52,946 nucleotides of DNA, from the NCBI GenBank assembly GCA_049515535.1, contig JBEKTZ010000012.1, positions 62,001 to 114,946 of the forward strand. The letters are read 5' to 3'. Below, in pieces: positions 1 to 52,946 of this stretch. Within the stretch, counting starts at the first letter, position 1. Each line of letters starts with the position of its first letter. Under the pieces are notes generated by a model. It had not been told where the DNA came from. It ran no database searches and was given only the letters and a program-made list of their open reading frames with translations. The stretch comes from Candidatus Aminicenantales bacterium. Its GTDB lineage: Bacteria; Acidobacteriota; Aminicenantia; Aminicenantales; UBA4085. The translations under genes and the position numbers were made by a program.

Positions 1-18
1 CAAATCCCTCCGGGCGCG
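1..18 (+). tRNA. 3' end (T-loop, T-stem, acceptor strand) of tRNA-Arg(UCG) or an att-like copy of it; truncated by the window edge
   Basis: CAAATCCCTCCGGGCGCG is identical to 3679..3696, where the anticodon arm is visible. Confidence 0.6.
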
Positions 19-234
19 CTCTTTCTTTTATCCCCATAGAGGAGGCTTGTCGGGAACTGAGGATCCGGCTCCTCGTCTTCCCCCCTCGAACCCCTAAGCC
101 GCAGGCCTTTGCGGAGCGGCCGAATCAATTCAGAGCAGGATTGGAGCTCATCCTCAATCCAACGCGTCAATAGACGCGTCAATAGAGAGGTGGAGGAGTT
201 TAGGAAGTTGACGGATTGCAGGATTTTGGCTTAT
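1..234 (+). repeat. Direct repeat copy A (~230 bp: tRNA 3' end plus downstream flank)
   Basis: Near-identical to 3679..3901; differs by a 12-bp tandem duplication ACGCGTCAATAG (162..185) and a few substitutions/indels. Confidence 0.97.
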
Positions 235-485
235 TATTTCTACGCAAAAAGAGACGTGATGAATAGGGAGAATATGTACGAGCTAAAAAAATATGCGGGT
301 CGAAGACCATTATTTTATATCGAAGACCAACAAACGGCCATAAATCCCGGCTCTCTTGAAGCCTGGAAAAAACGACTGCTCGACAATTCGCTGGATCTTA
401 TCGTCAGAGACACCCTCCCTTTTTACTTTTAACATTCTCTTTAAGAATAAAGAAGATCAGTTTACCGGCGAAAAATGAGCTTAGA

Positions 486-1844
486 ATGAAAAGTATTAAT
501 CCAGCAACAGGAAAGGAGATCCGGGAATACCGGGAGCATAGCTCTTCCGGGACCTCAGAAATAATCCGGAAAGTCCATTTGGAATGGCAAAGATGGAAAG
601 AAACTTCGTTTGAATTCCGGGCAGATAAACTAAGGATGGTGACCGATGTCCTGCGCCGGAATAAGGAACTCTATGCCCGTCTTATGACTGAGGAAATGGG
701 AAAGATCATCCGTGAATCCCTAACAGAGGTTGAAAAATGTGCGAATTGCTGCGATTATTATGCGGATCATGCAGGATCGTTCCTTACAGACAGGATTATC
801 CCATCGGATGCCGGAAAGAGCTTTGTGACCTATGAACCGATGGGTGTGATCCTCGCAGTGATGCCCTGGAACTTTCCGTTCTGGCAGGTGATCCGTTTTG
901 CAGCACCAGCATTGATGGCAGGCAATGCAGCCCTTCTCAAACATGCATCCAATGTTCCCGGGTGCGCTGTTGCGCTCGAAGAGATATTCCGGGAAGCAGG
1001 CTTGCCTGAGAATCTCTTCCGGACACTTATAATCCCTTCGCAACTCGTGGAAGAGGTAATTTCAAATCCTTTGGTTTCGGCCGTCACACTGACCGGCAGC
1101 GAACAAGCGGGCAGCCGGGTCGCTGCGGCAGCAGGAAAGAACATAAAAAAATCTGTGCTTGAACTCGGCGGATCCGATCCATTCATTGTTCTCGACGATG
1201 CTGATCTTGAAAAAGCCGTAAAAACAGCCGTTGTATCCAGAATGATCAACCAGGGACAAAGCTGTATTGCCGCGAAACGGTTCATCGTTCACCAGAGTCG
1301 TATCGATGAGTTTACAGAGAAGCTACAGGATGCCTTTGAGAATCTGAAAACAGGTGATCCGTCAGATCCCGGAACCGATGTCGGTCCGCTGGCGAGGCAA
1401 GACCTTGTTGATGAAATAGATTCTCAGGTTAAACGTTCGCTGCAATTGGGTGCCAGGTTAGTTACCGGGGGAAGACGACCCGACCGGGAAGGATTCTACT
1501 ATCTTCCCACGATGCTTTCGGATATCACACCCGAAATGCCTGTTTTCAATGAAGAGACATTTGGTCCGGTTGCAGCAATCATTGCTGTTAAAAATGATGA
1601 CGAGGCGATCTGTGTGGCAAATGATTCGGAATTCGGACTGGGCGGAAGTATTTGGACAGCGGATAAACAGCGTGGGGAAGCCCTCGCCCGAAAAATCAAA
1701 ACAGGTTCCGTTTTTGTGAATGGCCTCATGAAATCCGATCCCCGGCTTCCCTTTGGTGGCGTGAAGAAATCGGGCTACGGACGGGAACTTTCGGATTATG
1801 GTATTCGGGAATTTGTCAATATTAAAACAATTTGGATAGAGTAG
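486..1844 (+). CDS. NAD(P)-dependent succinate-semialdehyde dehydrogenase-like aldehyde dehydrogenase (GabD/Sad type)
   Basis: ALDH motifs MPWNFP, LKHAS, TLTGSE, LELGGSDP, catalytic GQSCIA, EETFGP, PFGGVKKSGYGRE; codons visibly AT-richer than in neighbouring genes. Confidence 0.92.
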   Translation: MKSINPATGKEIREYREHSSSGTSEIIRKVHLEWQRWKETSFEFRADKLRMVTDVLRRNKELYARLMTEEMGKIIRESLTEVEKCANCCDYYADHAGSFLTDRIIPSDAGKSFVTYEPMGVILAVMPWNFPFWQVIRFAAPALMAGNAALLKHASNVPGCAVALEEIFREAGLPENLFRTLIIPSQLVEEVISNPLVSAVTLTGSEQAGSRVAAAAGKNIKKSVLELGGSDPFIVLDDADLEKAVKTAVVSRMINQGQSCIAAKRFIVHQSRIDEFTEKLQDAFENLKTGDPSDPGTDVGPLARQDLVDEIDSQVKRSLQLGARLVTGGRRPDREGFYYLPTMLSDITPEMPVFNEETFGPVAAIIAVKNDDEAICVANDSEFGLGGSIWTADKQRGEALARKIKTGSVFVNGLMKSDPRLPFGGVKKSGYGRELSDYGIREFVNIKTIWIE

Positions 1845-2047
1845 GTTAGGGATTACGTCGAAGCGAAATCTTTTAAAGGATAATATTTCCTATTTTTACA
1901 CTTTTCATGTAAGCGCATAAAGATGCAATTCCGTCGCAGAAATATTCCTGGTCCTTCCGAGGGCTCATGTCGACAAACGGAAGAACAGCGATCGAAGGCT
2001 GGCGCGCTTTTGGAGCGGCCTTGCCAACAGATTTCAAGGCCTCGAGC

Positions 2048-2098
2048 TTCCCCGAGTTTCTCGAGGATTTTATAATGGGCGACGAATTGGCCGATCAT
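2048..2098 (-). pseudogene. N-terminal 17 codons of a eukaryotic-like Ser/Thr protein kinase (remnant)
   Basis: [17 protein letters not shown] matches the start of Hanks-type kinases (HYxIxEKLGxGGMG); similarity stops at the Gly-loop. Confidence 0.65.
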
Positions 2099-2146
2099 CC
2101 TAACACCTTAAAATGCTCCCACTCGCACATCACGCGTTTCATGAAC

Positions 2147-3310
2147 TTATGGTCGTATGGGCTTTATATCCTCGAGTAACCTCGAGAAGGCCACAGCCCG
2201 GATTCTCTCGGCCAAACCGAACGTTCGTTCTCCCGCATGGATCACGTCCAGACTCCTCAATTTTAAATCTTTCAAAGCGTTTCTCATGGACGGAGTGAGG
2301 CGGGGCGAGCTGCTCCTCTTGACTTCGAATCCCAGCCGCCATCGACCGCTGACGACCAAAAGATCCAGTTCGCTTCCGGCATGCGTACCCCAAAAATAGC
2401 ATTCTTCAGACCTCGCCCCAAGTTGCCGGATCACCTGGTTGATAACGAAACCCTCCCACGACGCCCCGAGTTTCGGATGCTTTTCGAGGTCCTGCATGCG
2501 GATGATATTAAGAAGGGCGTGGAGAATCCCGCTATCCGTGAGATAGATCTTGGGCGACTTGATCTGCCGCTTGCTGATGTTCTCGTGCCATGGCTGAAGC
2601 TGGGTGACAACCAGCGCCGAAGTGAGCATATCGAGATAGTTCCGGACGGTCGTGTCGGCGACGCCGAAAGAGCGGGCAAATTCCGAGGAATTCCAGATCT
2701 GGCCGTGATAATGGGCCAGCATGGTCCAAAATCGGCGCAGAGTCGTCGATCGGATATTGATGCCAAGCTGAGGCAGATCTCTTTCCAGGAATGTCCGAAT
2801 GAAGCCGCGTCGCCATTCATCGCTCGCGGCGGTCGTTCGAGCCAGATAAGCCCTGGGAAATCCTCCTCTCAACCATAAGCGCGGGTGATGTATAACGCCG
2901 ACTTCATCCAGGGCCAGGCTTTTCAGTTCATGGTAGATGATCCGGCCGGCGAGCGTTTCGGACCCCTGACGAAGAAGCTCGGGCGAGGCGCTTCCCAAGA
3001 CGAGAAACCGGGCGGCGGGGCGGGGTCTATCGACCAGCACTCTCAACACCGGAAATAGGCCCGGTAACCGCTGGATTTCGTCGATCACGACGAGGCCCTT
3101 GAGTCCTTTGAGAGCGAGCATCGGATCGCCTAGCCGTGCTTCGTCTTCGGGATTCTCGAGGTCGAAATAATGAGCAGGCCCCCGCAGTTGGGCTACAAAC
3201 GAGCGGGCCAGGGTGGTCTTCCCGACCTGTCGTGCGCCGATGATGCCGACGATGGGATTCCGGGCGATGAGCCCCCGGAGAGTCTTGATTTCTCTTGGAC
3301 GGTCTATCAT
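2147..3310 (-). CDS. AAA_14 / DUF4143-type ATP-binding protein
   Basis: Walker A GARQVGKTT, Walker B VIDEIQR, LGSAS, SETLAGR, GGFP, KSPKIYLTDSG, C-terminal ELDL..GFEVK nuclease-like motif. Confidence 0.9.
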   Translation of the reverse strand: MIDRPREIKTLRGLIARNPIVGIIGARQVGKTTLARSFVAQLRGPAHYFDLENPEDEARLGDPMLALKGLKGLVVIDEIQRLPGLFPVLRVLVDRPRPAARFLVLGSASPELLRQGSETLAGRIIYHELKSLALDEVGVIHHPRLWLRGGFPRAYLARTTAASDEWRRGFIRTFLERDLPQLGINIRSTTLRRFWTMLAHYHGQIWNSSEFARSFGVADTTVRNYLDMLTSALVVTQLQPWHENISKRQIKSPKIYLTDSGILHALLNIIRMQDLEKHPKLGASWEGFVINQVIRQLGARSEECYFWGTHAGSELDLLVVSGRWRLGFEVKRSSSPRLTPSMRNALKDLKLRSLDVIHAGERTFGLAERIRAVAFSRLLEDIKPIRP

Positions 3311-3320
3311 GGCCGTAGAT

Positions 3321-3361
3321 TATCTTGAAAATTCGGTCAAGTCAACCGAATTTTCAAGATA
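3321..3361. promoter_or_regulatory. Perfect 17-bp inverted repeat overlapping the putative promoter of the AAA ATPase gene
   Basis: TATCTTGAAAATTCGGT-7nt-ACCGAATTTTCAAGATA; the minus strand reads TTGACT-N17-TAATCT then ATG 6 nt later. Confidence 0.8.
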
Positions 3362-3391
3362 GCATTCTTGGAAACACCTCGAAGAAAATTC

Positions 3392-3625
3392 TCACTCCTC
3401 GAAATGCTCCGCTTTGTACCTCACGCGCTCCATGAGCTTCTTGAAGCGCTCATCGCCGCGGATATTGGCGAGATAGGGATCATATTCATTGAGGAAGGGG
3501 TAATTGATGAAGCCGCAGTCAACTGCATTTTCCAGCCAATCTAAAGCGTTTTTTCTTTTGTCAAGCAATGCGAACACTGTTGCAGCCCGAGATGACCAAT
3601 AGGGGTCCCTCCTGCACTATTTATA
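3392..3625 (-). pseudogene. C-terminal remnant of a kinase/TPR-type protein
   Basis: CRRDPYWS...FALLDKRKNALDWLENAVDCGFINYPFLNEYDPYLANIRGDERFKKLM resembles the C-terminal TPR tail of Ser/Thr kinase-TPR proteins; in-frame TAG upstream and no N-terminus. Confidence 0.65.
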
Positions 3626-3627
3626 GT

Positions 3628-3654
3628 AAAGCCCGGGTCCCCGGCCGCCGTGGA
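3628..3654 (+). repeat. Partial (3' half) copy of the ~65 bp palindromic repeat family
   Basis: AAAGCCCGGGTCCCCGGCCGCCGTGGA matches the 3' half of the copies at 37411, 44766(-) and 50269. Confidence 0.8.
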
Positions 3655-3696
3655 CTTCGAATCCAAAGGTCGGGGGTTCAAATCCCTCCGGGCGCG
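3651..3696 (+). pseudogene. 3' half of tRNA-Arg(UCG) (att-like fragment)
   Basis: Anticodon arm TGGA-CTTCGAA-TCCA (anticodon TCG 3657..3659), T-arm GGGGG-TTCAAAT-CCCTC, acceptor strand CGGGCGC+G; D-arm and 5' acceptor strand absent. Confidence 0.88.
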
Positions 3697-3901
3697 CTCT
3701 TTCTTTTATCCCCCATAGAGGAGGCTTGTCGGGAACTGAGGATCCGGCTCCTCGTCTTCCCCCCTCGAACCCCTAAGCCGCAGGCCTTTGCGGAGCGGCC
3801 GAATCAATTCAGAGCCGGATTGGAGCTTATCCTCAATCCAACGCGTCAATAGAGAGGTGGAGGCGTTTAGGAAGTTGACGGATTGCCGGATTTTGGCTTA
3901 T
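3679..3901 (+). repeat. Direct repeat copy B
   Basis: Near-identical to 1..234. Confidence 0.97.
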
Positions 3902-3904
3902 ACT
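3875..3904 (+). promoter_or_regulatory. Putative sigma70 promoter for the 4010..10953 operon, at the 3' end of the repeat
   Basis: TTGACG-N18-TATACT; copy A has TTGACG-N18-TATTAT at 208..237. Confidence 0.55.
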
Positions 3905-4009
3905 GATTTCTATTAGCGGGCAGGAAGAGGCGCTGATAGGGTTCGAGTGGCGAGGCATAAAAAGCGGAAAACGCATGGCCGGTAACGAACAAAACAGAGT
4001 TCGGAGCGC

Positions 4010-4705
4010 ATGATCATGGAGAAGAAGACGGGTTCCTTCATCCGGGTCTATTGTCCGGAATTAATGGACACGATCACGCCGGGAGAATGGACGGATTGTC
4101 CTTTTTATCAAGGACAGAAGCTCGATTTTGCAAACACGGAAGAGGCCCTCAAACAGATCTTCCGCTGCCACGTTCAGTGCGACTGCAAAATCCTGTATCA
4201 GTATTACGACGGGGGCAAGCTCGTGCAGAAAGTCGAGGAGTCCATCGAGGACCAGGAGAGCCTCCGGCAAATCCTCTCTGTGGTGATGAAACAGGCGAAG
4301 AAGTCCGACGACAAAAGAGCGAAGAGAGTCCTCATCGTCGACGACGACCTCGATTTTCTGGAGATCCACTCCACCGTCCTGAAGAACAGGGGCTACGAAG
4401 TCATCACCGCCCAGAGCTCAAAGGAATGCCTGGAAAAGCTGGAAAAGGTCCGGCCCGACCTGGTCGTTTTGGACGTCATGATGGAACAGTTCAACGCCGG
4501 CTTCGAAGTGAGCAAGAAGATCAAGAAGAAATACCGCGACCTGCCCGTGATTCTCCTGACGTCCATCGGGCTTCAAACGGGCCTGGAATTCTCCTCCAAC
4601 GCCGACGTCTTGGAGGTCACGGGCGCCGACCTTCTTCTCGATAAGCCCGTCAGCCCCGAGGTCTTCGTCGCCGAGATCGAAAAATTGACCGCGGCCAAGG
4701 ACTAG
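4010..4705 (+). CDS. Response regulator: Cys-rich N-terminal domain plus C-terminal receiver, no DNA-binding domain
   Basis: REC motifs VLIVDDD, VVLDVMME, LLTS, DKP; N-terminal ~90 aa with five Cys (YCP..DCP..CHVQCDC). Confidence 0.85.
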   Translation: MIMEKKTGSFIRVYCPELMDTITPGEWTDCPFYQGQKLDFANTEEALKQIFRCHVQCDCKILYQYYDGGKLVQKVEESIEDQESLRQILSVVMKQAKKSDDKRAKRVLIVDDDLDFLEIHSTVLKNRGYEVITAQSSKECLEKLEKVRPDLVVLDVMMEQFNAGFEVSKKIKKKYRDLPVILLTSIGLQTGLEFSSNADVLEVTGADLLLDKPVSPEVFVAEIEKLTAAKD

Positions 4706-4727
4706 CGGACAGAGATCGCTGATTTCC

Positions 4728-6815
4728 ATGGACATTCTCAGCATCTCCGACACAAGATGCCGCAAATGCTACCGCTGCGTCCGGGATTGCCCCACCAACG
4801 CCCTGAAGATCGACAAGGGCACGGTCAAGCGCATCTGGAGCCGGTGCATTCTTTGCGGGATCTGCTATCGGCATTGTCCCCACGATGCCGTGAGCGCCCA
4901 TACCGGCGTCAAGCGTGTCCAGAAACTTCTCGACTCCGGCCAGAAGGTCGTCGTCTGCCTGGACCCCACGTTTCCGGCGGTCCTGGACCGGGGCACGCCC
5001 GGCCAGCTCGTCACCGCCCTCAAGAAGCTCGGCTTCTCCGAGGTCTGGGAGACCGCCGTCGGAGGGGAGCTGGTGGCCAAGGCCTATGATTCCTGGATCC
5101 GCCGACATCCGGAGTCGTCTTGGATTTCTTCGTTCTGCCCGTCGCTCGTTTATTATATAGAAAAGTTTGTGCCTCATTTGGCCAGCCGACTCATGCCGAT
5201 TGTTTCTCCGATGATTGCCTGCGGCCTGGCGGTCAAACGCCTCAGGGGGGCCGAGACAAAAGTCGTTTTTGTCGGGCCCTGCATTTCCAGGATCTGGGAG
5301 CGCATGGACCGTATCGGGAAGCAGGCCATCGATTATGTCTTGATCTACCACAACATCACGACCCTTCTCGAGGCGAGGGGGATCGACCGTGAAGCCCAAG
5401 AGCCGTCGGAGTTCGACGGTCCGCCGAGCAGCCTGGGACGGATCCTGAGCTTTTCCGGAGGTATGAGCAGGTGCGCCGGCTTTGATCAGGACCTCCTGAG
5501 CCTGGACCACGTGGTCGAGTCCGGAGCCGAGGAGGCCATGCGGGCCGTGAGGCAGCTCCAAGAGGGAAAGATCCGCTCCCAGTTCCTCGACCTGTTGTTC
5601 TGCCAAGGCTGCATCAACGGCCCGGCGACGGATAAAAAAATCTCGGGCCCCAGCCGAAAGCAGATCGTCGTGAACTACATCAAAGCCCAGGACAAGCCGA
5701 GACCGGCCGAGAAAAGAAATGACCTCAAGGCGCTGGATCGTCTGGATTTCTCCAGGAGATTCGCGGCCCGGGACGTCTCCGTGCCCGACCCCGCGGCCGC
5801 GGAGATCGAGGCCATACTGAACCAGCTCGGGAAGGCCTATCCCAATCAGAACTTGGACTGCGGGGCCTGCGGTTATAGTTCCTGCTGGGAGAAGGCCAAG
5901 GCCGTCGTCCAGGGCCTGGCCGAAACGGAAATGTGCTACCACTACCTCCTGGAGAGTCTCCAGGGCCTTTATTCGCGCCTGGAAAAGTCCCACGAACAGC
6001 TCAAGAGCTCCCATGAAGAGCTGGAGAAGGCCCAACGGCAGCTCATCCAGACCGAGAAGATGGCTTCTCTCGGGCAGCTGGCGGCCGGCGTCGCCCATGA
6101 GCTGAACAACCCCATCGGGACGATCATGATGTTCAGCCGGGTCATGCAGCGGGAGATGGATCAGAACAACAAGTGGCAGAAAGATATCAACCTCGTCGTC
6201 CAGGAAGCGGACCGGGCGGCCAAGATCGTCAAAGACCTGCTGAGTTTCGCCAAGGAGACCAAGATCCGGCCGGGACTCATCGCCATCAACCGGGTCATCG
6301 AGGAAGCCCTCTCCCTCCTAGTCAAGCAGTCTCTCTTCCACAACATCGAGGTGGCCACTCATCTCGACCCGTCGCTCCCGACGACCTTCGCCGATCCGGA
6401 CCTTCTGAAGCAGGTCTTTTTCAATATCATCCTGAACGGCGCCCAGGCCATGGACGGTCGAGGAGTCCTGACCGTCAAGAGCCTCAGGGTCGACGACGGC
6501 CGCAAGATCGAGATCCGGATCGAGGATACGGGCAAGGGGATCCCCGAGAAGCACATCCCCCGGCTCTTCGACCCGTTCTTCACGACCAAGGAGAAGGGGA
6601 CGGGGCTCGGCCTGGCCCTGGTCTACAGCATCATCTCCAAGCACAAGGGTGTGGTCTCCGTAGAGAGCCAGCTGGGAAAAGGGGCTACGTTCATCATCCT
6701 TTTGCCCGTCCTCGGCCAGGACGAATGGAACAAGAGCGAGGGCCCGGTCGAGGAGCTGAAGGACGCTCCCGAAGGAAAGAACCATGAAAGCCAGCGGAAA
6801 GATCTTATTGGTTGA
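4728..6815 (+). CDS. [FeFe]-hydrogenase-like (group C/HydS-type) sensor histidine kinase: 2x[4Fe-4S], Fe_hyd-like domain, FeS domain, HisKA, HATPase
   Basis: CRKCYRCVRDCP and CILCGICYRHCP; H-cluster-like motifs SSFCP, GPCISRIWE, DLLFCQGCING; DCGACGYSSC..EMC; H-box AHELNNP; DTGKG, FDPFFTTK, GTGLGL. Confidence 0.88.
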   Translation: MDILSISDTRCRKCYRCVRDCPTNALKIDKGTVKRIWSRCILCGICYRHCPHDAVSAHTGVKRVQKLLDSGQKVVVCLDPTFPAVLDRGTPGQLVTALKKLGFSEVWETAVGGELVAKAYDSWIRRHPESSWISSFCPSLVYYIEKFVPHLASRLMPIVSPMIACGLAVKRLRGAETKVVFVGPCISRIWERMDRIGKQAIDYVLIYHNITTLLEARGIDREAQEPSEFDGPPSSLGRILSFSGGMSRCAGFDQDLLSLDHVVESGAEEAMRAVRQLQEGKIRSQFLDLLFCQGCINGPATDKKISGPSRKQIVVNYIKAQDKPRPAEKRNDLKALDRLDFSRRFAARDVSVPDPAAAEIEAILNQLGKAYPNQNLDCGACGYSSCWEKAKAVVQGLAETEMCYHYLLESLQGLYSRLEKSHEQLKSSHEELEKAQRQLIQTEKMASLGQLAAGVAHELNNPIGTIMMFSRVMQREMDQNNKWQKDINLVVQEADRAAKIVKDLLSFAKETKIRPGLIAINRVIEEALSLLVKQSLFHNIEVATHLDPSLPTTFADPDLLKQVFFNIILNGAQAMDGRGVLTVKSLRVDDGRKIEIRIEDTGKGIPEKHIPRLFDPFFTTKEKGTGLGLALVYSIISKHKGVVSVESQLGKGATFIILLPVLGQDEWNKSEGPVEELKDAPEGKNHESQRKDLIG

Positions 6816-7191
6816 TGACGACCCCGATTTTCTGGACATGCACAAGGCCGTCCTGCAGAACCATGGCTATGACGTGCTCACCGCGACGAGCGGGCAGGAG
6901 GGGCTCGAGCGCGTCCGGGCGGAGATGCCGGATCTCATCATCCTGGACCTCATGATGGAGAAGCACGACGCCGGCTTCTCTTTCACCAAAACGGTGAAGA
7001 CCGACCCGCTGTTCAGGAAGATCCCCATCCTCATGGTGACGTCCGTGGCCGGGGTCACCGGATTCCGCTTCTCCCTGGAAGAGGACGGGTATTGGATGAA
7101 GACCGACGATTTCCTGGACAAACCCGTCATGCCGGAGGTCCTCCTGGAGCGGGTCGATAAACTCCTGAGCAAGCGAGAAGAGGGACAGTGA
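6784..7191 (+). CDS. Single-domain response regulator
   Basis: ILLVDDD, IILDLMME, MVTS, DKP; overlaps both neighbours. Confidence 0.92.
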   Translation: MKASGKILLVDDDPDFLDMHKAVLQNHGYDVLTATSGQEGLERVRAEMPDLIILDLMMEKHDAGFSFTKTVKTDPLFRKIPILMVTSVAGVTGFRFSLEEDGYWMKTDDFLDKPVMPEVLLERVDKLLSKREEGQ

Positions 7192-8666
7192 ACGCGCCAA
7201 CCAAGATTCTGGTCGTCGACGATGAGCTGGGGATCCGGGAGGGATGCCGCCGCGTCCTTGCCGAGGAAGGATACGACATCGACCTGGCCGAGGACGGGAC
7301 GGTCGGACTCCAAAGGGTCCAGGAGAAGTCCTACGACCTCATCCTGGTCGACCTCATGATGCCGGGCATCGGAGGCCTGGACCTGATCAAAAAGATCTAC
7401 GAGATCGACCCCGAGATCATCCTCGTCGTCATCACCGGGTATGCGACCATCGAGACGGCCGTCGAGGCGACCAAGCGGGGGGCCTATGACTATCTGCCGA
7501 AGCCCTTCACCCCGGAAGCCCTGGCCGTCCTGGTCAAGAGGGGGATCGAGAAACGGGAGCTGCGGCTCGAGGCCCAAAGACTCTACCACGAACGCGAGCA
7601 GAGGCTCCTCGAGCTGGCCGGCGAAAAGAGCCGTCTCCGCAGCATCATCGGCTGCATGGCCGACGGCGTTCTGGTCACCAACCTGGAGCGCCAATTGGTC
7701 CTGTGGAACGCCTCGGCCGTGAGGATGCTCAGGCTCAGCGGCACGGACGAGCTCGGGAAGGTTATGGACCATTACCTCAAAAACCGCGCCCTCATCGAAT
7801 CTCTTGACCGGATCCTGGGTTCGAAGGACGAAAACTTCTCGATGATCGGCCAGGAGATCCAGACGGATAACCCGAAGTCGGTGCTGATGGCCCAGATGGC
7901 CCCCGTCCGGGACGAACAAGGCCGACTCCTCGGGGCCGTCACGGTCATCCGGGACATCACGAAGCTTAAGGAGATCGAGACGATCAAGTCCCAGTTCGTC
8001 TCGATGGTCGCCCATGAGCTCCGCTCGCCGCTGGCGGCGATCGAAGGCTGGCTGGGTGTCGTGCTTTCCGGGGAAGCTGGCGGTGACGAGGAGCAGAGGC
8101 GGAAATGGCTGCTGCGCGCCAAAGAGCGGGCCAACTCCCTGCTGGCCCTCGTCCAGGACCTCCTGGAGATCAACAAGATCGAGGCCGGGAAGGTCGCCCA
8201 GAAAATGGAATCCGTCCAGGTGACCGACGTCATCGGCAAGATCGTCGAATTCTTCAAGCCCGAAGCCGAACGGCACCATGTCTCGCTCCAGATGAAGCCG
8301 TCCGTCCCGCTGCCGGCCATTCAGGCCGACATCCAGGACATGGAGAAGCTCTTTACCAACCTCGTCAGCAACGCCATCAAATACAACGTGGAGAATGGCT
8401 CCGTCTCGATCGAAACGTCCCTGGATGCCCATTTCGTCGGCATCCACATCCGCGATACGGGCGTCGGGATAGCCCCGGCCGACCTGCCGCGGATCTTCGA
8501 CGATTTCTTCCGGGTCGAGAACAAGAGGACGGACAGGATCAGCGGGACCGGCCTGGGGCTGACGATCGCCAAGAAGATCGTGGACTCCCACTTCGGCCAT
8601 ATCGAGGTCGAGAGCCGTCCGGACCGAGGAAGCACGTTCTCCGTGTACCTCCCTTACAAGAAATGA
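7188..8666 (+). CDS. REC-PAS-histidine kinase hybrid
   Basis: N-terminal REC (ILVVDDE, VDLMMP, ITGY, PKPF), PAS (MADGVLVTN..WNASA..RDIT), H-box AHELRSP, NAIKYN, DTGVGI, GTGLGL. Confidence 0.92.
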   Translation: MNAPTKILVVDDELGIREGCRRVLAEEGYDIDLAEDGTVGLQRVQEKSYDLILVDLMMPGIGGLDLIKKIYEIDPEIILVVITGYATIETAVEATKRGAYDYLPKPFTPEALAVLVKRGIEKRELRLEAQRLYHEREQRLLELAGEKSRLRSIIGCMADGVLVTNLERQLVLWNASAVRMLRLSGTDELGKVMDHYLKNRALIESLDRILGSKDENFSMIGQEIQTDNPKSVLMAQMAPVRDEQGRLLGAVTVIRDITKLKEIETIKSQFVSMVAHELRSPLAAIEGWLGVVLSGEAGGDEEQRRKWLLRAKERANSLLALVQDLLEINKIEAGKVAQKMESVQVTDVIGKIVEFFKPEAERHHVSLQMKPSVPLPAIQADIQDMEKLFTNLVSNAIKYNVENGSVSIETSLDAHFVGIHIRDTGVGIAPADLPRIFDDFFRVENKRTDRISGTGLGLTIAKKIVDSHFGHIEVESRPDRGSTFSVYLPYKK

Positions 8667-8688
8667 ACGAAAGGCGCAAAGAACGGAC

Positions 8689-10953
8689 ATGACTCCCGCC
8701 GCGGAACATCAGTTGAACGAGATCTTCAGAAAGGAGCGTCTGGCGCCGGGCATCGCTCTTTTCGAGGTCCATACGCCCCCCATCGCCCGGACCGTTCTGG
8801 CCGGCCAGTTCGTCGTCGTTCGCGCCGATGATTATGCGGAGCGGATCCCCTTGACCGTGGTCGACCGCAACCTCGAGAACGGGACGATCACCCTCATCGT
8901 CCAGATCGTCGGCCTGTCCACGCGAAAAATGGAACAGCTTCAGGTCGGAGACACGTTTCTCGACGTCATCGGACCTCTCGGCAAGCCGACGGAGGTCCGT
9001 AAGGCCGGAACCGTCGTCTGCATCGGCGGGGGCGTCGGCGTCGCGCCCGTCTACCCCATCACCAAGGCCTTCCGTGAGTCCGGCAACCGGATCATCTCCA
9101 TCATCGGCGCCCGGAACAAGGAGATGATCATCCTGGAAAAGGAGATGCGGGCCGTAAGCGATGAGCTTTTCGTGACCACGGACGACGGCACCGCCGGCCG
9201 CCACGGGTTCGTGACCGACGAGCTCCGGCGGCTCGTTGCCGAAAAAGTGCCGATCGACCTCGTGGTTGCCATCGGTCCCGGAATCATGATGAAGGCCGTG
9301 TGCGATTTGACCAGGAAAAGCGGCGTCTCGACGATCGTCAGCCTGAACTCCCTGATGGTGGACGGGACGGGAATGTGCGGCAGCTGCCGGATCACCGTGG
9401 GCGACCAGATGAAATTCGTCTGCGTCGACGGCCCCGAGTTCGACGGCCACCTTGTGGATTTCCAGGAACTCCTCAAGCGCTCGGAAATGTACAAGCGCGA
9501 GGAGCATCGGGCCATATGGGACCATGAGTGCCGGCTCTCGGCCGCCGAGAAAATGCTGGAAAAGGCCAACAAGCGGGAGGCCATGCCGAAGCAGGACCCC
9601 AAGTTTCGGGTCCAAAACTTCAACGAGGTCGCCCTGGGCTACACCAAGGAGCGGGCTATGCGCGAAGCCTCGCGCTGCCTCGCTTGCAAGAAGTCGCCCT
9701 GTATAGCCGGATGCCCCGTCGATATCGACATCCCGGGTTTCATCGCGCTCATGCGGCAGGGCGATTTCATCGGGGCCATCCACAAGATCAAGGAGAAAAA
9801 CAGCCTGCCGGCCATCTGCGGACGCGTCTGTCCGCAGGAGGTCCAGTGCGAAGCCTTGTGCGTCCTGTCCAAGAAAGGCCAGCCCATCGCCATCGGCCGC
9901 CTGGAACGATTCGTGGCCGACTACGAGTTCCAGCAAGGCGACATCCGGATGCCGAAGTGCCCAAACCCGACGGGGAAGAAGGTCGCCGTCATCGGGGCCG
10001 GCCCGGCGGGCCTGACGGCGGCCAGCGACCTCATCAAAATGGGGCACGGCGTCACGGTCTTCGAGGCCCTTCACAGGCCGGGCGGCGTCCTGGTCTACGG
10101 CATTCCCGAGTTCCGTCTGCCCAAATGGATCGTCCAGCGCGAGAGCGAATATATCGCCAAGCTGGGAGCCGAGATCCGGGTCAGCCAGGTCGTTGGGACA
10201 TCCTTCACCATCGACGACCTTCTCAAGAACGGCTATGACGCTGTGTTCATCGGGACCGGCGCCGGCCTGCCGCACTTCATGAAGATCCCCGGCGAGAACC
10301 TCAACGGGGTCTACTCGGCCAACGAGTTCCTCACCCGGGTGAACCTCATGAAGGCCTACCTGTTTCCCGAATTCCATACGCCCGTCCACTATGGGCGCAA
10401 CATCGCTGTCGTGGGCGGCGGCAACGTGGCCATGGATTCCGCCCGGACCTCGCTCCGCCTGGGGGCCGAGAACGTCTATCTGATCTACCGCCGGGCGAGA
10501 GAGCAGATGCCGGCCCGCGAGGAAGAGATCGAGAACGCCTTCGAGGAGGGCGTCCAGCCGCGCCTGCTGACGACACCCATTCGCATCCCGGGGAACGAGC
10601 GGGGCTGGGTGAAGGGGATCGAGTGCCTCGAGATGGAGCTGGGCGAGCCCGACGAATCGGGCCGCCGGCGGCCCATCCCCAAGAAAGGCTCGGAACACGT
10701 CATCGATGTCGATATGGTCATCATGGCCATCGGTCAGGGTGCCAATCCCTTGCTGACCTCGGCGACACCCGATTTGGCGCTCACCAAGAACGGGAACATC
10801 GTCGCCGACGAGGCCACGGGCAAGACCTCGAAAAAGGGCGTCTTTGCCGGCGGCGATATCGTCACGGGCGCAGCCACGGTCATCTCGGCCATGGGCGCGG
10901 GCAGAAAAGCGGCTAAGGCGATCGATGAGTATTTGAAAAACGGTCAGTGGTGA
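8689..10953 (+). CDS. nfnAB: Fused NfnA-NfnB electron-bifurcating NADH-dependent ferredoxin:NADP+ oxidoreductase (PyrK-like + GltD-like)
   Basis: NfnA-like ERIPLT, GPLG, GGGVG, MVDGTGMCGSC..CVDGPEFD; NfnB-like RCLACKKSPCIAGCP, ICGRVCPQEVQCE, GAGPAG, YGIPEFRLP, GGGNVAMD, YRR, GGDIVTG. Confidence 0.9.
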   Translation: MTPAAEHQLNEIFRKERLAPGIALFEVHTPPIARTVLAGQFVVVRADDYAERIPLTVVDRNLENGTITLIVQIVGLSTRKMEQLQVGDTFLDVIGPLGKPTEVRKAGTVVCIGGGVGVAPVYPITKAFRESGNRIISIIGARNKEMIILEKEMRAVSDELFVTTDDGTAGRHGFVTDELRRLVAEKVPIDLVVAIGPGIMMKAVCDLTRKSGVSTIVSLNSLMVDGTGMCGSCRITVGDQMKFVCVDGPEFDGHLVDFQELLKRSEMYKREEHRAIWDHECRLSAAEKMLEKANKREAMPKQDPKFRVQNFNEVALGYTKERAMREASRCLACKKSPCIAGCPVDIDIPGFIALMRQGDFIGAIHKIKEKNSLPAICGRVCPQEVQCEALCVLSKKGQPIAIGRLERFVADYEFQQGDIRMPKCPNPTGKKVAVIGAGPAGLTAASDLIKMGHGVTVFEALHRPGGVLVYGIPEFRLPKWIVQRESEYIAKLGAEIRVSQVVGTSFTIDDLLKNGYDAVFIGTGAGLPHFMKIPGENLNGVYSANEFLTRVNLMKAYLFPEFHTPVHYGRNIAVVGGGNVAMDSARTSLRLGAENVYLIYRRAREQMPAREEEIENAFEEGVQPRLLTTPIRIPGNERGWVKGIECLEMELGEPDESGRRRPIPKKGSEHVIDVDMVIMAIGQGANPLLTSATPDLALTKNGNIVADEATGKTSKKGVFAGGDIVTGAATVISAMGAGRKAAKAIDEYLKNGQW

Positions 10954-11074
10954 ACGCGAGCGCCAAGCCTATTTTTTAGCCTGGTCCGCGTCGACACCTG
11001 CTTCAGGCGGCCGAGCCGGGGCCTGCCGGCCATTCGCGGGGGGCGCGCGTCTTGCCTGCCGTCCGCCCTCATAT

Positions 11075-11217
11075 TCAGGGATTTGCTTTTTCGCGCTCCG
11101 CGACATTCCTTCCTAAAAAGCTCGGAATCAATACCTCTCATCGCGTAAAGATGATAATTCCGGCTGCGGATCGAAGTCAAGAACACGAAGATGGCGGCGA
11201 AGGAGGCCCTCCGGCCG
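11075..11217 (-). mobile_element. 3' (oriIS-side) end of an IS91-family element, with an outward-facing promoter-like motif
   Basis: Lies downstream of the transposase remnant; aligns by eye with 17583..17726(+) and 15610..15654(+); ends GAAAAAGCAAATCC; contains TTGACT-N18-TATCAT. Confidence 0.7.
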
Positions 11218-11290
11218 TATCATCATCGCGAACGACCGGAAAATCGCCCGAAAGATGCAAAACCTCTCCCCCCTCATGAAATCGCTGACC

Positions 11291-12020
11291 TCAAAAATAC
11301 TCCGCCGGCTCTTCGGCCGCCATCAGGGCGACCTGCTCGATGACGCGCGACAGCGGCGGCTTCTCCGCCACAAACGTCAGCTTCAGGTGATCGATGATCC
11401 GGTCCACGGCGGCATAATCCGTGATGAAGGCAACGACTTTCATCTGACCGCCACATTTGGGACAGACCATCGGATCGACCTCGTAGACCTTCCGGATCAT
11501 GGCCGCCCAGCCCTTGGAAAGGACGGGCTTCCGATCCTCCTCGCTCATCCGCAACGTTAAAGGAGAAACGACCGCCTTCCGCACCTTTCCCCGGTGGGCA
11601 TTGGCATAAAGCCCATATTAACGAACCATGACCTGCCTCTTGTCGGGGATATGCGAAGTCACCCGGGCGATGAACTCCAGATAATCCATTGTCTCCTGCT
11701 CGGAGCGGTCTTGTCCATATCGGTAACCGACCTTGCCCTCGGCCTCCATAAACGAGAGCTTCTCCAAGGACAGACAACACCGTCCTGATCATGTACTTCC
11801 CCACCCGTTTGGCCTCGGGCTTCGTCTTGGCCCGGACCCGGCCGTGGACCGAAAATCCGGTATGCCGCCAGGACAACAACCGCTCGGCCCATTCCGAGCC
11901 CAGCAGCTCCCACCGACAAGAAATCGCAAGACCTCCCGAGCGAAGACCTCGGCCAGCCCATCGTCGTCAAACGAGCTCATCCTCTGGAAAACGCCCGCTT
12001 CGTCCACCCCGCCCTCCGGG
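11291..12020 (-). pseudogene. IS91-family (Y2/HUH) transposase, C-terminal half, frameshifted
   Basis: Pieces in three frames: LAEVFAREVL..; SWRHTGFSVH..GKYMIR; LSLERL..DYLEFIARVTSHIPDK..VR*YGLYAN; WAAMIRKVYEVDPMVCPKCGGQMKVVAFI. Confidence 0.85.
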
Positions 12021-12749
12021 CTATCGTTTAACGGCGATGAGCACGCCGCACCGAACCGGAGAGAATCGCAGCGGAAACCTGAGGCGTGGAAACAGGGTTT
12101 GGCTGGCGACGCTCATCCGGCCCCAGGGGATGGCCACGAATTTCTCCGGAGTCAGCCCGCAGGCCTCGGCCAGGCGCATGAGCCGGGCCACAGAGAAAAA
12201 GAATAGGGTGGGTTTGGCGGCCGCCCGAAGGGCTCGGTATGAAAGAGGATAAAGGGCGCGCTGGAGGAGCTCGAAGGCAGGGCAGGCGAACGAGTCCACG
12301 AGGAACACCTTGCCGCCTCGACGAAGGACGCGGGCCGATTCTTTGAGGGCCCGCCGGACGTTCGCTTCGAACGGCTCACTCGGCGAGCTCGTGAGATAGT
12401 GAAGGACGTATTGAACAATGACGCGGTCCCCGACGTCGCTCCGTAGCGGTATCGCCCGAATGTCTCCGGCCAGGGGAATCACGTTCTTGGGGGGGGCGCA
12501 CCGGAGGGATTCCAGGGTGTAATCGACGGAGAGGACGGTGCGCGAGGGATTGGACTCGAAATCGGGAACACCGGCCGAGCCGATGTCGACGACGAGTCCC
12601 CGGAGGTCGGGCTCGATCACGCGTTTGATCCGGTCGTGGATGTCGGCGACGTCCTCGCGGCCAAACGATTCCTGATAGATATCGCTGACCTTCCGGAAGT
12701 GAACGCGAGCCGCCCTTTCCCCGTCTCCGGCCGCGTGGTCCGTCGTCAT
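12021..12749 (-). CDS. Class I SAM-dependent methyltransferase
   Basis: VVDIGSAG, AGDIRAIPL, YVLHYL, LKESARVLRRGG; ATG at 12749 is just downstream of TATACT (probably leaderless); ORF track extends to 12815. Confidence 0.75.
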   Translation of the reverse strand: MTTDHAAGDGERAARVHFRKVSDIYQESFGREDVADIHDRIKRVIEPDLRGLVVDIGSAGVPDFESNPSRTVLSVDYTLESLRCAPPKNVIPLAGDIRAIPLRSDVGDRVIVQYVLHYLTSSPSEPFEANVRRALKESARVLRRGGKVFLVDSFACPAFELLQRALYPLSYRALRAAAKPTLFFFSVARLMRLAEACGLTPEKFVAIPWGRMSVASQTLFPRLRFPLRFSPVRCGVLIAVKR

Positions 12750-12962
12750 CGGCCCGAGTATAATATAAGCGTTCCGGCAAAAGCAATGCTCGATCCCGAG
12801 CTGGGAATAGGGCAAGGCATGTCCCGGCGACGGAGGCCGTCAGCGGGCCAAAGCCCGGCGGTCGGTGATCCGGAGGCGGCGTTCGCCGACGGCAATAGTC
12901 GGGAAGGGAGGCGGCCACGACGTCGCCGACGACGCTCCCGCGGCTGATCGTCACCCCGTCGA

Positions 12963-13100
12963 GCCGGTGTTACGGCCCACTATAGCGCATTTGGGATCGA
13001 CGTTCGGGTGAAATATAGCTCTATCATGGTGAAACCGCTGGAGTACGAGGTCGACCTCGGCGGATGGACGTTCTGCCTCGGCGCGGGTTTCGTATTCTGA
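12963..13100 (+). pseudogene. C-terminal remnant of an outer-membrane beta-barrel protein
   Basis: Translated by hand: AGVTAHYSAFGIDVRVKYSSIMVKPLEYEVDLGGWTFCLGAGFVF*; amphipathic strands and terminal aromatic signature; in-frame TGA at 12945. Confidence 0.5.
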
Positions 13101-13176
13101 AATCCGTGTTCTGTCGTTTTATTTAATCCCTTGACCCGTTCAAAGGAACCGGCCGATTTCTTTGTCTAAATTTATC

Positions 13177-15489
13177 ATGCAGGAAGAATTCTGTGTCGAA
13201 AAACGCGGACGAGGATTTCTGCGCAAAGTCCTAAGTCGACGGCCTGATTTCTCTGTTTTGGGAATAATGTCCGTTTCCTTTCTCTTGAATTTCTTGAGGA
13301 TCGGCCGAGAGGGTTTCGGCGATAAATACTATGCCGCCGCCGTTAGAAGCATGCTGGCGAGCTGGCACAATTTCTTCTTCGCCTCGTTTGACCCCGGCGG
13401 ATTCGTCACCGTCGATAAACCTGCGGCAGGGTTATGGGTGCAGACCTTGAGCGCGGCGATTTTTGGTTTCAAAGGCTGGGCCATCATCCTTCCCCAAGCC
13501 CTCGCGGGGGCCTTGTCCGTCGGCGTCCTTTATGCCCTCGTCAAAAAAGTGTACGGCCGAACCGCGGGTCTCGTCGGAGGCTTCGTTCTGGCCGTCACAC
13601 CGATCACGGTTGCGGCGAGCCGGACAAACCAGCTCGACGTCCTCCTGGTCGCCATCCTTTTGGCCGCGGCCTGGGCGATCACGAACGCCGTGGAACGGTC
13701 GAGCCTGGGCTGGCTTTTAGCCGCGATGGCCTTCGTCGGGATGGGATTCAACGTCAAAATGTTGGCCGCCTACACGGTCCTTCCCGCCATCGTCGTGTTG
13801 TATTTTTTCGGCGTCCGTTTGAAATTCTGGAAAAAGATCCGGCATCTGGCGCTGGCCGGAGTCGTTCTTTTGGCGGTTTCGCTTTCTTGGGCGTTGATCG
13901 TCGATACGACTCCCGAGGACGTACGGCCGTATGTGGACAGCAGTAAAAACAATTCCGTAATCGAACTGGCCGTGGACTGGAACGGGATCAACAGGCTGAT
14001 TCCGCAGTGGCTGCGGCGGGGACGCCCCGGTTTTCCAAGAGGCGGGGGCCTCGGATTCCGACCGATTAATCCGGCAAACTCGAAACCTCAAGCGAACGCG
14101 CCGGCTCCGTCGGCAAAACCGGCGGCCGCCCCTCAAGGCGTCCCATCCGGTACCGGCTCGAAAATCAACGCTCCACTGCTGAAGCCGTCGATCACGGGCG
14201 GCGGGCCGGGAGGTGGAGGATTCGCAAACGAAACGGGGCAGGCTGGAGTCCTTCGGTTGTTCGGACGCCAACTCGGAGGACAAATCGGCTGGCTGATCGT
14301 CTTCGGGCTCTGCGGAGTCGGCGTTGCCGTATCAAAAATGAAACGGCCGCTCTTCAAAGACCCGAAATCACGCGCCGTCCTCCTCTGGTCCGTCTGGTTT
14401 TTCTCGATGGCGGTCTATTTCAGCACGTCCGGCTTTTTCCATCGCTATTATCTAGTGTTGATCGCGCCGTCGATCGCCGCGCTATGCGGGATCGCGGTCG
14501 TCGAATTGCGTGATAGCTGGCACCAAAGAGGATTCCGCAGAGGGGTCTTGCCCGCGGTCATTCTCGCCACGGCGGCCGTCCAAATAATGATTCTTCGTCC
14601 TTATCAAGCATGGGCAAAAAACCTGATCCCAGTCATTGCGGTCCTCAGCCTGACAGCGGCCGGCCTGTTGATTGCCCTCAGAGCCAAGGGAGTCACGAAG
14701 CCGGCCCTCGAAAAAACCGGATTGGCGGTCGGCTTCGCGAGTTTGATCCTCGCTCCTTTCGCTTGGGCGGTCACGCCGCTGATCTACGGCGGTGTTCCGT
14801 CGATGCCTTTTGCGGGTCCTGAACTCGCGAGCCGATACGCGAACGGCGCCGGGACGAATGCTCCGGCCCCGATGATGAGGCCGGGGGCGATGAACGAAGG
14901 ATTTCGGACGGAGAAGCTTATCGAGTTCTTGCGAAAAAACCGAAAGAATGAAAAGTTCCTCGTAGCCGTGCCCAACGCCCGCGAAGCATGGGATATCATT
15001 CTGGAAACGGGCGCTCCGGTCATTGCCATGGGTGGATTCCTGGGTTCGGACAAGATCCTGACCCCGGAGAAAGTCGACCGGATGGTCAAGAACGGCGAAG
15101 TCCGGTACTTCCTCGTCAGGGTTTTTCCGGCCGCGGCGGCCGGCCTCAGGCCGATTCAGCTGGCGGCCTGGAGCTTGCGCGGGCTGGGGATCGTTTTCAA
15201 TATCATTCCGGGAACGGGGCTGGGATCCGGACCAGCCTTGGGTATGGGAGTGGGTCTGCGCGGCGGAAGGGACGCGCAGCTCGAGGTCGAGAGATGGATC
15301 GAGAAAAATGGAACGCCCGTCCCCGACGAAGCCTGGAGGGACGATGCGGGCTCCGCCCGAGTCAAACCTCCTGCCCTGGGCCAATTCCGGTCGGGGAATC
15401 CCGGGCAGCGTCCTCTGCCGGCGGCGATGCGCAACGCACTGAAGCTCTATGATTTACGGCCGGAAACCAAAGTGGGACCGGCCAAATAA
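13177..15489 (+). CDS. Glycosyltransferase family 39 (ArnT/PMT-like, YkcB/YycA type) membrane protein
   Basis: YYAAAVRSM..WHNFFFASFDPGGFVTVDKP, GFNVKML, RPYV.SS.NNS, FHRYY, PVIAMGGF.GSD; many TM segments; Gly/Pro-rich loops. Confidence 0.88.
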   Translation: MQEEFCVEKRGRGFLRKVLSRRPDFSVLGIMSVSFLLNFLRIGREGFGDKYYAAAVRSMLASWHNFFFASFDPGGFVTVDKPAAGLWVQTLSAAIFGFKGWAIILPQALAGALSVGVLYALVKKVYGRTAGLVGGFVLAVTPITVAASRTNQLDVLLVAILLAAAWAITNAVERSSLGWLLAAMAFVGMGFNVKMLAAYTVLPAIVVLYFFGVRLKFWKKIRHLALAGVVLLAVSLSWALIVDTTPEDVRPYVDSSKNNSVIELAVDWNGINRLIPQWLRRGRPGFPRGGGLGFRPINPANSKPQANAPAPSAKPAAAPQGVPSGTGSKINAPLLKPSITGGGPGGGGFANETGQAGVLRLFGRQLGGQIGWLIVFGLCGVGVAVSKMKRPLFKDPKSRAVLLWSVWFFSMAVYFSTSGFFHRYYLVLIAPSIAALCGIAVVELRDSWHQRGFRRGVLPAVILATAAVQIMILRPYQAWAKNLIPVIAVLSLTAAGLLIALRAKGVTKPALEKTGLAVGFASLILAPFAWAVTPLIYGGVPSMPFAGPELASRYANGAGTNAPAPMMRPGAMNEGFRTEKLIEFLRKNRKNEKFLVAVPNAREAWDIILETGAPVIAMGGFLGSDKILTPEKVDRMVKNGEVRYFLVRVFPAAAAGLRPIQLAAWSLRGLGIVFNIIPGTGLGSGPALGMGVGLRGGRDAQLEVERWIEKNGTPVPDEAWRDDAGSARVKPPALGQFRSGNPGQRPLPAAMRNALKLYDLRPETKVGPAK

Positions 15490-15609
15490 ATTCCCCCCGC
15501 CCTTTTTCCGTTGGGCGATGGTCCTTTTTTGACATTCCCCAACCCCTATGCTAGGGGATATTGCTGGCCGCCGATCAATGTCAAGAACAAGAAAATTGCG
15601 CGGAACCAA

Positions 15610-15654
15610 CCGCGTCCGGGATTATCCTTTTTTGTGATGGGGAGCGTCGATTCC
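15610..15654 (+). mobile_element. Short degenerate copy of the IS91-like 3' end
   Basis: CCGCGTCCGGGATTATCC..TTTGTGATGGGGAGCGTCGATTCC vs CCGCAGCCGGGATTATCTTCTTTTCGTGATGGGGAGCCTCGATTCC at 17631. Confidence 0.7.
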
Positions 15655-15753
15655 ACGCCATCCCCCTCGCCGCGCCCTTTTTCCGGATCGACTAACTCAA
15701 CATCAACACATTCGATCCGGATTTCGGGACCAAGGGGGATTTGGCCCCGTCAT

Positions 15754-16524
15754 TCAGGACAGGATTTTTCGGAAACTCAAACTGGCGAGGACGATCATCG
15801 CCGTCGTCGCGACAAGGAGGGCGAGGATGTCTTTTCCGAGCGAGCTGAAATCGCTCGTGACGAGGAGCGCCCGCATCGCGTCAACGACGTAGCTCAGAGG
15901 GTTGACGACGGCGATCGCCCTCAACCAGCCGGGCATCAACGAAATGGGATAAATCGCGTTACTGGCGAAGAAAAGCGGCATGGTGATCGCCTGGCCGATT
16001 CCCATCATCCGTTCCCGCGTCCGGAAGATCGGGGCGAGCGACATGCTTAGGCTCGCGAAACACATCCCGAACAGGATGATGATGATGAAGACGCCCAGGA
16101 CCGTCCAGAGGGTGAGCGTCAGATGGATGCGGATGATGAGGGCGATGCCCAGAACGGCCGTCGCCTGGAAGATCCCCCGCACGCCCGCGGACAGGGCTTT
16201 TCCCAGGACGATGGCCGAGCGCGGGACGGGCGTCGAGAGGAGTTTGTTCAAGATCCCCAGGTCGCGCTCCCAGACAACCGTGATGCCGTAGAAGATGGCC
16301 ACGAACATGACCGACTGGGCGAGGATGCCGGGCGTCATGAACTGGCGGTAGGAATAAGGTCCGGTCGTGATCCCCCGGACCTGGCTGAACACGGTCCCGA
16401 AAATCAGGAGCCAGAGCGCCGGCTGGACCAGCCTCAGCCAGATCTGGGACGTGTCGTGCCGGATTTTTCTCAATTCGAACTCAGCCAGCGTGAGCGCGCT
16501 CTGAAGATAGCGTTTCAGGTTCAT
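15754..16524 (-). CDS. ABC-2 type exporter permease (DrrB-like)
   Basis: QPALWLLIFG, PGILAQS, ERDLG.L..LL.TP, NPLSYVVDAMR; 6 TM pattern. Confidence 0.9.
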   Translation of the reverse strand: MNLKRYLQSALTLAEFELRKIRHDTSQIWLRLVQPALWLLIFGTVFSQVRGITTGPYSYRQFMTPGILAQSVMFVAIFYGITVVWERDLGILNKLLSTPVPRSAIVLGKALSAGVRGIFQATAVLGIALIIRIHLTLTLWTVLGVFIIIILFGMCFASLSMSLAPIFRTRERMMGIGQAITMPLFFASNAIYPISLMPGWLRAIAVVNPLSYVVDAMRALLVTSDFSSLGKDILALLVATTAMIVLASLSFRKILS

Positions 16525-17513
16525 TTCACCATTCTCCTGAAGGTGCGCCGCGTCCGGCGGGCCTCTTTCCAGGAGTCCCCGGCCTCGATCCGGGTCCCCG
16601 TATATTTGAGGAAGACGTCGTCGAGCGAGGGTTTTTTCAGGGAGACGGCCTCGACCTCGACGCCGCGCGCTTTAAGCGATTCCAGGATGTGCGGAATCAA
16701 ATGCTCGCCGTTCGTGACGAGGATGTCCACGCGTTCCGCGTGCGATCCGGAGAGGGGCGGATATCCGAGCGCCTTGACGTGTTCGGCAAAGCCGGCCGCC
16801 TTGGAATCGAAGGAGAGAATATCCCCGCCCACCGTAGCTTTGAGCTCGGTAGGGGACCCGATCGTCTCGAGCCGGCCCTTGGTGAGGATCCCGATGCGGT
16901 CGCAGAGCTCATCCGCTTCGTTCATATCGTGGGTGTTGATGAAAACGATCGTCCCGAACTCGTCCCGCAGTTTCCGGATCAAGCCCCAGATGACCTTTTT
17001 GGCCCCGGGGTCAAGGCCGATGCTTGGCTCGTCCAGGAAGAGGAGCTTGGGCCGGTTGACCAGCGCTTGAGCGATTTCGAGCCGGCGCATCATTCCCCCG
17101 GAATAGGTATTGACCATTTCGCCGGCCCGGTCGCGAAGGTCAAGAAGGCCGAGGATATCGTCGATAGCGCCCCTGCGGCCCCGATGCGGCAGGCCATAGA
17201 GCTTGGAATACATGAGGATGTTTTCGAATCCGGTGAGTTCCCCGTCCACCGAGACGTCCTGCGGCACGTATCCGGAGAGCTGCCGAATTTTTCCGGGGTG
17301 GGCGAGGGAGTCGATCCCCATGACGCTCATCCGCCCGGACGTCGGCCGGATGAGCATCAGCAGGAGGCGAATCGTCGTCGTCTTTCCGGCCCCATTGGGA
17401 CCGAGCAGTCCGAAGATCTCTTTTCGCTCGACCTCGAACGAAATGTTATCCACCGCCCGGACGCGGGGATAGTCCTTCGTCAGGCCCCGGACGACGATCT
17501 CGGTCTCAGCCAA
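16521..17513 (-). CDS. ABC exporter ATP-binding protein (DrrA-like)
   Basis: GPNGAGKTT, YSGGMMRRL, LFLDEP, THDMNEA, PSLDDVFL; TTG start with GAGGTGG RBS. Confidence 0.92.
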   Translation of the reverse strand: MAETEIVVRGLTKDYPRVRAVDNISFEVERKEIFGLLGPNGAGKTTTIRLLLMLIRPTSGRMSVMGIDSLAHPGKIRQLSGYVPQDVSVDGELTGFENILMYSKLYGLPHRGRRGAIDDILGLLDLRDRAGEMVNTYSGGMMRRLEIAQALVNRPKLLFLDEPSIGLDPGAKKVIWGLIRKLRDEFGTIVFINTHDMNEADELCDRIGILTKGRLETIGSPTELKATVGGDILSFDSKAAGFAEHVKALGYPPLSGSHAERVDILVTNGEHLIPHILESLKARGVEVEAVSLKKPSLDDVFLKYTGTRIEAGDSWKEARRTRRTFRRMVK

Positions 17514-17582
17514 AATTCCACCTCGATGTTCGAAACGGAAGAATAAAGATATTTTTATACCAACGGCAAAGAATCGTCAACA

Positions 17583-17726
17583 GGCCCGCCGGCCTCTTTC
17601 GCAGCCATCTTCGTTGTTGTTGACATTGATCCGCAGCCGGGATTATCTTCTTTTCGTGATGGGGAGCCTCGATTCCGAGCTCAATGGGAGCATAACTCGT
17701 GCAAAGCGAAAAAGCAAATCCTTATC
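17583..17726 (+). mobile_element. Solo copy of the IS91-like 3' end containing TTGACA-N18-TATCTT
   Basis: Colinear with the reverse complement of 11075..11217; ends GCGAAAAAGCAAATCCTTATC. Confidence 0.75.
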
Positions 17727-17826
17727 CCCCCATGTCCCCCAATTTCGCTTCAAAGATAAATTCTTCACGCCGGGGCTTTTTCCCATCGGGCCAAAGAAGT
17801 ATAATACCTGCCCGGAGATACGTAAA

Positions 17827-18891
17827 ATGGACAAGATCACTTTGGACCGAAACGAAAACCTCTATGGGCCCGCGCCGGCCTGCTATCGCGTTCTGCGCGA
17901 GGCCGGCCTCGACCAACTGAGCTTGTATTCGCGCGATTTCCAGCGGGGACGCAAGAGCGAGCTGTCGGACCGCCTGAGCCGGCGGTTCGGCCTCCCAGAA
18001 GAGCGTCTCCTGCTGAGCTACGGAAGCGAGGACATGCTGAAGCAGGTCGTCCAATGCTACCTGCGTCCCGGCGAGACCATTTTGCTGCCGCAGCAGTCGT
18101 GGTGGTACTACAAAGCCCTCGCTAAGGAGGCCCGGGGCGCCTGCCTCGAATACCCTCTAGTCGAGCGGGGCGACCGGTTCGAATTCGACGCCGACGAGAT
18201 CCTGCGCCTGGCCCGGACGCACGAGCCGCGCCTCGTGCTCATCGCCTCGCCCAACAATCCAACCGGCTCGTCCATGGACAGGGCCGCGCTCGTGGACCTG
18301 ATCGAGTGCTGCCCCTCGTCGATCATCGTTCTCGACGAGGCCTACCACGGCTTCTCCGAGGGGACCGACGAAGAGGTGAAGGGATTGCTGGACCGACACC
18401 CGCGGCTCATCCTTCTGCGGACATTTTCTAAATACTACGCCCTGGCCGGTTTGCGCGTCGGCTACGCCGGCATCGGCGAAGGCCTGAAGGATCTGGTCGT
18501 CTTCGCCGCCCGCTACCTGGGTTATAACCAGCTCACCGAGAAGATTGCCCTGGCCGCGCTGGACGACGAGGAATATTATCGCGGCATCGCGGCCCGGATG
18601 CGCAAGGACAAAGAGGCCTACCTGAAAGCCTTCGGCGCACTGGAGGGGTTCAAGCCCTTCCGCTCCGAGGCCAACTTCATGATGCTCCGCTATCCGACGG
18701 TGCACAAGGAGCCGTTGAACGCCGGATTGAAAGCCCGGGGGATCATCGTCAAGTTCCTCGACGACCCCGGCGTACAGGACTGCATCCGCATCACCATCGG
18801 GACGGAGAAGCAGAACCGGCGGGCCAGGGAAGCCTTCGCCGAGGTCGCGGCTTCCTTCGCCTCTCCAGCCCCCGTGCACAAGGCCGGCTAA
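17827..18891 (+). CDS. HisC/CobD-like PLP-dependent aminotransferase or decarboxylase (class I/II)
   Basis: LDRNEN, SPNNPTG, DEAY, LRTFSKYYALAGLRVGY, SEANF, IRITIG; start taken at ATG 17827 because the upstream extension is IS-end sequence. Confidence 0.88.
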   Translation: MDKITLDRNENLYGPAPACYRVLREAGLDQLSLYSRDFQRGRKSELSDRLSRRFGLPEERLLLSYGSEDMLKQVVQCYLRPGETILLPQQSWWYYKALAKEARGACLEYPLVERGDRFEFDADEILRLARTHEPRLVLIASPNNPTGSSMDRAALVDLIECCPSSIIVLDEAYHGFSEGTDEEVKGLLDRHPRLILLRTFSKYYALAGLRVGYAGIGEGLKDLVVFAARYLGYNQLTEKIALAALDDEEYYRGIAARMRKDKEAYLKAFGALEGFKPFRSEANFMMLRYPTVHKEPLNAGLKARGIIVKFLDDPGVQDCIRITIGTEKQNRRAREAFAEVAASFASPAPVHKAG

Positions 18892-19610
18892 TGACGGCCG
18901 TGATCCTGGCGGCCGGGGTGGCCTCCCGCCTCCAGCCCTTGACCGCGAATACGCCCAAGTCGCTGCTGCCGATTGGCGGAAAGCCGCTTCTCCAGCGCAG
19001 TCTCGAGACGCTCGACCAGTGCGGGATCGAGAAAACGATCATTGTCACCGGGTTCCTGCGGGAGATGATCGAAGGCTTTGTCGCCTCGCTCCGCCCCGCA
19101 ACGAAGGTCGAATTCGTCCACAACCCCATCTTCGATTCCACCAACAACAACTATTCCCTGTGGCTCGCCGGCACCGCGCTGAAGGGCGAAGAGATGGTCC
19201 TCCTGGACGCCGATGTCATCTTCCACGCCGGGATCCTGCGGCGGCTCCTGGACAACCCGCACCCGGACGCGCTCGTGTTGCGCTCCGAGGGCCGGCTCGG
19301 GGCGGAGGAGATCAAGGTCGAGTTGGACGCGGGGCGATACGTCTTGAAGATCGGCAAGGAGATTGATCCAAGGACGGCGGCCGGCGAGTCGGTCGGCCTA
19401 GAGAAGTTCTCTGCGGCCACGACGGAGCGTCTGTTCGACCTCCTGGGGCGGCGGAAAAGCATCTACGAATTCTACGAAGCCTCGTTCCAGGAAATGATCG
19501 ACGGAGGGGCGAAGGTCGCGGCGGTCGACAGCGGCGGACTGCCCTGCCTGGAGATCGACACGTTCGAGGACCTGCGGGCCGCCGAGGCTCTCGCCCCCTG
19601 TATAGAATAG
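18891..19610 (+). CDS. LicC-like phosphocholine/phosphonate cytidylyltransferase (NTP transferase)
   Basis: AVILAAGVASRL.PLT..PKSLL, TNNNYSLW, DADV, EEIKV, GESVGLEK, EIDTFEDL; TAATG coupling to the upstream gene. Confidence 0.87.
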   Translation: MTAVILAAGVASRLQPLTANTPKSLLPIGGKPLLQRSLETLDQCGIEKTIIVTGFLREMIEGFVASLRPATKVEFVHNPIFDSTNNNYSLWLAGTALKGEEMVLLDADVIFHAGILRRLLDNPHPDALVLRSEGRLGAEEIKVELDAGRYVLKIGKEIDPRTAAGESVGLEKFSAATTERLFDLLGRRKSIYEFYEASFQEMIDGGAKVAAVDSGGLPCLEIDTFEDLRAAEALAPCIE

Positions 19611-19630
19611 GGGTACATCAAGGAGGGAAC

Positions 19631-20002
19631 ATGGCTGAATCGTGGCTTGAGCAAGGGGAAGAGACAGTCGGGTCCTGGTCCGTTTTTTTGGGCGAGCCGC
19701 GGCCGAACTCCGAAAAAATCACGGGAAAACTCCACGTGACGAACCGCTATGTGCGTTTCGAGGCGGGGATCTCGCTCGAGGAAAACGCCGCGTCTCTGAT
19801 CGCTCGCCGGATCAAACCCTACGAGAAACTGAACGACCATGCCGCCATCCCCTTCAGCGCGATCGGGGAAGCCAAGATCGTCAAGAAGTCCTTGTTCCAA
19901 AAAGCGCTTTATCTCAAGCTGAAGTCCGGGGATGAGCTCGAATTCCAGTTCGGGGCGATGTCGCCCCAAAAAGCGCTGGACGGGATCATCGCCAAACTTT
20001 AG
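19631..20002 (+). CDS. Hypothetical protein (possible PH/GRAM-like fold)
   Basis: AGGAGG RBS, host-like codons; GKLHVTNRYVRF resembles GRAM/PH strands. Confidence 0.7.
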   Translation: MAESWLEQGEETVGSWSVFLGEPRPNSEKITGKLHVTNRYVRFEAGISLEENAASLIARRIKPYEKLNDHAAIPFSAIGEAKIVKKSLFQKALYLKLKSGDELEFQFGAMSPQKALDGIIAKL

Positions 20003-20129
20003 ATCATCCGGCGGCTCGGCTTTGGATATGGTCGAGGTCGATCTTCGTCACTTCTCTACTCTCCTGGCGACGCGTTTTAAAAAGCTCCCTCGGCTTTTTT
20101 GAGAAAGGCGTGACCTTCGAACGGAAGGA

Positions 20130-20384
20130 TCAGATCTTCGATTCTTCGACGGCCTTCTGAAACAGCCGCGTGTTGAGGTGGCAGAAGGCGCAGGCCAGGG
20201 CGTCGGAAGCATCTTCTTCCAGGCCGTCGTCGTCGATGTTCAACAGGGCTTTGACCATGACGCCGACCTGGCTTTTATCGGCTTGGCCGTACCCCGTCAC
20301 GGCTTTCTTGATCTTGAGCGGGGAATATTCGAACAAAGGCCGGGCATGTTCGGCGACGGCGACGAGGACCGCGCCCCGCACCTG
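20130..20384 (-). pseudogene. ruvC: C-terminal half of Holliday junction resolvase RuvC
   Basis: QVRGAVL..EYSPLKIKKAVTGYGQADKSQV..MV..LL..DASDALACA; N-terminal GIDPG catalytic segment absent. Confidence 0.85.
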
Positions 20385-20493
20385 AAGTTATATTGGCCAG
20401 GACGATATCCGGGGAGGGCGCCGCCGGTCCAACGAGGAAGAACGATAATCCAAGATAAATGACCGCTTTGAGAATCCGGTTTCTTTGACTCAT
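20385..20493 (-). pseudogene. N-terminal remnant of an exported protein, fused out of frame to the ruvC remnant
   Basis: MSQRNRILKAVIYLGLSFFLVGPAAPSPDIVLANIT: signal-peptide-like, then runs into ruvC DNA in another frame. Confidence 0.45.
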
Positions 20494-20550
20494 GATGTCG
20501 CCCCCATGATGTTGGATTCTTGTTATATAATAGGGCCAAGGAGGTCCGAA

Positions 20551-21549
20551 ATGAATAAATCATGGGTATTCATAGTCATAAGCGTTTCCGCGCTCTCGTT
20601 GTTTTCGGCCCCCGGCCTTGGAAAATCCGTCCGGCCTGTCCACACCTATTCGATCGTGGCCCTGGACAAGGCCACGGGCGAACTCGGGGTCGCCGTCCAA
20701 TCCCACTGGTTTTCGGTCGGAGCGCTTGTTCCCTGGGTCGAAGCGGGAGTGGGCGCCGTCGCGACGCAATCGTTCGTCGAACCGTCCTATGGCCCGTTGG
20801 GACTCGAGCTTATGAAAGTCGGGAAGAGCGCCGACGAAGCCCTGGTCGGGCTGTTGAAGGCGGACAAGAACGAGTCCGTCCGCCAGGTGGCCATGGTGGA
20901 CGCCCGGGGAAAAGCGGCCGCGCACACCGGAAAGAATTGCATCGCCGAAGCGGGTCAACACGTCGGCGACGGTTTTTCCTGCCAGGCGAACATGATGCTG
21001 AAAAACACCGTATGGGACGCCATGGCCCGGGCGTTCGAGACGACAAAGGGCGAACTGGCCGACAGATTGATCGCCGCGCTCGAAGCGGCCGAGAAAGAAG
21101 GCGGAGACATCCGGGGAAAACAATCGGCGGCCATCATCGTCGTCAAAGGCAAGAGCTCGGGCGTCTGGTGGAAAGATCGCATTTATGACCTGAGGGTCGA
21201 GGACAGCGTCGCGCCGGTCCCTGAGCTCAAGCGGCTCCTCAAGCTCAACAAAGCCTATAATCACATGAACCAGGGAGACGAATATCTGACTGAAAACAAG
21301 ACGGCCGAGGCGATGAAAGAATATTCGAAAGGGATGGACATTTATCCGGACAACCCGGAGATGATCTTCTGGCCGGCGGTGACCCTGGCCGCGACGGGCA
21401 AGGTCGAGGAAAGCCTGCTGCTTTTCAAAAAAACGTTCGCCTTGGACCCGAACTGGGCGCTTTTGTTGCAGCGCTTGCCCAAGGCCGGCCAATTCCCAAA
21501 CGACGACAAGCTGATGAAGAAGATCCTGGCGGTCGTGCCCAAGAAATGA
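20551..21549 (+). CDS. Exported DUF1028-family (Ntn-hydrolase-like) protein with C-terminal TPR
   Basis: Signal peptide, TYSIVA.D..TGELGVAVQS, GVGAVATQS, RQVAMVD, GGDIRGKQSAA, DLRVED..P..EL; AGGAGG RBS. Confidence 0.85.
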   Translation: MNKSWVFIVISVSALSLFSAPGLGKSVRPVHTYSIVALDKATGELGVAVQSHWFSVGALVPWVEAGVGAVATQSFVEPSYGPLGLELMKVGKSADEALVGLLKADKNESVRQVAMVDARGKAAAHTGKNCIAEAGQHVGDGFSCQANMMLKNTVWDAMARAFETTKGELADRLIAALEAAEKEGGDIRGKQSAAIIVVKGKSSGVWWKDRIYDLRVEDSVAPVPELKRLLKLNKAYNHMNQGDEYLTENKTAEAMKEYSKGMDIYPDNPEMIFWPAVTLAATGKVEESLLLFKKTFALDPNWALLLQRLPKAGQFPNDDKLMKKILAVVPKK

Positions 21550-21578
21550 TCAGGGCCTGACGTTCAGCAGAGAGCTCA

Positions 21579-22856
21579 TTAAAGCCTCAGCCGGGAGATC
21601 AGCGTGTCCAAATAGCGCGATTTCATCTGCCGGCTGGCAAGAGCTTGTTTGAGAGGGGGGAGCTTGAGAATGACGCCCAGGATGGCGGCCATGGCCCGGT
21701 GGCTCATCAAGGCCTGGTTGTCGAAGACGAGATTCTGGAGCTTGCCCCGCTCAATGGCCATCAGGACGGCTTTATGCGTGGAATTCAGCGGCGTGATCAC
21801 GCGCTGCGGCCGGGATTTCAAGCGCAGATTTTTCGTTTTGCAGGCGCGGACGCAGACCGCGCAGCCTAGGCAGATGCCCTCGTCGAGCTTGGCCCTTTTC
21901 CTTTTCGGATGAGCGGGATCGTTGGCCGAGACGAGCGTCATGGCCTCGACCGGGCAGACGGCCACGCAGTCGCCGCAGCCCGAGCAGGCCGCCTCGATCT
22001 CGGGAATGAAATTCGTCGTATGGACCGGCCGCATGATCCCGAAACGGCGCGCGGCGGTCATCGCTTCACAGCAACAGCCGCAGCAGTTGCAGATGAAGCT
22101 GACCCGTTTTCGGATGTTCTCGCCGAACTGGACGAGGTTGCGATCATAAGCTTGTTGAAGAAGGGCCAGCCCTTCTGCGACATCGACCGCCCTAGCAAAG
22201 CCATGCTTGATGAGCGACGCCGCGGTCGTATTGAACGTCATGCAAATGTCCTGGGGGGCATCGCAAGCTTTGCCGATGTGCTCCATTTTGTGGCGGCAGT
22301 AGCAGAGGCCGACGCCCCGATGAGAGGCGGTCTTGACGACCTCGCTCGCCCGCTCGTAGTCCAGGACGTGAAGAGCGTTGTCATTGGACAGCACGGGCTC
22401 GCTGACGAAGACGCGCCCCAGTTGCGTCTCTCCTTGGAGGAACAGAGCTTTGATGAAATCTTCCTCGACCGTGATGTATTGGTAATAAAGCTCGGCCAGG
22501 AGCTTTTGATCGATATCCCCGCGCAAGCGCATCATCGAGAATTCGAAGAATCCGGCCATGGGCGGCGGGAGGACGTAATAGGAATTCTTCCGGCCGGCGA
22601 TGTCGATGAGGATGGCCCGGCTCGCCAGGCCGTCCAGGATTTTGCGGGCTTCCGTAATGTTCATTTTCCAAGCTCGCGCGGCGGTTTTCGCGGTGAAAGG
22701 CTTGATGGGCAGGAGAGCGACGAGCCCGGCTTCTTTCTCGCTGAAGAGAAGCCCGAGGATCTTGTAGAGGACCTCCGAAGGCGGGGCTCCTTGTGGGAAT
22801 TTATTGAGCCTCTTGACCAGCTCGGCGTAACCGGATCGGGCCGTCGCGTGGGCCAT
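21579..22856 (-). CDS. 4Fe-4S dicluster domain protein with Cys-rich domain
   Basis: CYCRH..C..C, ICNCCGCCC, CSGCGDCVAVCP, CLGCAVCVRAC; GGAGG RBS. Confidence 0.85.
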   Translation of the reverse strand: MAHATARSGYAELVKRLNKFPQGAPPSEVLYKILGLLFSEKEAGLVALLPIKPFTAKTAARAWKMNITEARKILDGLASRAILIDIAGRKNSYYVLPPPMAGFFEFSMMRLRGDIDQKLLAELYYQYITVEEDFIKALFLQGETQLGRVFVSEPVLSNDNALHVLDYERASEVVKTASHRGVGLCYCRHKMEHIGKACDAPQDICMTFNTTAASLIKHGFARAVDVAEGLALLQQAYDRNLVQFGENIRKRVSFICNCCGCCCEAMTAARRFGIMRPVHTTNFIPEIEAACSGCGDCVAVCPVEAMTLVSANDPAHPKRKRAKLDEGICLGCAVCVRACKTKNLRLKSRPQRVITPLNSTHKAVLMAIERGKLQNLVFDNQALMSHRAMAAILGVILKLPPLKQALASRQMKSRYLDTLISRLRL

Positions 22857-22904
22857 GGTCCTCCATTCATATCAAATCATCGGACGCGGCGCAAGGGCGT
22901 TCTG

Positions 22905-22933
22905 TTGCTTTCTTCGCCCATAATTCCTATAAT
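22905..22933 (+). promoter_or_regulatory. Putative sigma70 promoter of the amino-acid permease
   Basis: TTGCTT-N17-TATAAT, then AAGGAG RBS. Confidence 0.6.
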
Positions 22934-22956
22934 CGGCCTCATTAAAGGAGCTCCGC

Positions 22957-24441
22957 ATGGCCGATCAAATAGGGAAAAAAGTTATAGAGCTGAGGCGGGA
23001 GATGGGTCTCCTGGCCGCCGTCGCGGCCGGCGTGGGCGCGATCATCGGGTCGGGGATCTTTAAAAAACCCGCCCTCATGGCGACGCAGTTGGGCTCGCCC
23101 GAACTGCTCATCCTCGTCTGGGTGGTCGCCGGCGTCATGACCCTCTTCGGCGCGCTGAGCATCGCTGAGATCTCGGGGATGTTCCAGGATCCCGGCGGCC
23201 AGTACATCTATTTCAACAAAGGCTACAACAAATTCGTCGGATATTTGTACGGCTGGGCGGTTTTCATCGTCATCCAGACGGGGTCGCTGGCGGCCATCGC
23301 CTACGTTTTTTCGGATTCACTGGGGACGTTCGTCAAATTCCCTCATTTGCCCGCCGCCTGGGAAAACGTCAGCGTGCCGATCCCCTTCATCGGGGTCATG
23401 ACGCCCTTTAAATCCATCGGGGTCAAGCTCTGCACGATCGCCCTGATCGCCTTTCTGACCGTGATGAACTACCTCGGAGTCAAGTTCGGCAGCGCCATCG
23501 CGGTCATTTTTTCGGCCCTCAAGATCGGCGTCCTTGTCGCCATCGTCGTCCTGGCCTTCGCCCTCGGCCACGGCAATTTCGGCAACTTCACCTCCACGGC
23601 CCCGCTCGCGGCAGCGGCCGGGTCGCCCTCGGTCTTCCTCATGTTCATCATGGCCATGGCCGGAGCGTTCTGGGCCTACGACGCTTGGATCAACATCACC
23701 TACATGTCGGGTGAGATCAAGAACGTCCAGAAGAATCTGCCGCGGGCGATGGCGATCACCGTCCTCATCGTCATCGCCGTCTACGTCCTCATCAACCTGG
23801 CCTATATCTATATCATCCCGGTCCCGACCATGGCTGCCAAATATTCGGAAAATTATCTGGTTGCCGTCGATGTCGCCGGGAGCTTCCTCGGCAAGTGGGG
23901 CGGCGCGGCGATCGCCATCGCCATCATGATCTCGACGTTCGGGGCCGTGAACAGCACCGCTATGATGTCGGCCCGGGTCTATTTCGCCATGGCCCGCGAG
24001 AAGCTCTTCTTTCGGAAGCTCGGATACATCCATCCCCGATTCCGGACGCCGGGCACCGCCCTGATCGTCCAGGGCGCCTGGGCAGCGGTCCTGGTGTTCA
24101 GCGGAACGTTCGACCAGCTTACGGACATGCTGATCTTCGTCAGCTGGGTCTTTTACGCCCTCGCCGCAGCCAGCGTTTTCACCCTGCGCAAAAGAATGCC
24201 GGATACGCCCCGGCCCTACAAAGTCTGGGGATATCCCGTGACGCCCATCCTCTTCGTTCTGTTCGCTTCCGTCTACATCGTCTTCACTCTCTACTCGGAC
24301 ATCACCAGCTTCGCCGCCGGACGAGCGCCGATCATCAATTCAGTCATGGGCTTGTTCTGGGTCGCCCTCGGCGTCCCGGGCTACCTCTATTGGAACCGCA
24401 AGCGGAATAAAGAATCCGCAGAGACGAATCCTAAAGCCTGA
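22957..24441 (+). CDS. APC-family amino acid permease (LAT/SteT-like)
   Basis: IIGSGIF, GGQYIY, FWAYDAW, EIKNVQKNLP, RVYFAMAR, RPYKVWGYP; ~12 TM. Confidence 0.92.
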   Translation: MADQIGKKVIELRREMGLLAAVAAGVGAIIGSGIFKKPALMATQLGSPELLILVWVVAGVMTLFGALSIAEISGMFQDPGGQYIYFNKGYNKFVGYLYGWAVFIVIQTGSLAAIAYVFSDSLGTFVKFPHLPAAWENVSVPIPFIGVMTPFKSIGVKLCTIALIAFLTVMNYLGVKFGSAIAVIFSALKIGVLVAIVVLAFALGHGNFGNFTSTAPLAAAAGSPSVFLMFIMAMAGAFWAYDAWINITYMSGEIKNVQKNLPRAMAITVLIVIAVYVLINLAYIYIIPVPTMAAKYSENYLVAVDVAGSFLGKWGGAAIAIAIMISTFGAVNSTAMMSARVYFAMAREKLFFRKLGYIHPRFRTPGTALIVQGAWAAVLVFSGTFDQLTDMLIFVSWVFYALAAASVFTLRKRMPDTPRPYKVWGYPVTPILFVLFASVYIVFTLYSDITSFAAGRAPIINSVMGLFWVALGVPGYLYWNRKRNKESAETNPKA

Positions 24442-24538
24442 GGCCGAAAAAAGGCTGGATCGGTGCTCAGCCCGTCCGCGCCGGCACATGATCTAACCGC
24501 TTCTAAACCTGAAAGAGATCGGCTCGATGGTCGTCTGA

Positions 24539-26758
24539 TCAGTAGATCTTATCGATCTTGATCCCGTGATAGTATTTTTTCAGGATTTCGCCGTACGTCG
24601 CGCCTTTTTGGGCCATTCGGTAGGCTCCGACCTGACAGAGGCCGACGCCGTGTCCCCAGCCCTTACCGGAAAACAGGAAATGGCCGACGCGGCCGTCTTG
24701 ATCATATTCGCGGTCGACGACGAAAAGAGTGTCTCTGAGGTTTAGAACCTGGCGGATCTTCAGCCCGAGGACCCGGACTTGGCTCTCCCGGCCGATGATC
24801 GCAAGTTCGATCACCCGTTTGGAAACGCCGCGTTTCTGGGGGATAAGGTCGACGAGTCCTCCGATCGGATAATACTGGTTGAGGCGCGTCTCCAGATCCT
24901 CCCGCGACATCCGGACCTCCCAGCGATGGAACTGCGATGGATTGTCCAACACGTTGCTGATGGAGGAGGAAACGGATTGGAGAAGCCTGATCTTCCCCTC
25001 GCTTTCGATCCATTTCACGACATCTCCCCCGGAAAGTTCGAAGGAGGGGGTGAAGGACAAAGCATCATCCATGTTTCTGAGAAGGAAGATGTTGGGCGCA
25101 AGCTCGAGCTCCTTCGGCTTGTCGTCTTCCATCAGTTCGAGCTTGTTTTTCACCAGGCCCTTGAGATATCCCTGATGATAGAAATCCTTATATGTCGATA
25201 CGGCCTTGGCCAGATAATAAGCGGCCTCGGCCCTGGTCAAAATGCGGTTCTTCTCGCCGACGCCGGCGTCAAAGGCCGGATAGATCCCGGAAATGATGAA
25301 GTAGGCCAGAGCGTTTTTGTCCTCGGCCGTGAGCAACGGAAAATCCTTGGTGGCGCGGTCCGTTTCGCTTCTCCCGATCAGGTTTTGAACGCGTTCCTGC
25401 CATTGAAAACCCTCGATGACGATGCGGGCAAAGGCCGCGTGATTCATTAACGTTTGTTCGGGAGCGAATTTCTCGTTTTTCTTCCCGAGTTGGACGAGGG
25501 CTTTCCGGATCCAATCGGCGGCTTCGGCGGCGACGGCCGCTTCCCTGAAATAGGCCGCTTTCGTCTCCTGTGGCAGGATGCCCAAGGCCATGAGATAGGC
25601 CAGCTTGGGACCGACGTTCATCCCGGAAACCTGGATGGGCGGAAGAATGGCCGGACTCTGAAACTGCCATCCTTCATCTTTCTCCAGGACGCACTCGGTG
25701 CTTTTGAGATAAGGCACGGAATTGCCTTCGAACATCTTTTCCGCGTCCTCGGTGGCGCCTCCGCACGTGCTGGTATAGAGCGCGTTGATCAATTTTCCGT
25801 CGTAAGTGGCCACCTCTCCCCTGGTTTCATCGACCGCGCGAGTGCTCAGGGGATGTTCGATGCTCATGCCCTCATAGACCTGGGAAGCCGGCGTAGCGTA
25901 CAGATCGAAACCGAGGTCGTCGAACTGGCCGATATTTTTGAGGGCGTAGGTCCGGGCGGCGATCGCCTGGGCTTTTTGAGCCTCGAGCTCGCCGAAATAA
26001 TAAGGCGAAAGCTCGCCGGGGACGACCCCCTTCAAGTATTCCTCGAGATTCAGGATATTGATCAATAGGACCCCCCTGCGGCTCCCCCGCAGGACGAAGA
26101 TTCCCCGGAAGTTCCGGCCGTTGTAGGATAAATAGCTTTCAGGGCTGCCGGGGATGAAGTACAAGGACGTCGCGGCGTCCAAATTAATGAGTTCGTCGTT
26201 TACCAGAACCCATTGCGGCCGCGAGGTCGGCTCCGTGACTTCCTCCCGGATGATCCAGGCGTTCTTGAGGCCGAGTCGGGACAATTTCTTAATGAACTCC
26301 AGGGCTTCGCCGCGCGTCAAGAAGTCCCCCACGCGGACCTGATAGATGCCGTCGAGTTCGTTCTCCTTGTCTTGGGCCACGTAAACCCGTCTGTCGATCT
26401 TATCTTTGAGTTCTTTGGCCATAGCCTCGGCATCGTCTTTTTTTCTCGCTTGGGCGACCTGAATGACGAACTTTTCGGTCAATTTTTCCTTATGCCCCTT
26501 GACCCGGACCTGGGATGCGTCCGCGGCCAACAGCTTATAATTCCCTCCAGCCCGGTAAATTTTCATGCCGGAGGAAGCGTGGACGTGAACGTCCTCGAGG
26601 TTCAGACCCAGGGCGATCCGAATGACCGGCTTTTGGATGAGAAATCCTTGAAAGAAGACGTTTTCCTGGCCGAATTCGGCCGGACGGCCGCCCAGAAAAA
26701 ACATGACGAAAAAAGCGAGGGCAAAATATTTATGGTTCTGACGGATGGTTTTTGGCAT
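24539..26758 (-). CDS. SpoIID/LytB-domain lytic transglycosylase with SPOR domain
   Basis: SPOR (FVIQV..YQVRVGDF..AWII); LEEYLKGVVPGE, KAQAIAARTYA, SQVYEG, STCGG.TE; C-terminal GKGWGHGVGLCQVGA..IL.KYY. Confidence 0.88.
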   Translation of the reverse strand: MPKTIRQNHKYFALAFFVMFFLGGRPAEFGQENVFFQGFLIQKPVIRIALGLNLEDVHVHASSGMKIYRAGGNYKLLAADASQVRVKGHKEKLTEKFVIQVAQARKKDDAEAMAKELKDKIDRRVYVAQDKENELDGIYQVRVGDFLTRGEALEFIKKLSRLGLKNAWIIREEVTEPTSRPQWVLVNDELINLDAATSLYFIPGSPESYLSYNGRNFRGIFVLRGSRRGVLLINILNLEEYLKGVVPGELSPYYFGELEAQKAQAIAARTYALKNIGQFDDLGFDLYATPASQVYEGMSIEHPLSTRAVDETRGEVATYDGKLINALYTSTCGGATEDAEKMFEGNSVPYLKSTECVLEKDEGWQFQSPAILPPIQVSGMNVGPKLAYLMALGILPQETKAAYFREAAVAAEAADWIRKALVQLGKKNEKFAPEQTLMNHAAFARIVIEGFQWQERVQNLIGRSETDRATKDFPLLTAEDKNALAYFIISGIYPAFDAGVGEKNRILTRAEAAYYLAKAVSTYKDFYHQGYLKGLVKNKLELMEDDKPKELELAPNIFLLRNMDDALSFTPSFELSGGDVVKWIESEGKIRLLQSVSSSISNVLDNPSQFHRWEVRMSREDLETRLNQYYPIGGLVDLIPQKRGVSKRVIELAIIGRESQVRVLGLKIRQVLNLRDTLFVVDREYDQDGRVGHFLFSGKGWGHGVGLCQVGAYRMAQKGATYGEILKKYYHGIKIDKIY

Positions 26759-26889
26759 TGTTTGATCTATTGGACTTGGCAGTATTAAAAGCTGATTCTC
26801 AGCGAAAAGTCAGGTCAAATCTTCTATCTGTGCTACCTTTTAATAATATATACCATATGTTGTATTTTTCTGAGCAACTAGGCTAACTT

Positions 26890-26918
26890 ATAATACCGAA
26901 GAACCGGCCTTTTGTCAA
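26890..26918 (-). promoter_or_regulatory. sigma70 promoter of the SpoIID-like gene
   Basis: Minus strand TTGACA-N17-TATTAT. Confidence 0.7.
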
Positions 26919-26943
26919 GTCCGGGGCCGCTCGGGGCTTGTCT

Positions 26944-26971
26944 TTGACTTTTCAAAAGAATCCGCTATAAT
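26944..26971 (+). promoter_or_regulatory. sigma70 promoter of the acsA-carrier-kbl-satP operon
   Basis: TTGACT-N16-TATAAT. Confidence 0.7.
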
Positions 26972-27009
26972 CTCTTTTCTTTGAATGCAATTTCAAAAAA
27001 GGACGCGTT

Positions 27010-28713
<1,704 letters not shown>

Positions 28714-28762
28714 CGAGCGTCATGCGCCTAAAAACTTCTCGTTTATCATAAGGAGTCATAAT

Positions 28763-29008
28763 ATGGACGACCCGAAGGACATCATCCTCCATTACGTCAC
28801 CGGAGAGTATCTGGAAGAAGGGGCCGATCCCATCGACTACGATACGCCGTTGATCTCGGGCGGCATCGTGGACTCGTTCTCCATGGTCTCGCTCAAGCGG
28901 TTTCTGGAGAACAAGTACAAGATCTCCATCCCCGACGCCGACGCCTCGCCCCAGGCTTTCGACTCCGTGAACAAAATCGCGGAGCTGGTCAAACGGTTCG
29001 TGAAATAA
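28763..29008 (+). CDS. Stand-alone acyl carrier protein (DltC-like)
   Basis: 81 aa, acidic, phosphopantetheine site GIVDSFSM, C-terminal FDSVNKI; AAGGAG RBS. Confidence 0.9.
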   Translation: MDDPKDIILHYVTGEYLEEGADPIDYDTPLISGGIVDSFSMVSLKRFLENKYKISIPDADASPQAFDSVNKIAELVKRFVK

Positions 29009-29029
29009 GGATTCGAAGGAGTCACCATC

Positions 29030-30277
29030 ATGGCTTATAACGACAACGTCCGCCATCTTTATCAAGAGCAACTGAAAGGCCTCAAGGACGCCGGCATTTT
29101 CAAGCAGGAACGCTACATCCATTCCAAGCAGGCCGCCGACATCGTAGTCGAGTTTCCCGAGGGCTCTTCCCTGAAAAAAGTCATCAATATGTGCGCCAAC
29201 AATTACCTCGGGCTTTCGAGCCACCCCGAAGTGATCGAGGCCGCCCACAAAGGCCTGGATGCGCGCGGCTACGGGATGTCCTCGGTCCGGTTCATCTGCG
29301 GGACGCAGGACATCCATCATGAACTTGAACGGAAAATGACGGAGTTTCTGGGCACGGAGGACACGATCCTTTTCCCCTCCTGCATGGACGCCAACGCCGG
29401 CGTTTTCGAGGCCGTCCTGACCAAGGACGACGTCATGATTTCGGATCGCCTCGTCCACGCCTCGCTCATCGACGGCATCCGCCTCTGCAGCGCCGTGACG
29501 GACTCCATCAAGCACTCGGACATGGCCCACCTCGAATCCAAGCTCCAGCTTCACGCCGACAAACGCTTAAAACTCGTCATCACGGACGGCGTGTTCTCGA
29601 TGGACGGCGATACGGCCAAGCTCGACGAGATGGTCGCCCTCTGCGAAAAATACAATGCCATGCTCCTTGTCGACGATTCCCATGCCTCGGGATTCATCGG
29701 CAAGACCGGGCGCGGAACGCACGAAAAATGCGGCGTCCTGGGCAAGATCGACATCATCACGACCACGTTCGGCAAAGGCCTCGGCGGTGCCTGCGGCGGA
29801 TGCGTCTCGGGCCGCAAGGAACTCGTGGAGATGTGCCGCCAGAAAGCCCGGCCCTATCTCTTTTCGAACACGATCGCGCCGGTCGTCGTGGCCGGCGTCC
29901 TGAAGGTCCTGGACATCCTCAACGCCTCGACCGAGCGGCGGGACAAGCTCGAACGGAACGCCGCCTACTGGCGCAAAGGACTGACCGAGGCCGGGTTCGT
30001 TCTGAAAGAGGGCGATACGCCGATCGTCCCGGTCATGTTCTTCAACGCCAAGCTCTCCCAGGACTTTTCCCGCGCCCTCTACGACGAAGGTGTCTATGCC
30101 ATCGGATTTTTCTTCCCCGTCGTGCCGCAGGGCCAGGCCCGCATCCGGACGCAACTCTCCGCCGGCCATGACATCCATCATCTCGACAAAGCTCTGGACG
30201 CGTTCATTAAAGTGGGGAAGAAATTCGACATCCTGGGCAAGACGAAGCAGGAAATCATCGAGAAGTACGGCAATTAA
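29030..30277 (+). CDS. kbl: Glycine C-acetyltransferase (2-amino-3-ketobutyrate ligase)
   Basis: CANNYLGL, GMSSVRFICGTQ, HASLIDGIRL, TDGVFSMDG, DDSH, PLP Lys TFGK, RPYLFSN, FPVVPQGQARIRTQLSA. Confidence 0.92.
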   Translation: MAYNDNVRHLYQEQLKGLKDAGIFKQERYIHSKQAADIVVEFPEGSSLKKVINMCANNYLGLSSHPEVIEAAHKGLDARGYGMSSVRFICGTQDIHHELERKMTEFLGTEDTILFPSCMDANAGVFEAVLTKDDVMISDRLVHASLIDGIRLCSAVTDSIKHSDMAHLESKLQLHADKRLKLVITDGVFSMDGDTAKLDEMVALCEKYNAMLLVDDSHASGFIGKTGRGTHEKCGVLGKIDIITTTFGKGLGGACGGCVSGRKELVEMCRQKARPYLFSNTIAPVVVAGVLKVLDILNASTERRDKLERNAAYWRKGLTEAGFVLKEGDTPIVPVMFFNAKLSQDFSRALYDEGVYAIGFFFPVVPQGQARIRTQLSAGHDIHHLDKALDAFIKVGKKFDILGKTKQEIIEKYGN

Positions 30278-30283
30278 GGAGAA

Positions 30284-30862
30284 ATGAAAATGGAGAACAA
30301 ACTCGCCAACCCGGCGCCGCTGGGCCTCATGGGGATCGGGATGACGACCGTCCTTTTGAATATCCACAATGCCGGCTTCTTCCCTGTCAGCGCCATGGTT
30401 CTGGCCATGGGGATCTTTTACGGCGGGATCGCTCAGATCATCGCCGGCATCATGGAATACAAAAAAGGGAACACGTTCGGTACGACGGCCTTCACGTCCT
30501 ACGGCCTGTTCTGGCTGACGCTCGTTGCGATCTGGGTCATCCCCGGAACGAACGCCCCCAACGGCGACAAGACACCTGAAGCGTATTTGGGCTGGTATTT
30601 GTTCATGTGGGGCCTCTTCACGTTTTTTATGTGGATCGGTACTTTCCGCAAGAACCGGGCGCTCCAGTTCGTCTTCCTGAGCCTGACGATCCTGTTCCTG
30701 TTGCTGGCCGTCCGGGATTGGTTCGGCCTGGCCGTCGTCGGCAAGATCGCCGGGTTCGAAGGCGTGCTCTGCGGCCTATCGGCCGTCTATCTGGCCATGG
30801 CCGAAGTGCTGAACGAAGCCAAGGGCCGGACGGTCCTCCCCATCGGAGAAATAAGAGGCTGA
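30284..30862 (+). CDS. satP: Acetate uptake channel, SatP/YaaH (GPR1/FUN34) family
   Basis: [42 protein letters not shown]. Confidence 0.93.
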
Positions 30863-30864
30863 AG

Positions 30865-31109
30865 ATAGGGAGGACAATGTCTTCTTTCGCTCCGAGGTTC
30901 TTCGTGTATCCGACGAACAATCCCGCCTGGAATCTTTCGCCGTTGGTTTGAATCTCGCCCCAAGCCGAGACATCGTTGAGAGCGGCATAATTCTCGAAGC
31001 CCTTGACCGGATCCGTGATCTCATGGACGGCGTATCCGCCGAGCATCGTCAAGTGATGGAGATTCCCCCCGTAAATCCCTTCCGCCTTGATCGTCAAGGT
31101 CGGGGTCAT
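30865..31109 (-). pseudogene. Internal fragment of an outer-membrane porin-like beta-barrel (possibly DcaP-like)
   Basis: TIKAEGIYGGNL..LTMLGGYAV..AWGEIQTNG..FQAGLFVGYTKNLG; amphipathic strands; no signal peptide or proper terminus. Confidence 0.5.
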
Positions 31110-31204
31110 GGCGTTATTTATAGCAGAGAAGAATGAGACACATAAGACGTTGCGCCGCTCGCGCGGGACGATCTCAGGCGGCTGATTTCAGGGAGCCCTG
31201 TCGT

Positions 31205-32392
31205 TCACGGATCCGTTTTCTGGCCATGATCCAGACGAAAAATTGCGACAGCGCCCAAGAACGGACCGACGGCCAGGAACGCGAAAGCCCATTGCCAGCC
31301 GATGTAACGGGAAATCCAGGCGATGAATTGGATGGAGACGACAGTGACGGCAAAGCCGATCCCGTTTTGGATCGTGAGGGCCGTGCCCGTATATTCCGGC
31401 GGACAGGACTGCGCGGCCAGGGAGGAGAACTGGGGCGAATCGGAAACGACGAAGATCCCCCAGAGGAGAACGGCCGGAATGAGGAATACGGCGGGAAGCG
31501 TGAATAAAAAGCCGGATAGGGCGCAAAAGACGAAGCTGACGGCGAGCGAAGCGAGCGCCACGGCCTTTTCGCCGATGAATCTCGATGCCCAGCCGCCAAG
31601 GACGCAGCCGAAAACGCCGATACCGATGGTGAAAAACACGACGAGCGGCACCGCGGCCGGCGAGCCGGTCGAGGACTTGCCGAAACTCGCGGCCAGATAC
31701 GACGCCGACAGCGACCAGAATGCATACAGCTCCCACATGTGGCCGAAATAGCCGAAAGCCTGAAGCCGGAACGGGCGATATCGGAACACGCGGAAAGCCG
31801 CGCGCATGTCAAAGGCGGGCGACTCTTTCAGATAAGGGCCGTCGGACAGTCCGAATTTGACGAGCGCGCCGCCCGCTGCGGCCAGGCCGGACGCCGCGAG
31901 CGTCAATCGCCGCCAGTCGAAATCCCCGCCGACGGCGAAGATCAAATACGGGATCGCCGTACCGAGCGTCAGGGCGCCGACCATGATTCCCAGTCTCCAA
32001 CCCAGTCGCTCCCTGAACCATTGGGCGACGAGCTTCATCCCGACAGGATAGATGCCGGCCAGGGATATCCCGGTCAGAAACCGGAACACGACGGCCATCT
32101 TCAGATCGCGCGAGATGAGGGCGAATCCCGCGTTGAAGAGCGCGCCGATGAGCGCCGAGAGAAAAAAGACGTTCCGGGTCCTGAAGATATCTCCGAGATT
32201 GAAAAGCGCGTAGAGAAATGTGCCGGCGATGAAGCCGATCTGGACCGAGATCGTCAGCCATGACGACTGGATGTCGCTCAGGCGCCAGAGGCTTTTCAGC
32301 GCCGAAGCGGCCGCCGTCCCGGAGAACCAGATCGCGGACGACAGCAGAACGGCCAAGGAGATGAGGGGCAGCGCTTTCCCGGATTTGTTCAT
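31205..32392 (-). CDS. MFS transporter
   Basis: 12 TM pattern, VQIGFIAGT, RFLTG..LAGIYPVGMK, GYFGHMWELYA, DSPQFS. Confidence 0.9.
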   Translation of the reverse strand: MNKSGKALPLISLAVLLSSAIWFSGTAAASALKSLWRLSDIQSSWLTISVQIGFIAGTFLYALFNLGDIFRTRNVFFLSALIGALFNAGFALISRDLKMAVVFRFLTGISLAGIYPVGMKLVAQWFRERLGWRLGIMVGALTLGTAIPYLIFAVGGDFDWRRLTLAASGLAAAGGALVKFGLSDGPYLKESPAFDMRAAFRVFRYRPFRLQAFGYFGHMWELYAFWSLSASYLAASFGKSSTGSPAAVPLVVFFTIGIGVFGCVLGGWASRFIGEKAVALASLAVSFVFCALSGFLFTLPAVFLIPAVLLWGIFVVSDSPQFSSLAAQSCPPEYTGTALTIQNGIGFAVTVVSIQFIAWISRYIGWQWAFAFLAVGPFLGAVAIFRLDHGQKTDP

Positions 32393-32442
32393 TGCCGTTT
32401 TGGACCCTTGATATTAAAATGAAAGCGGGCGCAAATCAAATC

Positions 32443-33204
32443 ATGATCAAGATCACGGAAATCCGGGCGAAGAGCATCCTCAACAAATCCAAGATCTTCG
32501 ACTACTGTCTCAACTGTTACACGGGCTGCCAGGTGAACTGCCGCTACTGCTACGCCGGCCTTTTCATGCGGCGCTATTCCGGTCACAGCGAGCCGTGGGG
32601 CCAATTTGTCGATATCAAGGTCAACGCGGCCGATCTTCTCAGAACGCAGATCGTGAGGGCGAAACGGGGGATCGTCTGGATCTCTTCGGTCTGCGACGCC
32701 TACCAGCCCGTGGAATCCGAATACAAGCTCACCCGGCAATGCCTCGAGATCCTGGCCGAACGGCAATTTCCAGTGCAGGTCCAGAGTAAATCCGTGCTCC
32801 TCCTCCGGGATCTCGATCTCTTCAAAACGTTCAAGGATATCGAGGTCGGATTCACGATCACGACGGATGATGAACGGATCGCGAGGCTGTTCGAACCCGG
32901 CGCTTCGTCCGTGGCGGAACGGATCTCCGCCCTCGGCCGGTTGAGCGCCGAGGGCATAAAAACCTTTGTCTTCATCGGTCCGATCCTGCCGGGAAATCCG
33001 GAGAAGCTCGTCTCTTCCCTCGAGGGAAGAGCCGGCCGGATCCTTATCGACCGGATGAACTACATAGATACGGTCAAGGGATTTTATTCCCAGCAAGCTC
33101 TCGATTACGCCGTGACGGACGGCTTTTTCATGAGCCAGACCCGCCGCCTTACGGAAGAATTGAAAAAGCGAAAGATGAATTTCGAGGTCGTCTGCAGGCC
33201 CTGA
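32443..33204 (+). CDS. Radical SAM protein, spore-photoproduct-lyase-like family
   Basis: N.YTGCQVNCRYCYA (CxxxCxxC), D.YQP.E, TITT, FEPGA, GPILPG. Confidence 0.87.
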   Translation: MIKITEIRAKSILNKSKIFDYCLNCYTGCQVNCRYCYAGLFMRRYSGHSEPWGQFVDIKVNAADLLRTQIVRAKRGIVWISSVCDAYQPVESEYKLTRQCLEILAERQFPVQVQSKSVLLLRDLDLFKTFKDIEVGFTITTDDERIARLFEPGASSVAERISALGRLSAEGIKTFVFIGPILPGNPEKLVSSLEGRAGRILIDRMNYIDTVKGFYSQQALDYAVTDGFFMSQTRRLTEELKKRKMNFEVVCRP

Positions 33205-33237
33205 ATCCCCCGCCGCACTTTTTCCGGAAAAAGAGGC

Positions 33238-33927
33238 TTAATTCCGCGACTCCCGGAGTTTTTGCCTTTCGAGCCTGGAACGGATCTCATCGGCGCGCGT
33301 CGTCGTCAGGCCCCGGATTTTGATCGGCGGCACATTCCGGGAAGCATAGAACGCGATCAACGGAAGCGTTCGCTCCCCGTAAATCCTCAGCTTCTTTTCG
33401 ACGGCCTCGGGCGAATCATCCGGCCGTCCGGCTCTGTCTCCTTCCGCATCGAGCCTCATCCTCTCCCGGAGGACCTCGGCCGAAGAGACCAGCTCGACGA
33501 CCATTTTGACATCCACCAACTTATCGAGATTGCGCGCCTGGCCGGCATGACGCGGCAGACCGTTCAATATCAACAGGTCGTCCGGATTGAGCTTCCGTTC
33601 TTCGATGAAGGTCGTCAGGATTTTCCCGGCAATCGGAAAATTTTCGTCCTCGAGAAGAACACCCCCGGCCAGGGAATCGATAATGACGGCTTTCTCATCA
33701 TGGGAAAAAGCCTCTCCCTGTTTTCCGGAAGCGGCCGTACCCTCAAAGGAGGAAGCGATCCTTCGCAAGTTCGAGCCGAAGTCGAAATGGACGCAGCGTC
33801 GCCCCCAAAGACCTTGCTTCTCCAAGGAATCCCCGAGCGGCGTTTTTCCCGAACCTGTCGGGCCGAGCAAAAGGATCGCCGCGGGCGAGTGGCGAGCCGA
33901 AGGCTCGTCCCTTGACTTCTGATCCAT
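33238..33927 (-). CDS. Divergent adenylate/nucleoside monophosphate kinase
   Basis: LLLGPTGSGKT, FDFGSNLR, LILNGLPR..QA, R.DD..E..KL.IY..T.PL; start uncertain (ORF open to 34008). Confidence 0.75.
   Translation of the reverse strand: MDQKSRDEPSARHSPAAILLLGPTGSGKTPLGDSLEKQGLWGRRCVHFDFGSNLRRIASSFEGTAASGKQGEAFSHDEKAVIIDSLAGGVLLEDENFPIAGKILTTFIEERKLNPDDLLILNGLPRHAGQARNLDKLVDVKMVVELVSSAEVLRERMRLDAEGDRAGRPDDSPEAVEKKLRIYGERTLPLIAFYASRNVPPIKIRGLTTTRADEIRSRLERQKLRESRN
33898..33916 (-). repeat. Partial (5' part) copy of the ~65 bp repeat
   Basis: Reverse complement GTCAAGGGACGAGCCTTCG is identical to 37412..37430. Confidence 0.7.
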
Positions 33928-34025
33928 AGCGGTCTTGATGTTTTTTTGGCTCTCTCCGAGACTCTTCTTTTTCATGGGCAGGCAAATATGATACATTAGT
34001 TCCATCATCGGAATCGAGGGACAAC

Positions 34026-34475
34026 ATGAACATCGTGAACATAACCCTAAGGCTCCTCCTGGCCGTCGTTTTGGGCGGAATCATCGGCCTCGAGCGGGAA
34101 ACGAGTCATAAACCGGCCGGCCTGAGGACCAATATCCTGATCTGCGTCAGCTCGGCGATGATGATGATCCTTGCCGGGCTCTTTGGCGGTCAAGGCGTTT
34201 CAGGCCAGGAAGCCATGCGCGTCGCCGCCGGCGTGATCACCGGCGTCGGCTTCCTGGGCGCCGGCGCGATCATCCAATCCCGCGGCTCGGTCCATGGCCT
34301 GACGACGGCCTCGGTCATCTGGGCGGTGGCGGGCTTGGGACTCGTGATCGGCTCCGGCTATTACCTCATCGCCGTCATCTTCGCCGTCATGGTCGTCCTG
34401 ATCCTGGTTTTTTTGCGGAGGATCGACCAGCTTCTCATCAAGAAAGCCGAGAAAAAAAACCCCGGGCAACATTGA
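34026..34475 (+). CDS. MgtC/SapB family membrane protein (short form)
   Basis: IGLERE...AGLRT, R.AAGVITGVGFLGAG, GLTTAS.IW. Confidence 0.92.
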   Translation: MNIVNITLRLLLAVVLGGIIGLERETSHKPAGLRTNILICVSSAMMMILAGLFGGQGVSGQEAMRVAAGVITGVGFLGAGAIIQSRGSVHGLTTASVIWAVAGLGLVIGSGYYLIAVIFAVMVVLILVFLRRIDQLLIKKAEKKNPGQH

Positions 34476-34529
34476 ATCGGCATCCATAGAAAATTTCCCG
34501 GAAATCCCCTATAATTGACTGCCCATTCC

Positions 34530-35600
34530 ATGAAAACGAAGCGACGGATCTTTCTTCTGGCAGCCGCGCTCGCGGGCCTCGCCTTGCCCTTGATTTCGAA
34601 CGCCGCCCAGGCGACAGGCGGCCTCACGGTTAAGGACAGCCTTGATCGGACGGTCGTCATCCCGCCCAGGATTCGGCGCGTCGTCGCCATCCAAGCCGAG
34701 ATCTCGCGCCTCATCGTTGCCCTGGGCGCGGGCGACAATCTCGTCGGCATCGATTATACGCTTCGCCTCCACGATCATTTGTTCAAATACATTTATCCCA
34801 AGCAATCCGGCCTTCCCCTCGTCTCCATGGCGGAAAACAACGTCAATCTGGAAACGGTCATGGCCCTCGAGCCGGATGTCATCTTCGTTTCCCCTTATGA
34901 ACGGCGAATCGTCGACGCGATCCAGCGAAAAACGCGGATTCCCGTCGTCGCCCTGGCCTCTATGGGGAGCCTCGCGAAGCTCGCCGAAGAAATGAGGCTG
35001 GTCGGACGGATTCTCGGCCGCGAAGAGAGAGCGGAGGAGCTCGTCTCCTTTTTCAACGGGACCCTCGATCGCATCCTGGAAAGACTTAAAGACGTCCCAT
35101 CCGATCAAAAACCCCGGGTGTACATGACCTTCTGGGGCTCTCTGATGAGAACTCCCGTCTCATACGAGCCGGTCAATGTCGCGGGAGGCGTCAATGTCGC
35201 CGAGAAGATCATTCCCACCATTCTTGGATCGGTCGGGACCGTGGTCAAAATCGAACAGATCCTGCTCTGGAATCCGGATATGATCCTCGTCAACGGCAAC
35301 TATCCGCCGAAGGACAGAGCCGTGACCGTGGAGGGGATCCTCAAGGACCCTCGGCTCGCAGCCTTGAGCTCGGTCAAATCCAAAAAAGTGTTTTATACGT
35401 TCGGATTCTGGGAGTGGTGGGACATGGCCGAAGTCACGCTGGAAACGATGTATTTGGCCCATCTCTTTCACCCCGACAAATTTCCGGAATTCGACCTGAA
35501 AAAGGAAGGTGCCGCCGTCTTTAAAAAATTCTACGGCCTGGACGACGGCTTCGCCATGATCTCGAGGATCCTCGGTTGCGATGAATGGAGCCATGAGTAG
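34530..35600 (+). CDS. Iron-siderophore/cobalamin-type ABC substrate-binding protein
   Basis: Signal peptide, TVKDSLDRTV.IP...RVV, VNLETVMALEPDVI, EQILLWNPD, HPDKF. Confidence 0.88.
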   Translation: MKTKRRIFLLAAALAGLALPLISNAAQATGGLTVKDSLDRTVVIPPRIRRVVAIQAEISRLIVALGAGDNLVGIDYTLRLHDHLFKYIYPKQSGLPLVSMAENNVNLETVMALEPDVIFVSPYERRIVDAIQRKTRIPVVALASMGSLAKLAEEMRLVGRILGREERAEELVSFFNGTLDRILERLKDVPSDQKPRVYMTFWGSLMRTPVSYEPVNVAGGVNVAEKIIPTILGSVGTVVKIEQILLWNPDMILVNGNYPPKDRAVTVEGILKDPRLAALSSVKSKKVFYTFGFWEWWDMAEVTLETMYLAHLFHPDKFPEFDLKKEGAAVFKKFYGLDDGFAMISRILGCDEWSHE

Positions 35601-36600
35601 AAAACAGCGGGCCCTCAGCCTGGCCGTCTGGCTTTTCCCCCTGATCGCTTTTATCCTGTCCCTGTCCATAGGCGTTGTCCATATCCCTCCAAGCGCCGTG
35701 TTCCGATCCCTGCTCTCGCCGATCATTCCCTCGCTGAAAAAAGGGCTCGAGGATTTCCTTCCCATCGTCCTCGCTATCCGCCTCCCCCGTCTTCTGCTGG
35801 CCTTGATGGCCGGCGCATCGCTGTCCGTTTCCGGAGCATCGCTCCAGGCGCTCTCCAAAAATCCCCTCGTCAATGAATACATTCTCGGCATTTCTTCCGG
35901 CGCGGCCTTCGGGGCCTCGCTTTCGATCGTCTTTCTCGGTCGGAGCTTTCCCCCGCAGATCTCGGCTTTCCTCTTCGCCGTCATCGCGGTCCTCCTCGTT
36001 CTCTTCTTCTCCAGGAACTCGAATTCGCCGATCGTCTCCCTCCTCCTGACCGGAATCATCGTTTCGGCCTTCTTTTCCGCACTCCTCTCGCTGGTGGAAT
36101 TCTTCGCCAGTCCCTATACGCTTCAAGGCTTATTCTACTGGCTCATGGGAAATCTGGGGTGGCCCGGCTGGAAAGATCTCTCGGTCTCCCTTCCCTTGAT
36201 GGCGGTGGGGACCGCCGGATTGATCCTCATGCGCTGGAGGATGAACGTTCTTTCCATGAGTGAAGAGGAAGCCAAATCCCTTGGCGTCAATATCGGCGCG
36301 GAAAAGCTCCTGGTGATTTTCCTGGCAACCCTGGCCACATCCGCCGTAACGTCCGTGGCCGGGATCGTCGGCTGGGTCGGCCTGATCGTTCCGCATCTCG
36401 TCCGGATGATGTTCGGCGTCGACAACCGCCGGGTCATTCCTCTTTCGGCCGCGTTGGGAGCGGGATACCTGCTGCTGGCGGACGACCTCGCGCGCGGCCT
36501 GGCCTCGTCCTTCGAAATTCCGGTCGGCATTTTCACGAGCCTCATTGGCATTCCCTTTTTCATCATCCTTCTGAAAAAATCCAGGAAGATCTGGCTGTGA
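35593..36600 (+). CDS. FecCD/BtuC-family ABC permease
   Basis: IRLPR, NPLV..ILGISSGA, EEAKSLG, GWVGLIVPH, EIPVG. Confidence 0.92.
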   Translation: MSRKQRALSLAVWLFPLIAFILSLSIGVVHIPPSAVFRSLLSPIIPSLKKGLEDFLPIVLAIRLPRLLLALMAGASLSVSGASLQALSKNPLVNEYILGISSGAAFGASLSIVFLGRSFPPQISAFLFAVIAVLLVLFFSRNSNSPIVSLLLTGIIVSAFFSALLSLVEFFASPYTLQGLFYWLMGNLGWPGWKDLSVSLPLMAVGTAGLILMRWRMNVLSMSEEEAKSLGVNIGAEKLLVIFLATLATSAVTSVAGIVGWVGLIVPHLVRMMFGVDNRRVIPLSAALGAGYLLLADDLARGLASSFEIPVGIFTSLIGIPFFIILLKKSRKIWL

Positions 36601-37355
36601 ACGTCCGGATCAAGGATCTGCGATACGACTACCGGAATTTCTCGCTCCACGTTCAGAACCTCCGGTTCGAGAGCGCCCAGGTGACGTCGATCGTAGGGCC
36701 GAACGGGGCCGGCAAGACGACTTTGCTCAAATGCGTCGGCGCCATTCTCTCCGTCGCGGAGGGCTCGCTGTTCATCGACGGCCGCGATATGGCCGGGCTG
36801 CCGCCTGTGGAGCGGGCCAAGCTTATCGCTTACGTTCCCCAAGAGCATAGCCTGGCCTTCAATTATGCCGTCCAGGATTTCGTCCTCATGGGACGAGCGG
36901 CCTATATCCCGATTTTTTCCACGCCTTCGGACGCCGACATCCGGATCGCTCTCGAAGCTCTCGAATACGTCGGACTGCGCCGTTACGCTTCGCGCCCCTA
37001 TTTCGAGCTCAGCAGCGGCGAGAGGCGCCTGGTCTTGATCGCCCGGGCCTTAGCCCAGAAGTCGGACATTCTCATTCTGGACGAGCCCACGTCATTCCTC
37101 GATCCCAAGCACGAGACCGAGCTTCTGAACCTCGTGAAAAGATTGGCCGCGGAGAAGAAAAAAACGGTCCTGGTGACCCTCCACGATCTCGATATGGCCG
37201 CGGAATATTCCGATGTCATGATTTTCATGAAAAAGGGCGGGATCGTCGCCTGCGGAAGACCGGACGACATCCTGACCGAGAGCCTGCTTGAAACCGTCTA
37301 CGAGATTAAAATGAACATCATCCGGCATGACGGGAGGAGATTCATCGTCAAATGA
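36597..37355 (+). CDS. FecE/BtuD-family ABC ATP-binding protein
   Basis: GPNGAGKTT, YVPQ, LSSGE, LDEPT, LHDL. Confidence 0.92.
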   Translation: MNVRIKDLRYDYRNFSLHVQNLRFESAQVTSIVGPNGAGKTTLLKCVGAILSVAEGSLFIDGRDMAGLPPVERAKLIAYVPQEHSLAFNYAVQDFVLMGRAAYIPIFSTPSDADIRIALEALEYVGLRRYASRPYFELSSGERRLVLIARALAQKSDILILDEPTSFLDPKHETELLNLVKRLAAEKKKTVLVTLHDLDMAAEYSDVMIFMKKGGIVACGRPDDILTESLLETVYEIKMNIIRHDGRRFIVK

Positions 37356-37410
37356 ACGCCCATCGTCGGAGGCGGGCCGCCGCTCGAACGTGATCCGCGC
37401 CGCTTCGCGC

Positions 37411-37476
37411 CGTCAAGGGACGAGCCTTCGCGGCAGAAGTGGACCCCCGGGCAAAGCCCGGGGCCCCGGCCGCCGT
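37411..37476 (+). repeat. ~65 bp palindromic intergenic repeat, full copy
   Basis: CGTCAAGGGACGAGCCTTCGCGGCAGAAGTGGACCCCCGGGC-AAA-GCCCGGGGCCCCGGCCGCCGT. Confidence 0.92.
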
Positions 37477-37491
37477 CGAAAGAGAGTTCTT

Positions 37492-38442
37492 ATGCGAACG
37501 TCAGTTAGTCGAAAAAGATCATCCGGGATTTGCCTTCCGCTCATTCTGCTGGGAACGGTATGGTTAATCAAATGCCTGGGAGCGCAACCTCTGGACGTCA
37601 AGAAAATTCTTCCGGGAGACGCCAGGGGATGGAAAGCCGCCGCGCGTCATCAGACATTCACGCGCGACACGGTCGCCCAATATCTGTACGGTGCGGCCGA
37701 GATCTGTCTGGCCTTCGATTTTAAAAAGCTGACCGTCCAGGAATACGCGAAGAGCGGCGGGCCGTCTATCGTCATCGAAATTTACGAGATGGATTCCGCC
37801 GAGGACGCTTTTGGCCTCTTCAGTCACGATCGCAAGGGAGAGCCGGCCTCGGTCGGCAACGAATCCCTTTACGGCCTCAACACTCTGCGTTTCTGGAAAG
37901 GAAAGGTCTTCGTCCGGCTGAGCGTGGAAAAGGAAACCCCGGAAGCCAAAAAAGCGGTTTTCGCCCTCGCCGACAAGATCGCCAACGTCCTTCCCAAGGA
38001 GGGCAAGAAACCGGAAATCGCGGTCTGTTTTCCGACCGTCGACCTGCTTCCCAACAGTCTCCATTATTTTCACAAACAGGTTTCTTTGAACAACTTCATA
38101 TACTTCGGAGATGAAAACATCCTCGACCTGAACGAGAAGACCGAAGCCGCCATCGCCCAGTTTGTCCCGGACGGACAAAAAGTGCGGGCCTTGATCTGTC
38201 TTTATCCGGGCCCCGAGGATGCTCGACGGGCGTTCAAGGCCGTTTTGGCGAAATTCTTCGGCGGGGCCGCCGATAAGGGAACGACGATCGTCAAAAAGAT
38301 GGACAAGGAACGCTATGGGAGCGCCCGGTTGATGGAGCGCCTCATCATTTTCATTTCGGACGCCAAGGACAAGAAAACGTGCGAGGTCCTCGCGGACCGC
38401 ATCGTCAAAAAGGCGAAGGAGGTCTTGTTTCCGGGACCATGA
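37492..38442 (+). CDS. Exported/membrane-anchored DUF6599-like protein
   Basis: N-terminal hydrophobic segment; YL.GAAE..LAFDF, EIYEM.S.EDAFGLFS, FWKG.VFV; ATG at 37492. Confidence 0.65.
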   Translation: MRTSVSRKRSSGICLPLILLGTVWLIKCLGAQPLDVKKILPGDARGWKAAARHQTFTRDTVAQYLYGAAEICLAFDFKKLTVQEYAKSGGPSIVIEIYEMDSAEDAFGLFSHDRKGEPASVGNESLYGLNTLRFWKGKVFVRLSVEKETPEAKKAVFALADKIANVLPKEGKKPEIAVCFPTVDLLPNSLHYFHKQVSLNNFIYFGDENILDLNEKTEAAIAQFVPDGQKVRALICLYPGPEDARRAFKAVLAKFFGGAADKGTTIVKKMDKERYGSARLMERLIIFISDAKDKKTCEVLADRIVKKAKEVLFPGP

Positions 38443-38526
38443 GAAGGATGATTATTTTAGCGGGTTTGTGTTAAAATGCCTCCGGCGGAAATCGCCGGGC
38501 TGAGGCCGGAGCGAGGTTCTCGGTCT

Positions 38527-38555
38527 TTGACGGGAGCCGGATCATAATATATAAT
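38527..38555 (+). promoter_or_regulatory. sigma70 promoter of the DAK2-DegV gene
   Basis: TTGACG-N17-TATAAT. Confidence 0.75.
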
Positions 38556-38585
38556 ATTGATAGGAACGGTAGGAAAATTAGAAAG

Positions 38586-40364
38586 ATGAAGATTCGCTAT
38601 CTCAACGGCAGCCGGCTGTACTTTGCCATCCTCGCCGGAGGCAATGCCGTCATCCAGGACCAAGCCTACCTGAACAAGATCAATGTCTTCCCCGTTCCCG
38701 ACGCGGATACGGGAACCAACCTGGCCTCGACCATGCGGGCCATCGCCGAGGGAGCGGAAGCCCACCATTCGATCAAGGCCACCTTAAAATCCGTCGCCAA
38801 TGCGGCCCTGAGCGGCGCGCGCGGCAATTCCGGACTGATCTTCGCCCAATTCATCCACGGGATGAGCAAGGAGATCAATCACGAATCGAAGCTCACGACC
38901 CATGCCTTCGCCGAATCGGTCAAGCGGGCCGTTCAGTACGCTTACAAGGCGATCGTCCACCCCGTCGAGGGGACGATGATCACGGTCATCCGGGATTGGG
39001 CCGAGGCGGTCTACCAGAGGAAGAGCCAGACCTCGGATTTCGTCGAGCTGTTGACCGATTCGATGAATGCCGCCCGGAACTCCCTCAAGGAGACCCCGCG
39101 CAAGCTTCAGGTCCTGGCCCGGGCCGGCGTCGTGGACGCCGGAGCCAAAGGATTCGTCGATTTTCTCGAAGGCATCCTTCATTACATCAAGAAAGGCACG
39201 CTCGCCCGCATTCAAAAAGCGGATGTCTTCTGGGCCCGGGAGGAGATTAAGGCTCCTTCGAAAGACAGGTCCCTTGACTTCCGTTACTGCGCCGAAGCCC
39301 TTCTGACGGGCACGGAGCTCGCCCCCGACACGATCCGCTCGGTCGTCCAGAGGTTCGGAGAATCGGCCGTGGTGGCCGGCTCGGAAGAACGGGTCCGGAT
39401 CCACGTCCACACCAACCGTCCGGCAGAACTCTTCTTCGAGCTCAAAGACCACGGTCTGATGTCTCAGATCAAAGTGGACGACATGCGCCGCCAGTACGAG
39501 GCGGCCCACCAGAGAAAAGCGAAGATCGCCATCGTCACGGATTCGGCCTGCGATCTCCCTCCCGATGTCCTGGATGATCGACAGGTCCATGTCATCCCCC
39601 TCGCTCTGTCCTTCGGCCATCAGCAGTTTCTGGACAAGGTGACGATCCAGCCCGACCAATTCTACGGCCTGCTGGCGACGAGCCCGGTCCATCCGAAGAC
39701 CGCCGTCCCGCCCGTCATGTCAGCCCAGAATCTGTTCTCGTTCCTCGCCAGCCATTACGACTCGATCATCGTCATTACCCTCTCCGGCAAGCTCAGCGGA
39801 GTGTATGACATGTGTCTCCAGGCCGCCTCTCAAATCGCAGGGAAAAAGATCAGCGTGATCGATTCGCGGACAATTTCGGCGAACCTCGGACTGCTCGTAT
39901 CGAAAGCATCGGACATGGCCGTTGCCGGCGTCCCCCACGACGAGATCGTCGCGGCCGTCGAAGCCTCGGTTCTCAAATCGCATATTCTCGTAGACGTCGC
40001 GACGATGAAATACTTCGTCCGCAGCGGGCGCGTCAGCCCGGTCAAAGGTTTGATCGGCCGCCTCCTAAACGTGAAACCGATCATCACTCTGGACGAATCC
40101 GGCAAAACGATCGAGGACGGCAAATCTTTCAGCCGGAAAGCGAACATGGCCAAGATCCTGGCCCAGGTCCGACGGCGGGCCGCCGAACGAAGCCTCGAGA
40201 ACTATGCCGTGGTCCACGCCCGGAACCCGGAGCGGGCCGCCCTGTACGGGAAGCTGCTCACAAAAATGCTCGGGCAGGCGCCTGCCTATATCATGGACGT
40301 CGCCCCCGTCATCGGCGTCCACGCTGGCATCGGCGCCGTGGCCGTCGCATTGATGTCTAAATAA
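38586..40364 (+). CDS. DAK2-DegV fusion (fatty acid kinase FakA-FakB-like)
   Basis: LNKINVFPVPDADTGTN, GARGNSG, PVEGTM.TV, VVDAGA.G, IHVHTN; then IVTDSACD, LSG, IDS, GRVS, KPII, HAG.GA. Confidence 0.9.
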   Translation: MKIRYLNGSRLYFAILAGGNAVIQDQAYLNKINVFPVPDADTGTNLASTMRAIAEGAEAHHSIKATLKSVANAALSGARGNSGLIFAQFIHGMSKEINHESKLTTHAFAESVKRAVQYAYKAIVHPVEGTMITVIRDWAEAVYQRKSQTSDFVELLTDSMNAARNSLKETPRKLQVLARAGVVDAGAKGFVDFLEGILHYIKKGTLARIQKADVFWAREEIKAPSKDRSLDFRYCAEALLTGTELAPDTIRSVVQRFGESAVVAGSEERVRIHVHTNRPAELFFELKDHGLMSQIKVDDMRRQYEAAHQRKAKIAIVTDSACDLPPDVLDDRQVHVIPLALSFGHQQFLDKVTIQPDQFYGLLATSPVHPKTAVPPVMSAQNLFSFLASHYDSIIVITLSGKLSGVYDMCLQAASQIAGKKISVIDSRTISANLGLLVSKASDMAVAGVPHDEIVAAVEASVLKSHILVDVATMKYFVRSGRVSPVKGLIGRLLNVKPIITLDESGKTIEDGKSFSRKANMAKILAQVRRRAAERSLENYAVVHARNPERAALYGKLLTKMLGQAPAYIMDVAPVIGVHAGIGAVAVALMSK

Positions 40365-40512
40365 GGATCGACGAGCGCCTTCATTCCTTGGTTCCCGAAG
40401 ATCTAATCCCGTCCTCCCCTTTTGAGCCCAACCTGACTCCGAGAACTTTTTTCCGTGATATTGCGTATATGGTATTAAGGTTATAGGACTGTTTATAGGA
40501 CTGAGGTGAACG

Positions 40513-41592
40513 ATGAAAAAGTGGATTCTCCGCGGGATTTCCGGGCTCGTCATCCTGATATTCTTTTATTTTCTTTTTGCCCACGGCAAGAAAGAGGAGC
40601 CGTTCAAGTTAGTCGCCGTCACCAGGGGCGATATTTTGGAAAAGGCGCTGGCCGTCGGCACCATCGAGCCGGAGAAAGAGGTCAAGGTCAAATCGACCAT
40701 CCCCGGTATTGTGTCCGAGGTGCTGTTCAAGGTCGGGGATTCCGTCGCAGTGGGCGCGCCCCTCTTCAATATTTCCCCTAACCCGACCCCTCTCGAATAC
40801 GTCGAGGCCCGCCGCAGCATGGAAGTGGCGGAAGTGACCATGAACAAGCAGAAGAACGATTGGGATCGGCAGATAGAGCTGTTCAAGAGGGCCTTGATCT
40901 CAAAGTCCGAGATGGACGCTGTCGAGTCAGCCTACCAGGAAGCCAATCTCCGGTATAAAATCGCGATGGAACGCCTCGAGCTTCTAGAGAAGGGGTGGAT
41001 CCACATGGCCAATCGGGAAATCGATTCCATCGTCAGGTCCCCGATCCGCGGAATCGTCCTTTCCCAGAGCGTGTTTCAGGGAGATCCCGTCGTGCCGCTG
41101 ACCCAATATCAACCCGGCACCGAGCTTTGCTCCCTGGCTGACATGGCCAGTCTCCTGTTCAAGGGCACCGTGGACGAGATCGATGTCGGCAAGATCACCG
41201 CCGGGATGGATGCCGAGATCACGATCGGGGCCCTGCCTGACGCGAAGATCGCCGGAAAAGTCGAGCGGATCTTCCCAAAAGCCAAAAAAGAAGGGAACGC
41301 CACCCTCTTCGACACCGAAATTTCCATCGATAAGACCGGCGGCCAGACGCTTCGGGCCGGTTTTTCGGCCACGGCCAGCATCAGGATCCGCGAGCGCAAG
41401 CAGGTTCTTCTTCTCCCCGAGCGTCTGGTCATCTTCGAGAACGGCAAGCGATTCGTGGAAATCCCCCAGAACCAGCAAACCAAGAAAGTCGAGATCCAGA
41501 CCGGCCTTTCCGACGGGCTGAACATTGAAATCCTGTCCGGTTTGAAAGAAGGAGAAAAGATCGTCGAACGGCCGCCACGGGAAATCAAATGA
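40513..41592 (+). CDS. Efflux periplasmic adaptor (MacA-like membrane fusion protein)
   Basis: N-terminal TM, GTIEP..EV.VKS, SPI.G.VL, VDEIDVG, V.TGLSDG..EI.SGL.EG. Confidence 0.9.
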   Translation: MKKWILRGISGLVILIFFYFLFAHGKKEEPFKLVAVTRGDILEKALAVGTIEPEKEVKVKSTIPGIVSEVLFKVGDSVAVGAPLFNISPNPTPLEYVEARRSMEVAEVTMNKQKNDWDRQIELFKRALISKSEMDAVESAYQEANLRYKIAMERLELLEKGWIHMANREIDSIVRSPIRGIVLSQSVFQGDPVVPLTQYQPGTELCSLADMASLLFKGTVDEIDVGKITAGMDAEITIGALPDAKIAGKVERIFPKAKKEGNATLFDTEISIDKTGGQTLRAGFSATASIRIRERKQVLLLPERLVIFENGKRFVEIPQNQQTKKVEIQTGLSDGLNIEILSGLKEGEKIVERPPREIK

Positions 41593-42824
41593 TCGGCATC
41601 TTTCTCCGTAACCTTGCCCGCGACCTCGTCCGCCAGCCCCTCCGGACCGTTCTCACTCTTTCCGGAGTCGTTTGGGGGACGTTTTCCGTCGTTCTCTTGC
41701 TCGCGTTCGGCGATTCGGTCGGCAAAGCCCAGATCAAGCGGTTCCATGGCATGGGGCAGGGCATCGTCCTCGCCTTCCCTTCTACCACGACCCTCCCCTG
41801 GCAGGGATTCCTCAGGGGCAAGGCCGTGCGCGTCACGCCGGAGGTCGTCGAGGCCATCCCGGAGAAAGTCCCCGGCATCGAGGTCATCAGTCCCGAATTC
41901 GTCGGCAGCCGCCTCATCAGCTACGGGCGGAAGGAATTCCGGAACACTGTCCGCGGCGTCAATCCTCAGTTCGAACTGATGCGCAATACGATCGCCGAGA
42001 AGGGCCGGTTCATCGATGCCGAGGACATGGCCGGCCGGAAAAGGGTCTGCTTCATCGGCGATGTCCTGGCGAGCGATCTCTTCGGAACCGGAGAGCCGGT
42101 GGGCAAGGCCGTATTCATCGACAGCGTCCCGTTCACGGTCGTCGGGGTGATGCGGACCAAGCTCCAGAGCTCAAACTACAACGGCCAGCGCGACGAGAGT
42201 TGCGTTTTCATAGCCTGGACGACCTACGCATCGCTCTACGGCAACAAATACGTTTCGAACTTCATCTTCCGTCCCCTCGACCTCGCCCGGAGCAAAGCGG
42301 TCACGGACGAGGTCAAGGGACATCTCGCCAAACTCATCGGCTTTTCCCCCGCCGACCCGGACGCTATCGCCATATGGGACACCTTGGATTTCGAGAAGCA
42401 GTTCACGACGTTCTTCCTGGCGTTCACGGTCTTTCTGGGGATCATCGGCTCGTTCACTCTCCTCGTCGGCGGGGTCGGCGTGGCCTCGATCATGAGGGTC
42501 GTCGTGGACGAGCGGACGCGTGAAATCGGAATCAAGCTGGCCGTGGGCGCCCGGCGACGGACGATCCTCTGGCAGTTCTTCAGCGAGTCGCTCGTGATCA
42601 TGCTCCTCGGCGGGCTCGTCGGTTTCGGGCTCTCGGCCAGCGTCCTCCGGGCGGTCAAGGCCGTCCCGGCGGGGGGATTCACCGAGTTCGTCGGCATCCC
42701 GGTCCTCAATCCCCTCGTCATCATCTCGACGGTCCTGATCCTGCTTGTCATCGGCGTCATCGCCGGGATGATCCCGGCCCGGACGGCCGCGTCAACTGAT
42801 CCCATCGAGGCCCTGAGGAAATAG
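41589..42824 (+). CDS. MacB/FtsX-like ABC permease
   Basis: RTVLTL.G, GRFI, ERTREIGIK.AVGA, PA..A...DPIEALR. Confidence 0.9.
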   Translation: MIGIFLRNLARDLVRQPLRTVLTLSGVVWGTFSVVLLLAFGDSVGKAQIKRFHGMGQGIVLAFPSTTTLPWQGFLRGKAVRVTPEVVEAIPEKVPGIEVISPEFVGSRLISYGRKEFRNTVRGVNPQFELMRNTIAEKGRFIDAEDMAGRKRVCFIGDVLASDLFGTGEPVGKAVFIDSVPFTVVGVMRTKLQSSNYNGQRDESCVFIAWTTYASLYGNKYVSNFIFRPLDLARSKAVTDEVKGHLAKLIGFSPADPDAIAIWDTLDFEKQFTTFFLAFTVFLGIIGSFTLLVGGVGVASIMRVVVDERTREIGIKLAVGARRRTILWQFFSESLVIMLLGGLVGFGLSASVLRAVKAVPAGGFTEFVGIPVLNPLVIISTVLILLVIGVIAGMIPARTAASTDPIEALRK

Positions 42825-42825
42825 C

Positions 42826-44076
42826 ATGAACCTGACCCTGCCGCGGTTTTTCTGGAGCGAATACCGGAAGCGCCGGAAGAAGGCCTCGCTCATCACCTTC
42901 GCCCTTTTCTGGGGGACACTCTCGATCCTCCTCCTCATGGCCTTCGGCCAAGGCTTAACCACTCAGTTCCAGGTCGCCTTCAGCGGGCTGGGCGATACGC
43001 TGATCATGGTCAGTGGCGGCCAGACTTCGCTCGAGTTCGAAGGCCTGCCCAAGGGGCGGCCGATTTCCCTCTACCCCGAAGACGTCGACTATCTCAAGGA
43101 GCGAATCCCGGAGATCATGCGCATCGCCCCGGAATCGTACAATAGCTTCCAGGTTTCGGCCAACGGCAAGGAAATCAATCGGACCGTCCACGGCACGACT
43201 CCCGAATTCGCCCTCATGCGCACCCAAATCCCCCAAATGGGCGGCCGCTTCCTCAACTCCGATGATGTCGCCAAGGGGAGGAAAGTCGCCTTCATCGGCT
43301 GGAAGGTGGCCAAGGACCTTTTCGGCGCCGAAGATCCCGTCGGGAAACAGATCGTCATCGAGCGTATCCCCTTTGCCGTCATCGGCGTCCTCCAGAAAAA
43401 AATCCAGGATTCAATGTACAACGGGCCGGACGCCGACCAGATCTATCTCCCGTTCTATTCCTTCCGCCAGATCGACAACCGCCGACGCATCAACAGGATC
43501 CATATCCAGCCCTACGACGCATCCCAGTCCAAGCTGATCGAGGCCCGGGTCCGGACACTCCTCGGGCGAAAATACCGCTTCAACCCAGACGACCGCTATG
43601 CCACGAGTTTCTGGAACACCATCGAAAACAACAAGGAAGGCATGGCCATTTTCAAGGGAATCGAGATTTTCCTCGGGATCATCGGGGCGCTGACGCTTCT
43701 CATCGGAGCCGTCGGCGTCACGAACCTGATGTACGCCGTCGCCAAGGAGCGGACGAAAGAGATCGGCATCAAGCTGGCGATCGGAGCGAGGCGCCGGGTC
43801 ATCGTCGAGCAGTTTTTCCTGGAGACATTGTTCGTCTTCGCCAAGGGGACATTCTGGGGATTCATCCTCGCTTTCAACCTCGTCCACCTCATCCGGTTGG
43901 CCCCGATCAACTACGATTCGTTCGGAATCGAGGCCTACTTGCTGCGGCCGGTTTTTTCGCTGCAGATCTTCGTCGCCTACATGGCCATCCTGGGCATCCT
44001 GGTCTTTCTGTCGGGGATCTTCCCGGCGCTCCGGGCGTCACGGTCGAATCCCATCGAGTCACTCCGCTATGAATAG
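42826..44076 (+). CDS. MacB/FtsX-like ABC permease
   Basis: GRFLN, ERTKEIGIK.AIGA, FPALRAS..NPIESLRYE. Confidence 0.9.
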   Translation: MNLTLPRFFWSEYRKRRKKASLITFALFWGTLSILLLMAFGQGLTTQFQVAFSGLGDTLIMVSGGQTSLEFEGLPKGRPISLYPEDVDYLKERIPEIMRIAPESYNSFQVSANGKEINRTVHGTTPEFALMRTQIPQMGGRFLNSDDVAKGRKVAFIGWKVAKDLFGAEDPVGKQIVIERIPFAVIGVLQKKIQDSMYNGPDADQIYLPFYSFRQIDNRRRINRIHIQPYDASQSKLIEARVRTLLGRKYRFNPDDRYATSFWNTIENNKEGMAIFKGIEIFLGIIGALTLLIGAVGVTNLMYAVAKERTKEIGIKLAIGARRRVIVEQFFLETLFVFAKGTFWGFILAFNLVHLIRLAPINYDSFGIEAYLLRPVFSLQIFVAYMAILGILVFLSGIFPALRASRSNPIESLRYE

Positions 44077-44085
44077 AGGGTCATC

Positions 44086-44748
44086 ATGATCGAACTTCGC
44101 GGCATTACCAAAGTCTACCAAACGGGAAGCCAGACGCTGGAAGCGCTCCGCGGCGTTTCCCTGAAAATCAAGCGCGGAGAATTCATCTCCATCATGGGCC
44201 CTTCCGGATCGGGAAAATCGACCCTGATGAACATCATCGGCTGCCTGGACACGCCCACGGCCGGGGAATATGCCCTTGACGGCGATCGCGTGGCGGGCTT
44301 GACCTTTGACCAGCTCGCGGTCGTGCGCAACCGCAAGATCGGGTTCGTCTTCCAGAATTTCAACCTTCTTCCCTATGCTACAGCCTGGGAAAACGTGGAA
44401 CTCCCGATGCTCTTTGACGGCAAGAACGCCCGAAAACGGAAAGAACGGATCACCGAACTCATGAATGCCGTGGGGCTCATCGATTGGCGCGACCACCGTC
44501 CCTCGGAACTCTCCGGAGGACAACAGCAGCGGATCGCCCTGGCCCGGGCCCTGGCCAACGATCCTCCGATATTGCTGGCCGACGAGCCGACGGGCAACCT
44601 CGATTCCCGGAGCGGAGAAGAGATCATGGTCATTTTGACCCAACTCTGGAAAGACGGCCGGACCATCGTCATGGTCACCCATAACGACCATATCTCCGCT
44701 CATTCCCAGCGCATCATCCGCCTCTTCGACGGCATGGTTCAGTCCTAA
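44086..44748 (+). CDS. MacB/LolD-like ABC ATP-binding protein
   Basis: [35 protein letters not shown]. Confidence 0.93.
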
Positions 44749-44765
44749 CCGAACCGCCCGCGGCT

Positions 44766-44832
44766 CCACGGCGGCCGGGCCCCGGGCTTTGCCCGGGGGT
44801 CAACTTCCGCCGCGAAGGCTCGTCCCTTGACG
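44766..44832 (-). repeat. ~65 bp palindromic repeat, full copy, minus orientation
   Basis: Reverse complement CGTCAAGGGACGAGCCTTCGCGGCGGAAGTTGACCCCCGGGCAAAGCCCGGGGCCCGGCCGCCGTGG. Confidence 0.92.
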
Positions 44833-44892
44833 GACCCAGTGGAGTTTCAGCGCGGGACGCAGTCTAAAAATGGATACCGGCGAATGGAAATG

Positions 44893-45812
44893 TCAAAGTT
44901 CGGGAGGCACTGGGGAGATCGCATAGGCGACGCGGTTTCGCCCTTCGGCCTTGGCTTGGTAAAGCGCGGCGTCCGCGGTCGCGAGCAAGGCATCTACTGT
45001 GCTCAGACCCTTTCCCGGCGCCACTCCGATGCTGACCGTCAAAGACAGCGTCCCCGCGTTGGTTTTGATCTCGGCATCCGCGACCCCGGCACGCAACCGC
45101 TCATAAAGGCTTTCCCCGCTATGTCCCATGGACCCTGGAGCGATCACGAGAAATTCCTCTCCGCCATACCGGCCGAAGATATCATAGTCCCGCAGCCGGT
45201 CTTGAATGCACCGGGTGAAAGCGACCAGGGCTTCGTCTCCGGCCTGGTGGCCATAGGCGTCGTTGATGTTCTTGAAATGATCGAGGTCGCACATCCCGAC
45301 GCTCAGACTTCCCTGTTCCCGTCTCGCTCGCGAAATCTCCTGCGCGAGCCTGTCCAGAATGGCGCGACGGTTGAGGATTTCGGTCAGGGGGTCATGGGTC
45401 GCCTGATGTAAAAGGGCGTCACGGGCTTCCATCAGATGAGACTGCAACTCCAGCATTCGCTGACCCACTCTGATCCTGGCCTGTAATTCCTCGTTGTCAT
45501 AGGGTTTGGCCACATAGTCATTGGCCCCTGCCTCCAGGCCCTGAACGATGTCGCCTTTCTCGCCCCGGGCGGTCAGAAGAATGACATATGGAGGATTGCG
45601 CGAGTCGTTCTCCCTCAAGCGGCGACAGACCTCCAACCCGTCCATGCCCGGCATGTTCCAATCGAGAAGAATGAGCCCGGGGGCATCGGGCCGTTGGAGG
45701 ATGTTCCAGGCCGCGCTGCCGTCTTCCGTAACGACGGGATCAAAACCCCATTTTTTCAGGACCGCGGCCAAAATGCTGCGCGATGTGAAGTCGTCTTCAG
45801 CGATAAGGATTT

Positions 45813-45816
<4 letters not shown>
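44893..45816 (-). CDS. REC-GGDEF diguanylate cyclase (WspR/PleD-like)
   Basis: ILIAEDD, LDWNMP, DLDHFK.IND.YGH, RxxD I-site RDYD, RYGGEEF; ATGA overlap with the upstream kinase. Confidence 0.92.
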
Positions 45817-50243
<4,427 letters not shown>

Positions 50244-50268
50244 GACTCCCCTCCTATTCACGAAGATT

Positions 50269-50335
50269 CGTCAAGGGACGAACCTTCGCGGCGGAAATGG
50301 ACCCCCGGGCAAAGCCCGGGGCCCCGGCCGCCGTG
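50269..50335 (+). repeat. ~65 bp palindromic repeat, full copy
   Basis: CGTCAAGGGACGAACCTTCGCGGCGGAAATGGACCCCCGGGCAAAGCCCGGGGCCCCGGCCGCCGTG. Confidence 0.92.
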
Positions 50336-50589
50336 AACGCCGCGGAACCCTGCGGGCCAGATTGAGCGTAAGGATTCCTTATTACGTGATGTGTTGAATG
50401 GCCGCTCGGGATGCTGAATCTCCCTTCTTGACCATGATGGGAATATACCGCCGGCCACTGTCGGAGTCAAGCGCTCCGGGAAGAGGAGGATGCGCGGTGC
50501 CTGGAAACTTCAAGACGAACCATCGGAGTCAAGAACGCTCGGGAAAATTCGACTTGAAACGGAATCCTATAAAGCAGAACAATAGGACC

Positions 50590-51705
50590 GTGACCGAACG
50601 CGCTCAGGAAAAAACGACATTTTTTCGCCGGGAAATCTGGATCGGACTCGGAGCAGGGGCCTATGCGGTCCATCTCTGGCTCGGACGGGATTCCCGCTTA
50701 GCTGAAAAATTCTACTCTCGCGGGATTTATGTGGGGATCCGCCGGATTTGGGACAACACCTTGGGTTTCTCCCCCATTCCTCTTCTCTATGTCATTTTGT
50801 TCGCGGCGGTTGTTTGGGTTTCCTGTCGAATCGCGCTTTTCTTTTTTCGAAAAAAATCGGATCACTCATTATCGTTCCCGCGAAAAATCGGAAGAGCCCT
50901 GCTCCGTGTCGCTTCATGGATCGGATTTCTGCTCTTTTTTTTCTATATTCTTTGGGGATTCAACTATAACCGGATCGGTCTCGAACAACAGATGAAGCTT
51001 GAAACCGAGCCACTGAGCTTGACCACGCTGGCCGAGGAGGCGGACTGGGCGACCCGGATGACGGCCGAGGCCCGAGCCTCGATACCCGGATCGTCCGCGG
51101 CCGCCTTGGGGGCCGAATTCTATCCGAAAAATATCGAATCGATTCTCAGGCTCTCCCTGACGGGGATTCTAGAGAGAATGGGATATCCGGCCCCCGGAAG
51201 AGTCCGTATCCGGCTTTTTCAGCCGGGCGGCTGGCTGATGCGCTTTTCGAGTTCGGGAATTTTCGTTCCCTTTTTTGGAGAAGGATACATCGCCGGAAAT
51301 CTCCTCCCTTTCGAAATGCCCTTCACCATGGCCCACGAAATGGCGCATGGGTATGGAATCTGCGAAGAAGGCGCCGCCAATTTTCTGGCGTTCCTGACCT
51401 GCGAATCGTCCGCCATCCCCGCCATCCGGTACTCCGGCTTTCTCTCGTATTGGAGTGTTTTGTTCGCGGAAACGAGGCGTCTCGGTCCCGAAGCCATCAA
51501 GACCCTGCGGGAAAAAATTCCGGACGGAATGAAGGCCGACCTCCGGGCGGAGGGAGAGAATTGGCGCCATTTTCAAGGCCCTTTAAGGCGTATCGGAGAA
51601 ACGATCAATCAAAACTATCTGAAATCACAGGGGATACAAGAAGGGATCCGAAGTTACGACCGCATGGTCCTGCTCGTCGCGGCCTGGAAAAAGGCCGCGA
51701 GGTAA
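50590..51705 (+). CDS. DUF3810-like membrane protein with zincin motif
   Basis: YSRGIY, WGFNY.R, GIF.PF.GE, AHEMAH..G..EE..ANF, YSG, YLKSQG..EGI.SY; GTG start at 50590 inferred. Confidence 0.8.
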   Translation: MTERAQEKTTFFRREIWIGLGAGAYAVHLWLGRDSRLAEKFYSRGIYVGIRRIWDNTLGFSPIPLLYVILFAAVVWVSCRIALFFFRKKSDHSLSFPRKIGRALLRVASWIGFLLFFFYILWGFNYNRIGLEQQMKLETEPLSLTTLAEEADWATRMTAEARASIPGSSAAALGAEFYPKNIESILRLSLTGILERMGYPAPGRVRIRLFQPGGWLMRFSSSGIFVPFFGEGYIAGNLLPFEMPFTMAHEMAHGYGICEEGAANFLAFLTCESSAIPAIRYSGFLSYWSVLFAETRRLGPEAIKTLREKIPDGMKADLRAEGENWRHFQGPLRRIGETINQNYLKSQGIQEGIRSYDRMVLLVAAWKKAAR

Positions 51706-51732
51706 CTCCCGGGCTGCGCGCGGACAATGATT

Positions 51733-52527
51733 TTATTTCGATGGCGATCGAGCGAGCGTGACTTTCAACCAAAGTTTGAGCTGTTCGGCACCGCCCCGGC
51801 CTCCCCCCCTGCCCATCATTCCTCCGCCCATCCCGCGGCCTCCCATGCGTCCGCCCATGCCGCGGCCTCCCATGCCCCCGCCCGCGCCCCGTCCGCCCTG
51901 GAGAACGTCGGGACGCGGAGAATCGAATCCGATCCCGACAAGATTCCCGGAGCTCAGGCCGATCGCGTAAGGAGACTCCGGTCCGGCGGCGAGCGGGACT
52001 TTCAGCTCATAGGCGAACATCCCATCAGCATTGGCGAACGCGGCTTCAATGCCTTTGAGCTCGTCCTTTTTCAGGCGATTCGTTTCGTCCCGCCCCGGGC
52101 CGAGGATCTCGATCTCGTCTCGACGTTCGACTAGCGCTTGGCGCTGCTCGCGGCGGGCGCTTTCATCCTGAGCGCCCGCCCCGCGCCCCGGAAGCTCATT
52201 GGCGTCGAGTTCCAGAGGATAATGGACGCCCAAAATTTTGTCTTTCCCGCCTTTGGGGTCGAACCAGACGATCAAACCGGCCCGCAGAATTTGGGCCGCC
52301 GCCCTGCGGTCCGTGGCCAGAAGACAGACATAGACAAAGTGATCATCGTTCTGCACGCCGAAAGACACTCCCGTGTCTTCGACGGCATACAGACGGCCTC
52401 GCCAGTCGTCCGTCCGGCCGTCGATCTTGATCGCGGCATCAGGCCAAAAACTCGCCACATCGAGCGTCCCGCAGGCGGTCAATGCGAGAAGAAGTCCTGA
52501 CAAAAGAATCCACCGAATTTTTTTCAT
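51733..52527 (-). CDS. Lipoprotein with Gly/Met/Arg-rich low-complexity loop
   Basis: MKKIRW..LLALTAC lipobox; IDG..DDW, ND...YV.L; GGMGGRGMGG repeats. Confidence 0.75.
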   Translation of the reverse strand: MKKIRWILLSGLLLALTACGTLDVASFWPDAAIKIDGRTDDWRGRLYAVEDTGVSFGVQNDDHFVYVCLLATDRRAAAQILRAGLIVWFDPKGGKDKILGVHYPLELDANELPGRGAGAQDESARREQRQALVERRDEIEILGPGRDETNRLKKDELKGIEAAFANADGMFAYELKVPLAAGPESPYAIGLSSGNLVGIGFDSPRPDVLQGGRGAGGGMGGRGMGGRMGGRGMGGGMMGRGGGRGGAEQLKLWLKVTLARSPSK

Positions 52528-52591
52528 TGTCACTTCCACGCCGATTGGATTTCGTTCACTTGATTAGACAAACCGGAGGCTTTTTCCTTGG

Positions 52592-52800
52592 CTAATCAAG
52601 TGACCCATGAAGGCGGAGAAATTTTTCCAGTTCGAGCTCGATTTCCCTGGTCATCCGTTCGTAAGCTTCAATCCCGTATCCGCAGGGATCGGCGATTTCC
52701 CACCCAAAAAGCTTGTCTTTCGGAACGGGTTTCATGTCCGCCAGGGCTTTATAAACCAAGGAATCCATAGCGATGATATAGTCAACTTTGGGGGGGACCG
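52592..52800 (-). pseudogene. C-terminal fragment of a low-molecular-weight PTP/ArsC-like protein
   Basis: DYIIAMD..WEIADP.G..AY; catalytic CX5R loop not present in frame (TAG upstream). Confidence 0.5.
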
Positions 52801-52946
52801 CTTCGGGTTCCCCCTCCAAATGTGCTGGGTCAGATACATGGTGGACACTACACTAGTCAAGTATGATGGGGGGCATGTACTCCCGCAAAGCGATCTGCTA
52901 TGGCGACATCATCCCCGGCTCTGAGTTCATCCGGTCTCTGGCCCGG

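Follow-up and report, generated by a model that had tools for sequence, protein, structure and literature searches.

A predicted hydrogenase-like Fe-S sensor phosphorelay encoded with a fused NfnAB in an Aminicenantes bacterium and its relatives

In an uncultured peat Aminicenantes bacterium, known from a metagenome-assembled genome (3.45 Mb, 94% complete), five genes form an operon that we read, with somewhat more confidence than doubt, as an Fe-S redox-sensing phosphorelay tied to a dedicated, specialised fused NfnAB. According to ORF calls and Pfam the genes (g1 to g5) fill positions 4010-10953 on the + strand of the window, by which we mean the whole stretch of 52,946 nucleotides that was analysed. 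The sensor of this operon resembles an [FeFe]-hydrogenase, but the di-iron part of its H-cluster has in all likelihood disappeared in the Aminicenantes clade, and H2 sensing by it is unlikely.

Neighbouring genes are separated by 22-nt gaps (g1/g2 and g4/g5) or overlap, by 32 nt at g2/g3 and by 4 nt at g3/g4, which bears out the close, co-directional spacing described in an earlier, sequence-only reading of this DNA. Two absences reported in that reading also held up: Pfam and NCBIfam searches found no HTH or sigma-54 domain in the receiver proteins g1, g3 and g4, and Pfam searches of the called ORFs found neither a catalytic hydrogenase nor a HydEFG gene in the window. About 105 nt upstream of g1, a consensus scan placed a sigma-70-like promoter (TTGACG-18 nt-TATACT; 3875..3904, + strand). 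Both hexamers are kept in 11 of 12 aligned upstream regions, the -35 having diverged in the remaining one (L048), and to the left of the -35 the aligned regions are unrelated in sequence; contigs of related strains begin matching the window at 3872-3874. At the stop codon of g5, scan and sequence indicate a terminator-like hairpin followed by a T run (10948..10976, + strand), which is weak evidence because the stem has 5 pairs only. No sigma-54 promoter pattern matched near the operon and the window-wide count was below chance, compensatory change was seen in 0 of 21 predicted pairs of a candidate structured leader RNA between promoter and g1, and an Rfam search upstream of the operon gave only a sub-threshold tRNA-like match. 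Contigs from RNA libraries, about 92% identical to the window, span the g1/g2, g2/g3, g3/g4 and g4/g5 junctions. These contigs, which come from two libraries of one study, show presence only and may reflect DNA carry-over, give a weak hint of operon expression. The metagenomes that hold the sequence are from peat, groundwater and sediment.

The product of g2 (4728..6815, + strand; 695 aa) is a hydrogenase-like Fe-S sensor histidine kinase, as judged from Pfam, NCBIfam and an alignment to the HydA1 chain 8a6t_A. Pfam recognised two Fer4 motifs, Fe_hyd_lg_C (PF02906; residues 73-299, 135.5 bits), PF04060 FeS at residues 375-403, HisKA and HATPase_c. The N-terminus contains CxxCxxCxxxCP twice (C11-C21 and C40-C50), corresponding to two [4Fe-4S] motifs, and the H-domain motifs read SSFCP, GPCISRIWE and FCQGC. 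In the H-domain alignment, which was accompanied by a motif table over 46 loci, C137, C185, C292 and C295 align with the cubane cysteines of TSCCP, MPC and CxxxC in 8a6t_A, although the last two are one residue closer together. The C-terminal Cx2Cx4Cx16C motif is exact (C378-x2-C381-x4-C386-x16-C403) and is retained in 45 of the 45 loci reaching that far. Pfam gave no PAS hit in g2, and the C-terminal cluster motif is followed directly by HisKA, from residue 448 on.

Two active-site substitutions mark the Aminicenantes clade. Phe136 aligns with the first Cys of TSCCP (the Cys299 position), where all nine clade sequences have Phe and none of 47 compared sequences has Cys. Arg188 occupies the position of Lys358, the residue to which the distal CN of the [2Fe] subcluster is anchored in hydrogenases; SSFCP and this Arg occur together in 9/9 clade sequences, while Lys is kept in 37 of 38 other loci. 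The exchange of Lys for Arg is conservative and the cyanide ligand might still be held. Residue K228 of CrHydA1 presumably corresponds to the K358 position. Variants of K228 prevent H-cluster assembly, according to a passage in PMC9516953. In the sensor tree no internal branch is longer than that of the clade (1.01 changes per column). This is a quick tree of Acidobacteriota homologs only, without reference group members, in which the clade is sister to L050/L053, a placement flagged as a possible long-branch artefact.

The distribution of H-cluster maturases agrees with the loss of the di-iron part. In the bacterium's own genome no match over cut-off was obtained for HydF, HydG or HydE (TIGR03918, TIGR03955, TIGR03956), and g2 is the sole PF02906 match, with no other [FeFe]-hydrogenase domain. 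By profile search, HydG exceeds its cut-off in 0 of 11 cassette carriers (G000, G207, G144, G453, G475, G495, G491, G479, G467, G401 and G402), two of which are single-contig or chromosome assemblies, compared with 28 of 32 other phylum-sample genomes whose best match to the g2 sensor has E <= 1e-50. Because all of these genomes are metagenome-assembled, the maturases are described here as not found rather than as proven absent.

Comparison with more distant sequences suggests where the cassette came from. Homologs with 31-41% identity have as neighbours HydEFG, true hydrogenase genes or an NtrC-type sigma-54 regulator. In G139 a NuoF-GltD fusion and a true HydA precede the homolog, in G027 it lies between HydF with two radical-SAM genes and an NtrC-type regulator, and distant relatives such as L076 are encoded with a catalytic group A hydrogenase. 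The cassette therefore seems to have branched off from a sensor cassette linked to hydrogenases, and the operon appears to descend from the sensory [FeFe]-hydrogenase and histidine kinase cassettes of other Acidobacteriota. The sequence-only reading had considered that consistent partnership of homologous relays with a hydrogenase or a transcription factor elsewhere would refute its idea. Such partners do exist, but only for these distant homologs, so that they reveal the origin of the cassette and leave the Nfn link unrefuted.

The remaining signalling genes encode three receivers and a second kinase. The first, g1 (4010..4705, + strand; 231 aa), combines an orphan Cys4-His domain (residues ~10-95) with a receiver (Response_reg, 107-223); translation may in fact begin at the ATG at 4016, given the GGAG found 9 nt upstream of that codon. 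Its N-terminal part has five Cys; of these, C15, C30, C53 and C57 reach a conservation of at least 90% in the alignment, and H54 does not vary. Residues 1-100 gave no Pfam or NCBIfam hit and no usable ESM Atlas match, and among 1.84 billion proteins the domain matched only 8 representative clusters, one of which, P0133, a weak match on a repeat protein, was taken as spurious. Of 401 genomes from the phylum, 3 were found to have the domain, and these are the three that have the cassette. It was modelled with a pLDDT of ~57-66 in the full-length protein and a mean of 72.9 alone, and structure searches with the domain-alone model yielded nothing convincing, with a best VIA-align Z of 4.3 and no Foldseek match at E <= 0.001. 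They recognised no DNA-binding fold, although the domain could still have one. The product of g3 (6784..7191, + strand; 135 aa) is a single-domain receiver, with Response_reg as its only Pfam domain, and is paralogous to the receiver of g1 (42-46% identity); g4 (7188..8666, + strand; 492 aa) encodes the second kinase, with an NtrC/NtrX-type receiver, PAS, HisKA and HATPase_c. Both kinases, g2 and g4, score above cut-off for HisKA and HATPase_c, as do g1, g3 and g4 for Response_reg. The translations contain AHELNNP, AHELRSP and DDD...LD(V/L)MM...TS...DKP, conserved in the alignment, which we take to be relay motifs, namely the H-box and N/G boxes of the kinases and the acidic pair, phospho-acceptor Asp, Thr/Ser and Lys of the receivers. 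By family-level best match the kinase core is AtoS/ZraS/NtrB-like in g2 and PhoR/WalK-like in g4, and the receivers are NtrC-type in g4 and PhoB/DivK-like in g3 and g1. The closest outgroup kinases have as partners NtrC-type receivers 35-42% identical to that of g4.

The last gene, g5 (8689..10953, + strand; 754 aa), encodes a fused NfnA-NfnB comprising a FAD/NAD/2Fe-2S part, Fer4_20 and Pyr_redox_2, and by these features is an enzyme of the NADH-dependent ferredoxin:NADP+ oxidoreductase type with predicted bifurcating activity. Against the fused-form model NF009414 (PRK12778) it scored 1078.8 bits (cut-off 1103) over positions 2-751 of 752, and it exceeded the cut-offs of TIGR01316 (607.7 bits; 471.75) and NF004862 (392.4 bits; 220). 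In the NfnA part, residues 8-273 match 4ylf_A with 270.7 bits and residues 11-282 match 5jca_S with 321.8 bits; in the NfnB part, residues 294-754 match chain residues 3-463 of T. maritima 4ylf_B with 597.4 bits. Invariant in seven orthologs are D225, C230, C233 and C245 of the NfnA part, presumably the ligands of the [2Fe-2S] site, and eight Cys and E388 of the NfnB part, which in enzymes of this type carries two [4Fe-4S] clusters, FAD and an NADPH site. All 11 carriers also encode, outside the cassette, an ordinary unfused NfnB homolog (58-63% identity), which adjoins an NfnA-like match in 5/5 carriers examined, and the fused g5 is therefore a dedicated paralog.

The association of this paralog with the relay is conserved. 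The order g1-g5 is retained in all six genome-collection loci with enough flank and in 11/11 metagenome loci extending past g4 (one being the source contig and several being duplicates, while nine further loci end earlier), and hence, down to a sensor identity of 62%, in all informative loci. Of 151 genomes sampled from the class, eight have a fused ortholog (at least 74% identity, no stop), and in each of these the kinase lies 3.95-4.04 kb upstream. The Cys-rich domain, the altered sensor and the fused paralog of Nfn are found together. The genes flanking the operon in the window match none of the relatives' loci, so the flanks are not conserved here, and no conserved DNA-binding regulator was present among 47 flanking ORFs of six relatives' loci. 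The five-gene arrangement is not a product of chance and the cassette's link to Nfn is solid; since the adjacency of nfnAB is conserved, the idea put forward in the sequence-only reading is not refuted on that count.

From these parts we infer what may be sensed, the order of phosphotransfer and the mode of coupling to Nfn. The g2 protein would keep four [4Fe-4S] clusters in a chain (two at the N-terminus, the H-domain cubane and a C-terminal site by the dimerisation helix), and with the di-iron part lost and this chain left it would report the low-potential pool (ferredoxin, NAD(P)H) rather than H2. The g2 kinase would phosphorylate the NtrC-type receiver of g4, and the g4 kinase would in turn phosphorylate the small receivers g3 and g1, an order (g2 to g4 to g3/g1) suggested by the protein families involved. 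The fused NfnAB would exchange electrons among ferredoxin, NADH and NADPH, and the cassette may be functionally tied to it either protein-to-protein, through the phosphorylated small receivers (g1 with its clade-specific Cys4-His domain), or through an unlinked regulator. A complex prediction of NfnAB with full-length g1 scored 0.00, which is neither for nor against binding. The cluster-chain mechanism is not established even for true HydS proteins, and what the C-terminal cluster does in putative sensory [FeFe]-hydrogenases is disputed (PMC13104023).

The sequence-only reading had proposed a redox or H2 sensing cascade, and of these two options plain redox fits better. It is very unlikely that g2 is still a genuine H2 sensor, supplied with an H-cluster by another route or by unbinned maturases and tuning Nfn to H2 pressure. 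The H-domain keeps its four Cys, every accessory cluster motif is retained and the relatives of the cassette are hydrogenase-linked, as such a sensor would lead one to expect, and the organism encodes HypA as well as large subunits of [NiFe]-hydrogenase, so that H2 is physiologically relevant and could influence the g2 sensor indirectly. However, HydG was found in none of the carriers, single-contig genomes included, HydE and HydF were not found in the bacterium's own genome, and every clade sequence combines Arg at the Lys358 position, the equivalent of which blocks cofactor assembly when varied (in the passage of PMC9516953 cited above), with a bulky Phe at 299. Even less credible is an adjacency devoid of functional meaning, with nfnAB merely downstream of an unrelated signalling operon. 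This gains some room from the promoter and the terminator, both of which are called by consensus match only, but g4 and g5 are 22 nt apart with no terminator between them, the gene order persists in all informative loci down to 62% sensor identity while the window's flanks match none of the relatives' loci, and fused paralog and kinase keep a fixed spacing in all eight class-sample genomes, which makes a meaningless adjacency extremely improbable.

In another alternative Nfn is the input and not the target: the fused NfnAB would dock on the ferredoxin-like N-domain of g2 and feed it electrons, the kinase would read the NADPH/NADH/ferredoxin balance via Nfn, which would replace the lost H-cluster as the signal-generating site, and the output would be an unlinked regulator. 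This is consistent with an operon without an output domain, whose last gene is g5, with the co-occurrence of g5 and the altered sensor in every carrier found, with the unfused NfnB homolog in 11/11 carriers, so that the fused copy is not the sole Nfn-type gene, and with the GltD/NfnB-type module, fused to NuoF beside HydA, that adjoins the cassette of some distant relatives. A highly conserved fusion with every cofactor ligand nevertheless fits a normal enzyme equally well, and we consider Nfn as input unlikely, though more probable than the other alternatives. Ranked slightly below it, and also unlikely, is the fuller proposal of a bifurcating enzyme as a sensory head, in which, once the H-cluster had gone, the dedicated fused NfnAB would have become the electron input of a hydrogenase-derived Fe-S kinase and the small receivers, one with the orphan Cys4-His domain, would relay the signal with no transcription factor. 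Oxidation or destruction of Fe-S clusters serves as a signal in NreB and FNR, and Nfn yields NADPH, which would favour a sensor of O2 or oxidative stress: O2, ROS or NO would hit the g2 clusters and the relay would raise NADPH via Nfn. The four predicted [4Fe-4S] sites of g2, with no route to an H-cluster, and the oxic-anoxic shifts that occur in peat, groundwater and sediment point the same way, but no gene of the operon is particular to oxidative stress, the conserved unit and its flanks contain no peroxidase, rubrerythrin or thioredoxin genes, and we place this explanation lower again, as rather improbable.

The preferred reading, a redox-sensing phosphorelay tied to Nfn, has no counterpart in the literature that we found. 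Judged from listings, there was nothing relevant on an Aminicenantes hydrogenase-kinase, on NfnAB with two-component systems or on Aminicenantes Nfn, and no signalling control of this kind for Nfn; the layout, for which the sequence-only reading knew of no characterised system, likewise had no describing paper. The clade amounts to a natural experiment: where H-cluster maturases are not found, a sensor scaffold persists whose substitutions are consistent with a lost di-iron site and which is tied to a single defined enzyme, the dedicated Nfn. It bears on the question of how putative sensory [FeFe]-hydrogenases transmit their signal. Being small and soluble (a sensor kinase, a second kinase, two receivers and one enzyme), the system could tell whether a hydrogenase-like domain can serve as a plain Fe-S redox sensor and whether signalling directly controls a flavin-based bifurcating enzyme. 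If Nfn were the sensory head, this would be a new kind of metabolic sensor, reading the ferredoxin/NADH/NADPH balance directly.

Among known systems, the putative sensory HydS proteins are characterised in a section of PMC8163306 by two N-terminal 4Fe-4S motifs, an H-domain, Cx2Cx4Cx16C and no Cys299. All of these are shared by g2 with TmHydS (group C, M2f) and TamHydS (group D, M2e) and, as in TmHydS, Gly stands in place of Met353. Unlike HydS, g2 has Arg for Lys358, Phe at 299 and one residue fewer between the last two H-domain Cys, neither HydEFG nor a catalytic [FeFe] hydrogenase was found in its carriers, and its neighbour is NfnAB rather than a group A hydrogenase; unlike HydS of group C (M2f), it has no PAS after the C-terminal cluster, which HisKA and HATPase_c directly follow. 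The HydDB tables in PMC5037454 place the regulatory [NiFe]-hydrogenase HoxBC in group 2b, and Table 1 lists group C1 as 'Histidine kinase-linked (putative)' with the remark that it 'may sense H2'. Group C1 resembles g2 in tying a hydrogenase-like domain to a histidine kinase, and the distant Acidobacteriota homologs lie in hydrogenase loci, but the clade differs in its active-site changes, its maturases not found, its added Cys4-His receiver and its dedicated Nfn. The output of HoxBC with the kinase HoxJ and HoxA is a DNA-binding regulator of hydrogenase genes. Here too a hydrogenase-derived sensor is coupled to a two-component kinase, although metal site and protein family are others, and the Aminicenantes cassette encodes no DNA-binding output and its H2 binding is doubtful. 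The eukaryotic Nar1/NARFL proteins, which act in cytosolic Fe-S assembly, have the H-domain fold and keep the Fe-S Cys with no di-iron site and no HydEFG; in this they resemble g2 as it is read here but, unlike it, they have no kinase fusion. Finally, the halves of g5 match T. maritima NfnAB (4ylf) and P. furiosus NfnI (5jca) over their full length with invariant cluster ligands, and it differs from these enzymes in being one polypeptide, in having its gene at the end of a phosphorelay operon and in occurring beside an unfused NfnB homolog.

The five co-directional genes first read from sequence alone at 4010-10953 (+ strand) were recovered, with their domains, by ORF calls, Pfam, NCBIfam and inspection of translations, and their spacing stands as first given (22, -32, -4 and 22 nt between successive genes). 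The first gene product, g1 (4010-4705, 231 aa), has five Cys in an N-terminal part of approximately 100 residues that matches no family, and then a receiver domain. It is followed by g2 (4728-6815, 695 aa), in which a pair of 4Fe-4S motifs of ferredoxin type precedes the H-domain of an [FeFe]-hydrogenase (PF02906, 135.5 bits), a cluster motif matching PF04060, HisKA and HATPase_c; by g3 (6784-7191, 135 aa), a receiver alone; by g4 (7188-8666, 492 aa), with receiver, PAS, HisKA and HATPase_c; and by g5 (8689-10953, 754 aa), an NfnA-NfnB fusion. Residues 294-754 of g5 match the entire length of the Thermotoga maritima chain 4ylf_B (597.4 bits), and its N-terminal part matches 4ylf_A (residues 8-273) and Pyrococcus 5jca_S (residues 11-282). 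As initially proposed, HTH and sigma-54 domains are absent from all three receivers, and no catalytic hydrogenase or HydEFG gene was found in the operon or in the remainder of the window. The source genome (3.45 Mb, 32 contigs, 94% complete), whose named database relatives are 'Candidatus Aminicenantes', holds [NiFe]-hydrogenase large-subunit genes and HypA outside the window.

The H-domain motifs of g2 were read by alignment to solved HydA1 (chain 8a6t_A). SSFCP replaces TSCCP, retaining the cluster-ligand Cys and exchanging the proton-transfer Cys299 for Phe; GPCISRIWE replaces MPCIGKKFE, so that Met353 becomes Gly and Lys358 becomes Arg; FCQ-GC replaces ACPGGC, with both Cys retained and the spacing between them one residue shorter; and the C-terminal motif fits Cx2Cx4Cx16C exactly. 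The Lys358 position is presumably that of K228 in CrHydA1. In the accessible text of PMC9516953, the H-domain Lys K228 (CrHydA1 numbering) is described as extremely well conserved, with variants that prevent H-cluster assembly. Two N-terminal clusters, the Cx2Cx4Cx16C C-terminal motif and loss of Cys299 are given as marks of groups C and D in the available part of PMC8163306, which also reports the Met353 to Gly exchange in TmHydS; since g2 shows these group C/D marks, its predicted scaffold is of the 'sensory' type. When 46 related loci were compared together with the window, Phe at 299 and Arg at 358 were present in all nine sequences of the Nfn-linked clade (the sensors from five-gene cassettes), and Lys358 was retained in 37 of the 38 loci outside it, the sole exception being L053, from a genome without HydG.

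The maturases bear on whether such a pocket could hold a complete H-cluster. The only Fe_hyd_lg_C match in the source genome is g2 itself, and no match above curated cut-offs was found there for HydF, HydG or HydE in an assembly estimated at 94% completeness; HydE and HydF were sought in this genome only. The wider counts serve as description only, since they come from metagenome-assembled genomes that are related to one another: of 401 genomes sampled evenly across the phylum, 60 had a match to the g2 sensor at E <= 1e-20 and 57 had HydG above cut-off, and HydG was found in 28 of the 32 non-carrier genomes with a best sensor match at E <= 1e-50 (the other four being G030, G060, G324 and G339, the last 67% complete and holding a fragment) and above cut-off in none of 11 genomes carrying the cassette. 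These carriers are the source genome, G207 and G144 from the phylum sample, six genomes from a class sample and those behind loci L015 and L011; two closed assemblies, G453 and the chromosome behind L015, are among these HydG-negative carriers. The pattern is consistent, in that the altered-pocket clade occupies genomes without detected maturation machinery (HydG, among carriers), and for this reason g2 is unlikely to hold an H-cluster and so to sense H2 directly. The option of H2 sensing, which the sequence-only reading had left beside redox sensing, is thus disfavoured by Arg358 and Phe299 together with the maturase results, and the explanation preferred here is an Fe-S redox-sensing relay that would have lost the di-iron part of the H-cluster and is tied to a dedicated fused NfnAB.

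The Nfn link is borne out by conservation of the five-gene order, which is kept in 6/6 well-flanked loci of the genome collection (L011, L013, L014, L015 and those of G207 and G144; lowest sensor identity 61%), two further loci ending at a contig edge and being consistent as far as their sequence extends. Among 20 metagenome loci, nine end early and 11 extend past g4, with NfnA(B) next in 11/11, a set that includes the source contig and several duplicates of genome-collection loci. The window's own flanking genes have no match in any relative's locus. NfnB homologs are near-universal in the class sample (at E <= 1e-150 in 130/151 genomes); just 8/151 have a fused Nfn ortholog in a single frame (identity 74% or higher), and each of these eight has the sensor kinase on the same strand, 3.95-4.04 kb upstream. 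Of the 401 phylum genomes, the three that carry the cassette, and no others, gave a match to the g1 N-domain, for which a search of 1.84 billion proteins yielded no more than 8 representative clusters. From synteny, this co-occurrence and the distribution of the g1 N-domain, it follows that three clade-specific features travel together, namely a sensor with the altered pocket, an upstream receiver bearing the Cys4-His domain, and the dedicated fused Nfn. All 11 carriers have a separate NfnB homolog (58-63% identity) outside the cassette, adjoined by an NfnA-like match in the five carriers examined for NfnA; the unfused pair of the source genome adjoins NuoE, a NuoF-GltD fusion and a NuoG-like molybdopterin subunit.

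Distant sensor-kinase homologs (31-41% identity) are still hydrogenase-linked. The complete genome G139 has a NuoF-GltD fusion (1080 aa) followed by a true HydA (573 aa; PF02906 at 316 bits, with the small-subunit domain as well), then by a receiver, the sensor kinase and a receiver-kinase; the core of sensor kinase, receiver and receiver-(PAS)-kinase is common to approximately 20 loci, usually downstream of a second Fe_hyd_lg_C gene. In the nearest outgroups, by identity and a quick tree, the partner is an NtrC-type sigma-54 regulator (receiver, AAA+, HTH_8), and in one of them (G027) the genes are flanked by HydF and two radical-SAM genes on one side and NuoEF-like genes on the other. In this tree the Nfn-linked clade forms a single group (SH-aLRT 100), whose stem is the longest internal branch (1.01), and is sister to the G030/G060 pair, also without HydG (98, possibly a long-branch artefact). 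Because distant homologs and nearest outgroups keep the hydrogenase link, the cassette is, by its homologies, an offshoot of hydrogenase-linked sensor systems. Partnering of homologous relays with a hydrogenase or transcription factor elsewhere, which had been set against the proposed Nfn link, was seen in the distant homologs and not in the Nfn-linked clade.

The g2 kinase core is nearest AtoS/ZraS and the g4 receiver nearest NtrX/NtrC/AtoC, with 35-42% identity to the receivers of the outgroup kinases' NtrC-type partners; the g4 kinase core is nearest PnpS/PhoR/WalK, and the g1 and g3 receivers are nearest RpaB/PhoB/PleD/DivK types. These closest-family matches suggest a phosphotransfer order from g2 to the g4 receiver, with the g4 kinase then acting on g3 and g1. 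Without the di-iron site, the chain of four predicted [4Fe-4S] sites in g2 could come into redox equilibrium with a low-potential donor such as ferredoxin and in this way gate the kinase. As candidates for the output, g1~P or g3~P may act on Nfn by protein-protein contact or the signal may pass to an unlinked regulator; alternatively, Nfn may be the sensor's input module.

Similarity to relatives starts exactly at the -35 box of a predicted sigma-70-like promoter (TTGACG-18-TATACT, 3875-3904) that is conserved among them. An upstream ORF of 12 codons (MAGNEQNRVRSA; 3975-4013, +), in-frame in most close relatives and not in L015, ends in a TGA overlapping the annotated g1 ATG (ATGA); GGAG lies 9 nt upstream of a second ATG (4016), which may be the true g1 start. 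Two RNA libraries from a single sediment study yielded contigs that are approximately 92% identical to the window; these span g1/g2 (3874-4939), g2 through g5 (5235-8856) and g4/g5 (8407-9437), and hint weakly at expression, DNA carry-over being possible and a contig being no proof of a single transcript. Upstream, a direct repeat of approximately 290 nt (1-242, starting approximately 52 nt before the window in locus L124, and 3626-3912; 93% identical overall, parts 97-100%) includes a tRNA-like remnant and the operon promoter. Its copies flank a 3.4-kb island (GC 50.7% vs 60.6%) with genes for an aldehyde dehydrogenase (486-1844) and a DUF4143 AAA ATPase (2147-3310, - strand), and a DNA contig from run X3 has the same junction. 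The left copy retains TTGACG-18-TATTAT, so the island's + strand genes may be transcribed from a duplicate of the relay promoter. The tRNA-like sequence (3631-3694, +; Rfam 25.2 bits vs a gathering score of 29, no ARAGORN call) is probably a remnant serving as integration site.

Other redox loci were noted in the same genomes. A second cluster in the source genome (C3:114000-125000; L092:3265-13389), convergent with a class I fumarase, encodes a NuoE-like protein, the NuoF-GltD fusion (1028 aa), the NuoG-like molybdopterin subunit (779 aa) and unfused NfnA and NfnB; in the relatives L011, L095, L100 and L105 the fumarase is convergent to the five-gene operon instead, which suggests a rearrangement in the source genome. 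In G207, which is without HydG, a 425-aa protein (L047:15431-17148; Fer4, Fe_hyd_lg_C and PF04060, no kinase or PAS) is preceded by a 147-aa HATPase_c protein, a layout like M2e/group D, and weak matches of this sort, at 24-30% identity, were seen in 13 of the 16 sample genomes from the same order, none of which has HydG. A [NiFe]-hydrogenase cluster adjoins the G207 operon, since NuoG-like, Oxidored_q6 (NiFe small-subunit type) and HypA genes converge on its end (L047:7-4012). The cassette of G144 (L048, family f52) is complete, at 61-77% identity, on an 11-kb contig; this 5.2-Mb genome (4% contamination) belongs to another class of the phylum than all other carriers, and horizontal transfer or binning error could account for it. 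A hybrid kinase of 1482 aa is also encoded in the window (45813-50261, - strand; PAS, HisKA, HATPase_c, two receivers, Hpt), and nothing evident ties it to the cassette.

Kinase-linked [FeFe]-hydrogenase-like sensors are already known as a kind, since HydDB lists group C1 as 'histidine kinase-linked (putative)', role undetermined (PMC5037454, Table 1). The sequence-only reading knew of no characterised system with this layout, and literature searches, within the accessible portions of the sources, likewise gave no description of an Nfn-linked variant. The variant is defined by its maturase-less genomes, its altered pocket, the added orphan domain and the dedicated fused Nfn.
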